From the human T2T-CHM13v2.0 reference genome, Homo sapiens, in NCBI RefSeq assembly GCF_009914755.1, contig NC_060926.1: 64,000 bases of DNA. One strand, given 5' to 3'. Below the pieces are notes generated by a model. It saw only the letters and a list, made by a program, of their open reading frames with translations, did not search any database and was not told the DNA's origin. Below, in pieces: positions 1-64,000 of this stretch; the stretch's first letter is position 1, and the number at the start of each line of letters is the position of its first letter. The position numbers were made by a program, and so were the translations under genes.

Positions 1-1156
1 AATTCAAATATGGGCAAAAGACGTGAAGAGACATTTATCCAAAGAAAATATGCCAACGGCCAATAGGTACATGAAAAGATGTTCAACATCACTAATTATT
101 AGGCAAATACAAATCACAACCACAATAAGATACCATTCACACTCACTAGGATGACTATTATTTCAAAATTGGAAAATAAAAAATATTGGTGCGGATGTGA
201 AGAAATTGGAACCCTCATACGTGGTGGGCAGGAACATAAAATGGTGCAGTGTTGTGGAAAACACTTTGGTGGTTTCTAAAAACTTAAACACAGGGCTGGG
301 CGTGGTGGCTCACGCCTGTAATCCCAGCACTTTGGGAGGCCGAGACGGGTGGATCACCTGTGGTCAGGAGTTCGAGACCAGCCTGGTCAACATGGCAAAA
401 CCCCATCTCTACTAAAAATACAAAAATTAACCGGGCGTGGTGGCGGGTGTCTGTAGTCCCAGCTACTCGGGAGGCTGAAGCACGAGAGTCACTTGAACCC
501 CGGGGGACAGAGGCTGCAGGAAGCCGAGATTGTACCACTGTACTCCAGGCTGGGCAACAGAGTGGGATGAAAAAAAAATAATAATAAATTAAGCACAAAA
601 TTATCATAGGATTCAACAATTCTGCTCCAAGGTATATACCCAAAAGATGTGAAAGCAGGGACTCAGAGACGTGTGTACACATATGTTCACAGCAGCATTA
701 GTCACAATGGCCAAAAAGTTAAGACGGCCCAAAGGTCCACCAAGAGATGGAATAAATAAGATGTGATGTATGCACACAATGGACTGCTCATCCTTAAAAG
801 TTTTAGGAACCAAATTCTGACCATGCCACAATACGAGTGAACCCTGACACATTATGCCAAGTGAAAGAAGCCACGCACAAAAGGACAAATACAAGTCCAT
901 TCACAGAAGGGCCCTAGAGGAGTCAGATTCGCTGAGAAAGCAGAATGGTGAATGGTGGGTGCCGCAGCCAGAGGGAGGGAAACAGGATTGTTTACTAGGT
1001 ATGGAGTTTCTGTTCGGGAAGATGAAAACGTTCTGGGAATGGATGGTGGTGATGGTTGCCCAACAATGGGAAAATATTTACTGCCACTGAACTGTGCGCT
1101 TCAAAATGCTTAGAATTATAAATTTATGTTATGTATATTTTACCACAATAAAAAAG
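1..1156 (+). mobile_element. Old L1 (L1MB-like) ORF2 end/3'UTR, interrupted by an Alu
   Basis: L1 3' motifs (atgaaaagatgttcaacatcacta, cacagcagcatta..cacaatggccaaaaag, ttaccacaataaaaaa terminus). Confidence 0.8.
294..588 (+). mobile_element. AluS element
   Basis: ggctgggcgtggtggctcacgcctgtaatcccagcac start, dimeric body, A-rich tail. Confidence 0.95.
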
Positions 1157-3984
1157 CATGATGAACAAAGAAATTAATATACATGTTGGTAGACAGAAAC
1201 AACACCCAAGTGTTATTTCAAGAATTAAAAAGAAATATGTTATTTATTAAAAGAATCAGGGATTGCTTTATTAACTGATATGAAATAATCTTCAAGACAG
1301 AATAAATGGCAAAGCAAGGAGTTGGAAGAAAACAACAGATGGCAGTATGTTTTAAACTCTCTATGATTTGCTAGATACTTCTGGGGCCATGGGCATCCCA
1401 GCGAGCCAGCAGCTGGCTGCTTCTCTGGTCCGAGACCCCCACATCCACCGCACCTGAGGCCTCTCTGAATGCTGATGGGAGCCTGTGGGGCAGTTCACAT
1501 GCCACCCCCAAGCACACAGAGGTCACCCCTGTCATACTGCTAAAGAGAAGTGCACAACAGGCCCAGGGGTACGACCTTCCCAGGCCATGAGTGCAGGCAT
1601 GAGAGGCACAGTCTGAACGAGACCACATCACTCACTGGCGGTGCACCTGTTTCTGGAAAAAAACCCTGACTAGGATGATTCACCAACTGCCTTCGCTGAA
1701 CAAATGTTTCAGAATCTGAGAAGCAGAGCCCCAAGGAAGCCACAAGAGCCTGGGGTCAGAAGGCGGCAGCCTCGCCTGGCTCTGCTGGCAGCTGGGTTTC
1801 CTGGGGCACCTGGCTTTGCCCTGGGAGCCTAGCCGTACCCACCTGGGAGGGAGGGTGTGCCTTTCCCACGGGGTGGCCCAGGGCTCGGCTGAGCCAATGG
1901 CATGAATAAGGCAAGCCGGGGCCCGATGAACGTTCCTCCCCTTCCCCAGGGGTTGGGAGGCACCCCCATGCAGCTCAGAAACTGGGGCCCAGGTCCCCTG
2001 CCCTCAGAACCTGCTCTGCAGAGCCCAGGTGTCCAGCGAGTGAAACTCAGCTGTTCTGCCCCTCAGCTACAATACGGAAGTCTTTTCTCAATTTTACACA
2101 CAAAGTTAATTATCGTAGACAGCCTGGACTTTTTTTCATTCATGAAACTCCCTTAAATTTGGTTCATACCACAGTTTATGTGCATAGGCAGAAAACAAGT
2201 CGAAACTGCAATCTTGAAATCAGACGCTAGCCCCCAGCCAGCCAGCCCAGACTTGGCCCGGGACTGCCCTTCTGCCTACAGGGCTTTCCCAGAGAGACTG
2301 CCTGGCTCACAGGATGGGACTCAGAACCAGGGCCTGACAGCCTCCCCAAAGCGTGCCTGTGCCCTGCAGGCCCTCGGAAACCCACAGCAAGCCTAGAGAC
2401 ACCCTGGCCAAATTCATGGGCATGGCCAAGCCCTGCCTGGTTCCTGGCCCACACTGCTCCCTGCAAGCTAACATCCAGCAGAGGCCCCTGGACAGTCTCT
2501 GGACAGTCTTCCTTCCCATGCTCTCCCCGCATACACACCATCCAGGGGCCTGGGGTGGCTGCCATTTCTTCTGAATGTCTGTACAGGCCCATGCCTGGCC
2601 CTGTCCACAAGGCCCCTCACTGCACATCCCTCCACATCTGCCAGTGACTGGTCCCCGCCCTGAGCAATGTAAGCTGGATGACACGCTGAAAGCCACACAT
2701 TCCCACCATCCACCTATAGCAGGGGCTCAATCAATACTTGCCAAATGCCTGAATCAGCCCTGAAATGACTGGAGGCCCAAGTTCTTTCTTCTAGCCACCC
2801 TGGAGGAGCCCTGGCGCTGGCCCAAGTGTGCTCCCCGGTAACCCAGGACTGTGGGGAACCCAGCTCCCAGGCTTCTGGCCTCTTCACGGGTACCCCAGAT
2901 GAAAAATGTTCTACAAAAACAAGGGCAGGATGAATGTAGTCCGGGACCTCCTGACGATCTCAAACGCTGCTGAAAAGGCCTTAAGATGAGGTTTGCTGTG
3001 AGCAACAGGAAGCATTCTGTAAGGCATTCTGTCCTTGAGATCTGGACAGTGAGGTACTTGCTGTCCAGCCCCTGAGTTTCCCAGACCTGAATGTAACACT
3101 GTGCAAGCCTCACACACAGGGATCTTTCTTAACCCCTACAGAATGCCCACTGGAAGGAGGCAAATACTCCCAACGAGGAAAACATCCTATCCATGAGAGT
3201 GGGGAGCTGGTGGGGGAGGAAAAAGAAACACCAAACATTTCAGGAAATAAATCACATCTGTGCCCGGCATCCTCCCCCAGCGAGCACAGCACACATCCGA
3301 ACTGCCAGGCTCGGCACCTCTGAGAAAAGGACTTTGTCGGGTGCAGCCATACGCCTGACCTCTCGGGCGCCCGCTGGCCCTCTTTATCTCCAGCAGCCCA
3401 GCCCGGAGCTCAGAGGGCAGGCCAGCCCTGGCCAAGAGTCAGGAGCGGTGGAGCTGGGCTTGGTGTTTATGTCTGATCCAGACAACTGGGGGTTTATGAC
3501 GATTTACTGACGCAAGAGCTCCCCGAAGCAGCATGCCAGAAATTAATCAAGGGAGGAGGAATTCTTTTTAAGAAACCACTTGGCTGCTGCGAACCTGCCT
3601 GAAAGGCTGGGAGTGTAAGCTGAGCTCCTTCCTCCAGGCCCAGGCCACCAGGCAGCAGCAGCACACCCAGGACCCACAGGCAGAGCCCAGGGCCAACTCC
3701 TGGCCCCAGATGGAGGCAGGCGGCATGGAAGGTCCTGCAATGCCAACCCCCCACATCCCCCCCAGTGCAGCTACCTCCCCACCAGCCGATCCTGGGCTAG
3801 CCCACTCCCAGAAGGACTCAGAAGGGGTCCACGGGGACCCCACCAGCTGTGCAGACCCCAAAGGCGGGTCCTCCTATTGGAATGACAGGAACCCTCCATT
3901 ATCTGCTAGTAAAATTCCTTTCTCAGGAGTTGAGTTTTATGGTTTACCATCACTCATCACCAAAAGAGAAAAAAAGGTAAAACA

Positions 3985-4720
3985 TACAAGTTTGATTCTG
4001 CCCCGTCATCTCAGTGAGACAGGCACAGCCTCTGCAGCAGCAGCTTGGGCTGGGAGGGCAGGGGCCACGTCGGGCCAGCAGCTCCTCTCCAGCTTTCTGC
4101 ACACCCCTCCTCCCACCGGGACACCCCTCCTCCTTGCTCCCCCATTCCTGCTCCGGCTGGGGGAGGGAAGCTGGCATCACACAGACACCCGTGCTCCATT
4201 TGTTTTGTGATCTGATGTCCAAGTTATTCTGAAATTTCAAACACTGAAGGACACAGGTTATTTATATTTATCAAAAAGGGCATGAGTCTGACAAGGCTGA
4301 CTAAACTAAACCTTGCCAGACACTCAGGGCCTGGGCTGGGCTACAAAGGGTTCTGGATCCCAACAGGAGGACAGCAGCTGACATCCCTGGGCAGGAACAG
4401 GCGCTGGGCTCCGTGCCTGCCTCACTGGATCTTCACGACAACCCTATAAGGTGAAGTCTCTTAGGAGCCCCATGTCTCAGAGAAGGGAGCAGAAGCCTAG
4501 TGGGAGGCGGCCACGGGTGTCTGTGTGATGCCAGCTTCCCTCCCCCAGCCGGAGCAGGAATGGGGGAGCAAGGAGGAGGGGTGTCCTGGTGGGAGGAGGG
4601 GTGTGCAGAAAGCTGGAGAGGAGCTGCTGGCCCGACGTGGCCCCTGCCCTCCCAGCCCAAGCTGCTGCTGCAGAGGCTGTGCCTGTCTCACTGAGATGAC
4701 GGGGCAGAATCAAACTTGTA
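3985..4720. repeat. Long inverted repeat: arms 3985-4193 and 4512-4720 (209 bp, 208/209 identical), 318-bp spacer
   Basis: tacaagtttgattctg...acagacacccgtg is the reverse complement of cacgggtgtctgt...cagaatcaaacttgta. The only mismatch is G4118 vs T4587. The ORF track shows the same peptides on opposite strands. Confidence 0.97.
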
Positions 4721-7700
4721 GGGGCCTGGATCAGCGGCCACAGAGCCGATGGCCGGAGGCCGTATGCAGGCCAGGTACAGCTGCCTGGAGAGCCATGGGA
4801 GAGCCACAGGAGAGCCAGAGGGACACTGGGAGTGGTGCCAAGTGGCCCAACTGCCAGCTTTCCATAGGAGCATCGGGAAGGGGAGGTCCAACCAGGCCCC
4901 AGGGGGACCCTGTGCCAAAGGAAGAGATGCCTCACAGGAGACCCCGCGAGGGAGTGGCAGCTGCTAACCCTGCCTGGTTCCAAAGGCCTGAGCGAGGGCC
5001 ACTGGGGCCTGCAGCCAGCAACCTGGCAATCAGGACTGCAAGAGGGCGACAGGAAGGAGTGTGGCTCACCAAGGACACCTGAACTCTGGCCCCACCGAAC
5101 ACTGGCCTGGACTTCCGCTCCAAGAAGCTCTTCTCCACCAACACTGAACAGGCTGCCAGTGACCACGCACAGTGGTTGAAGGCAGCCACGTGGCAGAAGT
5201 GGCACAGGTCAGCCAACCTTCACACTCTGTTTTCTTATCTCAGAGGAGGATGCTGATTCTGACAAACAAAATGGCTGCTTCCCCATAATGCTAACATCCC
5301 CTGGTCATGAGGCCTGGCCTTCTACAGGGAGAAAAATCGCTGGCTTCCTTACTAGACTATCTGTAATTCAATGTGTCAATACAAGTATATTTATCTTTAA
5401 ATGTTTTAAGTGAGCAATTATACTGAATAAAATATACTTTTAAACGTAGTATACTAAACGTGGTATTTGTAACCCAACCACTTTGGTTTAATGTGGCAAA
5501 AGAGATCTCACCCTCAGCCTTCTCCATCCCAAAAAGGCCACTGAAGAGGACAGGCTGTGCTGCCACCCCAGCCCCACATGCCACGCTGCTGACACAGACC
5601 TGCTGCCCTGTGCGTGCGCATTCCCAACCTGCCTGACCTTGGCTGCCCGAAATTCGGAGTGGGGAGGAAGGCAGATATGCCTGAATACAGCCCAGAGGAC
5701 ATACTGAGAGAGCGGCCAAGTGAAGCTCTCAGCCTGCCCAGGAGGAAGCGGGGCTGATGGGCCATCGGAGCAAAGCGCGGCCAGCACTGTCGTGACATTG
5801 ATGGCACGAAACTCAACGTCCTGCACATGATTCCTAAAGCTAAATCTGGAATGAATTCTTCCTTCATATTCGAGGGGAAAACGGTAAAAGCCACGAGAAG
5901 GAGGCAGGATGGGGGAGGGAAGACAAGCAGGAAGGGGTGGGGTGGCCCTGCCCACTGCATTTCTGGTCAGGGAGATTTTAGAGCATTTATAAGGTGCGAC
6001 ATAAATCACCTCATAAAATATCTGAATAAAAGTGCTATAAGAGCTGCTCAAGGCTGCAGATATATTTCAGTCCACTTTAAAATATGCCCAACAGTTATTT
6101 TACTGCAACATAAAGATGAATGCAAGCCTGGAAAGCAAGCTGGGACTCGTGAACTAAGCCGCCCAGATAGTGAGTTCTACGGGGGAAGCCTTCAGGAAGC
6201 ACACACGGGCCAGGTGAGCGAACTGCAATGACACGTCGCCAGGGCTGCACTGGACCCACCGTGCGGGGACTGCCAGGTAAACCTCAGCTTCCACTCTGGG
6301 CTACAGCGGGCCATACTAACCCTCCAGCCAGGAACACAGAGGACAGGATGCAATCTAAAACACGGCGATGCACGAGGAGCCCAGGCCTGGGAGAGAAGGG
6401 AGGTGGAAAGAGGGCACACTCGGCCCGCGTGTCCTCCAGAGGCTGAGGAGCGGAGCAGCACCGGACGGCTCGGACCCTGGGAAACGAACGCCAGACTGAG
6501 CGTGGGGGTGAGGAGAGCCCCGTGCCAGGAGTGAGGGCAACACGGACCTGACCAGTCCTCACAGAATCCGCAGCTTGAGCGTAAGAAGGGATACAAGAGG
6601 GAAAGGTGGACATTTCACAGTAACAAAAAGGCAGTTATTCCAATTTTATGGAATAATTTTATGCATAAAATTCTAAATCTGCCTAGGCTTAAAATAGCTT
6701 CAAAATAAACAAAGGCTAAACCTGACAGAGCTAAAAAGAGAAACAATGCCAATCCACAGTTACATCAGGGGGATTTTAATATTCCATTCCCACTATCTGA
6801 CAGAAAAGCAGACAATAAAATAGTAAAGATAACAGGAGATCTGAGCACAATGATTAATTTGATTAAATGGACATGTAGAACTGGCAAATCTCCACGGCTG
6901 ACTTCTTCTCTTCAAGTATACATAAAATGTTGACAAAACTGACCATATAATCAATAAAGCAAAATTCAAAGAATTTCTAAAAACTGAAATTACATAAAAT
7001 GAGTGACCACAGTGAAATTAAACTAGAAATCAATAACAAAATGAAAGCAAAATACTAGCAAATTCATAAAGCACTGAAATTTAGAAATATATTTCTAATT
7101 AACACAAGTCAAAAAAAGAAACTAGATAATATTCTAAACCAAATTATAATTAAAATGACATTAAAAAGCTCACATAATCTAGCGAAAGCCATACATAGGT
7201 GGAAATTTATAGTTTTAAGCACGTGGATTACAGAAGAAAGTCTGAAAAAAAAAAATCAGTGATCTAAATATTTACCTTAATCAGTAAAAACAACAACCCC
7301 AGCAAATTAAATCCCAAAAACAAAAATAATAGCAATAAGAACAGAAATTTATTTTTTTAAATTCAATTTTAAAAAATCAAGAAAACCAAACACAGTTCTT
7401 AAAAAATATTAATATAATAAATAAGCTCCTAGCAAAGTCCAATGAAGGAAAAATGAGAGAATAAACAATATCAGGAATTTAAAAGAGGATGACACTACAA
7501 ATCCTACAGTCATTACAAAGATAATGAGAAGGTATTTAAACAACTTTATTTCAATACATTTGAAGATGCAGATGGAATGTAAAAAATTCCAAGAAAAACT
7601 AAACACACAAAAACTGACACAAGAAAATCTTAAAAATCTAAACAGTCCTATATCAGTTGAGGGTGTAATTTACAAATCTTCCCACAAAGAAAACTCCAAG

Positions 7701-7778
7701 ATAAGTTCATAAGCAAATCCATCCCAACTTAAGAAAGAAATAGCATCTTTCCTACATAAACTCTTCAAGAAAATCAAA

Positions 7779-7993
7779 CAGGTGTCAGCAAACTATGGCC
7801 CATGGGCCAAGTACAATCTGTGGCTTGATTTTATATAACCTGAAAAATAAGATGGGATTTTACATTAAGTGGTTGGTAAAAAAAAGAAGAAAGAAAAGAA
7901 AAAAGGGAAAAAAACGTGCAATAGAGACCATATGTGGTCCACAAAGCATGAAGTCTTTACTGACTCTCTACAGAAAAATTTTGGCAATCCTAG
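7779..7993 (+). mobile_element. MER58-family hAT-Charlie MITE
   Basis: caggtgtcagcaaactatggcccatgggccaa ... tgtggtccacaaagc ... tacagaaaaattttggcaatcct resembles the recalled MER58 ends. Confidence 0.75.
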
Positions 7994-8848
7994 GAATAGA
8001 AGAAGAAAGCAACTTCATATTTTAAGAGATTAGTATAACTTTAATATTAAAATGTGACAAAGCATTTCAAGAAAAAATAACACGTCAATCTCATATCTTT
8101 AGATGATAAAAATTAAACTGACTATAAGCAATGTAAATTCAACAGTATATAAAAAGAATAACACATTATAATAATTATTACAGAAGTGTAAGGTTGACTT
8201 AACATTCAAGTCAATCAGAAAATTCAACACAATAAAATAAAGAAAAAAAGCATAAGACTATTAACAGATGCAGAAAAAGTCTAATACATTAAGTTGAACC
8301 AAATGAAAATACCATTTTTTGTAGATGGAAAAAGATCAAATATCTGCAATTTCACATGACTCCATCTAATATTTTAACAGCTGCTTATCAGAAAAACTCA
8401 GCAAACTAAGAACAAAAGTAAACTGCATTCATCTCATGGACTACACAGAACTTATAGCAAATTTTATCTATAATGATGAAATACTAAAAATTTTTCTCTT
8501 GATATTAGAATAAGACATAGATGCCTACTACTACCAATGACTGATATAGATGCCTACTATTACCATTTGACTGAAGGTCCTAGGCAGTGCAGCAAAGCAA
8601 GAAAGACATAAAAGTTTTAAAAATTAGCAAAGAAGAAATGAAACATTCACCGTCCATAGACAATATGCATTAAAAACCCAAAAGAATATATAGATAATGA
8701 GTATAATAATAAACACTGTGCGAGGTATCTGGAGACACGACAAATATACAAAAATGAATTGTGCTTCTAAACATTACAAAAATAAAATTCCCCCAACAAA
8801 ACAGCATAACCTAGAAGTAAATCTAACAAAAGAAATAAAAGACCTCTA

Positions 8849-9257
<409 letters not shown>

Positions 9258-9355
9258 CTAATAAACTGATTTCATATGCAAATCAGTGGATCCCAATTGA
9301 GACCACAGCAGGTATTCTGTTGAAATTGAAAAGCTGATTTTAAAATTCATATGGA

Positions 9356-9731
<376 letters not shown>

Positions 9732-11269
9732 CTACATTATTAGATACTATGGTTAACTGCAAATCTATTAGTTAAGACAGTGTTGCACTGGTACACAGAT
9801 ATGCAAACAGACCAATGAACTAGAATAAAGTGCAAAAACAGATCCATTTATATAATTTATTTCACTTATGACAAAGTTGCATTGGATAGCAGAGAAGAAA
9901 GGATGACTCTTTTAAATAAATACTGTTAGGCCAACTGAATTTCCAAACGGAAAAGTAACTCTCAATCCCTACCTCACACATAAAAAAAAAAAAATTCCCA
10001 GTGGATCACAGATCTAAATGAGTGATAGAACAATGAAGTTTATCAAAAATAATATAGAATATCTTCAAATAGGCATAGATAAAACTATTAAATTGGACTA
10101 TTAAAATTAAGAGCATCTGTTCAGCAAAAAAAAAAAAAAAAAAAAAACACCATTAAGAAAGGGAAAACGCAGCACACACATAGAAAATAGCAACAAACAA
10201 CAAAAAGCTCATTCATAGCCAGTGTACAGAAATAGCTCCTACAACTCAGTAAGAAAAATAAAGACAAACCAATTTCTTAAATGAATAGAAACTTCTCCAC
10301 CAAAGATGACATCTAGTTGGTCAATAAACGTATGAAAAGGTATTCAACATTTTTAGTAATCTGGGAAATACAAATGAAACTACAATAGTTAAAATGAAAA
10401 AGAATTACAGTACCATGTATTGGCAAGGACAGAGCAACATTCTATAGGTCAGAGTGTAAATTGGTACAATCAATTTGAAGAACTGTTTGGCACACATACA
10501 CCTTATCAAAAGAATTGCATACTTATATGAACCAATTGAAATATACAAGAATGTTACAGTAGCATTATACATAATTCCAAACTGGAAACCACCAAAATGT
10601 CATCAGCAATTGAACCAATAAATAATTTGTGATATGTTCATACAATGAAATATTATATACCCATTAAATGAAGAAACTACTACTATAAGCCACAATATCA
10701 ATAAATCTAACATATTGTCAAGTGAAATAATCCAGACAATAAGAATAAGTATTACGTGATTTATATGACGTTCAAAACCAGGAGAAACTCATGTTAGAAG
10801 CTAGAGAAGTGGTATGTAGAGGGTGTGAGAGTGAGGGTACAGTAACTGAGAGAGGACATATACGGGGCTTCTGGGTGTTAGGATGTCCCATTTCACAATC
10901 TGGGTAGCAGTTACAGGCATCTTCCTTTTGGGAGAGTTCATCAAGCTAAGCAGTCATGATTCTTGCACTTTCCTGGATGCCTGTGATACTTCAGTTAAAA
11001 AGTTCACTTAGACATTGGCGGTCTTCAAGGCTACATGTTTATAATAACAACAATGGAAAGGCTGAAAACAAACTCCCTGTCCACCAACAATGACTTGTTA
11101 AGTTACTCTACCACATCCATGCACAACCATAAAAAAAAGAGTCCCCAAAGGAAAAACTGTAAAAGCTAGGTGCTAAAGTAACTACAGTATACAGCCATTC
11201 ATGAACAAACATTAAGCAAAAGAGAGTATCTATAAATGTACTTCATTTTGTGAACTCAAAATTCTTGAC

Positions 11270-11735
11270 ATATTTTATTAAAACTTGAGTAGACAGTAGA
11301 GAGAGCTGCCATATACCCTACCAATACCACCTGCACATTCCCCGCGATTATTAGCATCCTACCTTACTACGGTATGTTAGTCACAATTGGGAACCAATAC
11401 TGACATTACTGTCATTAACTAAAATTCTAGAGTTTAGGATTTCCTGAAGTTTCCCACTAATGTCTTTTACTGTATTCCAAGATCCATCCAGGATCCCATC
11501 CAGGAATTCCACATCACACTTAGGTGTCGCATGTCCTGAGATCCCTCCTGGTGGTGACAGTTTCTCAAAGGATGCTTGTTTCTGATGACCTTGGCATATC
11601 GAGTGGGCCTGGCAAGAGTAGACTGTAGGAAGGGTGTCTACTGGAATTTGTCTGATGTTTTTCCCATGGTTGGACTGGGGCTATGGGTTACTGAGAGGAA
11701 GACCACGGGGGAAAGTGCCATTCTCATCATATGAA
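11270..11735 (-). mobile_element. L1MC-like 3'UTR fragment
   Basis: Motifs ccaatactgacattact..taactaaa, atccaggatccc, gatgaccttg, ggaatttgtctgatgttttt, gaggaagaccac..gtgccattctcatcatat resemble the antisense L1MC 3' end. Confidence 0.65.
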
Positions 11736-14700
11736 TTGATTTTTAAACACATGGACTAGAATTAACACACACCCACTCCACTAAACTGGTTTTACTGAAC
11801 AGCAGGTTGTCACACAAACGGCTCCAAGGGAGGGAGTGGAGGAAATGGCAAGGCTCGGAGACACTGCTGTCAGATGCACGTGAGACTCAGCTGTACTCAC
11901 CGGCGAAATAAACGTTTTGGCTCCGGGAAGGCAGAAAACGTCCACTTTGAGAGAAACTCACACCCTGCATAAGCCACTAACCGGTGGGGACTCCCACGCC
12001 ACACATCGCACCAATACAAGCTCCATTCACAGAAAACCCCACTGCAAGTCGGTTATCGCTGCAAACTTCCTCTCTCTAACAGGAAGAAATCAGGACTCAC
12101 GGGAGTAAGCAAAATGAGGCCTAAATCCGGCAAGCGAGGAAATCAAACACTTCCATCTTAATCACATATTATAGCGATGAGCAACCGAGTCAGATGGCCG
12201 CTGCTGGGTTTGACATTTTGTGGCTCTTCCTTTCCTCTGAGCTCCCAACTTGCTTCCAAGAATGAGGATAAATTAACATCCACATATCTGACCAGAGCCA
12301 ACTTCTGCTCCCAAACATACGGCGACGGGGGAGACAGGATGCACCCAAAGTGGCCCCTGGCTGTGCGTGACAAAGCTTTCCAGGAACAGAGCGAGCCAGG
12401 CAGGACAACCGGCTTCGGCTGAGATCTGCAGACTGGGCCCTGGCAGAATAAATGAGCGGACTGGACCCAGTCCAGGCTCGGGACAATTACAAATAGCAAG
12501 AGAACAAGAAATGCTGGCTTGTTTTTGTACACTGCTATCTCTTCGGGGGCAGAAAGACAAAGAAAAAGGGGAGAAAGAGGTGGATCTGGTCTGGAAATCC
12601 CAGGAAAGCCAGGCCATGCAGAAGGCATCCCCCAGCACACCGAAAGCCAGGGAATCTGCAGCCTTGAAGGTGAGGCTCAGCCCCGCCCACCAGCCAGGTG
12701 CAGAGGCTGCTCAGAGAGCACAGGCAGGTACTCCAGACAAGCACAGAGAGACAACTCCACTCCCAGCTGGCTTGGTCTGTGCCACCAGCTGGACGTGTTT
12801 TATCTCAGTCCCAAAATGCACGGTTTCTAGACCTCCCGTGGCACCTCTCTCGCGACTCAAAGCCAGTGCAGTGAGTTCCTGGAGGCCCATGCAGCTTCCT
12901 ATCCACCACGTCCCTCACCACCCTCTAATACAACTGGGGCAGCGGCAGCCTCTACTCGTTACCCTCTCCTCCCGCTTCCCTTCATTCCATCAGTGCCCCA
13001 AAATCCCTATTACAGGAGGCCTTGTCTGACCCCTGCAGCAGCCCAGTTATCCCTGAGATTCTCACACCGACCTTCGTCCAACCCCCTAGTGCAAACATCA
13101 AATGACACCTATTAAAATTGACACACTAAAAGAACGGCTGCATCTGAGCTCAAAGTTTATTCACACTGAGCTTTTAAAATCCAAAACTACCATTTGATGT
13201 TCAAAATTTAAATAGCCACTACATAAAATAGGAAAAAATAAATTCCTTTTATTTTTCTAAGGGAGTTCTCCAAATCCTCAGCAGCTGCTATGAGATTCCC
13301 GTGGATTTTTAGGTACAAAGTTCAGACTGAGAGGACCACAGTATTCAATGAGATTCTGAGCTCAGTCCATCCAGAAGATTCCATAAGCATCCAAGGCAGA
13401 AGTGAGATTCAGCCACCAACCACATTGCAAAAGCCACTGGTGGAGGATTCCAGAGCAGGTGTCATCCAGGGCTCAGGGCCTCCAGGCTCCCCCCAAGGCT
13501 GAGATTCTACCAAAAGCGTAGGTTCGGTTCGCCAGTGGCTGAGTTTTGTTTCCGGAGAGCATGTGTGTTAAACTGACTTGAAAGGTATCCAAAGAAACTG
13601 TGAAGGCAGAGGTCATCTGTATTTAAGAAAACTATGTATTTAGCTTACATAAAATCAGAAAATACAGAATCTGGCTTTGAAGAAAACAATGGTAAAGATG
13701 TTATATTGACAAGTAATTTTAACCAATGTCTCTGAATGAATATACCAACTCAGATACATCAGCCACCTGCTGTTCCTATCCAGGTGAAGGCCGGCTGCCC
13801 TGCCCTCCCCTTCTGTCATAAGAGGGTCTGGGGTTGCCTGTAAACACAGGGCTGCCCCACTGCTCACTGTCCCAGTGAAGTCCTTTGCTCTGCCAGTTTC
13901 CATCAGCTGCAGGGCCAGGTGCCGACAGAAGGCAAAAGTCAAAGCCCAGTATCTTTCTAAAGAAACAGGGCCCGATGAAAGGAAGCAACCTCAGCCCCAG
14001 GAGGCAATGGGCCTAGTCCAGGTCACCCCGGACACAGAGCCACCCCTGGGCAGTGATCTCCCAGCTCCTGCCCCTGTCCATTCCCCAGGTGAAGCCTAAA
14101 TGCTCTGATCTGGACATGGGTGAGGAGCACCAAAGCCATGCTCTCTCGGGTGATGTGAGCAACTCAACAGAGACCTACGTTGTTCTTTTGTTCATGAAGA
14201 TAGTACTGAAGTTTGAAATAACATCCCTCAGCAGAGCTCCAGAGCAGAATCATCCCAGAGAACCACACATGTGGCCCGCGGCCCCCTGCAATCTCCTGGC
14301 TAAGGCATTAAAAACACCATCTCCTTAGAAAATGCAGTCCTTGAGGCCACACCCATGCAAATCAGTCCACCAAATCCACTCATAACAGCATCCAGGTAAC
14401 TTCCAAAGAAATGGAAACACTGATAAACACAAGAAACACCCTCCCCACATGTGATTCTCATGCATCAGGTCCTGCAGACCACAGAGAGTTCAAGGAAACC
14501 GCAGCCAAGAACCAAGAAAGCCACATCCATGCTCAGGCCAGGGCCACCGGGCTTTGTGACTGCTTCCCTCAGCAGAAGTGCTAGCAGCTGAGTAGGGAGA
14601 CATCAAGACATCATGACAGAAAGAGGCTGGGGGCCTGAACACAAAGCAAGAAGAGTGGGATGTGTCCCCACCCCAGATACCCTCCTAGTTTCTAACACAT

Positions 14701-16415
14701 TCAGGCCAGGATGGTCCCTGCAGCAGTTGGGGCATGGGGTCCTGCTGGTGCTGCTGCTCCCTCACCCCAGGACACCCCAGCTCTTCCCTGAGCCTCAGCT
14801 GCACCAAGCCAGTCACAGGGCAGTGAGCTCAGCTGTTCACAGTAGGCTGTGCAAGCATGGACACAGCCCCACCCGTCTTCCTGAACCATCGAGAAATTAC
14901 GTCTTACCAAATCCTACTGAGGACTGGCGAAGAACAAAAGGGAACCAAATCACAGATAGATGTGAAGGCAGATAGACAATTCAACTGTTCTCAGAAGCTA
15001 CAGAGGGGCCCCAGTGGGGGCAGCCCCACTGAGCTCCAGTCTGCCACCCAAATGCCTGTTGGTGCATCTCCTAAAGGCTGGGCTGCATGGGACAGAGGAG
15101 GACCATGGTGGGGTGTCAGCACTTCCAGGCTGGGTACTCCATCGGTGCTGCTGCTTAGAGATGCCTCTGTACCCTTCCAGCTGTCAGATGGCCTCTGCAC
15201 CTTATCATCCTGTTACAACAGCCTGGACATGGAGACACACACCATCTCTCAAAAACAGCCTTTGGGGATGCTCACGTGTATGTTTGTGTTCAGAAAAGAA
15301 CCACCTGCCTTGAATGAAGCATCTGCTTCAAAGCCACAGGGCTCCCCGTGCTGAGGGCCACACTGAGAGGACATCTGTGCCCTGCAGTCCTCGGCCCAAG
15401 TCCACCCCTCCAGGCCAGGCACCCTGGCCCCATCCTGATGCTGCAAGACCAAGGATGAGAAGCCCACCAGAGATAAAGGGCACTGAAGATCTGGCCCCCT
15501 CTTCAGCAGTCACACCCTAGTCCCTGTCACTCAGAAAACTGGGCTCACTGCAGCACCCACTAAACATCTCTAAGGGGATCCTAACCTCCCATCTCCACCA
15601 TCATCAGAGCCACCATTACCATCAAGGACTCGGCTTTCAACACGTACAATGCATCGGGCACTACAAAAACTAAAACTCCTCATCTCTCTGGTTTACCAAC
15701 GAAAACCTCTGCTTTCCATGTCTCCAGTTTCCCCTAGGGCCTCCTCAAATGTTCTAGAACTCTTTTTATCCACTAGTACATCAGAAAGAAAAAATTAACC
15801 TTGCCTTCCTCCCTCCCCGATCCTTTCACAAAAACAAGGCAGTGCTATGGAAGCACATGAGAGAGACGTGGGGCGAAGGCCGCCTTTGCTCCCGCACAGC
15901 CACATTGAGACTGCAGGTGTTCAGGCAAAGACAGGGCCAGGCAGCACCTCGGTGAGCCTGCAGCAGGAAGGTTTGTGTTGTGCAGTGTCAGACCGGGATG
16001 AGGAGACAGGGCTGGAAGAATCAGCCCCACCTGATTTGGATTCAGTCCATGTGAAAACAAAGAGTGTCAAGAATTCTGCATCACACTACCTAACAGGGAG
16101 GGAGGAACTTCCCCTCAATACGGCCTTACCCTAGATGTGAAGAGGTGAGAAAGGCTTTCAGGACAACACATGGAAACCCTGAGTGTGCTCAGAACAGACT
16201 CCACATCCTTGCCTGAAACTCCAACAGCATTTCACAAACCCTACTGAATCAACAAGTCACTGAGAAACACAGTGTTAATAAGCATCCAATTTCTACATAT
16301 TTCCTAGGAAAACTCATAGGTATTTAAAAAGGAATACCTTTGGCTATGAATGCAAACTAATTGAAAGAAAACCATTAGCTCTTATAATGAAAGGTATTCT
16401 CTTGGCTTTAGCAGC

Positions 16416-16773
16416 TGCTGTGGTCTGAATGTTGGCGTCCCCCCCAAAATTCACGTGTTAAAATCTAATACCCAATGTGACAGTATTAAGAAGTGGGGCC
16501 TCTGGGGAGTGATTAAGTTATGGACTCTCAGGAACAGGATTAGTGCCCTTATTATAGAGGTTCAAGTGAGACCCCTCACCCCTTCCAACAGGTGAGGACA
16601 CAGCAAGAAGGCACCATCTGTGAAGCAGAGAGCAGCCCTCACCAGACACCAAGTCCGCTGGCACCTTGATCTTGGACTTCCCAGCCCCCAGAACTGTGAG
16701 CAAGAAATTTCTATTATTTACATATCATCCACCCTAAGGTATTTTATGATAGCAGGCTGAACGAACAAAGGCA
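16416..16773 (+). mobile_element. MaLR solo LTR (MLT1A-like)
   Basis: tgctgtggtctgaatgtt..ccccaaaattcacgtgtt start; gaggacacagcaagaaggcaccatct; ctggcaccttgatcttggacttcccagcc..agaactgtgag; ends in ca. Confidence 0.88.
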
Positions 16774-19700
16774 TCACCTAAACAACCACATTATGGAAGC
16801 AATCTTCTAAGAAAATGGTCTAAGCATTTTAAAATTTAAAATTAAAAAAAAAAAACTGGCTCCAATCACAAAACTTCTTTTAGGGAAAGGCTCTGAAGAC
16901 AGTGGCTTCATAATAACAAATTCTGACATCTCAAGTGAATACAAACTCAAAGAGCTAATTTGAACCTTTGAGAATGTAGTTGTATACAGAAAAGAAAAAA
17001 CTCCCCCAGTTAATGACCATCACTAAATAATGAACACTAAGACACACAGACCAACTTGTCCTAATTCTTTATAAATGCTATTTCAAATGGAACAAAAATA
17101 AGTACATTTAGGTCATTTCTGTATTTTGAAAAAAACAAATACGTTACAATAAGTTTTACTACTCCTTTTGAAAGTACAGAGTCTTGGTGAAAGCTAGGAA
17201 ATGACAGTCATCCTGAACACTGTGTTTCAAGGTAATATCCCAACAGCTCTACAGCTGCCCGTCAGCATGGAACCACACTGGGTCCTGAGTCCGTGTTGTA
17301 GCACTGAAGGAAAGGCAGCAAGGGGACACTGGGCAGAGATGGAGGAGAGTACAGTGAGGGCTGAGGGAGATGAGGGAGCCTGGGGTCCAGTGAGAACAAA
17401 GCCACCATAAGCCAGCCGGGCTCAGGATCCTCACAGACAACCAAGAGCCCGCAGGCCCAGCGTCGTCTTGGAGGGAAAGCCGCCTACACTGTCAAGGGGG
17501 CTCCCAAAGGCCTGGCTATGGGCTTCGGTCTCCAAATCAGCTGTGCCTAGCTCCCTGAGAGGCAGAATTTATCTTTTCTATTTGTATTTGTTTTCCTAAA
17601 AAGGGGGAAGGAGAGAGAAGCAAACATGAAAATAACGCCCCAAGGCCTCCATCCCCACCAATGCGTATCACTCCTGAAGGGCCAGCACTCCCAGTGTCTT
17701 ACTGATTAGGTGGCTGAAAGCAAACCAGTTTAAAAGCTCAGGGCCAGATATAATTCAAAAAAGTTTAGGTATATGCCTCAGTTGATTTTTGTCTTAATTT
17801 TAATTTCTTAAAATTAACTGTAATTTTCATTATAATTTTCCCCAAAGTGCCCATTTTTTGCCATGTTCTCATGAAATAAACAAAGAGAAGGATGCTAAGT
17901 GGCCACAACGTGAAAGTTTCAGCCCAAATCTCAGAGTTCGCTTGGTTATGCCAATCACCCAGTCACTCCTTCAGTCCCAACATTCTAAGGACCGGCAAAG
18001 AGAGCTCAGAGAAAGTTCACAAAAAGACAGAGGAAGGACAGATGAAGTTCCCTGATGGCAAAACCCATGCTCGTTGAAACCAACTGGGACACAAAAAAGC
18101 CTACGTTGCAGGACAGGGCCCCAGCCGGCGGGGCAGGACCTGCGGGAGGCCCACCAACCCTCCTCACAAGGCTGTTTCAGCCTCAGGTCCTTTCTAGGGG
18201 ACAGCCTCCCTTGGCCTCCACATCCCTCAGGGGGCTTCCATGCCCAGCCCATCCCTCTCGTGGCATGAACCACACTGGACCAGAGTGCCTGCTGCCCTGC
18301 CTGCCCTGCCTGCCCTGGCCAGGGAGCTCACACAAGCAGACAGGCTCAATGCCTCTCAGGTCCCAGGTGCCCAGTGTTCTGCCGCAGAGAGGCGCACACT
18401 CCTTGAGGGAAGGTGACCGATTCTAGCGGTGCCAGATTGGCCTCTGATGCGCTGCCCAGCCTCAGCCTACCTAAGCACTCGATAGCAGTTAACACTGGTT
18501 TCCTCATCTACAAAACAGAAATAACGTGTCCAGCTCACGTCACAGGCTATATGCAAGCACAAATGGAGTAGCAGCAAGCAAAACTCAGAACAAACCTGCT
18601 GTTCATTTCGTTCTCTTAAACGCGCAGTGGGGTTGACTGAGCAAGCAAGTCATCAAGGCTGATGTATTATTATGATGAGTTTTGAACACCTATGGTCAAG
18701 TAGAGCCAGACCTTTGATGGCAGTAGCTCCCGCCTCACACAGCCTGGCACCCGGAGGCAGCCACGCACCTGCACACCTGTCCACGTGCGACCTGCCCCCA
18801 CTGCCGGGTGCCTCAATCACAGCCTTTCTGTTCCCCGCCAAGCTGTGCTCAATGGTTTCTAATGATTCTCACACCGCGTTTTCTATGTCAAATACATACC
18901 GGGAGTTCATTCTTAAATTTCAATATCATTAATCATCCAACATTCAGCATCTCAGAACTCAGAAATTTGCATTTCTACAATAGTGGCTTTGAAAAAGGGA
19001 CACAAATGCAAATGTTCCACAAACTGTGTAAGAATTTTCAGAGAATTGCCAAAACAAACCATCAATGCTCCATTGACAGCGAATTTTCTGAGCTCTTCAT
19101 AATGACTGAGTACTCGTGATTTTTAAAAGACAAAACACAATTTGAGGATCAAAAAAAAAAGTAGGTTGAAAAATAAGTCCTTATGTCTACATGATTTCCA
19201 GAACAAACCTTGACTGATTAAGATCCCAGATAATGATGGCATGGAGAATCCAGGCTAGTGACAATCTGAGAGCTGCAGACGCCCCGTGCCGGGTGGCTGG
19301 GAGGATGCACATTCAGACAGGCGGTGCTGTGCGTCAGAAAACGTACACAAGTATTTTTGAAACCTTGCCTTTAGAAAGCGGAAGCAAGCAGTACATGGGG
19401 ATCAAAAGCATCTCCCACCCCAACATCAGCCGGAACTATCCAGGCATTTCTGTTGTCCTTCTCTAAAACCTCCAGTTGATGTAGGGCTGGTCTACTCTCC
19501 CACGTTCTCGGGGTTCAATCTCACTCCCTCCTATCCAGAACCCCCAGGGCTGCCCACCGCAGGGGCCATGAACAAGCTCTTCTCCAGCTGGCACCAAGCA
19601 TGCTCTCAGGCCCTGCCACCTTGTCCAAGCTCCCCTGGACTCCTGCCAGCTGGCTGCACCTGCTGCCTACACACCCCCTCCTCCTGGGAGCCCTCTTGGG

Positions 19701-19883
19701 CCTCCTGCAAAGCCACTCTCAGCTCCCAGGCTTTCTCATTACCTCCCGCCACCTTGTTTCTGAGCAAGGGCCATGCTCAGAATCTGCAACCCACCTGTCA
19801 CCAGAAGCTCAGAATCAAGGTCTTGGGTTAATTGCAGGTCTTCAAAATTCCTTTTCTGCCCCTTAAAACTTTGTAGTACTCCT

Positions 19884-20167
19884 GGCCGGATACAATGGCT
19901 CATACCTGTAATCCAGGACTTTGGGAGGCCGAGGGGGCAGGATTGCTTGAGTCCAGGAGTTGGAGACCAGCCTGGACAACATGGTGAGATTCGGTCTCCA
20001 CAAAAAATTTTAAAAATTAGCTGGGCGTGGTGGCATACAGAGGTGCATGCCAGAGGTGGTCCCAGCTACTCGGGAGCCTGAGGTGGGAGGATCGCTGAAG
20101 CCCAGGAAGCTGAGGCTGAGGTGCATACCACCACACTCCAGCCTGGGCGACAGCAAGACCCTGTCTA
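19884..20167 (+). mobile_element. AluJ element whose tail runs into a CA-rich array
   Basis: AluJ-type ggattgcttgagtccaggagtt and gcccaggaagctgaggctg; ends gcaagaccctgtct. Confidence 0.9.
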
Positions 20168-21730
20168 ACACACACACACACACCCAACACACACACACGG
20201 ACACCCTAACACACACATACACACACCCTAACACACACCCTGTGTAAAACAACACTCTCAACCCTGTCTAAAAAACACACACTCCCTAAAACACACACAC
20301 CCATCTCACACACATGCACTCACCCTAACACACACACCCTAACACACATACACACCGTCTAAAACACACACACCCCCGTCTCACACACATGCACTCAAAC
20401 ACACATACACACCCTAACACACATACACATCGTCTAAAATACACACCCCCGTCTCACACACATGCACTCAAACACACACACCCTAACACACATACACACC
20501 GTCTAAAACACACACACACCCCCATCTCACACACGTGCACTCACTCTAACAAACACACACATCCTAACACACATACACACCGTCTGAAACACATATACCA
20601 CCGTCTCACACACTTGCACTCACTCTCACACACACATCCTAACACACATACACACTGTCTGAAACACACACACCCCCATCTCACACATGCACTCACCCAA
20701 CACACACACACCCTAACACACATACACACCGTCTGAAACACACACACCCCCATCTCACACATGCACTCACCCAACACACACTGTCTAAAACACACACACC
20801 CTGTCTAAAACACACATACATACCTTAACACACACATATCCTGTCTAAAACACACACCCATACTTTAATACACAGACACCCACACCCTAACACACATACC
20901 ACACCCTAAAACACAAACACACCCTAACACACACGCATACAGACCATACACACCCGTCTAAAACACACATACACACATCTTAACACACATCCTGTCTAGA
21001 ACACACACCCATACTTTTAACACATAGTCTAGGACACACACACCCTGTTTAAAACACACATACATACCTTAACACACATCCTGTCCAAAACACACACCCA
21101 TACTTTAACACACAGTCTAAGACACACACACCCTAACACATACCACACCCTAAAACACACAAACACACCTTCACACACACACACACACACACAGACCATA
21201 ACACACACACCTGTCTAAAACACACATACACACCTTAACACACACACACTCTGTCTAAAACACACACCCATATCTTAATACAGTCTAAAACACACACACT
21301 GTCTAAAACACACACCCTAACACACACATACCCTAACACACACGCTCTAAAACACACCCTGACACACACACCCTGTCTAAACACACACCCTAACACATAC
21401 ACCGTCTCACACACACACACCCTGTCTAAAACACACACACACCACCTAACACACACACCCTGTCTCACACACACCCTATCTAAAACACACACACCCTAAC
21501 ACACACACCCTGTCTCTCACACACACACCCTGTCTAAAACACACACACACCCTAACACATACACATTGTGTCTAAAACACACACACGCACCCTAACACAC
21601 ACACCCTGTCTAAAACACACACCCCATCACACGCACACACCCTAACACACATACACCCTGATTCACACACATACAACCTGTCTAAAACACACACCCTAAC
21701 ACACACTCTAACACACACATACACACAGAC
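20168..21730. repeat. ~1.5-kb CA-rich compound minisatellite
   Basis: Recurrent units accctgtctaaaacacacac, accctaacacacac and cccatctcacacatgcactc. Confidence 0.95.
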
Positions 21731-22134
21731 ACTTTGTGGTATTCCTGAGACATTCAACCACTGCAGAGCATTATTTAAATGCCATAAAAATGCATCTTTA
21801 TGGATCATTTCTATATTAAAATATAATAATCTTGGCGGCCACAATAGTTAAAATAAACAGATTCAAGATCAAATAAAGTTAGAGCAGAACATGAGGACTG
21901 GAAGCAATCCCAGAGGAGAGCCTTCTCCCTGGACTCACAGGGTTAACACTCAACAGTGGTCTGAAGCAACTGTATTACCATGAACTCACTCATCACCAAG
22001 TCATTGTGGACAGAGACTTTTTAGCTGCTTTTATGTGGATGGGGGTAGCTCAGACTGAACAGAATATTAAGAAATCATAGAATGGCCCAAATGAACACAC
22101 TGATCTTAAGTTACACACGTTTCCCACAAAATCC

Positions 22135-22430
22135 TTTTTTTTTGTTTTGAGACAACAGTCTTGCTCTGTCGGCCAGGCTACAGTGCAGTGGCACCATCTC
22201 GGCTCACTGCAACCTCACCTCCCGGATTCAAGCGATTCTCCTGCCTCAGCCTCCCGAGTAGCTGGGACTACAGGCGCGTGCCACCACGCCTGGCTAATTT
22301 TTGTGTTTTTAGTAGAGACGGGGTTTGACCATGCTGACCAGGCTGATCGCGAACTCCTGACCTCAAATGATCTGCCCACCTCGGCCTCTCAAAGCACGAG
22401 GATTACAGGTTTGAGCCACCGCACCCGGCC
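22135..22430 (-). mobile_element. AluS element
   Basis: T-tract followed by antisense Alu body ending gagccaccgcacccggcc. Confidence 0.95.
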
Positions 22431-22526
22431 ACTTATTTTGTTTTGAACTAAACATTATCCGTACCTCGCACCAAGATTCCAGGAGCGAGAGGATGCTCAA
22501 GTTACCGACCACTGCCTGCTCAACCA

Positions 22527-22928
22527 GCTTCCTATCGAGAGCATCATCCCGGTGACCATAGACACGTCCCAGCAAATCCACGTCCCAGCAAATGCACTGC
22601 TTCCTATCGAGAGCATCATCCCGGTGACCACAGACACGTCCCAGCAAATCCACTGCTTCCTATCGAGAGCATCATCCCGGTGACCACAGACACGTCCCAG
22701 CAAATCCACTGCTTCCTATCGAGAGCATCATCCCGGTGACCACAGACACGTCCCAGCAAATCCACGTCCCAGCAAATGCACTGCTTCCTATCGAGAGCAC
22801 CATCCCGCTGACCACAGACACGTCCCAGCAAATCCACGTCCCAGCAAATGCACTGCTTCCTATCGAGAGCACCATCCCGCTGACCACAGACACGTCCCAG
22901 CAAATCCACGTCCCAGCAAATCCACTGC
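22527..22928. repeat. VNTR, 6 copies of 56/72-bp units
   Basis: gcttcctatcgagagcaYcatcccgStgaccacagacacgtcccagcaaatc(cacgtcccagcaaatg)cact in the order long, short, short, long, long, long. Confidence 0.95.
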
Positions 22929-25051
22929 GGGGCTCCTTGACACTGAGAACTTTTCTGGGCAAGACTTTCTCTAGGCACGAACATTCCGGAAGGGAAAGTA
23001 AATGACACTGGAGGGACGGGGTAGTGTTAAGTGGGTGGCCAAGTAACAACGTCTGCCTTTCCTGCTGGCCAGTCAAGTCACCAGTATCCTAAGCCCTTAA
23101 CCACAAGGAAAGACAAGGACAGTTACTTGGAGAACTGTCCTTGGAGGAAAACAAGGGAATGGGAGAAAAAAAAGGAGGCGTAGCTTGTCCTGCCAGCAGG
23201 CCCCCGTGGGCTTTCCGTCCACACTCCCGGTTTCATGCCAGGGACTCTGGCTTCAAGGCAGAGGCTCTGTGTCCTGACAAACGCATCCTGCCCTGCCACA
23301 GCGCATCCCCTCAGGGAGGGTGTGGAGGGCTGGCCGGGCAAGGGGCGTAAGGCTCCAGGGCCTCCTTTCAAAGGAGAGCCCTTCCAGGCTAAGTCAATCC
23401 AGGTTCTTCCCTCAGGCCGCTCACATCATTAGAAATCGTTCTTTAGAGCAATAAAATCCCAACAGTTAAGCAGCTTTGACGTCAGAGAACCAGGGCCTGG
23501 CTCTGGCAAAGTTCAGCGGGAACAGCAATAAAACCGTAACACAAAACTCACCCAGCAGCAGAGGACTTTCACAGAACACAGGAGAGGAAAGCCACACACA
23601 CTGCACTAGAAGGGCACTTCATCAGCAGGGCAAAGCCAAGTCACATGACAAATGTGAGAGGGGGCCCATGGGCGGCTGGACTCCCCCAGCCCGGCCTGCC
23701 CAGGGAGTGAGGGCGGCACGGGCACCCACACCAGGCCACACAGGAGCAGGGCCCCCATGCCAGATGGGCAGGCAAGGGTGAGCCAGGCAGGCAAGAGTGA
23801 GCCGGGTGGGCAGGGCGAAGGACAGGGCCAGCTAGCAGAGGACGGCACGAGAGACACACGGAGGGAGGGGAGGTGCAGCCAGGTAGGCCCCGAACACCAC
23901 GTTGCCAGGACTCGGCTCCTCGGCTCAAGGAAAAGGGACAGCGGTTCCGTGGCTGTGCTCTGACACACCTAGAAATTTCCCGCTCAAGAGAGCAAACTGA
24001 ATCCTTTAGTATTAATGATTTCTCTTCCTCCCAAAACCCACTAAAATGATGAAAAGCAGGATTGGAAAGCACTTCCAGCAATGCCTGGGAGCGGACGGAC
24101 AGGTGCATCAGCTGACAAGAAACACAGAGGAACTTCCCGAAACTAGAGATCTCTGGGGATGGAGCTGCTTGGGAAGGCACACAAGCGAGTGGGCCTCGCC
24201 CAGGAGGGAGGGCACGGTTCTGGGCAAGCCCCATCCCCCGCCTGAGACGTGGGCAGAGGCCGCTGGGCCACCAGCCAGTGTGTGCAGGTGGTGGTATGCA
24301 CGTGTTGGGCACAAGGGGTCCTGCCTCCCAAGGGACCTCCGGGCGGAAGGGCAGACACGGCAGGGAAAGATGACAGCGGACAGGGCAGAGGAGGCAGCCA
24401 GCAGACTTCAGGCCCCAGGCAAACCACCTCAGCTGTACCCCCTGCACAGATGGAGAGCAGAGAATGGGCTGGGCCAAGGGGCAGCCCTGCCCTCACCAGT
24501 GCGGCCTGTCTTCAGCCTCCAACCCACTGAGAGAGAGAATGGAGAGGTCGTGGGTGGCAATAAGGCGCACACAACCCAACTCACATGGGCAGGACAGGCC
24601 CGGGCAGGCCGGTGATCAAACTGAACCGCAGCGGCTGAAATTCCCACAGAAAAGGCCAAACAAACCCAGCACCCCGCGGTTTCCAGAGCTGAGCCTCAAA
24701 GAACCCGGCCTGAAAAGGTTAGAGACAAGCGGATGGAGAAATATTTGTTAGCCAAAAGAAACCAAGGGTAGAAATACCTCATGAAACACTATAAGCTCTC
24801 GGTCAAAGAAACATTAAACAAAGAGAAATATATTATATTTTGATAAGAGACCTGATCTACCAAAAGAACAGTCATTAATTTTTAAGCTTTAAAAAAAAAC
24901 ACTGAACTATATAAAGCAAAAAATGGTTATTAATGTAAAAAGAATATTATAAGACTATAATCACAGTAGAAAAATACACTTTTCCAAGAAATCGAGCAGA
25001 CAGAAAAAAATAAGTAAAGCTATACTGATTTAAATAACTCAACTGAGTTAA

Positions 25052-25417
<366 letters not shown>

Positions 25418-26339
25418 GAGAACTTTAAATACAATATTGATACATACATACAGACGTCTTTAGACTGAAACAAAATCCTAAGAGCATACTTTCTCTTCAA
25501 ATGCCTGCAGAGCATGTACAAATTATGATTATGTGTACACCAAGTCATACAAAAATATGCACCCCCATTAAAATAATCAAGTGTACTCAAACAATAATTT
25601 TCCCATAGCACACTGACAAAAATGAGAGAGACTGAACCTACCCAGTGCTGGTACAGCACAAATGAAAAATATGCATCCTCTTACACTGGAATTAGGAAGA
25701 TCAGTTGGAACGAGGCTTCTGGAGCAATTTGACAGTCAACCTAATGATGTTTTAAGTGCACGGGCTCACTGACCCAGCTTCCACTTCCTGGAATTTGTCT
25801 AGTAGTGATACTTAGAAGTTTACAAAATATATGTATAATAATTGTTTGATGCCAATTTGGAATTGGTATAAACACTGCTACAACCACATAAATATCCATT
25901 CGCAAGGTATCAAAAGAGCAAGTTATATTTGCACACATACTGATACCAAAAGATGCTTATAACACATTAAAATGGACAGAATGTAAAACACAGGGCCCTG
26001 CCTATAGAATTATACTCTATGAAAATGCTCACACACATCACACTATGTTTAGACACAGAAAAAAGATACACTCTCACCCAACAGCAGCCCAGTGTAGGAG
26101 GGAGAGAGCCAGCTCCATTCAATGTCTATTTAGACACTTTGAGCCATAGCGCTTAATTTTGTCTTGGAATGATCATAAACCATTTCTTTACATCAGTCAA
26201 TACATAAACAATTTAACTCAATAAAACTTTCATATCTAAAAAAACCTGGAATCTTGCCCTCTGGAATTTTCAGACAAAGACGATTCCACCCAGGGAAAGA
26301 TGTGTGTAAGCGTTCCGGCAATCTCAAAGAGAGTGACCC

Positions 26340-26420
26340 AGACAGACCCTGAGCCTCTCTGCCTCTGCTCTAAGGAGCAGGACCCAGAGCCAAGGCTAAC
26401 AGAGCCTCAGGTGCCTGTCC
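26340..26420 (-). ncRNA. MIR2467: microRNA precursor hsa-mir-2467 (81 nt hairpin)
   Basis: Minus strand GGACAGGCACCTGAGGCTCTGTTAGCCTTGGCTCTGGGTCCTGCTCCTTAGAGCAGAGGCAGAGAGGCTCAGGGTCTGTCT folds into a long stem. It contains the recalled mature 5p (UGAGGCUCUGUUAGCCUUGGCUC) and 3p (AGCAGAGGCAGAGAGGCUCAGG) sequences. Confidence 0.9.
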
Positions 26421-27293
26421 AAGCGTCTGTCCAGTGGCCACCGTCTTCTCTCTCATGTGGACGCAAGACAGAAGTCGATGGCTAAGTGCCCTTGAAGGCC
26501 ACGGTGCGCTGGAAGTGGCAGGAAGCTGGGCAGCACAGGACTGGCTCTGCAGGAGCCCCACACTCAGGCAGGTCGGCGGCAGGCCTCGAGGTTTCATTAT
26601 GGTGCACGCTCTCGGTGACTTTCCAAGGACAGAAAGTGTGAAGTCGTAAATGGATGGGCCCATGACATGCTTCTGAAGCTCAGAGCAGGACAAGCTTGCT
26701 TCCCAATCATGTGGGTCCCCCACCTACCAGCTCTGTGACCTCAGGCAAATTACTTCTTCCCTCCAGGCCTGAGATGATCTGGGGCTGTACTAAATGCTTG
26801 TAAAATGCTTAGTGCAGCCCCTCACAGAGGCCCTCAAACACCAGGAGCAACTGTGGCCACGACCTCAGTGGGAACATGAGCTTCTTCCCAGACAGCCCAG
26901 ACGCCCAGTTGGAGGAGCACTCCCACCCCTCACACAACCCCTCATGAAACAACAAAGACACTGGGCAAGAAACCAGCTCTCCACATCACAACCTGACCTT
27001 TCAACATCACCCTTGTCAAAAAGCATCGAGGAAACCTGTGTGCCTCTCAAGTCAGCCTGCAAACCGGGGTCGCAGACTTGACTCCACATCCTCCCAGGTT
27101 TTATCATTCTTCTTTCACCAAGAGGAAGAATAAACCATCCATTTTGCACTTTGTGCTGTCAAAAACCAACAGTGACCACTATCAAGAAAAACAAAAGTCT
27201 CAAATCCAGAAAGCAAGCTGCAGTCACAAGAACTTCTACTTTGGGCAAAGAAAGCCCCGCTGTGTGCCCAGAGAAGAAATGACCCGGCCTTAC

Positions 27294-27315
27294 CTGGATG
27301 GCTTTGGGAGCTCAT
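27294..27315 (-). CDS. HDAC4: Histone deacetylase 4, first 22 coding nt (ATG AGC TCC CAA AGC CAT CCA G; phase-1 intron follows)
   Basis: Translation MSSQSHP + G matches the recalled HDAC4 N-terminus MSSQSHPDGLSGRDQ. Kozak context is GCTAGCA-ATG-A (purine at -3). Confidence 0.95.
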
Positions 27316-27335
27316 TGCTAGCAATGTCCACTCCT

Positions 27336-27410
27336 TTAAGTGATTCGAAATGGCTCAAAATTTCCACGGAAACGATAGCTCCAACGAGCTCCAAACTCCC
27401 ACCAACACAT
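27336..27410 (-). promoter_or_regulatory. uORF2 in HDAC4 5'UTR (MCWWEFGARWSYRFRGNFEPFRIT*, 24 aa)
   Basis: ATG at 27410-27408 and TAA at 27338-27336, ending 20 nt before the main ATG. Weak context (T at -3). Confidence 0.6.
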
Positions 27411-27437
27411 ACAAGTACCGGGACGGTGAGGGCTGGG

Positions 27438-27479
27438 TCACAGACGTTCAAGCGCCGAGCCTCGCCGGCAAGGTCTCAT
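27438..27479 (-). promoter_or_regulatory. uORF1 in HDAC4 5'UTR (MRPCRRGSALERL*, 13 aa)
   Basis: ATG at 27479-27477 and TGA at 27440-27438, both inside the exon. Weak context (C at -3). Translation is not demonstrated. Confidence 0.6.
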
Positions 27480-27627
27480 GAGCCAGGTAACCCACAAGTT
27501 GAACAGAGGCGTCCGCTGGCTTCTGCAGATGAACCTGCAAGGTCAGAAGGAGAAAAGAGACTGGAGTTACAACATGGAAGTTCCGATCTGGAAAACAACA
27601 TCCAACTAGGGAAATGATGACTTCCTC

Positions 27628-27964
<337 letters not shown>

Positions 27965-28056
27965 TGATAGAACAGTTCGACGGAATCATTTCTACAAATA
28001 CGAGCAGTGGGATTTTTGTTAGTAAATCACAGACATGTAAAAATGTCTCCAGAGAG

Positions 28057-28276
28057 CAGGGTTTCTCAGCCTCAGTACCACTGGGATTTTGGTTTGCGTA
28101 TTTAGGTGTTGGGGTGTAGGGCTGCCATACACATTATAAGATATTTAGCAGGATCCTGGGCCTCCACACACCAGATGCCAGCAGCATCTTCCAGGTCATG
28201 ACAACCAAGAATGTCTCCAGGGAGTGCCAAAGGTCCTCTGGGGGATAATATCATCCCCTGGTTCAAAATATCTGAT
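28057..28276 (-). mobile_element. MER20 (hAT-Charlie)
   Basis: cagggtttctcagcctc..., ccagatgccagcagca, gacaaccaagaatgtctccag..tgccaaaggtcctctggggg match the recalled antisense MER20. Confidence 0.85.
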
Positions 28277-30899
28277 CTAGAGACACCTTCCTTACCCCTT
28301 CCAGAAGTTTCTCCAACATTAGGCTTTTGAAAGGAAGCAGAGTATCTTCCAACTAATATAAATTTATTCTGTCATATTAGCTTATGAAATAAATATGAAA
28401 TAAAATGTTTTAAAAGAAAAATCACTTTCAGCACATTCCCACCACAAAATGTCATTACTGCACGCTTGCATCAGCCTGGATCCATAGACATTCGTAGTCA
28501 CAATGTCTGTGTAATCACAGAATTTAATTCTAAAGTCCGCATTCCTCACGTAACATGATAACCTAAAATAGTTCCCTCATGTTTCTGTCTTCATAATGAC
28601 CATTTTCTCAGGTTTTCATTTTCTGCTTATAAAAGCAATACATGCGCATCACAGGTTAAGTATTTAAAAAGTCATCCATGATGCCATCACACACAGACAA
28701 GCCCTTGGTAACATTCTGACATGCTTCCTTGCCGTTGTTTTTCTTTGCCTTTTGCCCATACGAACCTCTAGTGATACAGCTGTCTATCACGTTCTCTGTG
28801 CTGATATTACAGCCAGGCATTTTCCAATGGCATTAACAATACCTGGTAAGCTTCGTTTTGAAGGGCTGTTTCCTATTCCATGTGTGGATAGACAGCTGCC
28901 CCGCCCCACTTCAGGAGCTTCGGATGAGCCTGCTGCTCCCAGGGAAGTGTCGGGCCAAAGAGTGGCATGTGGCACCAGCTGAGCTCATCAAGTTCTCTTT
29001 CCAAGGCCTGCCTCTTCAACAGATCAGTCACTAGATGAACCCAAAAGAGACAAGTCTCAGCACTCCTACCACTGAGAGTCCCTGGCTGATCCCAGCTCAA
29101 GTGCTTTCAGAGGCTTCTGTGTTCATCTTTCTTTAAAAGTGTGACCAATTCCTTTTCTTGATTTAATTAGTCTAGAAATTTTTTTTTTTTTTTTTTTTTT
29201 TTTGCCAATTGCTTATAACCAAAGAACTCTAACCAGTTCATCATGTAAAGAATCACCCCCGCCCCCAAGGCTGGCTATCTAGATGCTTTCCAACTTTATG
29301 TTCATTGTATCTACAACTCTGATTAATATCTTCATGACTGTTGTTCTGTATCTGGTTATCTCCTTAGGAATGACAATGACTTATTTGTCTTCAGGGTCAG
29401 AATGTTTATTCATCTCTTGGTCAGAAAGAGACATTTTCTTGAAGGGAATGTAGATGGCATATTTTTCAAACCCTCACAAATCTCAGATGACAGTATCCTT
29501 CACACAAAAAAACACATCTCAGCTGGGTATAAAAATCTTAGATCACAAATATGCCCCCCTCAAAATTTTTGGATGTCATTCCCCCCTCAACATTGTAGGG
29601 AAGTTTAAGTCCAGCTCAATTACAGCTTCTTTCCAGGTAAAACTTTGGGGGCCGAGTCTTGATGTTGTGGTTGTTACCATTTTCTTCTGCCTGGAATCTA
29701 CTGGCATTTTTTTCTTGAATCTTAAAATTCAAAAACGTTGTCAGAAGATACATAAGTAAGAGTCTTTTATTTTGTTCAAAACATGACTCTTTCAACAAAT
29801 ATAGGTCTTCTTTCTGCTCAGGAAAATGTTCTTCAATTATGTCACTGATTATTATTTTTGTTAAACTTGTTCTGGCTTCTTCAGAGTTCCTATGCTATTT
29901 GGCTGAAGTCTCCCCATCAGATCTGGCCTCTTTCACCGGTGACACATCTGTTGTTTATTCTGCATTCCCAGGCAGCCTCTCAAGTATGTTCTTCACTTCA
30001 CTGCTGCTATTTTCCACAATATCCATTTTATTCCTTATGGCTTCAAATACAGATTTTAACTAAGCCATGAACTCTTTGTTCTCAACCACTTCCCTTTAAA
30101 CTCATCTCATCATCTTCTCACTCGGCCTAGTCCCTCCTCATACATCACCTTCTGCTTCTCTTTGTTGAGCCAGGTATTCTTCTAGCCAAAGCCTTTTGAA
30201 AATATTTTTTCCTGATTTAATTTCATTTTCAGAGGCATATTCTTCTGCACTTCAGGGTATTTCCCTCTTCCATACATTCTGGGATACCCTTTTTTTGACA
30301 GGTCCAAAGGTGAGGTTTGTTTCTGTTTATTTATCTTCAAATAGGAATAAGCTCTAGTCCAGACCTGAGGACTGCCAAGAGGCTATGTGTGCTCACTCCT
30401 ACCCTGTTCTGTGTTCACTTTAATACTGGTCAATTATGCTTCTCAAAGCTATAATTCTGGCAAGCTGACATGCACGGTTCCTAGCCAAATGTCCAGTGTC
30501 TAGCAAGGTTTCACCTAACATAGTGCTGACAGCTAGAAACGGATTCTTCTCCCAACTGCAGATTCAATAGAGCACAGGCATTTTCACTATAATAGAAATG
30601 TTCTGGAAGAACCTCACGCTCTTGCAAAACTGTATACTAAAAACACAAGGGCTTATCTTAGAAAAAAGAAAAGTTGCAGTAGACTATTCAAAACTATGCT
30701 ATTTCATCACCAAGGCATTACAAAAACATTACACAGAGAACATTACATTAAGAAAAACATCACATAGTTTTAAAAATATATATATAATAGTCCTGATCAA
30801 TGAAAAGTCCAGTAAACATAGAAATTTACCTTTTAAAAAGGTGAAAACAGTTTGACGGAACAGTAAAAGGAAGAATTAAAGCATCTAAGTTGCAGAACT

Positions 30900-32690
<1,791 letters not shown>

Positions 32691-32699
32691 ACGTCTTCG

Positions 32700-33740
32700 T
32701 GGGCCTGAATCCATCAGAGCAGCCGGGCTGTGACACTCACTGTCATGATGTTTGCCTAGTGGTGACATCCAAATCACCTCCTTTTTGCTGCACTTATTAC
32801 TTAGAATTCCAAGGCAAGGATGAGCTTTCACTGCTCCATCTTCCCAGTGACTCAGTAATCTGCTTCCGTTCGTGTGGACTCACAGATAGTTACGTTATCC
32901 GCTGTGTTATTAGTCCCATACTGCCACCATTGGTGTTGGTGCTAAAGCGCCGGCCGTCGGGAGCTCCTGCAAACCAGCTCCTAGGTTTTTCTGGCAAGCC
33001 TCCAATCCAGTCTTTTGTTTGTTTGTTTTTGAGCATTTGCTTACTTTCTGATTTTACAAGATGTCCCTGTCACAGTCCCGGAATCAATGGCTTCTCCAGG
33101 GAACCCTGGATCCATGTTTGGGAGAACTGTGTTCGGACCCAATCTAGTGCTAGGTGTGCTAACTGCTGCTGGGCGACAGAGCACGCAGGGCCCTCTCAGC
33201 AGGCAGCGCGCGTAGGGACTCACTCACACCTCAGTATCTCTGTATGAGTTTACACTTGAATAATCATGAGTCTATACTGAGACCTCAGATCCCAACATCA
33301 CAAGGTGTATTTTAGTCTTCCTCTTTCCTTGTTTTTATTAAATATCTTTCTAACAGTGGGAAACCTGGTTCCTATTATCTACAGTATCTTTTCTCATTTG
33401 TTTAATTCCGGTACACACACAAAGTCATTTCAGAATCGCTAACCTCTACACATGAGAAACACATTCACAAGACCACCATTTATACACGATTCTCCTTGTT
33501 CTCAGCCTTACCGTATCCAGGTAAGACACTGGTTTCCAAAGTTATCAGGTGAGTGCATTTGTAAGAGAGTTAAATTCCTTGGTTAGCATATGTATTTCAT
33601 GTTGAGTTCCCCACATACTGGTTGGTTTTAGTCATTTGTTTATTTTTTGGATATGTAAAAAGTACAAATATTTTAAGTAAAAAAAAAGTGTTTTCATATT
33701 GATATTTGCAATTTAAGATTTCACAGGTTTTAACATGAAT
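32700..33740 (-). mobile_element. Probable ancient L1 (L1MC/MD-like) 3' fragment
   Basis: Motifs ttctccagggaaccctgg, aatcatgagt..atactga and aacagtgggaaacctggttcctattatctaca typical of antisense L1M 3' regions. Boundaries uncertain. Confidence 0.55.
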
Positions 33741-35226
33741 TTCTCTTTAAAAACAAAGCTTTTATATTATGAAAACTTCAAACATATACAGAGTAAAGAG
33801 AACTGTGTGACAGCCCACGGCATCTAGCTTCAACGCCAGCCAACACCCTGGCATTCACGCTGCGTCGGTACCTCCTTCCACCTACACTGAAACGTCCGAA
33901 AGTTAACGGCACTATTTTGAAAATGCATATACCCATGTAACTCTATTACCATGTGAGTTCCTCCTCACTTTTACACGCACAGCCAAGCTAATGGGAAACA
34001 TGTTTCACATGATGTGGCCAGAATCCGGCTGTGTCATGAACAAGAGGGCTTCTCAGAATCTTGTGTCCTCTGCGCTGAGGGAAGCAGAAGCCACTGAAGG
34101 CTTCTGAGCAGGACAGAGGACCTGGGGTCGGGTCTAGGATAGGCCGAGATGACAGAAGCAGCTTGGGTGGGGACCCCTTCCCAGAGCTGGGGGGTGGGGG
34201 CTCCAGCTACTGGGGAGTGCATGGAGAACATGCCCCTCCACTCGGTCACATACTCAGCCTTCGGGTCACCTTTTCAGCCAGAAATGGTCATTCCCTGGTG
34301 CCTCTGGTGAAGGCTCACTGAGAGCCAGGTCACCAGGAACCACCCACAGCCTCCTGGGAGGAAGCCAGTGGGAGCTGCGATTTAGAGAGGAAGCAGAAGA
34401 CTCGGGAATCTGTAGACGAGTGGATCTGACATGAGGAGGCTAAGAAGCCAGCTCCAGAACCTGCTGGACAGAATATCAATGCCCACAGTCTATGAACCCT
34501 TCTTTCTGGAAACCGGCGAGAACACAGAGTACTTGAGCCAAAGGAAGTGAGAATTCAGGTTTTACAGAGCAGGCATGCTAGACCCAAGGTACACCTGTTA
34601 GGAGTTCATGGTTGCAAGCAATAGAAAATTGACTTTGGATAATCTAGGCAAACAGAGGAAGCTCCAGCGAGTGAACGGGGTAGCTGGCAAAGCAGGTGGA
34701 GGGACCCAGAGGCAGGAATTAACGGAGAGTCCCTCCAGAACACTGTCCAACCACACCTGATGGCCTGCGCTGAGCCACAGCCCTTGACCAGGGAAGCCAG
34801 GACACCCTGACAGGCAGCGCCGCCAATGTGGGACCAATGGGAATGAGGGTCATTCCTCGAAGGAAAACTGAAGAATCATTACCAGAGGGGGAAATAGGAC
34901 AAGGCAGACAGACGCCACAGACAGCCGCAAGGGGACCCGGAGACCCCAGCCCCCGTGTCACAGCTGGGGAGACTGAGTCAGCAGCCATGATGCTCAGTTG
35001 GGCTAAAAAAGTAGCTCCAACAGCCACAGACAGGACCTTCAGGGTCTGCCCAGGCACCCTGCCTTCCTGCAGCAGGACCCCAAGCTGTTCTGGCTCTGGC
35101 TGGGTCTGTTGTGACTCATGTGCTCGCTTATCTGATGAGCACCTGCCCCGTGCCTGGCTGCAAGTTCCACTGAGAGCAAACGGGAACATGTATCTCTTCA
35201 CACCCCCGGACTCTGGCTTGGAAAAA

Positions 35227-35375
35227 AGTACTAGATAGGAAGCGGGGGCACCCGAGCTCCACCTGGTCCCTTAGGAAAGAGTACTAGACAGGGAGCGGGG
35301 ACGCCCGAGCTCTACCTGGTCCCTTGGGAAAGAGTACTAGACAGGGAGCGGGGACACCCGAGCTCCACCTGGCCC
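35227..35375. repeat. Tandem repeat, ~2.8 copies of 53 bp
   Basis: agtactagacagggagcggggacRcccgagctcYacctggtcccttRggaaag starting at 35227, 35280 and 35333. Confidence 0.92.
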
Positions 35376-37339
35376 CAGCACTAGCCCAGTGTGTTCTCTC
35401 ACCCTGGACCAGTTCCTTATCACCCCTGAGCCTGATTCTTTTCTCCCCATAGAAGTACTGGGTTGGAGTTCATCGGCATCCCTGGTGTGCTGTAGGAAAA
35501 AGGCTCTGGGGCCAACGCTGTCTGGGAAATGTAAGTTCTCCAGACGGCTTAGAGGCTGCAGGTAAGGACAGGAAAGGCACCTCTCTCTCCACCTCCACAC
35601 CCACGTCCCACCTCCCAGAAACTGCTCCTGATCGCCCCACCCCAGACGCTCATTCCTGTCACCCTACTTTCTTGCCCTTCCAAGTTCTTTCCTTTTTCTG
35701 ATATTTCATTCTATGTTGACATTAAGTAGTTGTTTGTTTTCTCATTATCTGTCAGCCCCTCTGCCTGCCCCTGGCTGGAATGTGACCTCCTGCTGCACCC
35801 CTGGCCCAAGGCACACAGTAGGCACACAACAAAACTGTGAACTGAATGAACGTTTTTAAGGTCTTCCTGGATTCCCCTCAGAAACTACCTCACAGGGGGC
35901 TGAAGTTGAAAGCAAATTGCAAAAGAAACCGTTTTCTGCCTTTTGGGGGCTAGAGTTAAGTTTTAAGGATCTGATATCAAAGATTCCAGAAATTCACAAG
36001 TTTGTGGTACTTTAAGCCTCAGGACTCCCAATGCCTCAGAGAGCCTGCAGAGGGCTGCCATGAGAAAGCCAGAGTCACATACAATGCAGGGAACTGCTGT
36101 TGGCCCTCAGAATATCTGGGTTAAAAGAAAAACTTCACATTCCCTCATGAAGATCACAGGCAGAGAAGAGAAAAATTATGGAGTTAAGAACAAACGATTC
36201 TACAGCTGAAAACTAAATGGAACCCCTCATAAAGAAAGCAGCGCTATCTGAAGCCCACGAGGAAAGCAGTCTTTTCTATTGGATATGGGATGAAAACCCA
36301 TCAGTCAGCTGTCTGCCTGATACACCTCTCTTCTTTCTGCCCATTCCGTCACCTTCTCCTTAGGTGGTGTGTCTTTGAACAACCCAACGCAACACTCACA
36401 ACATAAAAACCTACTAGAAATTAAATGGTTTAATAAGACTTAAGCATGATCTAGTTCTTTTTATCTTGATGTATGTGTCTAATGATACTTCACTAACCAG
36501 ATTAGAGAACTACGATGATCACTTTTCTAAGAAAACACATGGAAAGCACATGCTACTAAGATCTCAAGGATCCATTTGTTTCTGAAGGACGTTTGAAATG
36601 TGTATCTGTACATCCCTAACTAAAATACATTCTAATAAATAATAGACGAATGTGGACATATTACAACTTTCAAACACAATGCCTTTTAGGATGTATTTTC
36701 CCCTAACTTACCAGATGCACTAGAAGTCCACACTGAGCCACAGAGCCTGTGATTTTAATTTACAAGCACCTTTAGCAAGACAGCCATGGTCACTCTGCCA
36801 AGTGGGCAGTTTCTGACACTGGGCATCTGTTTACATAAAGACATCTCTCTCTTTTCATTTCTGCTCCACACAGAATCAATGAAAGCAAATGCATCACTAA
36901 CGCTTACGTGTGGGTGTATTTCCTTCACCAAACACTTGGAATCTAAGGTTACCTATGGTTCCTCCTCCCGCAGCTTGGAAATTTTGAAATTTTGGTTGAC
37001 TTAATTTCATGGAATAAGCCATAAACCTTCCAAAGAGCAAAAGTCTTAGAAGCTATAAATCCATCAGAGAACATTCTTCTAAAACATCTTACCAAGCTAC
37101 CACAAAGAAATGTGACAGTGTGGGGAGGGCCAGTTTTGTCCCTTACCACACACCCTCCCCACCCCATTTCACGGGCAGTGACTATAGCTCAAAGTGCCCA
37201 CCATGGCCTCAGCCTGCCATGCTGGTGACGGAACGGCCAGTGCTAGTGAACCAAAAGGAGAACCCAGAGTCACACAAAGGAGAGCAGCCTGCAGAACCCA
37301 GTCCAGAACGCCAAATACACATCATCTCCTGGGCAACAG

Positions 37340-39300
37340 AGAGCCTTCACCAAACAGGGAGTGAGGCCAGGATGCCCACTCTCATCATTTCCATTCAACA
37401 CCCTGGCAGAGATCCTAGCCAGGGCAGTAAGGCAAGAAAAGAAAAGAAAGCAAAAAGATTACAAAGGAAAATGTCACTATTCACAGATGATATAGTGTAT
37501 ACACAGAAAACTCAAAACAATCTACCAATAACTATTAAAATAACTAAGTGAATTTTACAGGATTGCTGAGTAAAAGGTCAATAATGTACCAAAATCAAAA
37601 GCTATTGTATTTCTATACAGTGGCAATAAACAAATACAAAATAAGCTTTGAAAACAAGATAACATTTATAATAGCATACAATATTAGCAAATATCCAGTA
37701 CTAAATCTATCAAGAGACGTAGAAGAATTCTACATAGAAAACTATAAAACGTAAGTGAAATTAGAGATCTCAATACAAGGAGGAATATACCATGTGCATG
37801 GACCGGAAACCCCAATGAGATTCCGATGTCAATGTTTTGCAAAGTAATCGGCAGTCAATGCAATCGCAATCAAAATCCCAGCAGAATTTTTTTGAAAACT
37901 GACAATTTTACATTTTAAATGGAAGCACAAAGAACCTGAAATAGCAATCTGGAAGAGAAACAAGCTTGGGGGACTCACACTACCAAATATCAAGACTTCT
38001 TCTAAACTTGTGTAATTAAAGTAAACCAAGGAGAATATGCTAGAATGAGACCAACACAGAGTCATCTGATTATTGTGAGGATTCCACCCCAAATCCATAG
38101 GGAAAACAGGGTCTTTTCAATATGCAGTGCTTGCGTCAGCTGCTCTTTGATGCTAAATGAACCACAGCCCATACAGCCCGCCATGATGGAAATTAGTATG
38201 AGCTGGATCACAGACCTAAATGTTAAAGGTAAGCAATGAGGCCTGGTCTAAAAGACAACAACAAAAAATATCTTCAGGTGGGCAAAGATAGACAGATGTT
38301 AAAAAGGTACTGACCATGAAGGAAAGAAAATGATAAATTGTGCTGCACTCAATTAAGAACACTCATTTATCAAAAGATGCAGAAGAGGGAAAAGGCAAGC
38401 CACAAAATAGAAGAGACCCTGCCACACATACACCCAGCAAGGGACGGATATTCAAAATGTATAAATAATTCTTACAAATCACTAAGAAAAAGGCAGACAA
38501 CCTGAATGAAAAATAAGCAAAACACATCAACAGGTACTTTACAAGACAGGATTCCAAGTGGTCAATCAACACACACAAGGTCCTGCGCATGTGTGACTGC
38601 AGGGAAACGCGATAAAGCCACAACGGAACACTCCATACCCACCAAAATGGCTAAAATCTATAAACGAAAGGATACCATGTGTTGGTAAGGATGTGGTTGG
38701 CCGGCACTCACACACGAGGTTACAAAACAGTCAACGGCACACACCCTGTGGGAAACCCCTCGGTGGCAGGTACTACAGCCACACAAGTGCCATGCCCCAG
38801 CAATGCCAGCCCGAGGCATCTACCCAACAGAAAGACATCTACGAAGACACGGCAGCATTATCTGTAACAGTCAAAAACCAGAAACCTCCCAAACGTGCCA
38901 AAAGCTGCACGAATAAATACCTTGTGATGTCATCATACCACAGAACACCATACAGCAGTAAAAATAAACAAACTACACCTATATGCAGTGACACAGATAA
39001 ATCACAGAAACATCATGCTGAGAAAAAGCAGACACACACAGCAGCGCCTACTGTAGGGCTCCATGTGCATAAAATGTGAAAACAGGCAACACTAATCCGA
39101 GGTGGGAGACATCCAGACAGGTTCCCCTGGGAGGGGTGGGGGACGGCCACTGAAGGAAGAACAAGGGAGCGGTGGCGGGGGGAACACCTGCTCCTTGATC
39201 TGTGGAAGAGAAGGCAGAGCCTTCACTTGCAGAAAGTCAGCACCCGCATATCCCTCCTGGCTTGTGTACTTTTCTCATGTATTTTATAATTCAATAAAAA
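37340..39300 (+). mobile_element. Degenerate L1ME-like ORF2/3'UTR
   Basis: ggatgcccactctc, tcactattcacagatga, caatcgcaatcaaaatcccagcag, ggatcacagacctaaatgttaaagg, ends ttataattcaataaaaa. Confidence 0.78.
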
Positions 39301-40169
39301 ACTGGTGCAGACCAATGACTCAAAGCCATCTTGCACCAAGAAAGATCCAAATAATACTGATCTGACTGGTCCATGCAGCTTGCACGATCTTACCTGGACT
39401 TTCCAGACAGTGAGGAAGTATTTTATAATTCTTGCCACCATTTCTTACAACCAGTACATGTAGGAGAAATAGTCACCATACTACTCCTCTTAAAAGAAAC
39501 CTCGCAGAAACGGAAAAGAATTCTTTCAGAACCCACGAGGGTGCAAACACAGGGTGCAGATTTTAAATGGAGAAAAAACAGGGAATTCCCAAAGAGGTAC
39601 TAAGTCAGGTTTGTCAGACAAAATATATATGAAATCATTTTTAATTTGTGTAATTAAATGATTAATTTAATTTGAATTTAGGGTAATTAAAATTGAAATA
39701 AATTTTAAGCTTTAGAAAGCAAACTGTTGCTATATGACATTTCTGACTCCTGTCTATACAGTGAGTTTAATAAGCACTGTTTTCCTTAGTGAAATGTGGA
39801 GTGTAAGGTCTGGCTATTGTGTTTTATAAGAGTGTCATTTTATGATACGTGGCCACATGGCGCAAGACTTCAGATATTTTTCCTCCATAATTTGTTGGGA
39901 CAGATTTATACTTTAGTTTCATAATGGACTCTACACTTGAAAGTAATAAAATTCCATTTCACTGTGCTGTAACGGGAATAAAATAGGAAGGATTTCACAC
40001 AATCCACAGGCTTATGCTGAACAAGGCCAAAACAGGCTCTGCTGAGCTGAGGCCACCATTCCATCTGAGGCTCTGATTCCCCCACCCTCTGATTCTGGAA
40101 CGTTCGGAAGATCAGATACCAAGAGGATAAAGAGGAAGGGCCATGGGAGCCAGCAAGGCTAGGTCTTCA

Positions 40170-40935
40170 GAGCCATGCATGAGGCACCAGGGGACACACA
40201 CACACACTTGCACAGGCCAGGGTCATCAGGGTCATGCATGTGGCACCGAGGGACATGGACAGACATGCACACACAAGCCAGGGTTGTCAGGGTCATGCGT
40301 GTGGCACCAGGGGACACACACAGACATGCATGCACAGACCAGGGTCGTCAGGGTCACGCACGTGGCACTGGGGGACACACACAGACACGCATGCACAGAC
40401 CAGGGTAGTCAGGGTCACACGTGTGGCACTGGGGGACACACGCAGACACGCATGCACAGATCAGGGTCATCAGGGTCACACGCGTGGCACTGGGGGACAC
40501 ACAGAGACATGCAGGCACAGACCAGGGTCGTCAGGGTCACGCGTGTGGCACTATGTGACATACACAGACATGCATGCACACAGCAGGGTTGTCAGGGTCA
40601 TGCATGTGGCACTGGTGGACACACACAAACACGCATGCACAGAGCAGGGTCGTCAGGGTCACGCGTGTGGCACTGGCGGACACACACAAACACGCATGCA
40701 CAGAGCAGGGTCGTCAGGGTCACGCGTGTGGCACTGGCGGACACAAACACGCATGCACAGAGCAGGGTCGTCAGGGTCATGCGTGTGGCACTATGTGACA
40801 CATACAGACATGCATGCACACAGCAGGGTTGTCAGGGTCACGCGTGTGGCACTGGCGGACACACACAAACATGCATGCACAGAGCAGGGTCGTCAGGGTC
40901 ACGCGTGTGGCACTGGCGGACACAGACACACAGAT
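40170..40935. repeat. VNTR, 12 full copies of a 61-bp unit (one 57 bp) plus a partial lead-in
   Basis: cagggtcRtcagggtcaYgcgtgtggcact... starts at 40218, 40279, 40340, 40401, 40462, 40523, 40584, 40645, 40706, 40763, 40824 and 40885. Confidence 0.96.
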
Positions 40936-42097
40936 GAACGCACAAGAATAACTGTCCGTTAGCAGCAACAGAGCATCAGCTTTCTCCATGGAGGAAAACA
41001 GACGTCAGCACTGAACTTTCTCCATGGAGGAAAAGAGATGTCAGCACTGAGGCCCTTTTGCAGATGCCTAGGTGTGTTTATTGCCAGTCTGCGTAAGCAT
41101 AAGAGTGGATAAAGATCCACATTCTGGCCTATGATCTCTAGCATGTACAAACTTATTGGTAAAATAAACTCTGGAGAGGAAGAGTCCAAATGGAGAAGGC
41201 ATCCAGATAAAACAAGACTTGTTTCCGTTTGCTGTGAAATAAAAGAATTTCAGAGAAAAAGATTCAGACAGACACACAGAAGGCCCAAGGATTTGACTTA
41301 CGGTGTGAAACGCTGGGCTCAATGGATCATTTAACATCAACTGCCATGAACACCCCGAGAGAGCAAAAGGCCAGTGGGGTCCCAGGCAGATGGCTGCAAC
41401 CCCACGAAGGAAAACATGACTTATCCCTGACTTATCCCTGCCCTACGCAGGGCACCCCCAGGGCAGGTGACAAACAGCCCCAGAACCTTATGTCAGTACC
41501 AGACTAAGTAAGGAAAGATCTCTTCCACCATAACCACCATGCACCCAAGCACGCGTAGCTTCACCAACAACGGGCCTGAATTGAGCTTCACCAACAACAT
41601 GCCTGAAAGCCTCCGTCACTGACAGGCACTTGCGGATGGAAAACAACCCTTTGACAAAAGACCCTATCGGCCAAATAAGTGATCAGCCCCCAGGCCCCCA
41701 GCCACACAGAAACCCGTTTCTAAAACAGCGGTCCTCATAATGCGATCTGGGGTCCCAGAGGGTCCCCGAGACCTTTACAAGAGGTGTGTGAAGTCAAATT
41801 TTTGTTCATAATAGAAAAATGTCATGTGCCCTTCTCTCACAGGGGTACAGTGGACATGGACTGAACGAGAGCCGGTGTGAGAAGCAGAAATACTGTCGCC
41901 ATTAAGCCACACCTTCCATAGACTGGCAAAGGGTAAAATGATGCCTCTCTTCTCACGACGCTTTGTGTTTTACCGAACGGTTATTTTTTGTTAAAAATGT
42001 TACCTATCTATTTAACATGTAATGGGTTTATTCAGTTTCAAATGAGTAAGCACGTTTTTTAGATGTGTGTTAGTTTCTAATACAATAAATACCAATA

Positions 42098-42745
42098 CAG
42101 GTTGAGCATCCCTAATCTAAGAATCCACAAACCAAAATGCTCCAAAATCTGAAATTTTCTGAGCACCAACATGAAAACCCAAGTGGAAAATTCCATACCT
42201 GACCTCATGTGATGGGTCACAGTCAAAACTGTTTGGCGAACAAAATTATTAAAAATACTATATGAAATTACCTTCACATTATATGTATAAGGTGAACATG
42301 AAAAATAAATTTCATGTTTAGGCTGGGTGTGGTGGCTCACACTAATCTCAGCACTTTGGGAGGCTGAGGCCGGTGGATCACCTGAGGTAAGCCTGGCCAA
42401 CATGGTGAAACCCCATCTCTACTAAAAATACAAAAACTAGCCAGTCATAGTGGTGTATGTCTGTAATTCCAGCTACTCGGGAGGGAGGCTGAGGCAGTAG
42501 AATCGCTTAAACCTGGGAGGCGGAGGTGGCAGTGAGCCGAGACCACACCACTGCACTCCAGCCTGGGCGACAGAGTAAGACTCCGTCTCAAAATAAATAA
42601 ATAAATAAATAAATAAATTTCATGTTTAGACTCAGGTCCCATCCCCAAGATATCTCATTATGTATACGCAAATACTTCAAAATCCAAAAACTCTGAGAGC
42701 CTGAACACTTCTGGTCCCAAGCACGTCAGAACGACAGTCAGCCTG
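42098..42745. mobile_element. Tigger4b-like TcMar element split by an Alu
   Basis: ta-caggttgagcatccctaatc..aaatgctccaaaatctgaa left end; aacacttctggtcccaagca..tcagcctg right end. Confidence 0.8.
42321..42615 (+). mobile_element. AluS element with (AAAT)n tail and TSD aaataaatttcatgttta
   Basis: Alu body with internal deletions (cacctgaggtaagcctgg); identical flanking duplication. Confidence 0.92.
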
Positions 42746-45700
42746 TGCATCTCAATCATTGAAGCTAAAGCTCTTTGGAGTCCATGCTAATTTGCAGGAG
42801 TGTGAAGGGCTCCGGAGTTTGAGAACCGTGGCTCTGCAGGTGTGTTCCAACCCTCTTCCTTCGGAGACACAGGAGGGCCCTGAATGTCAGATGTGAGGGA
42901 TGTGGGGCCCGCAGAGACACAGGAACTTGGCTGTGAGGAATTCAGGGACTAGCAAAGGGGGCGATGAGAAGACCCTGAAATGCACCGTCCAAAGCACAGT
43001 ACCATCTTGCGTGGCTGGCGCTGCTGCATTTCACCTTTCTTCACGTGGAGGGGGTCTCATCAAGGCAGCAGAACAGCTTCTTGAAACAAACTCAAGATTG
43101 ACAGGGTGCCAAGCAAGAAAAACTGGAAACTGACGTGTCCCAGCCGCCCACCCACTTCCTTCTCCATTGGGGGATAACAGGGGGGTACAAGTGAAGGGCC
43201 TCCGTCCTGAGGAGAGGGGCACAGGCTGTTTCCTCCAGACACAGACACTCCTCAGTGGTCAGGACCGTCCTCTCCATGCCTGTCTCAAGCTGCAGGTGCC
43301 TCTCCTGCCCAGGTGAGGTGGGAGACCTGGGCAGGCAGCCCTCCCTGTTCTGCAGGTGAGGTGCTTATCACTGCTGGAGTGGACCCTCCTAAGTGTTGCG
43401 TTCTTTCGGACCAAAGCAGTAAATAAAGGTGCTTTGATTCCAGGTGATAGCCCAAGTTCCTCCCCAACTCTACTCAAAACTATCGATGTCGGCATCGACA
43501 GCTGAGGCTGCCCTGCAGATGGGAACCCGCAGACAATCCTGGTACCTGCTGCTGTGATTATTCACAGCCGTCAGAGAGCCCTCACCTGGGGGGAGGTGAA
43601 TGCCAACCCCACGGGTGACACACCACTCCCCTGGTGACCCCAGGGAAGCTGCAGGAAGGTGACAAAGGACCTGCACACACAGGCAGTGGACAGGCTCGCC
43701 GGCAGGGAGGAATCCTCTCTGTTTGACAAGACACAGACAGGCCCTCTCTGGTGACAGTCTCCAAGAAAGGAGGGAAGGCTTGGACAGATGCCAACAAGCG
43801 GGAAGGAAGACAGCAGCACGGCCCATTCCCCGACGGTCCCCTTTCATCTTTCCAGGTCTGAACTGCCCACAGTTCTGAGTTTTGGGTCCCAATAAATGGA
43901 CGTCTGGACCAAGAGCATGTCTACGGTTGGAGCTCACACCTGCTGGTGGCAGCAAGCCGACTGCCCGGCGGGGGGTGGGCAGCCCGGGAGCCACAGGGCT
44001 CCCCAGAGACAGCCGCTTGGGCTGCAATGTCTCCAAGCTACAGTCCCGCTAACCCGGTTGGTTTCCCAAGCATGTGAGCGAAACTCAGAGGTTCGTTAAA
44101 CTCCTACTTTCTAAGTTTATTTATTGTTGCAATTGTTTACAAAAAGCATTTTTATTTTAATGTAAAAAGCAAAGCTATTTCTATTTTAAAATAAATTAAA
44201 ACTGCTGCAGATAATCAAGAGACGGGTCAAGCCCTGCTCTCATTTCCGCGTACACGGTGTAGCTGGGCATGAAGTACTTATAAACTCATGAAGTCAAGAA
44301 GTGTTCAACACAGCGCCTCGGAAGCCAGGTTGCTGGATGACACGGCCCATGACGTCTCAGCAGGCCTGGGCCACCTTCTCTCAAGCAGAACACACAGAAT
44401 CGTAGCCACCTTTCATAGAAAACAACGGAAATGAAGAGCTTAAAGGAGCTGAGGACAGTGCAGGGTGCATGAAAGGAAGTGGCACAGATGCCTGAAGGCT
44501 TGTACTGAAAGTGGCGTCATGCCCTGATGGGAACTTCCCATTCCTCCCTGGTGGGCGGAGAGAATCATAGGACCGCCACATCCTGTCATCTCCACTTTTC
44601 TTTCTCTTAAAGAACAGATGATTGCAGCGTGGCTGGCGACACACTTCATGAGGCAGAGAAAAGCACGCCCAGATGCACGGGGCCCTGTACAGGACGGCAG
44701 GCCGTCTGCCCTGTGTCCCCGGGACTGGCAGGTCAGTGAGGGTAGCATCCCGACTTTTCCCAAGGGGCTCTGCGGGGTCAAAACAGAGTTTAAAAATGCA
44801 AAGACAACCATGCAACCCTTAGCCATGGGCCACCAACAACCGTCAGAGAGTGGTGCTAGAGGTCCAAAATGCTGCGCTGAGGGAGGCACCCCACAGCTCT
44901 GAAATGTTCCAACTCCCTCGATCCCACTGAAAGACATGGCTCGGGGCTCTCCTGTTAAAGGGTAGAGTAAAAGCAGGTATGGTTCTCGCAGGCAGGAGAC
45001 AGGTGCCACACCAATCAAGATGCAGTTTTAAAGACTGCTACTTAGCAGACTTGTAAAACTGGATTTGCCCAGAGACAGACCAAACCCAGTCAGCACGGGC
45101 ACTCTGGACTCCCTGCAGCGTCCCCCTGAATCCAGGCCTCCCTGCTCCCTGCCTTGCCAGCCCTGGGGCCTGTGAAGCATGTCTGGTGTTTTTCAGGAGG
45201 TCATGCACTGTATGGTTAACGGCAACAGATAGTGCAGAGCTGATCCTGCACAGCGGCCTCCGGGAGAGCAGGACTCTTGTGCTGGCCAGGCACCTGGTGG
45301 AAAGGCTGGTGCACCTGCAGCCCTGCGGCGCCTGGAGGAGCCGAGCAGAGGAGCTGGTTGAGCACCCACTGGACTTGGGCTTGAAAACCTGTCTTCACAG
45401 CTCATCCCCGCATCATGCTGGGTCTTTTCAAAATGATGATGATTACTTTAAGAACGTTCCTGGGATGAATTACAGACAGCTAAATGAGTCATAAAGGTGA
45501 AGGACCAACATGCCCCTCATCTCCTAGTTGGATAGTCGATGACAGCTGCCATCTAGGGCAATTGCTCTAACCCTCTGCCCTTTGGAGCCACTGATGTGCA
45601 GCTGCTGTCCACACCACAGGGCTTCCCACAGCCTGTCGCCCCCAGAGTCAGTCACTCCTCAGCTCCTGGCAGCCACAGGGCAGGCCCCAGCTGGGACAGG

Positions 45701-45835
45701 GAATCACCCAGGACAGAGTCCACCTTTGTCCAGGCAGGAACCCTGCGCCTCAGGCCACCTTGTCTGTGCAGACACCTGTTCTGGCCTGCACCACGGCCCC
45801 GTCCACTCAGGCCAGGCTCCAACAAGGAGTCCAAC

Positions 45836-46292
45836 ATATAAACACGTGTGTCACTCACACATGACCTCAAACTCACACACTCAATCACATACACACATCC
45901 TTATACACTCACACACACTCTCACATAACCACAAACTCACAATCATGAACACACTCAAACACGCACACTCAAACCCATGCGCTCATATACTAACACTTAT
46001 ACACTAATACAAACACAAGCATGCACTTACACAACCTCAAACTCACACATTCAATCACACTTGCACACTCACACCCAGGCACTCACACACACTAACACAA
46101 ACACACAAACATGCATGCTCACACACATAACCTTAAACACACCCGATCACATTCATGCAAACATGCACTCATGCTCACAGTGTAACACACCCACAGACAT
46201 TCACAAACACTCATGCTCACACATTCACACTCACAAATACACTCATATAACCTCAAACACACATACGCACGGACTCACTCACACACACACGT
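45836..46292. repeat. CA-rich low-complexity tract
   Basis: Degenerate (CA)n with recurrent acctcaaactcacac. Confidence 0.85.
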
Positions 46293-48068
46293 GTGTGGCA
46301 ACAGCACAGGGGACCTGGCTCAGGCATGGCCGCACAAGCAGGATGGAGACTGGAGCCTCTGTCGGCGTGGCCCGGGCCTTTACCTGTGGTCCCTCAAAGC
46401 TTTTGCACAAAGATGAGGATCTGGGCCTGCGCATCCGGCCCTGCCTCATTCACCTGTATTGTTAAATCGGAATCAAGTGATAGCACAGGCATGGACCCAA
46501 AACAGTGAAGAGCCCGTGGAGGGGCAGGGGGCAGCATCCATCAGAGATTTCAACAATGCCCCACAAACATCCAGCAGCTGGCGGACGGGAGCAGCTGCAC
46601 CCGCAGAGCTGCAAAGCAGACCAGGGCAGGGCGCGTGGGTGGCTGCTCGGCCAGAGGCATCCTCAAGGCCCCAGACTGCTGGGGGTCTCTCCAACGAGGG
46701 CAGTAGGGTGAAGCAGGAACCCATAGGAACCTGATGGGGAGCCTCCCTGAGGGTCTCTGTCTCAGGAACTCCTGGACAGTGGGCCCCAGGACTCTCCTCT
46801 GCAGAACCAGAACAGAACCCACTGCCCGAGGCAGCAGGTGGGGAGTTTGTGATCCAGAGAAAAGGCCCTCAAGCCGGCACTGGAAGGGCCCAGCTACTCA
46901 TCCGACCGCTCCCCATCCCCGGGCCCTCCTCCTTACTCCTGCCTTTAAGAAGCAACACCTCAGCCATGCACTCCCATTTACAAAAGTCGTTGTTACCACA
47001 AGAGTAACACCACCACACAAAGACACACACAGGTGATCTCTGTCCCTGGCTCCCTTGCAAGGCCACCAGGGTCCTTCCTTGGGCTGGGCTCCCGCGCACA
47101 CACGCGCGCACACACACAGACAGGCTTCGCTTCTGTGAGTGCCCAAAGACTCGCACTCCACACGCTGCTCTGCAGCTCCCACTCCTACATCCCGGCCTCC
47201 CGGTACACCAGGAGCTCTGGTCCCCTCTCTCTACAGAGTGTACGCGGCAACACGCACAAGCAAGCAGTTTATACACAGCGACAGAACAGACACACTGCTT
47301 CATGTTCAGAGCAATAGCTTCTTTCTCTCTTTCCTGCTCTCTCCACCATCAAACACCCAACAGGAAACCTTTGCGTGGTTGCTGTCCACACTTCCCTCCA
47401 TTCCATACACATACACACACACGCACACACATGCTCACAATGCACACATGTGCACATATGTACACATGCACACACCAGGTGGTCACTGCCTCCAAAAATG
47501 AAATTGTATCCTACAGACTTCTCAGCATCTTCCGTTTCTCATTCAATACCATGTCTCGGGGGAGTCCGTCACGTGGCTGTGCCAACATTTAGCCAAGCAT
47601 TCTCCCACTCATGGGCACAGACTTTCCTCCAAGCGTTTGACTCTTACCACAACACTGCAAGAGACTGCCGGGTGCAAAGAGCCTCACGTCCTGGGGTCTG
47701 TGGCCCTGTGGAGCACAGCCCTGGGAGTGGGGGCTGAGTGAAGTATCTGCTTATTTCTCACATCAGGACATGTGAGCAGAACGACCTCTAAAGAGGCTGC
47801 AGCCGCGCGTACCTCCTCCAGCCATGCCCGACACTGCTGCGGCCTCTACATCCTCCCTTGTAATGGACACCATCTCTCTTGCCATATTCTGCCAAGCTAG
47901 GTAAAAAGCACGATCTCTGCTGACTTTTCTGGGCATCTCCCTGGGGGCTGGGGAGTTTGGGCATGTCTGCAACGACCCCTCTTCCCTGGGCTGCCTGGTC
48001 ACACTGAGCGTTCATTTTCTAATGTTGGTCTTTCTCTCCAGTTTGGAAGAGACCTCTCCATAGTAAAC

Positions 48069-48330
48069 TTTTTGTTGTTGTTGTTGTTTGTTTGTTTTGA
48101 GACAGAGTCTCACTCTGTCGCCCAGGCTGGAGTGCGGTGGTGTGATCTCGGCTCAACCTCCACCTCCCAGGTTCAAGCGATTCTCTCACCTCAGCCTCCC
48201 AAGTAGCTGGGATTACAGGCGTGCACCACCACGCCCAGCTAATTTTTGTATTTTTGGTAGAGATGGGGTTTCACCATGCAGGTCAGGCTGATCTTGAACT
48301 CCCGACCTCAGGTGATCCGCCTGCCTCAGC
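48069..48330 (-). mobile_element. AluS element, 5'-truncated, (TTG)n tail
   Basis: Antisense Alu body ending at ccgcctgcctcagc. Confidence 0.9.
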
Positions 48331-48851
48331 TTTGTCAAATGTTACACATATTTTTCCAAAACTCTCATTTCTTCATTGACTTTGTTGCTAATATCTTTAT
48401 CCACTCAAAAGTTGTCATTTTTATTCTGTCAATTGCATCTTTGTCCGCTTCTAGAGATCCGGGGTCAATGAGGACGGGTCCTTGATGCCCCAATTGTCTT
48501 TGGAGATTTCTCTTGCTTTACTTTTTACAGTTAAGCCTTGAATCCATCTGAAATGTATCTTCCCCTCATACTTAGATATGAACAATTGACCAGCCACTGA
48601 AAAAGTTGAAGCAAGAAAAAGAATGACCAAGGTACACAGAAAAACTGAGCCCGGAAGACACAGAGGTAATTCAAGCCCCTCTAAGGAGGGACACTGAGAA
48701 CAGTGATGCTATGGCGTCCGCAGAACAGGCACCAACGGATGCAAAGCAGAGGCGATCAGGCAGCAGGGCCTGGAACTTCAGCCGGTGAACAGCAGAACAA
48801 AACTGCACAGAGGACCTGGGAGATCACATTGAGTAAATATCAGAGAAATAA

Positions 48852-49315
<464 letters not shown>

Positions 49316-50657
49316 TTAAGTTAACTCATGTGTGCTAAATGGGATAAATTTTAAATTTCAGAATATCAAAGATAATCAGAAGATCTCAAATTTCAGATAA
49401 AATGAAAATAAGACACCTAAACCTGGACGAGAGCCAAGCTGGCCACAGGTCCTGTCAGCTGCACAGGCCCACCCTGGCGGTACGTGAAGGGCAGCGTGCA
49501 AATCGGGCACCCTGTGTAAGTCAGAGACCCGATCTAAAGAGAGGGACGGTCCCTAAGGCTCACGGCCTGAAGACCCAGGTGAGGGGTGACGCTGCCAGGG
49601 CACCTGGACGGGTGGGTGTGAGCTAGACAGACTCAGGAGTTGCCTGCTGCGGGCAGGAAGGGCAGCCGCAGGGGTCTGATGGGTCAGCTGGGAGAACACG
49701 CAGAGCCAGGCAGGGTCCACAGAGCTGTGAAGAACACTGACATTGGGAACCAGGCAGCAGGAACGCCCAGATGTGCCTGGGGCAGGGCAGCCACGTAGGA
49801 AGAAGTCAGCAGAGCCAGGGGCCTGGGAATCAGAGGAGCAGAGGGTGCCCCGGGAGGTGCCAGAGCCTGCTTGGTCTCTCTGCTGTCCTGCAGGCCTGCG
49901 GACTCCGCCCACCCACCCTCCCATCCACGCATGTCCCTAAATGTTCCCTGAACACCTGCCAGGCCACGGACCGTCCACTCACTTGTCCTCACCGGGCCAG
50001 CGAGGATGCCTGGTGGCCCACGGCCAGCCCAACCCCACCGTGAGGATGTGTGAAGCGAAGCCCCTGCCTCAGGCCTGAGCGTCCTCCATGCAGATTCAGC
50101 CCCACCAGGGCAACACCACTGACCTCAGCGAGTGGTGACGCCTCACAGCGTCCACAGGATGGCACTCACGCCTACCTGGCACACGGACACCACGGACGCT
50201 ACAGGCCATCACAGCCTTCCAGTATGACTGCAGGAGAGGGTCCTGCCAACTCAGTCACGCACAGGCTCCAGTGGCGCAGCAGAAGGGCAGTCTGGGGTGG
50301 AAGATCGCATGGGGACGCTGCTTGCCATGGAGCACCCACTGCCAGGTGCTCTGGACGGGCGTTTCCTCCATGGCCCCCCAGGGGGCCTGGGGAGTCTGGG
50401 CTCCCTCAACCAGTGAGTGCCCCCGACTGCAGGCAATCTTGCCCAGCCCAGGCCTCTTGCCGGCCCTTATGGGGGAGGGTGCTGGAGAAGAGGGGGGTGC
50501 CTGGCAGTCACCCCACCCGACTGCGAGTGTCACCTGGACCACGTCATGTCCTGTCCACAGCCTGCTGGACGCCCTGGGGCCAGCCTCGTCTGACTCTGCT
50601 TCAATGTGTCCTTTGATGGTCCCTAAAGCAGGGCTGGCAGGTTCTGGGCAATGATGT

Positions 50658-51075
50658 TCCACCATCCAAACAGCAAGGCAGGTGCTGTGTGCTCACAACC
50701 CTCCACCATCCAAACACCAAGGCAGGTGCTGTGTGCTCACAACCCTCCACCATCCAAACACCAAGGCAGGTGCTGTGTGCTCACAACCCTCCACCATCCA
50801 AACAAGGCAGGTGCTGTGTGCTCACAACCCTCCACCATCCAAACACCAAGGCAGGTGCTGTGTGCTCACAACCCTCCACCAACCAAACACCAAGGAAGGT
50901 GCTGTGTGCTCACAACCCTCCACCATCCAAACACCAAGGAAGGTGCTGTGTGCTCACAACCCTCCTGATGGTGCCCAGATGTGAGGAAGGTGCTGTGTGC
51001 TCACAACCCTCCTGATGGTGCCCAGATGTGAGGAAGGTGCTGTGTGCTCACAACCCTCCTGATGGTGCCCCAGAT
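50658..51075. repeat. Composite VNTR: 44-bp units switching to 47-bp units around a shared core
   Basis: Core ggtgctgtgtgctcacaaccctcc at 50681, 50725, 50769, 50810, 50854, 50898, 50942, 50989 and 51036. Confidence 0.95.
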
Positions 51076-53209
51076 GTCACCACCGCGCCATCAGAGGTGG
51101 GACACAGACTCTGTCGACCGCCCTGGCCCGAAGGCACGTGTCTACTACCATCAGTAACATGGCCTCCTGGCCACACCACACACACCACCTGCCGGGAGCA
51201 CAACACCCGCCCCAGGGGGAGGTGATGAACGCCATCCAGCCACAGATTGCCCGGGACGCCTAGTTTTTTGTTAGTTCAGACCGTGTGTTCCTGAATACAG
51301 CCTGAGTGGCCACACTTGAGTAACGATTAAAAAGCCACAGTGCTCAACAGAACACGCCACTGCTATGACACAAATCCTCATAATGCAGGCATACGGCTGG
51401 GAGGCAGGGTCTCGGTGGAACCAGACTCCCTGAGTAAGCACAGCACAAAATGTTTCTGACACACTGATGACAACTACAGCACAAACTGGGGTTGCACGAT
51501 GATAGCAAGTTTCAATAATAAGTGGCTCTGAGTGCAGGTCCTTATTGGAAGGGGAGCTATTCCACGCCCGTCCCTCCTGGACATAGACCACTTCCTTACT
51601 CACACCACTGCCCTGCCAGACACGGTCACTTGGAACCAACACCTTACCCGTGAGCGTGCTTCAGAGACATCCCCAGCCTGCGGGGCCTCTGCCTTCGGTG
51701 CCCAGATGCTGTCCTCCCAAAGCCGGGGTGGGCTGCGCTCCTCTATGGCAGCCCAAAGGCTACCTCTGCTCACTCTGACTCTGAACTTGAAACCAAAAGC
51801 AGTTCCCCAGGCGTCAGCTGCCCCAGCTCAGGAGGCGTCGCCACCACAGGTTACGAGGCCGTCCACTAACCGAAGCCACTGCCAGGGCGCTGTCCACACA
51901 GGTGCTGGCTCACAGGCCACGTGTGCCTCTGGAGGCCCCAAAATGTCCAGGGCCTCTGACTCCGTGACTCTCTGTGTTGCCAGCATGAGAGGCCTGCTCC
52001 AGGCTGCAACACAGCACCTGTCACGAGGGCTGCCCCGACGCCTGCATCCTCTCTGCCACCAATGGGCCTCTCTGGACCCTGCTGGAGGCCCTGTCTTCTA
52101 TGCAGATCTCCACACCTCTCAGTGCATCACCACAATGGAGGGAGCACGAGATTCTCCTTCCCCAAAGGGACCTATGATGTATCCTGCCTCACTTCGCCCA
52201 GACCACCAACCTGGAGCAGCCGAGGTGCGGGCAGGAGGCCCCAGGGCCACAGTCTCACCACTGGCTTCTCACAAGGGGCAGGGCTGACAGCTCATCTGGC
52301 TGGGACCAGTATTATGTGCAGAGACCCAACGTGGTGAAAAGACCCCCAGGACCCTAGAGCACCTGCCAGGATGCAAGACGGACATCTCAGACACAACTGG
52401 GCACGGCCAGGCAGACAAGCCCAGGCCCAAGACTGATCACCGCGCTGAGCTCAGCTGCCGCCACCTTCTGCTGGGACTGTCTCCATATGCCACAGGGGGA
52501 GCGCCCCACCTGCTTGGTTTTACAACCACCTCAAGGACCTCTAATTTTCCCTGAAATAGGAGTTCTATGGACATCAAAATGCCTGGTTTTCAAAAAGAAT
52601 TATGGCCATTGTCCTCCAGGGGAGACGTCGCGTCCTGAGGCATCCCCTCTGTCCAGCAAACGCGGTGCCCCTCCACTCAGCCAACATCCGGGGAATGCCA
52701 GCGGCAGGTGGGTGCCCCTCTCAGCCTGGGGACATGCCCTGTGCACATAGATCTGGCCCGGGAGACACCTCTTGGACCCTGAGGCGTCTGTCGAAGAGCA
52801 GCCCAGTGGGCATCCGTGACAGCTTGGGGACTTCCTTCCTTCCTGGGGGAGACGAGCACCCAGGCACATAAAGTCCAGCGGTGACCAGGGTGGGGAGGGC
52901 ACTAAAGCAGAGTCCAGGATGGAGACGGAGTTGGCAGCTGGGGTCCACACGATGATGGCCTGGAAGAGGGAAGGCGTTGGCCCCGGGGAACGAAGAGCTG
53001 AGTCACATGCTCAACGTGACCACGGCTGTTCTGACACTGCGCCAGGGCTGGCACCCACACTGAACGTGCACCACCCAGATGGCAGCATCACAAGGACCAT
53101 CGTACTGTTGAGGGCCATATCCAGAGGTCCCTGTCCTCACCTCCCACTCTCCTCTGCAGGCCTCCATGGGCTCCCCTCGCTCTCAGGAGCCAGAGGTGGC
53201 CTGAAACGG

Positions 53210-53360
53210 CCCCGGGAACCAAGAACCCCGGGAACCAAGAACCCCGGGAACCAATGACCCCGGGAACCAATGACCCCGGGAACCAATGAACCCGGGAACC
53301 AATAACCCCGGGAACCAATAACCCCGGGAACCAATGACCCCAGCAACCAATGACCCCGGC
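53210..53360. repeat. 16-bp minisatellite (ccccgggaaccaatga), ~9 copies
   Basis: Read directly; 7 units carry CCAAT. Confidence 0.95.
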
Positions 53361-55149
53361 ATGTCCTGGGCTCTTCTCTTGTTCACTTGAGGGATCCATG
53401 CATCTCCTACTCTCCTTCCTGCCTTGGCAGAGTCGGACAATTTGGCCTGAGGCAAAACAGTCTTTCGAACAAAGAGGACACACCAGGCCTCCTCGAAGAC
53501 TGCCAAGCTCTGTCTAGTTCCCCAGGAAGCAGCCCTCTTTCCCCTCATTTCCAAGGAAAAGTGTCCCATGCTGGGCCCGCTCACTCACTGGCACACAGCA
53601 GAATCTTCAGTGTCAGCCGCAGGGGTGGGACGGGAAGGTAAAGAGGAAGTGCCCTAGGGAAGGAGACACAAAGGGAAGAAACGCTCCTCAGGCTAAGTAA
53701 TTCAGAAGTGACAGGGAGCCCAGGGGCAAGTCACTCCAGGAAGGCAGGAGCTGGGGGTGGAGGCCGCCAAGAAAAGCTGTTCCTCGGAGGACAGAGGGAG
53801 AGTCCAGCCAGGGGGAGTGGGCGCTGGGGGTGGAGAGGAAGGAAGCCAGGTGACCAACACAGGAAGGTGGGTCCCTGCAAGTGCTGGCTCCCGCGCAGGT
53901 GGGCGAGCCCCGGGGAGACGCACCAGGCCGGTGCCAGGAGAAAGCAGAGCGTGTGATGATGCTGGGCATGCTGGCAGTCACTGACAGACACCAAGACTCA
54001 CCCCGTCTACCCGTTGTGGAGCCACTGCCCTCTTCTGCCTGTCACCCTCCAGTCCCTCAAGCACAGCCCCAGCCCAGCCCCATCAAGGTCTGCTCCTTCT
54101 TACCCAAGGAGGTCCAAGCTCCCAGGAGGGGTCTGGCAGGTCCCCTCGGCCTGAGCTGGCCCAGTGCCCGCCCTGCTCTCAGGGCACCGGCTCCTGGCAG
54201 GGCCTCCCTAGCGCTCCCCACAGCCCCCACCTTGGTGGCCCAGTCATCTTACCCTATCTTCAGAGCCAGCCTGGGCACCATCCCCCTGGCAGCCCCAAGG
54301 AGCCCCAGGGTGGGGTAAGCGCCCTTTCTCCAAGCCCCCCATCGGCTGCCGGGGCCCCTTGCTCATCCTCTCCACTGGGAAGGCCAGAGAGCAGCCCCTG
54401 CCCCACCACGGGGTCACACTCACCACAGGGTCACAGGAAACAAAGGACAGAAGAACACCAAGCCAGGCTCAGCACCTGCACGCAGACACTGACAGTGGGA
54501 TAGGGAGACAGTGGAATGCTCCGGACCTGGCTGCGGGGTGACTCGGGGGGAAGCGGATGCAGACTGCAGGCTCCATCTGGCCCGTGGTGGAGTGTGGCCA
54601 GCCTGCCATCCAGCCGGGGGCGCCAAGACTCCACTGGGCTGGGAGGGCGTGCACGAAAAAGGGGATGAGACCTGGGGTCGGGGGCGCGGCGTGGGCCCAT
54701 GGGTGCCAGAGCCAAGAGGGCCCTCATGAGGCTCGATTCATTCAGAGAAAGAAAACAGCACAATCAGTTCTGGAGATCTGGACCAGAGGAATAAGAAGAA
54801 ATCCCACTGCGGAATGCGCGAGCTCTGCAATGGCCCGCGTCTTTGGGTAAATCGAGGATGGGCATATGCACACAGACGTCCGTGCACACATTTAACTTCT
54901 TATATAATTCATGTATTTAATGTACATTTACATTAAATTATACATGTTATAAATACACATTTACTATGTATTCTATATTGATAATATAGACATATTTTAT
55001 CTATGTGTAGCTATAGTTATTGTATGTATAAACATTTGTTTTTTCCCATCTTTCTCTCTATAGTTAGCAAACATTTGAGTTAACCACGGGGCTGACAGTA
55101 ACCTTGTGTTTCAGAAGAACCACCTGCCTTTAAAAACTCTAATTGAATA

Positions 55150-55330
55150 GCTATTTAATGGGTGTATGTTAATAGCTTCAGTTTTGCAAGATGAAAAAAT
55201 TCTAGAAATTGGGTGCACAACCACGTGAATATAATTAACACTGCTGAACTGTACACTAACAAATGGTTACAATGGTTAATTTTGTTAGGTGTTTCTTACC
55301 ACAATTGAAAATTTTTTTTATATTTAAAAG
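55150..55330 (+). mobile_element. L1M 3'-terminal fragment
   Basis: tttaatggg..agcttcagttttgcaagatgaaaaaattctaga..aacactgctgaactgtacact..aaatggtta..atggttaattt..ttaccacaat. Confidence 0.8.
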
Positions 55331-56269
55331 CCGGAAACACACACACAATCAAATAAATTGCCCAAACTGCTTGTTCACATGGATTCTTTCCCGCTTTGTC
55401 CCCAACTTCAGAGGCATTGCTGCTGCCTACCGATCTCCACTCGGCCTTCACGTCCCATCTCAGAAAACGAGGGATGCCCGGTTTAAACGTTCCCGTACAC
55501 AGCGCACACTTCCTGTGGATCGAGGTCACCCCTCAGCAGCGCCTCCCGGATGCAAGGAGCAAACACGGGTTCACGTCCTGATAGCTGAGAAAATGACTGG
55601 CAGTGACTGAAACAACAGCATCCCACACACAACACACACATCAGGATGTTTAAAGTATATTTATGGTGACTGAGCTGTCACCTGAACACGTGACGTACAC
55701 GCGATGCTCTGAGGAAGGAAACCGTCTAGGAACCAAGAGTCACGGAGCTGCCTCCCGCGACCGCCTTCCTCAATCACTACAATGAAAACACGCAGTGAGC
55801 TGAGCTGCAGTGAAGACAAATGACTCTCAGTGCTTCGTTTTAGCATATTCTAAAAATGCAATTTACAATTCAGCAATATCCTTTCTTTTTATGTAGTCAC
55901 TACAACACAAACATGCCTCTTTGTTATCTCGAACTACATCTGCATGCAAAACACGCTCTGGCTGGGAAAATGTAAGTTCTGGGGAATCGAAACCCATTTT
56001 TCAAATCTGAAAGAGATGGAGAAATGAAAAGAAACGAAAAGGAGAGGAGAAAGGTACATTTTATTCACATGCAAAAAAATGTAAATGAAAGCTGGTTTCA
56101 TTTCCTCACCCCCAAGCTGGTAAATGATGTATGTAACTTGTCCCAAGAGTTTTCAAAATTACTATTTAAGTTCTATGACTGTACAGTGGAACAAAATCCA
56201 TACTGGGCAAATGCAGTGCCATTTACTTCTAATGCTAAATAAATGCTCATGTTCTGGACTTAATGACAA

Positions 56270-56476
56270 GAGAGCTTCTCACCCTAGGTACCAATGACAT
56301 TTGCGACGGACAATTCATTGTCCCATGTGCTGTAGAATGTTCAGTGGCAACCCTGGCTTCAAACTACTACAGGCCAGTACCACGCCCCCAGATGTGACAA
56401 CCAAAACTGTCTCCAGACACTGACAAATGTCCCCTGGGGGAGGAGGGTGCAAAACCTCCTAGGCGAGAGATCCCCT
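56270..56476 (-). mobile_element. MER20 (hAT-Charlie)
   Basis: tgtagaatgttcagtggcaaccctggc, gtgacaaccaaaactgtctccagacactgacaaatgtcccctggggg. Confidence 0.82.
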
Positions 56477-57317
56477 AAAATAGACTCAAGCCAGAGTGAC
56501 TGAAGTCACCGCCCCCCAGTTCCACGTCACACACACACACTCCATCAGCTGAGACTGCTCACTGGGCTTTGGAAGCCAGGGCAACACAGTCCCAGTTGCT
56601 CAGGCCCCCAAAGCCAACAGTGATACAGATCACATACGGCTCCCTAGGGCCAAGGGCTCTGCTTCCCCAAGGGCTGGGATCTCCATATTCCTCAGCACAA
56701 TCAGCGACAGCACAGACTCACACCAGCAGGAGCTGCCTTCCCAAGTTAGTCAGGACCTGCACCCACGTAACAGATTAAAATTAGGCACGCTAATTGTTAA
56801 ACTGTCGCTGCAGAAGCTGGGAATACCATTTTTTTAAATGAATAGAATTAATGGATTCTTTATTTGCGTGCATTGGTGATACTCAGCCTGTCTTTTATTA
56901 TCAAAGCAATCATAAAACGTCGCTTCTGCCACATATGCAAATTAAATCATTAGTATTTTTCCCAATTACAGCAACTGCTTATTTGTATTGCTGATCTATT
57001 CTACCAGTTTAGTTCCTCTAATATTAATGATACTGGAAATGCTTTAATAAAACTCTCAGGCAATACAAGATACACATTTTCTACTTTGTGCCTTTCTGAT
57101 CATGTAATGGGTAGGACCACCCAGAGTGACCCAGATGGGCCACGTCTCAGAGACTGAACCCCGGAGCCACAGTGCTCTGCCCTCTACATGGGCCCCCAAA
57201 CAGGGCTTCCCTGACTCCTCCCCACAAAGGGGAGAAACAGCCCAGGGGTCCTGTGGGTGGGGCCAGGCCAGGAAAAGCCAGCCCACCGTGATGGGAGCTT
57301 TCTTTAACAGCTTACAC

Positions 57318-57613
<296 letters not shown>

Positions 57614-58929
57614 AACAGCTTACACTTTCTAACAACTCAAGTGAAGTGTTCATTTCACTGTGTAACTGCCCACGTTACAGGCATGGTTGGCTTAATACCC
57701 AGTGTTCTCCAACACGGTCTCACAGTCCAGTTCACGGATCTCACCCCGCTCACCCAAAGGCTCCCGTTGTCGAGGAAGATGTGCTTGTTTCCCGTGGCCA
57801 CCCCTGACCCTGGCTCCAGCCCACAGGGGGAATCCTCCACCATGATGCCCCTCACAAGCAGGAGGCCCTGGCACTGCTCTGAGCCCTGCACCTTCCCGTA
57901 AAGTGCATAACCACTGAGCAGATCCTCGCTTGGAGGCTGGACAAACGTCAGTGTCTGTGAGTTCAGAATCTGAAAGAAGGATAAAGCTGCCTCTCGGGAG
58001 ATGGAGCAGGGCTTGGAAACAGATCTGATGACATGTGGGCAGGCAGGGGCAGGGGTGGCAGAGGTCGGCTTCTTAAGCACTCAGCCGGAACAGGTGCCTC
58101 CTCAACTGGCTCCTCTGAGCGCCACAGAGAAACCCACGGCAAGCGCAGTCTGGGCCACAATGAAGCAACAAGGAAGCAGTTAGTTTTGCAAACCCAATAC
58201 GCTCAAAGAGCGCCCGATCAATCCATTACCATTTATTCCCTCTCTGTACCTGGTGGGAGAAAGCGCGGCAACGACACCGCCTCAGCAGCTCTCACTCAAG
58301 GGCGTGGGGTGGGGGGCAGGGTAGAGCACTGCCTCGGGCCAGCTGATGGCCCCTCCCTCAACGATGGCCGGGGCAGGAATGGACAACAGAGACTGGAAAG
58401 TGAGAAAAATGATACAAAGTGGAAACAGGATGCAGACAGGATGAAGCTCATCCACACAGTCCCACAGAGTCCCCCAGACAGCATCAGCCCCGCCAACAAG
58501 GCCAGACAAGGACAGACGTGAGAGCCACTGGAGGGCAGGGCGGCTGGAAGAGCTGCCATCGCTGGCACCTGGGCACCGTGCGAGAGGCCTACTGACGTGA
58601 GTAACGAGGCGCAGTCCACTCTCGCCTCTAATGGGAAGCCACGAACAGCCCGGACACAGACAGAGAAGCAGCTCGTGGGCAACCCTCCATCGTGCTCTGC
58701 AAAGGCAGAAAACCCAGGGGGACCTGGCTGCACACCACATCGATGGGAAAGACACCCAGGCTAATATTAGGGGATGCCCAGATCCCAGGTCCTCTGTATC
58801 AGCTGTTCGTAATCTGGGATACCTGCGTGGGCTGAAAAGATCCATGATCTCCCTAAAGCCACATTCGAAATGACATATTTTAGTACCTCTCTCTATCATA
58901 TGGAAATGTTTAATGAAAAAGAAAACTGA

Positions 58930-59250
58930 GGCTAGGCATGGTGGCTTACACCTGTAATCCCAGAACTTTTGGTGGCCTAGGTGGGAGGATCCCTTGAGAC
59001 CAGGAGCTCAAGACCAGCCTGGACAACATAGTGAGACCCCTGTCTCTACAAAAAAAAAAAAAAAAAAGCCAGATGTGGTGGTGCACGCCTGTAGTCCCAG
59101 CTACTCAGGAGGCTGAGGCAGGCAGATGGAGAGAGCCCAAGAGGTCAAGGCGGCAGTGAGCCATGATTGTCCCACTGCACTCCGGCCTGCACAACAGATC
59201 AAGGCTCTATCTCAGAAAAAGGCAAAGGAAACGGAAGAAAAGAAAGAGAA
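58930..59250 (+). mobile_element. AluJ element
   Basis: ggaggatcccttgagaccaggag, gcccaagaggtcaaggc, expanded middle A-run, purine-rich tail, gaaaactg on both flanks. Confidence 0.9.
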
Positions 59251-62200
59251 GGGAAAACTGCCCTGCATCCGAAGGAATGGGTCCTAGGCGGCAACAATGA
59301 GTCTGCTTTGTTTCAGTGGACATGGCCCCAGCACCATATACCCCACGGCTCTGTCCCCTGCTTCTGATCCCTAAAATGCCGATTTGTATTCAAACACATA
59401 CAAAGATGACACTTTAACAATACAACAGCTTAAATAAAACTTCCAAATACATCAGCCCTCGGACCAAGCACCAGGAAGATGAGACACAGGCAGGACCTGA
59501 GGAGGGGCTCAGGGCTCCTCTCTGCACCCCACCGGGCCCAGAAACTGATGGGGAGGTGCACACCCAAGGGCTCCAGCGAGCCAGGATACAGGAGAACAGA
59601 ACTGCGGACATTTTGTGCACAGGGACAGGGACAAGGCTTCCATGGAAGAGCCCTTCCCATCCCTTCCCTTCCATCTTGGCTCTCTCTCCTGAGAAGGGCA
59701 CCTTGCTTCCCGGCCGCCTCCACAGGACTGGCACAATCGGAGGCCCATAGCCCCTGACTGCTTTGCGTGGAGGCCCTCTCCCCAGCATCCCCAGCACCTC
59801 AGCTGAAAGGTCTCCTCCAAGCCTCAGGAAGAAGCCTTGCCCTCAGCTTCCCTTAGCCAGAGGCGACACTCTTGGAGCTCAGTACATGGGGGCACACAGC
59901 GGGCTGGCTGCTCTCAGCAGGAGGAAGCACTGGCTGGCAGTGTCAGGAGGTTCCGGGGGCCTCCGGGTCACCTCCGAGGACTGAAGAAAAGGAGGCTCCT
60001 GGCCCACGACTCTGCCCAGCTCAGCAGCGGGGAAGCTCTGCCTCCACCCGGCTCCCTGTTGGTGGCCAGAGCGGGAAGGCAGAGCTAGAGCATGGAAATG
60101 AGTGGCCACAGGGGCCCCTGTTCCCTCTGAAGTCTCAGCCTCAAGCCCCCTGCCTGCCTGTGCCAGGAGCCCTTGCAGCTTCACGTGCACAGCACAGCCT
60201 ACCAGTGGGCAAAGCCGGCCTGTGATAAGGAACACGCACACGCCTGTCCCTGATTCTACAGACGCCACCCCAGGAGCCCCAGAAGGACCATGTGATACAA
60301 CAGGACACAGGGAGCCTGACTGCAGCCTCGTCCATTACTCACTACAACTCACAAAGGGGACAGGAGGCCAGGCAAGCCACGGTGAGTGCCGAGGAAGCCA
60401 CGGAGGCTGTGATGACCCTTCCTGCCGGTACAGAATCAAAAAGAGGCCACTGGGCCCCGGAAAGCGGTCCAAGACAGTCTCCTACAGCTCTGCTCTGGGA
60501 GCCCCAAACAAGCCCCGGAGGCAAGGTAAACAGAGGCCCAGGGACAGGAAAGCTCAGGTGTGCCCTAAACAAGGGCTAAACAATGTGGCCAGACCCAAGG
60601 ATGAGGGAGAAGGAATCTGGGTCGGGGAGGCTGGGCCAAACCCTGGAAGACCCGGCAGGCAAGGCAGAGGGGCCTGCGTTTTACTCTAGACAATGATGAG
60701 CCGCAGGATGCCAGGACCAGGGCAGAGAAGGAAGGCTGAGAGTCGGAGCACAGGGAAGAGAGGCTGGGGCCTGTGTCTCGGAGGTTCAGAGCCACTGTCA
60801 GGTCCCAGTCCTGACTGTGCTGCTGGGGCTGGGGCGGCCGCACAGGGGGAGTCAAGGTCACAGACACTGAGACTCAAATGCTCAAACGGAATTAGAGGCA
60901 TCCTCAGTTTCTGTACGAAAATGGGTGGCACTGGAGGGACGAGGAAAGACCAAAGAGAGATGGGTCACACCAGAGGCAGATGAGTGTGTCCCAACCACGG
61001 GAGGAACCACATGACAGAGGTTCAAAACCACCTTCCCAAGAGGAGCGTCAGCTGAGGGTGCAGGTCCTGGGGGCATCCCGGGGTGGCCGGCCAGGGGAGG
61101 GTGCGAGGCCTCTGGAGCCCACGGATGTTGGTGGGTAAGGCGTCCATGCAGAGGCATGCTTGGAGCACCACTGTGTGTTCCAGACAAGCCGCCAGACCAC
61201 GTCTGGGCCTGAAATTTAACAATGTAATGCACTGTAAGGAAATCCCATGAGCACCGGCTTTAGGTGTAAGAGCTTGACTTTCATAAACAACGTAGTCACG
61301 ACCTAGAGGAGCAAGAGCCACATCCCAGACACAGTACCGAGAACTTCTGCTCGTAACAAGGCTGGCCCTTGTCCAGAGACAGCCCAGTTCTAACAGTGAA
61401 AACACAGTGGTCTCCCTGGAGAGAAGAGAAGCTGGGTGAGAACTGTGCATGAGAGAGGATTTCGCCACCCTCACCACCATCAGATGTACCCATTTTAGAG
61501 AAACTCCACCCTTCCTCATTAGGTGGCAGCGATCAGAGGTGAGTGGCTGTTCTGGGTTCACCAGGAATCACGCCAGAGGAGCCAGACTGCACACGACTCC
61601 AGTGCGTGAGCACGTGTGTGCAGATGTCTGTCCGTGCGTCTATCTGTATGAGGGTGTGTGCGTGTCCGGGGAGCACGAGTGTGTGGGTGGGAATGCTTGC
61701 TGTGTGTGGCACGTGCACACGCACGTACATGTGTGTTGAGGAGGAAGAACACTCACTAGGGCTGCAGTCCTAGAACTTCAGTGGGAGCTAAAGACAGAGA
61801 AGAGGGGACTGCTCACAAGTGGCCTGGATGGGGTCACCCACTGAAGCAGCCGCGGGCCCACAAGCACCAGAATGGCTGCAGCAGGGGCTGGAGAGTGGCC
61901 AGAAGATCCCCCGGTGCACCCAGGCCAGGAGGCCACTTCCAGCCTCAGTCCCGCCGCTGCGTGCCTGGCCAGGACCACAGGGCCGGCCACCACCAACGCA
62001 ATGCCCAGGAGAGCCTCCCACCCCTTACTTTACAAAACCCCCCACCTTCGCCTGGAAGAAACCTCCTCTTAGAGGTGTGCAGGTTTGAGGTTCTCTGCCT
62101 CTCCCTCCAGCCTAGAGACAGGACGAGGCACAGCACTCTGTGACCAGAGAAAGCTCCAGCCTGTCTTCAGGCAGCATCTGTGCCAGCCTTGTGCCCCAGC

Positions 62201-63610
62201 TGACAGGGACAATACGCTTTATACCCAAAACAATTCAGCCAGGGCAGGGATACTGCAATTCTGATCGTGTGGAGAAGAAAACCGAGGCTTAGAGCGGTTG
62301 GGTCAATGGCACCAGAGCAGCTGGAATGTGGCTCCACCAAGATGCACCTGGGCCCTAAAAAGCCTAAAAAGCCGAGCTCCTCCTCACTCTACTTTCCAAC
62401 AAGAGTGCGCCCCTGGAGGAGCCGCGCCTCCTGCCTGGGGCTCATGGTTCCACCACGCATTGCAATGGGCACTAAGGGGAGTGGAAGGCGTGGGCTCAGG
62501 AGCAGCAGCCAGCTCAGATCCACACCCCCACCCCACCGCTCTCGCTTGGGGCCGCAGTGGCCACAGGTATCAGACGGGAGGACGGGTATCCACGCCACAG
62601 GTGTGCAGGGACTAACGGACCACACGTCATAACATGGGGCCCAGCACACAGAAGACACCCACTGCAGAAACATGGCAGGACGCAGCTGGGCAGGTCCTCC
62701 CTGAAGCCGAGGGAGGCAGCGAGTTCATTCACCTCATAGCACCTGGGGTTGGGGAAAGGCTGGGCCATTGACCTCCTGTGTTACTTATCCTGACAACAGT
62801 TCTTCAAGGAGGAAACCCTGAAGTCTGCTTTGCAGATGGGTGGACCCGGATGAGGGAGGTGGCAAACTGACCACTGTGGCTCTCCGCTCGCTGGAGGGCC
62901 GCAAGCCTGGACTTTGAAGCTCATCCACCTAATCCCAAAGCACATTCCTTCTAACACACCACTTGCCCGCAGGGAGGCAGATGCGGTCAGTGCGGCTTCC
63001 AGGACTATCTGGGCCCGGGCCACGTTTGCATCGGCCTTCTCAGGCACCTGCCCACCTCTGCATGGGACAGATGAGCCAACATGGCTCAACCCTTCTCTGG
63101 AGCATCCTCAGATGACCAGCAGAGCCTTGGTCCTCTGGGTGACCTGGGTGCCTGGCCCCAGAGGGCAGCTGGACCGCACGGCTGGAAGGACCACCCTCTG
63201 GGCCCCCCTTTGGCAGCCATGGCCCTGATCCGTCCTCCACCATCCTGTGGGTTGGAGCCCCCACCCCGCCCCTTGGGGTCACTGGGCTGCAGCCGCAGGG
63301 ACTCTGCCACACAGGCTCCTCCCTTCCTGGCCCCCACTCCCCACTCTAAGGGCCCCAGGCTTCTCTGCATCCAGCCAGTCATCAGCGGAGGGAGTGTGTG
63401 GAGGGATCTCCCTGCTGAGCTGCCATTACTTCTATCCACCTTTCCCACTGGCCATTTTGGCACACTTGGGCTCTGACTTCCAGGGCCCCGGGTTTTCCCA
63501 GGAAGCAGCAGAGACACAGGGAGGCCACTGTGTGTTAGTCTCCACTGCCAGAGAACCCTGCCGAGGGCTTCTCCCACAGGCCCTGGGAGCCCGCATTCTG
63601 CCTCTGGGAT

Positions 63611-64000
63611 TGAGAGGTGAAGCCAGCTGGACTTCTGGGTCGGGTGGGGACTTGGAGAATTTTTCTGTCTAGCTAGAGGATTGTAAATGCACCAATCAGC
63701 ACTCTGTAAAAATGCACCAATCAGCACTCTGTGTCTAGCTAAAGGATTGTAAATGCACCAATCAGCACTCTGTAAAATGGACCAATCAGTAGGACGCGGG
63801 TGGGGACAAATAACGGAATAATAGCTGGCCACCCCAGCCAGCAGCGGCAACCCATTTGGGTCCCCTTCCATGCTGTGGAAGCTTTGTTCTTTCGATCTCC
63901 ACAATAAATCTTGCTGCTGTTCACTCTTTGGGTCCGCACTACCTTTAAGAGTTGTAACACTTGCCGCGAAGGTCCGCAGCTTCATTCTTGAAGTCAGCAA
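63611..64000 (+). mobile_element. ERV9 LTR (LTR12F-like), runs off the window end; antisense to HDAC4
   Basis: Starts tgagaggtgaagccagctggacttc; repeated accaatcag units (4 CCAAT boxes); aataaatcttgctgctg; gaaggtccgcagcttcattcttgaagtcagc. Confidence 0.92.

What the first reader, a model, noticed from the sequence alone, without database searches (positions are those of the whole stretch)
3985..4720. Near-perfect 209-bp inverted duplication of non-repetitive sequence in an HDAC4 intron
Seen: two 209-bp arms in opposite orientation, differing at one base (a CpG-type transition, G4118/T4587), around a 318-bp spacer. The arms resemble no transposon I recognise. Inference: such identity means either a very recent duplication (template switching) or continual arm-to-arm gene conversion. 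The structure is a substrate for recurrent inversion of the spacer and for hairpin-type instability. In the HDAC4 pre-mRNA it would form a ~209-bp almost perfect dsRNA stem, much better paired than typical Alu-Alu duplexes.
Basis: partly seen in the sequence, partly recalled or inferred. Interest (0 to 1): 0.8.

Follow-up and report, generated by a model that had tools for sequence, protein, structure and literature searches.

The report
Young inverted duplication in HDAC4 intron
A 209-base stretch of single-copy DNA inside a human HDAC4 intron is present twice, in opposite orientation and almost identical, most likely a fairly recent copying accident of a known kind with no shown function.

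Summary
Arms 3985-4193 and 4512-4720 are reverse complements at 208 of 209 bases. The one difference is G4118/T4587, a CpG in the left arm and CpA in the right. The spacer is 318 bp.

It is not a young transposon. The arm, the spacer and all four junctions match only this locus in the 3.1-Gb assembly. There is no target-site duplication, and identity falls to random at all four arm ends.

Without gene conversion, one difference fits an age near 3 My, with an upper bound near 15 My under assumed rates. No primate or population sequence was available. Recency versus conversion, which arm is the copy, and spacer inversion therefore stay open. A SINE-continuity test of polarity was inconclusive.

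The HDAC4-sense RNA is predicted to form the full stem with one A.C mismatch. It is intronic, so probably a nuclear ADAR substrate rather than an MDA5 ligand.

The 318-bp spacer and perfect tracts of 133 and 75 bp argue against strong cruciform or inversion activity. Similar near-perfect repeats exist: 2 of 656 in a 7-Mb human contig. Verdict: real, a new member of a known kind, modest interest.

The parts
3985..4193 (.). Left arm of the inverted duplication (209 bp, 64.6% G+C, 6 CpG). Carries the CpG state at 4117-4118.
4194..4511 (.). Unique spacer (318 bp, 50.6% G+C). No internal inverted symmetry: left half reverse-complemented against right half scores 9, and 56 of 200 shuffles score at least as high.
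4512..4720 (.). Right arm, reverse complement of the left arm at 208 of 209 positions. Carries T4587 (CpA in left-arm orientation).
4118..4118 (.). The only arm-to-arm difference (G here, T at 4587). In HDAC4-sense (minus-strand) RNA it is a C opposite an A. In plus-strand RNA it would be a G.U wobble.
4421..4496 (+). Old SINE fragment inside the spacer (core of the MIR family; the name is recalled). It aligns to positions 27-103 of a 195-nt consensus that I derived from 20 genomic copies. It ends 15 nt before the right arm.
4562..4601 (+). G-quadruplex-type motif (four G runs) in the right arm. Its mirror is the C-rich tract 4104-4143 in the left arm. A second pair lies at 4047-4074 (+) and 4631-4658 (C-rich on +). 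Each strand therefore carries two such tracts inside the arms.
   Evidence: regular-expression scan only
3744..3961 (-). Upper ends of exons of other HDAC4 transcripts in the hub's table (3744, 3745, 3748, 3750, 3961). None is preceded by an AG acceptor on the minus strand, so I read them as alternative transcription starts. The nearest lies 24 nt from the left arm.
   Evidence: hub annotation given with the finding; sequence read; the reading as start sites is my inference

Best explanation
This is a single, evolutionarily young, local inverted duplication of single-copy intronic DNA. During replication or repair of a break, a DNA end switched template or folded back on its own strand about 320 bp away. 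It copied 209 bases in reverse orientation and then rejoined the original track. That left arm - 318-bp spacer - reverse-complement arm.

Since then, one CpG in one arm has mutated by the commonest type of human substitution. The structure is most likely a neutral passenger.

In long HDAC4 pre-mRNAs the two arms should pair into a 209-bp duplex with one A.C mismatch. That duplex would be edited by ADAR in the nucleus and removed with the intron.

At the DNA level the long spacer keeps it fairly stable. It could fold back only when the region becomes single-stranded.

Shown: the anatomy, the single-copy status, the sharp ends and the predicted folds. Inferred: the mechanism, the age, neutrality and editing.
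For: The arms match at 208 of 209 bases, with abrupt ends at all four junctions. Flanks show no residual inverted similarity: reverse-complemented 3385-3984 against 4721-5320 scores 11, and 153 of 200 shuffles score at least as high. This fits one discrete event better than a decayed larger palindrome.

The arm, the spacer and the four junction-spanning queries match only this locus in the 3.1-Gb assembly. NCBI's list of masked stretches of 100 bp or more, supplied by the hub, holds nothing here.

The only difference is CpG against CpA. Under assumed rates (0.5e-9 per site per year, CpG ten-fold higher), the most likely age is about 3 My. P(at most 1 difference) is 0.39 at 6.5 My, 0.05 at 15 My and 0.003 at 25 My.

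The published four-point template-switch model for great-ape genomes states that its two majority patterns, 3-2-1-4 and 1-4-3-2, create single inverted repeats from sequence tens to hundreds of bases away (PMC7954356, passages). This layout fits either pattern.

Fold predictions: RNA minus strand -616.9 against -309.4 (sd 8.7) kcal/mol, z -35.5. DNA plus strand -363.5 against -141.2, z -33.5.
Against: No outgroup or second human haplotype was available, so absence of one arm in an ancestor is not shown.

There is no microhomology at the outer junction (the first flanking position does not pair) and none visible just inside the arms. Fold-back junctions in patients showed 2-8 bp in 13 of 21 cases (PMC3907307, passages). 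In a fold-back, however, the priming microhomology would lie inside the arms and be invisible here.

A 209-bp copy is longer than the short events for which the template-switch model was developed.

One difference in 209 does not exclude an age as old as the human-chimpanzee split. Gene conversion could make an older repeat look young.

The test meant to show which arm was inserted was inconclusive. It asked whether the SINE fragment in the spacer continues into the right arm or resumes beyond it. Scores were 8 and 9, and 187 and 94 of 300 shuffles scored at least as high.
Confidence: 0.55

Rival explanations
1. This is an older inverted repeat, predating the great apes, whose arms are kept nearly identical by recurrent arm-to-arm gene conversion, as in sex-chromosome palindromes. 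The apparent youth would then be an illusion.
For: Identity of 208 of 209 is what conversion produces. The arms are G+C-rich (64.6% against 49.1% for the window), the direction expected from GC-biased conversion (established knowledge, not tested here). The one difference keeps a CpG in one arm.
Against: The arms are only 209 bp, and are now split into perfect tracts of 133 and 75 bp. Known conversion-maintained palindromes have arms of kilobases (PMC8327919, abstract seen in the listing). There is no zone of decaying identity at the arm edges or in the flanks. An old repeat with edge-limited conversion would tend to leave such a zone.
Confidence: 0.2
2. This is a small inversion made by staggered breaks. 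A 527-bp segment (one arm plus spacer) was inverted, and fill-in of a 209-nt staggered end duplicated that end in inverted orientation. The spacer is then inverted relative to the ancestor.
For: The layout, an inverted duplication flanking a unique segment with blunt junctions lacking microhomology, is what this model predicts. The model is recalled from Drosophila inversion breakpoints, not from a call.
Against: No data on ancestral orientation. A 209-nt stagger is long. The SINE fragment in the spacer gives no orientation information.
Confidence: 0.12
3. This is a non-autonomous DNA transposon (MITE-like) with 209-bp terminal inverted repeats.
For: Overall shape only: a 736-bp unit with terminal inverted repeats.
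Against: Only the two arms match in the whole assembly (2 of 2 matches). Junction and spacer queries find nothing else. The flanks ...AAAACA and GGGGCC... give no target-site duplication. Human DNA transposons are ancient (established knowledge), so their ends would not be 99.5% alike. The spacer carries an unrelated old SINE fragment. Caveat: the genome search skips very common words and may miss copies diverged by 25-30%.
Confidence: 0.03
4. This is an assembly artefact, or a rare private structural variant of the CHM13 genome, not the common human state.
For: Only one assembly was examined. No paper mentioning this repeat was found.
Against: A fold-back read artefact would give a spacer-less, perfectly identical palindrome. 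Here there is a 318-bp unique spacer and one arm difference. The region is ordinary single-copy DNA.
Confidence: 0.05

Closest known systems
Long inverted repeats (LIRs) of unique sequence in human introns (Lirex: PMC5414712, passages and the whole of Table S1 read; Wang and Leung, FEBS J 2009, seen only as a citation, content recalled)
   Same: Stem over 30 bp, spacer under 2 kb, over 85% identity, located in a long intron, not derived from a common repeat. Table S1 lists close analogues in a 7.08-Mb contig: 308 bp with 0 mismatch and a 207-bp spacer, and 168 bp with 0.5% mismatch and a 1573-bp spacer.
   Different: This particular repeat was not found in print. It sits at the extreme of the class: only 4 of 656 listed LIRs have arms of 150 bp or more, and 2 of 656 also have 1% mismatch or less (my reading of the table).
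Short-range template-switch mutations in great apes, four-point model (PMC7954356, passages)
   Same: The mechanism makes a perfect reverse-complement copy of sequence lying tens to hundreds of bases away. Patterns 3-2-1-4 and 1-4-3-2 give a single inverted repeat, which is the layout seen here.
   Different: The copy here is 209 bp, longer than the mutation clusters that method targets. No ancestral sequence was available to place the four switch points. The supplements of that paper held no HDAC4 entry.
Fold-back inverted duplications next to terminal deletions (PMC3907307, passages and Table S1 search)
   Same: Inverted copy separated from its source by a normal-copy spacer, which corresponds to the fold-back loop.
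   Different: Those are megabase duplications with spacers of 766-70,466 bp, and they are pathogenic. This one is 209 bp, internal and rejoined to the original chromosome. None of the listed 2q cases has a breakpoint matching my estimated position (the estimate rests on recalled gene coordinates).
Inverted Alu pairs as intramolecular dsRNA and ADAR substrates (PMC12695637, passages)
   Same: Two inverted copies in one pre-mRNA that pair into a long duplex. The intronic location implies nuclear editing and no access to MDA5.
   Different: The arms are not Alu and are 99.5% paired. The Alu-type pairs in this same window are 74-83% paired. Editing here is not shown.
Conversion-maintained palindromes of the X and Y chromosomes (PMC8327919, abstract in the listing; otherwise recalled)
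   Same: Near-identical inverted arms around a unique spacer.
   Different: The arms here are 209 bp, not kilobases. The locus is autosomal, holds no gene in the arms, and conservation across species is untested.

Membership tests
DNA transposon / MITE | Several to many copies in the genome | tested here: not met
   Arm query: 2 matches, both at this locus. Queries for the spacer and the junctions hit only themselves and the other arm. The search may miss strongly diverged copies.
DNA transposon / MITE | Target-site duplication directly flanking the terminal inverted repeats | tested here: not met
   The flanks ...GGTAAAACA and GGGGCCTGG... share no direct repeat.
Template-switch / fold-back inverted duplication | Reverse-complement copy of nearby sequence on the same chromosome, with discrete ends | tested here: met
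   208 of 209 identity, 318 bp apart, no extension beyond either end.
Template-switch / fold-back inverted duplication | Ancestral or outgroup sequence lacking the copy | not testable with these tools
   No primate genome or second human haplotype is held. The own-genome tool states that the assembly has no relatives here.
Template-switch / fold-back inverted duplication | Microhomology at the switch points | tested here: inconclusive
   None at the outer junction, and none just outside the inner ends. Priming microhomology at the inner switch would lie inside the arms and cannot be seen without the ancestor.
Conversion-maintained palindrome | Arms present in several species and more alike within than between species | not testable with these tools
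   No orthologous sequences available.
Conversion-maintained palindrome | Long arms (kilobases) giving ample uninterrupted homology | tested here: not met
   209-bp arms, with perfect tracts of 133 and 75 bp.
Inversion polymorphism mediated by inverted repeats | Both spacer orientations found among haplotypes | not testable with these tools
   One assembly only. No paper linking HDAC4 with a small polymorphic inversion: 1 paper held both terms and, judged from its title and the start of its abstract, it was unrelated.
Intramolecular dsRNA substrate of ADAR (IRAlu-like) | Both arms in one transcript and a stable predicted duplex | tested here: met
   Intronic in the selected HDAC4 transcript (hub table). 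Full stem in the MFE and centroid structures, z -35.5.
Intramolecular dsRNA substrate of ADAR (IRAlu-like) | Observed A-to-I editing clusters or dsRNA capture | not testable with these tools
   No RNA data held. HDAC4 occurs 0 times in the main text of PMC12695637; its supplements were not examined.
Known structured RNA or microRNA family (Rfam) | Match to a covariance model at or above the gathering score | tested here: not met
   1 match in 3000-6000 at E <= 1, a nematode snoRNA model at 19.9 bits against a gathering score of 60, E 0.85.

The most novel reading that the evidence does not exclude
The repeat is a hominid-specific regulatory hairpin or switch, not a passenger. Its left arm begins 24 nt upstream of an annotated alternative HDAC4 start site. 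The arms carry mirrored G-quadruplex/i-motif tracts. Selection or conversion keeps them identical. The structure could then tune the choice of HDAC4 isoform in one of two ways. It could flip the 318-bp spacer between the arms. Or it could form a nuclear 209-bp dsRNA whose ADAR editing or Dicer processing feeds back on the locus.
Probability: 0.04. Interest if true: 0.75.

Novelty: new member of a known kind. Interest (0 to 1): 0.3.

Why it matters
HDAC4 is a dosage-sensitive gene: its loss underlies the 2q37 deletion syndrome (established knowledge, not from a call). A near-perfect 209-bp inverted repeat inside it is a possible fold-back site if a nearby break exposes single-stranded DNA. In yeast, inverted repeats in single-stranded DNA interact regardless of spacer length (PMC10164571).

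It is also a clean natural test case. Unique sequence, sharp ends and a single difference mean that primate and pangenome alignments could decide at once between recent template switching and conversion in very short arms. RNA data could show how cells treat an almost perfect non-Alu intronic duplex.

Taken alone, and without those data, it is one more example of a known class of structural mutation.

Tried and rejected
1. Polarity test by repeat continuity. I built a profile and a 195-nt consensus of the old SINE in the spacer, using 20 of the 26 genomic copies that carry a 22-nt core motif. The fragment maps to 4421-4496. I had thought by eye that the 3' part of the element resumed just beyond the right arm, which would have proved insertion of the right arm. 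That was not supported. The consensus tail scored 9 in 4721-4950 (94 of 300 shuffles as high) and 8 in the right arm (187 of 300). It was at noise level in the left arm, the left flank and the left part of the spacer, on both strands. Rejected as evidence either way.

2. Single-sequence nhmmer of the locus against the rest of the window gave no significant hit (best E 0.33).

3. Search for a larger decayed palindrome. Flank-to-flank inverted similarity is at noise level. One weak 38-nt inverted match between spacer 4382-4419 and flank 3677-3712 scored 16 (0 of 200 shuffles). It is G+C-rich and gapped, was one of seven comparisons, and I treat it as chance.

4. Rfam gave nothing.

5. Literature. 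No paper links HDAC4 with this repeat in three searches: 'HDAC4' with 'inverted repeat' and 'intron' (22 papers, 15 listed, none relevant by title or abstract); with 'polymorphic inversion' (1, unrelated); with 'inverted duplication' (7, all large cytogenetic events or reviews by title or abstract). Supplements are not covered by these searches.

6. Supplement look-ups in PMC7954356 and PMC3907307 found nothing. They used number prefixes for my estimated GRCh38/GRCh37 position. The estimate comes from recalled gene coordinates, so this negative is weak.

7. Wang and Leung (FEBS J 2009) is not held. Whether HDAC4 is in their list of intronic repeats is unknown.

9. Loci could not be cut. I fetched 20 of the 26 places with the fetch from genomes instead.

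Full report
**Observation.**
- The arms are 3985-4193 and 4512-4720, 209 nt each, with 318 nt between them.
- They are reverse complements at 208 of 209 positions. The exception is G4118 against T4587.
- In left-arm orientation the two arms read CCACCGGGACA and CCACCAGGACA. The left arm keeps a CpG and the right has CpA, the signature of the commonest human substitution.
- The repeat stops abruptly. Of the next 14 positions, 2 pair on the outside and 3 on the inside, and the first position does not pair at either end.
- The arm alignment scores 207, against a shuffle maximum of 14.
- Seven inverted pairs of 40 nt or more lie within 5 kb in the 64-kb window. The other six are 74-83% identical.

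**Is it a repeat family?**
- A search of the whole 3.1-Gb assembly with the arm finds two places, which are the two arms.
- Queries spanning the right inner junction (4380-4620), the left inner junction (4150-4450), the left outer junction (3700-4030) and the right outer junction (4680-5000) each find only themselves and the short overlap with the other arm.
- The tool warns that it skips very common words, so strongly diverged old copies could be missed. A young family is excluded.
- The flanks share no direct repeat, so there is no target-site duplication.
- The hub's list of masked stretches of 100 bp or more has nothing between 595 and 8815.
- Rfam gives one chance-level match (E 0.85).

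**Anatomy.**
- The arms are G+C-rich (64.6%). The spacer is 50.6% and the window 49.1%.
- Each arm has 6 CpG and two runs that fit a G-quadruplex pattern, one on each strand.
- Each arm also has an imperfect 20-nt direct repeat (D4).
- The spacer has no internal symmetry.
- The spacer carries a fragment of an old SINE at 4421-4496. I identified it through a 22-nt core motif with 26 exact genomic matches and 0 in the reversed control. A profile and consensus built from 20 of those copies confirmed it. The family name, MIR, is recalled.
- The flanks show no trace of a larger, decayed palindrome.

**Origin.** The layout is that of a local inverted duplication.
- The four-point template-switch model for great-ape genomes says its majority patterns produce single perfect inverted repeats from sequence tens to hundreds of bases away (PMC7954356, passages). 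This locus fits 3-2-1-4 if the right arm is new, and 1-4-3-2 if the left arm is new.
- A fold-back at a resected break followed by rejoining gives the same picture on a small scale. In patients, fold-back duplications leave a normal-copy spacer at the loop (PMC3907307, passages).
- I tried to decide which arm is the copy. The test asked whether the SINE fragment, which ends 15 nt before the right arm, continues into that arm or resumes beyond it. Neither is supported, so polarity remains open.
- A staggered-break inversion that duplicated one end is a third way to get this layout. It cannot be separated from the others without an outgroup.

**Age.** I assumed 0.5e-9 substitutions per site per year and a ten-fold higher rate at the 12 CpG positions. 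Two unconverted arms would then accumulate 0.32 differences per My.
- One difference gives a most likely age of about 3 My.
- P(at most 1 difference) is 0.39 at 6.5 My, 0.05 at 15 My and 0.003 at 25 My.
- So the event either happened within the great-ape lineage (not necessarily human-specific), or an older repeat is being homogenised. No tool here could separate these.
- The short arms, now split into perfect tracts of 133 and 75 bp, and the absence of any edge zone of lower identity make me favour youth. This is inference.

**Consequences for DNA.** Yeast Alu inverted-repeat data are the best available guide (PMC10164571, passages).
- Lengthening the spacer from 12 to 20 bp cuts recombination about 40-fold, and from 12 to 100 bp 300-fold.
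- Lengthening it from 12 to 200 bp cuts gross rearrangements about 20-fold.
- A 318-bp spacer therefore makes cruciform extrusion in duplex DNA unlikely.
- The same paper shows that in long single-stranded DNA, repeats anneal regardless of spacer. The locus could therefore act as a fold-back site after a nearby resected break.
- As single-stranded DNA the region is predicted to form the full hairpin: -363.5 against -141.2 kcal/mol for shuffles.
- Inversion of the spacer by exchange between the arms is possible in principle. The perfect tracts are short relative to the roughly 130-230 bp said to be needed for efficient mammalian exchange (recalled, not from a call).

**Consequences for RNA.**
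- By the hub's table the locus lies in the long intron downstream of the start-codon exon (27294-27534) of the selected HDAC4 transcript, which is on the minus strand.
- Folding the minus strand gives the complete 209-bp stem in both the minimum-energy and centroid structures: -616.9 against -309.4 (sd 8.7) kcal/mol, z -35.5.
- In this strand the single mismatch is an A opposite a C.
- Such a duplex is far better paired than the Alu-type pairs of the same window (74-83%).
- Recent work states that intronic dsRNAs are edited mainly by nuclear ADAR1 p110. It also states that they are not sensed by cytosolic MDA5, because they are removed by splicing (PMC12695637, passages).
- I therefore expect nuclear hyper-editing and no immune consequence. 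Editing was not tested.

**Context.** The hub lists other HDAC4 transcripts whose uppermost exon ends are 3744, 3745, 3748, 3750 and 3961.
- None of these positions is preceded by an AG on the minus strand.
- They also scatter by a few bases, as transcription starts do. I read them as alternative starts.
- The left arm then begins 24 nt upstream of the nearest one. For those transcripts the repeat is promoter-proximal, not intronic. This is the basis of the bold reading and is untested.

**How unusual is it?** Long inverted repeats in human introns are a described class (Lirex paper PMC5414712, passages).
- Its Table S1, which I read in full, lists 656 repeats in a 7.08-Mb human contig.
- By my reading, 4 have arms of 150 bp or more.
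- Two of those have 1% mismatch or less: 308 bp, 0 mismatch, 207-bp spacer; and 168 bp, 0.5% mismatch, 1573-bp spacer.
- Whether those two are transposon-derived is not stated.
- Such structures are therefore rare but not singular.
- I found no paper on this particular repeat. Supplements are outside those searches.

**Verdict.** This is a real, sharply bounded, near-perfect inverted duplication of single-copy DNA. The best explanation is a young template-switch or fold-back event (confidence 0.55). Conversion of an older repeat (0.2) and a staggered-break inversion (0.12) are the main rivals. It is a new member of a known kind, with no evidence of function, and of modest interest. Primate and pangenome alignments would settle its history in one step.

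Noticed in passing
window 3744-3961, minus strand: The hub's table gives upper exon ends of other HDAC4 transcripts at 3744, 3745, 3748, 3750 and 3961. None has an AG acceptor upstream on the minus strand, so they look like alternative transcription starts, 24-241 nt from the left arm.
   Followed up: partly
window 3571-3726, minus strand: Just downstream of the 3744-3750 start cluster, an ATG at 3726 opens a 52-codon frame (MPPASIWGQELALG...). A GT after codon 44 (...PFRQ) could serve as a splice donor. It may be an alternative coding first exon. This was not checked against any transcript.
   Followed up: no
window 4047-4074, 4104-4143, 4562-4601, 4631-4658: The arms carry mirrored G-quadruplex / C-rich tracts, two per strand. 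In single strands or RNA these would compete with the long hairpin (pattern scan only).
   Followed up: no
window 4421-4496, plus strand: The spacer holds an old SINE core fragment (MIR family, name recalled). It matches positions 27-103 of a 195-nt consensus derived from 20 genomic copies and ends 15 nt before the right arm.
   Followed up: yes
window 27720-27926 with 32220-32455; 57434-57616 with 58941-59120; 20056-20107 with 22220-22271: Ordinary inverted repeat pairs of 52-105 nt at 74-83% identity lie inside stretches that the hub lists as masked repeats. They are probably inverted Alu pairs. They served as the comparison for pairing quality.
   Followed up: no
window 3677-3712 and 4382-4419: A weak gapped 38-nt inverted match links the left flank and the spacer (score 16; 0 of 200 shuffles as high). 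It is G+C-rich and was one of seven comparisons, so it is probably chance.
   Followed up: partly
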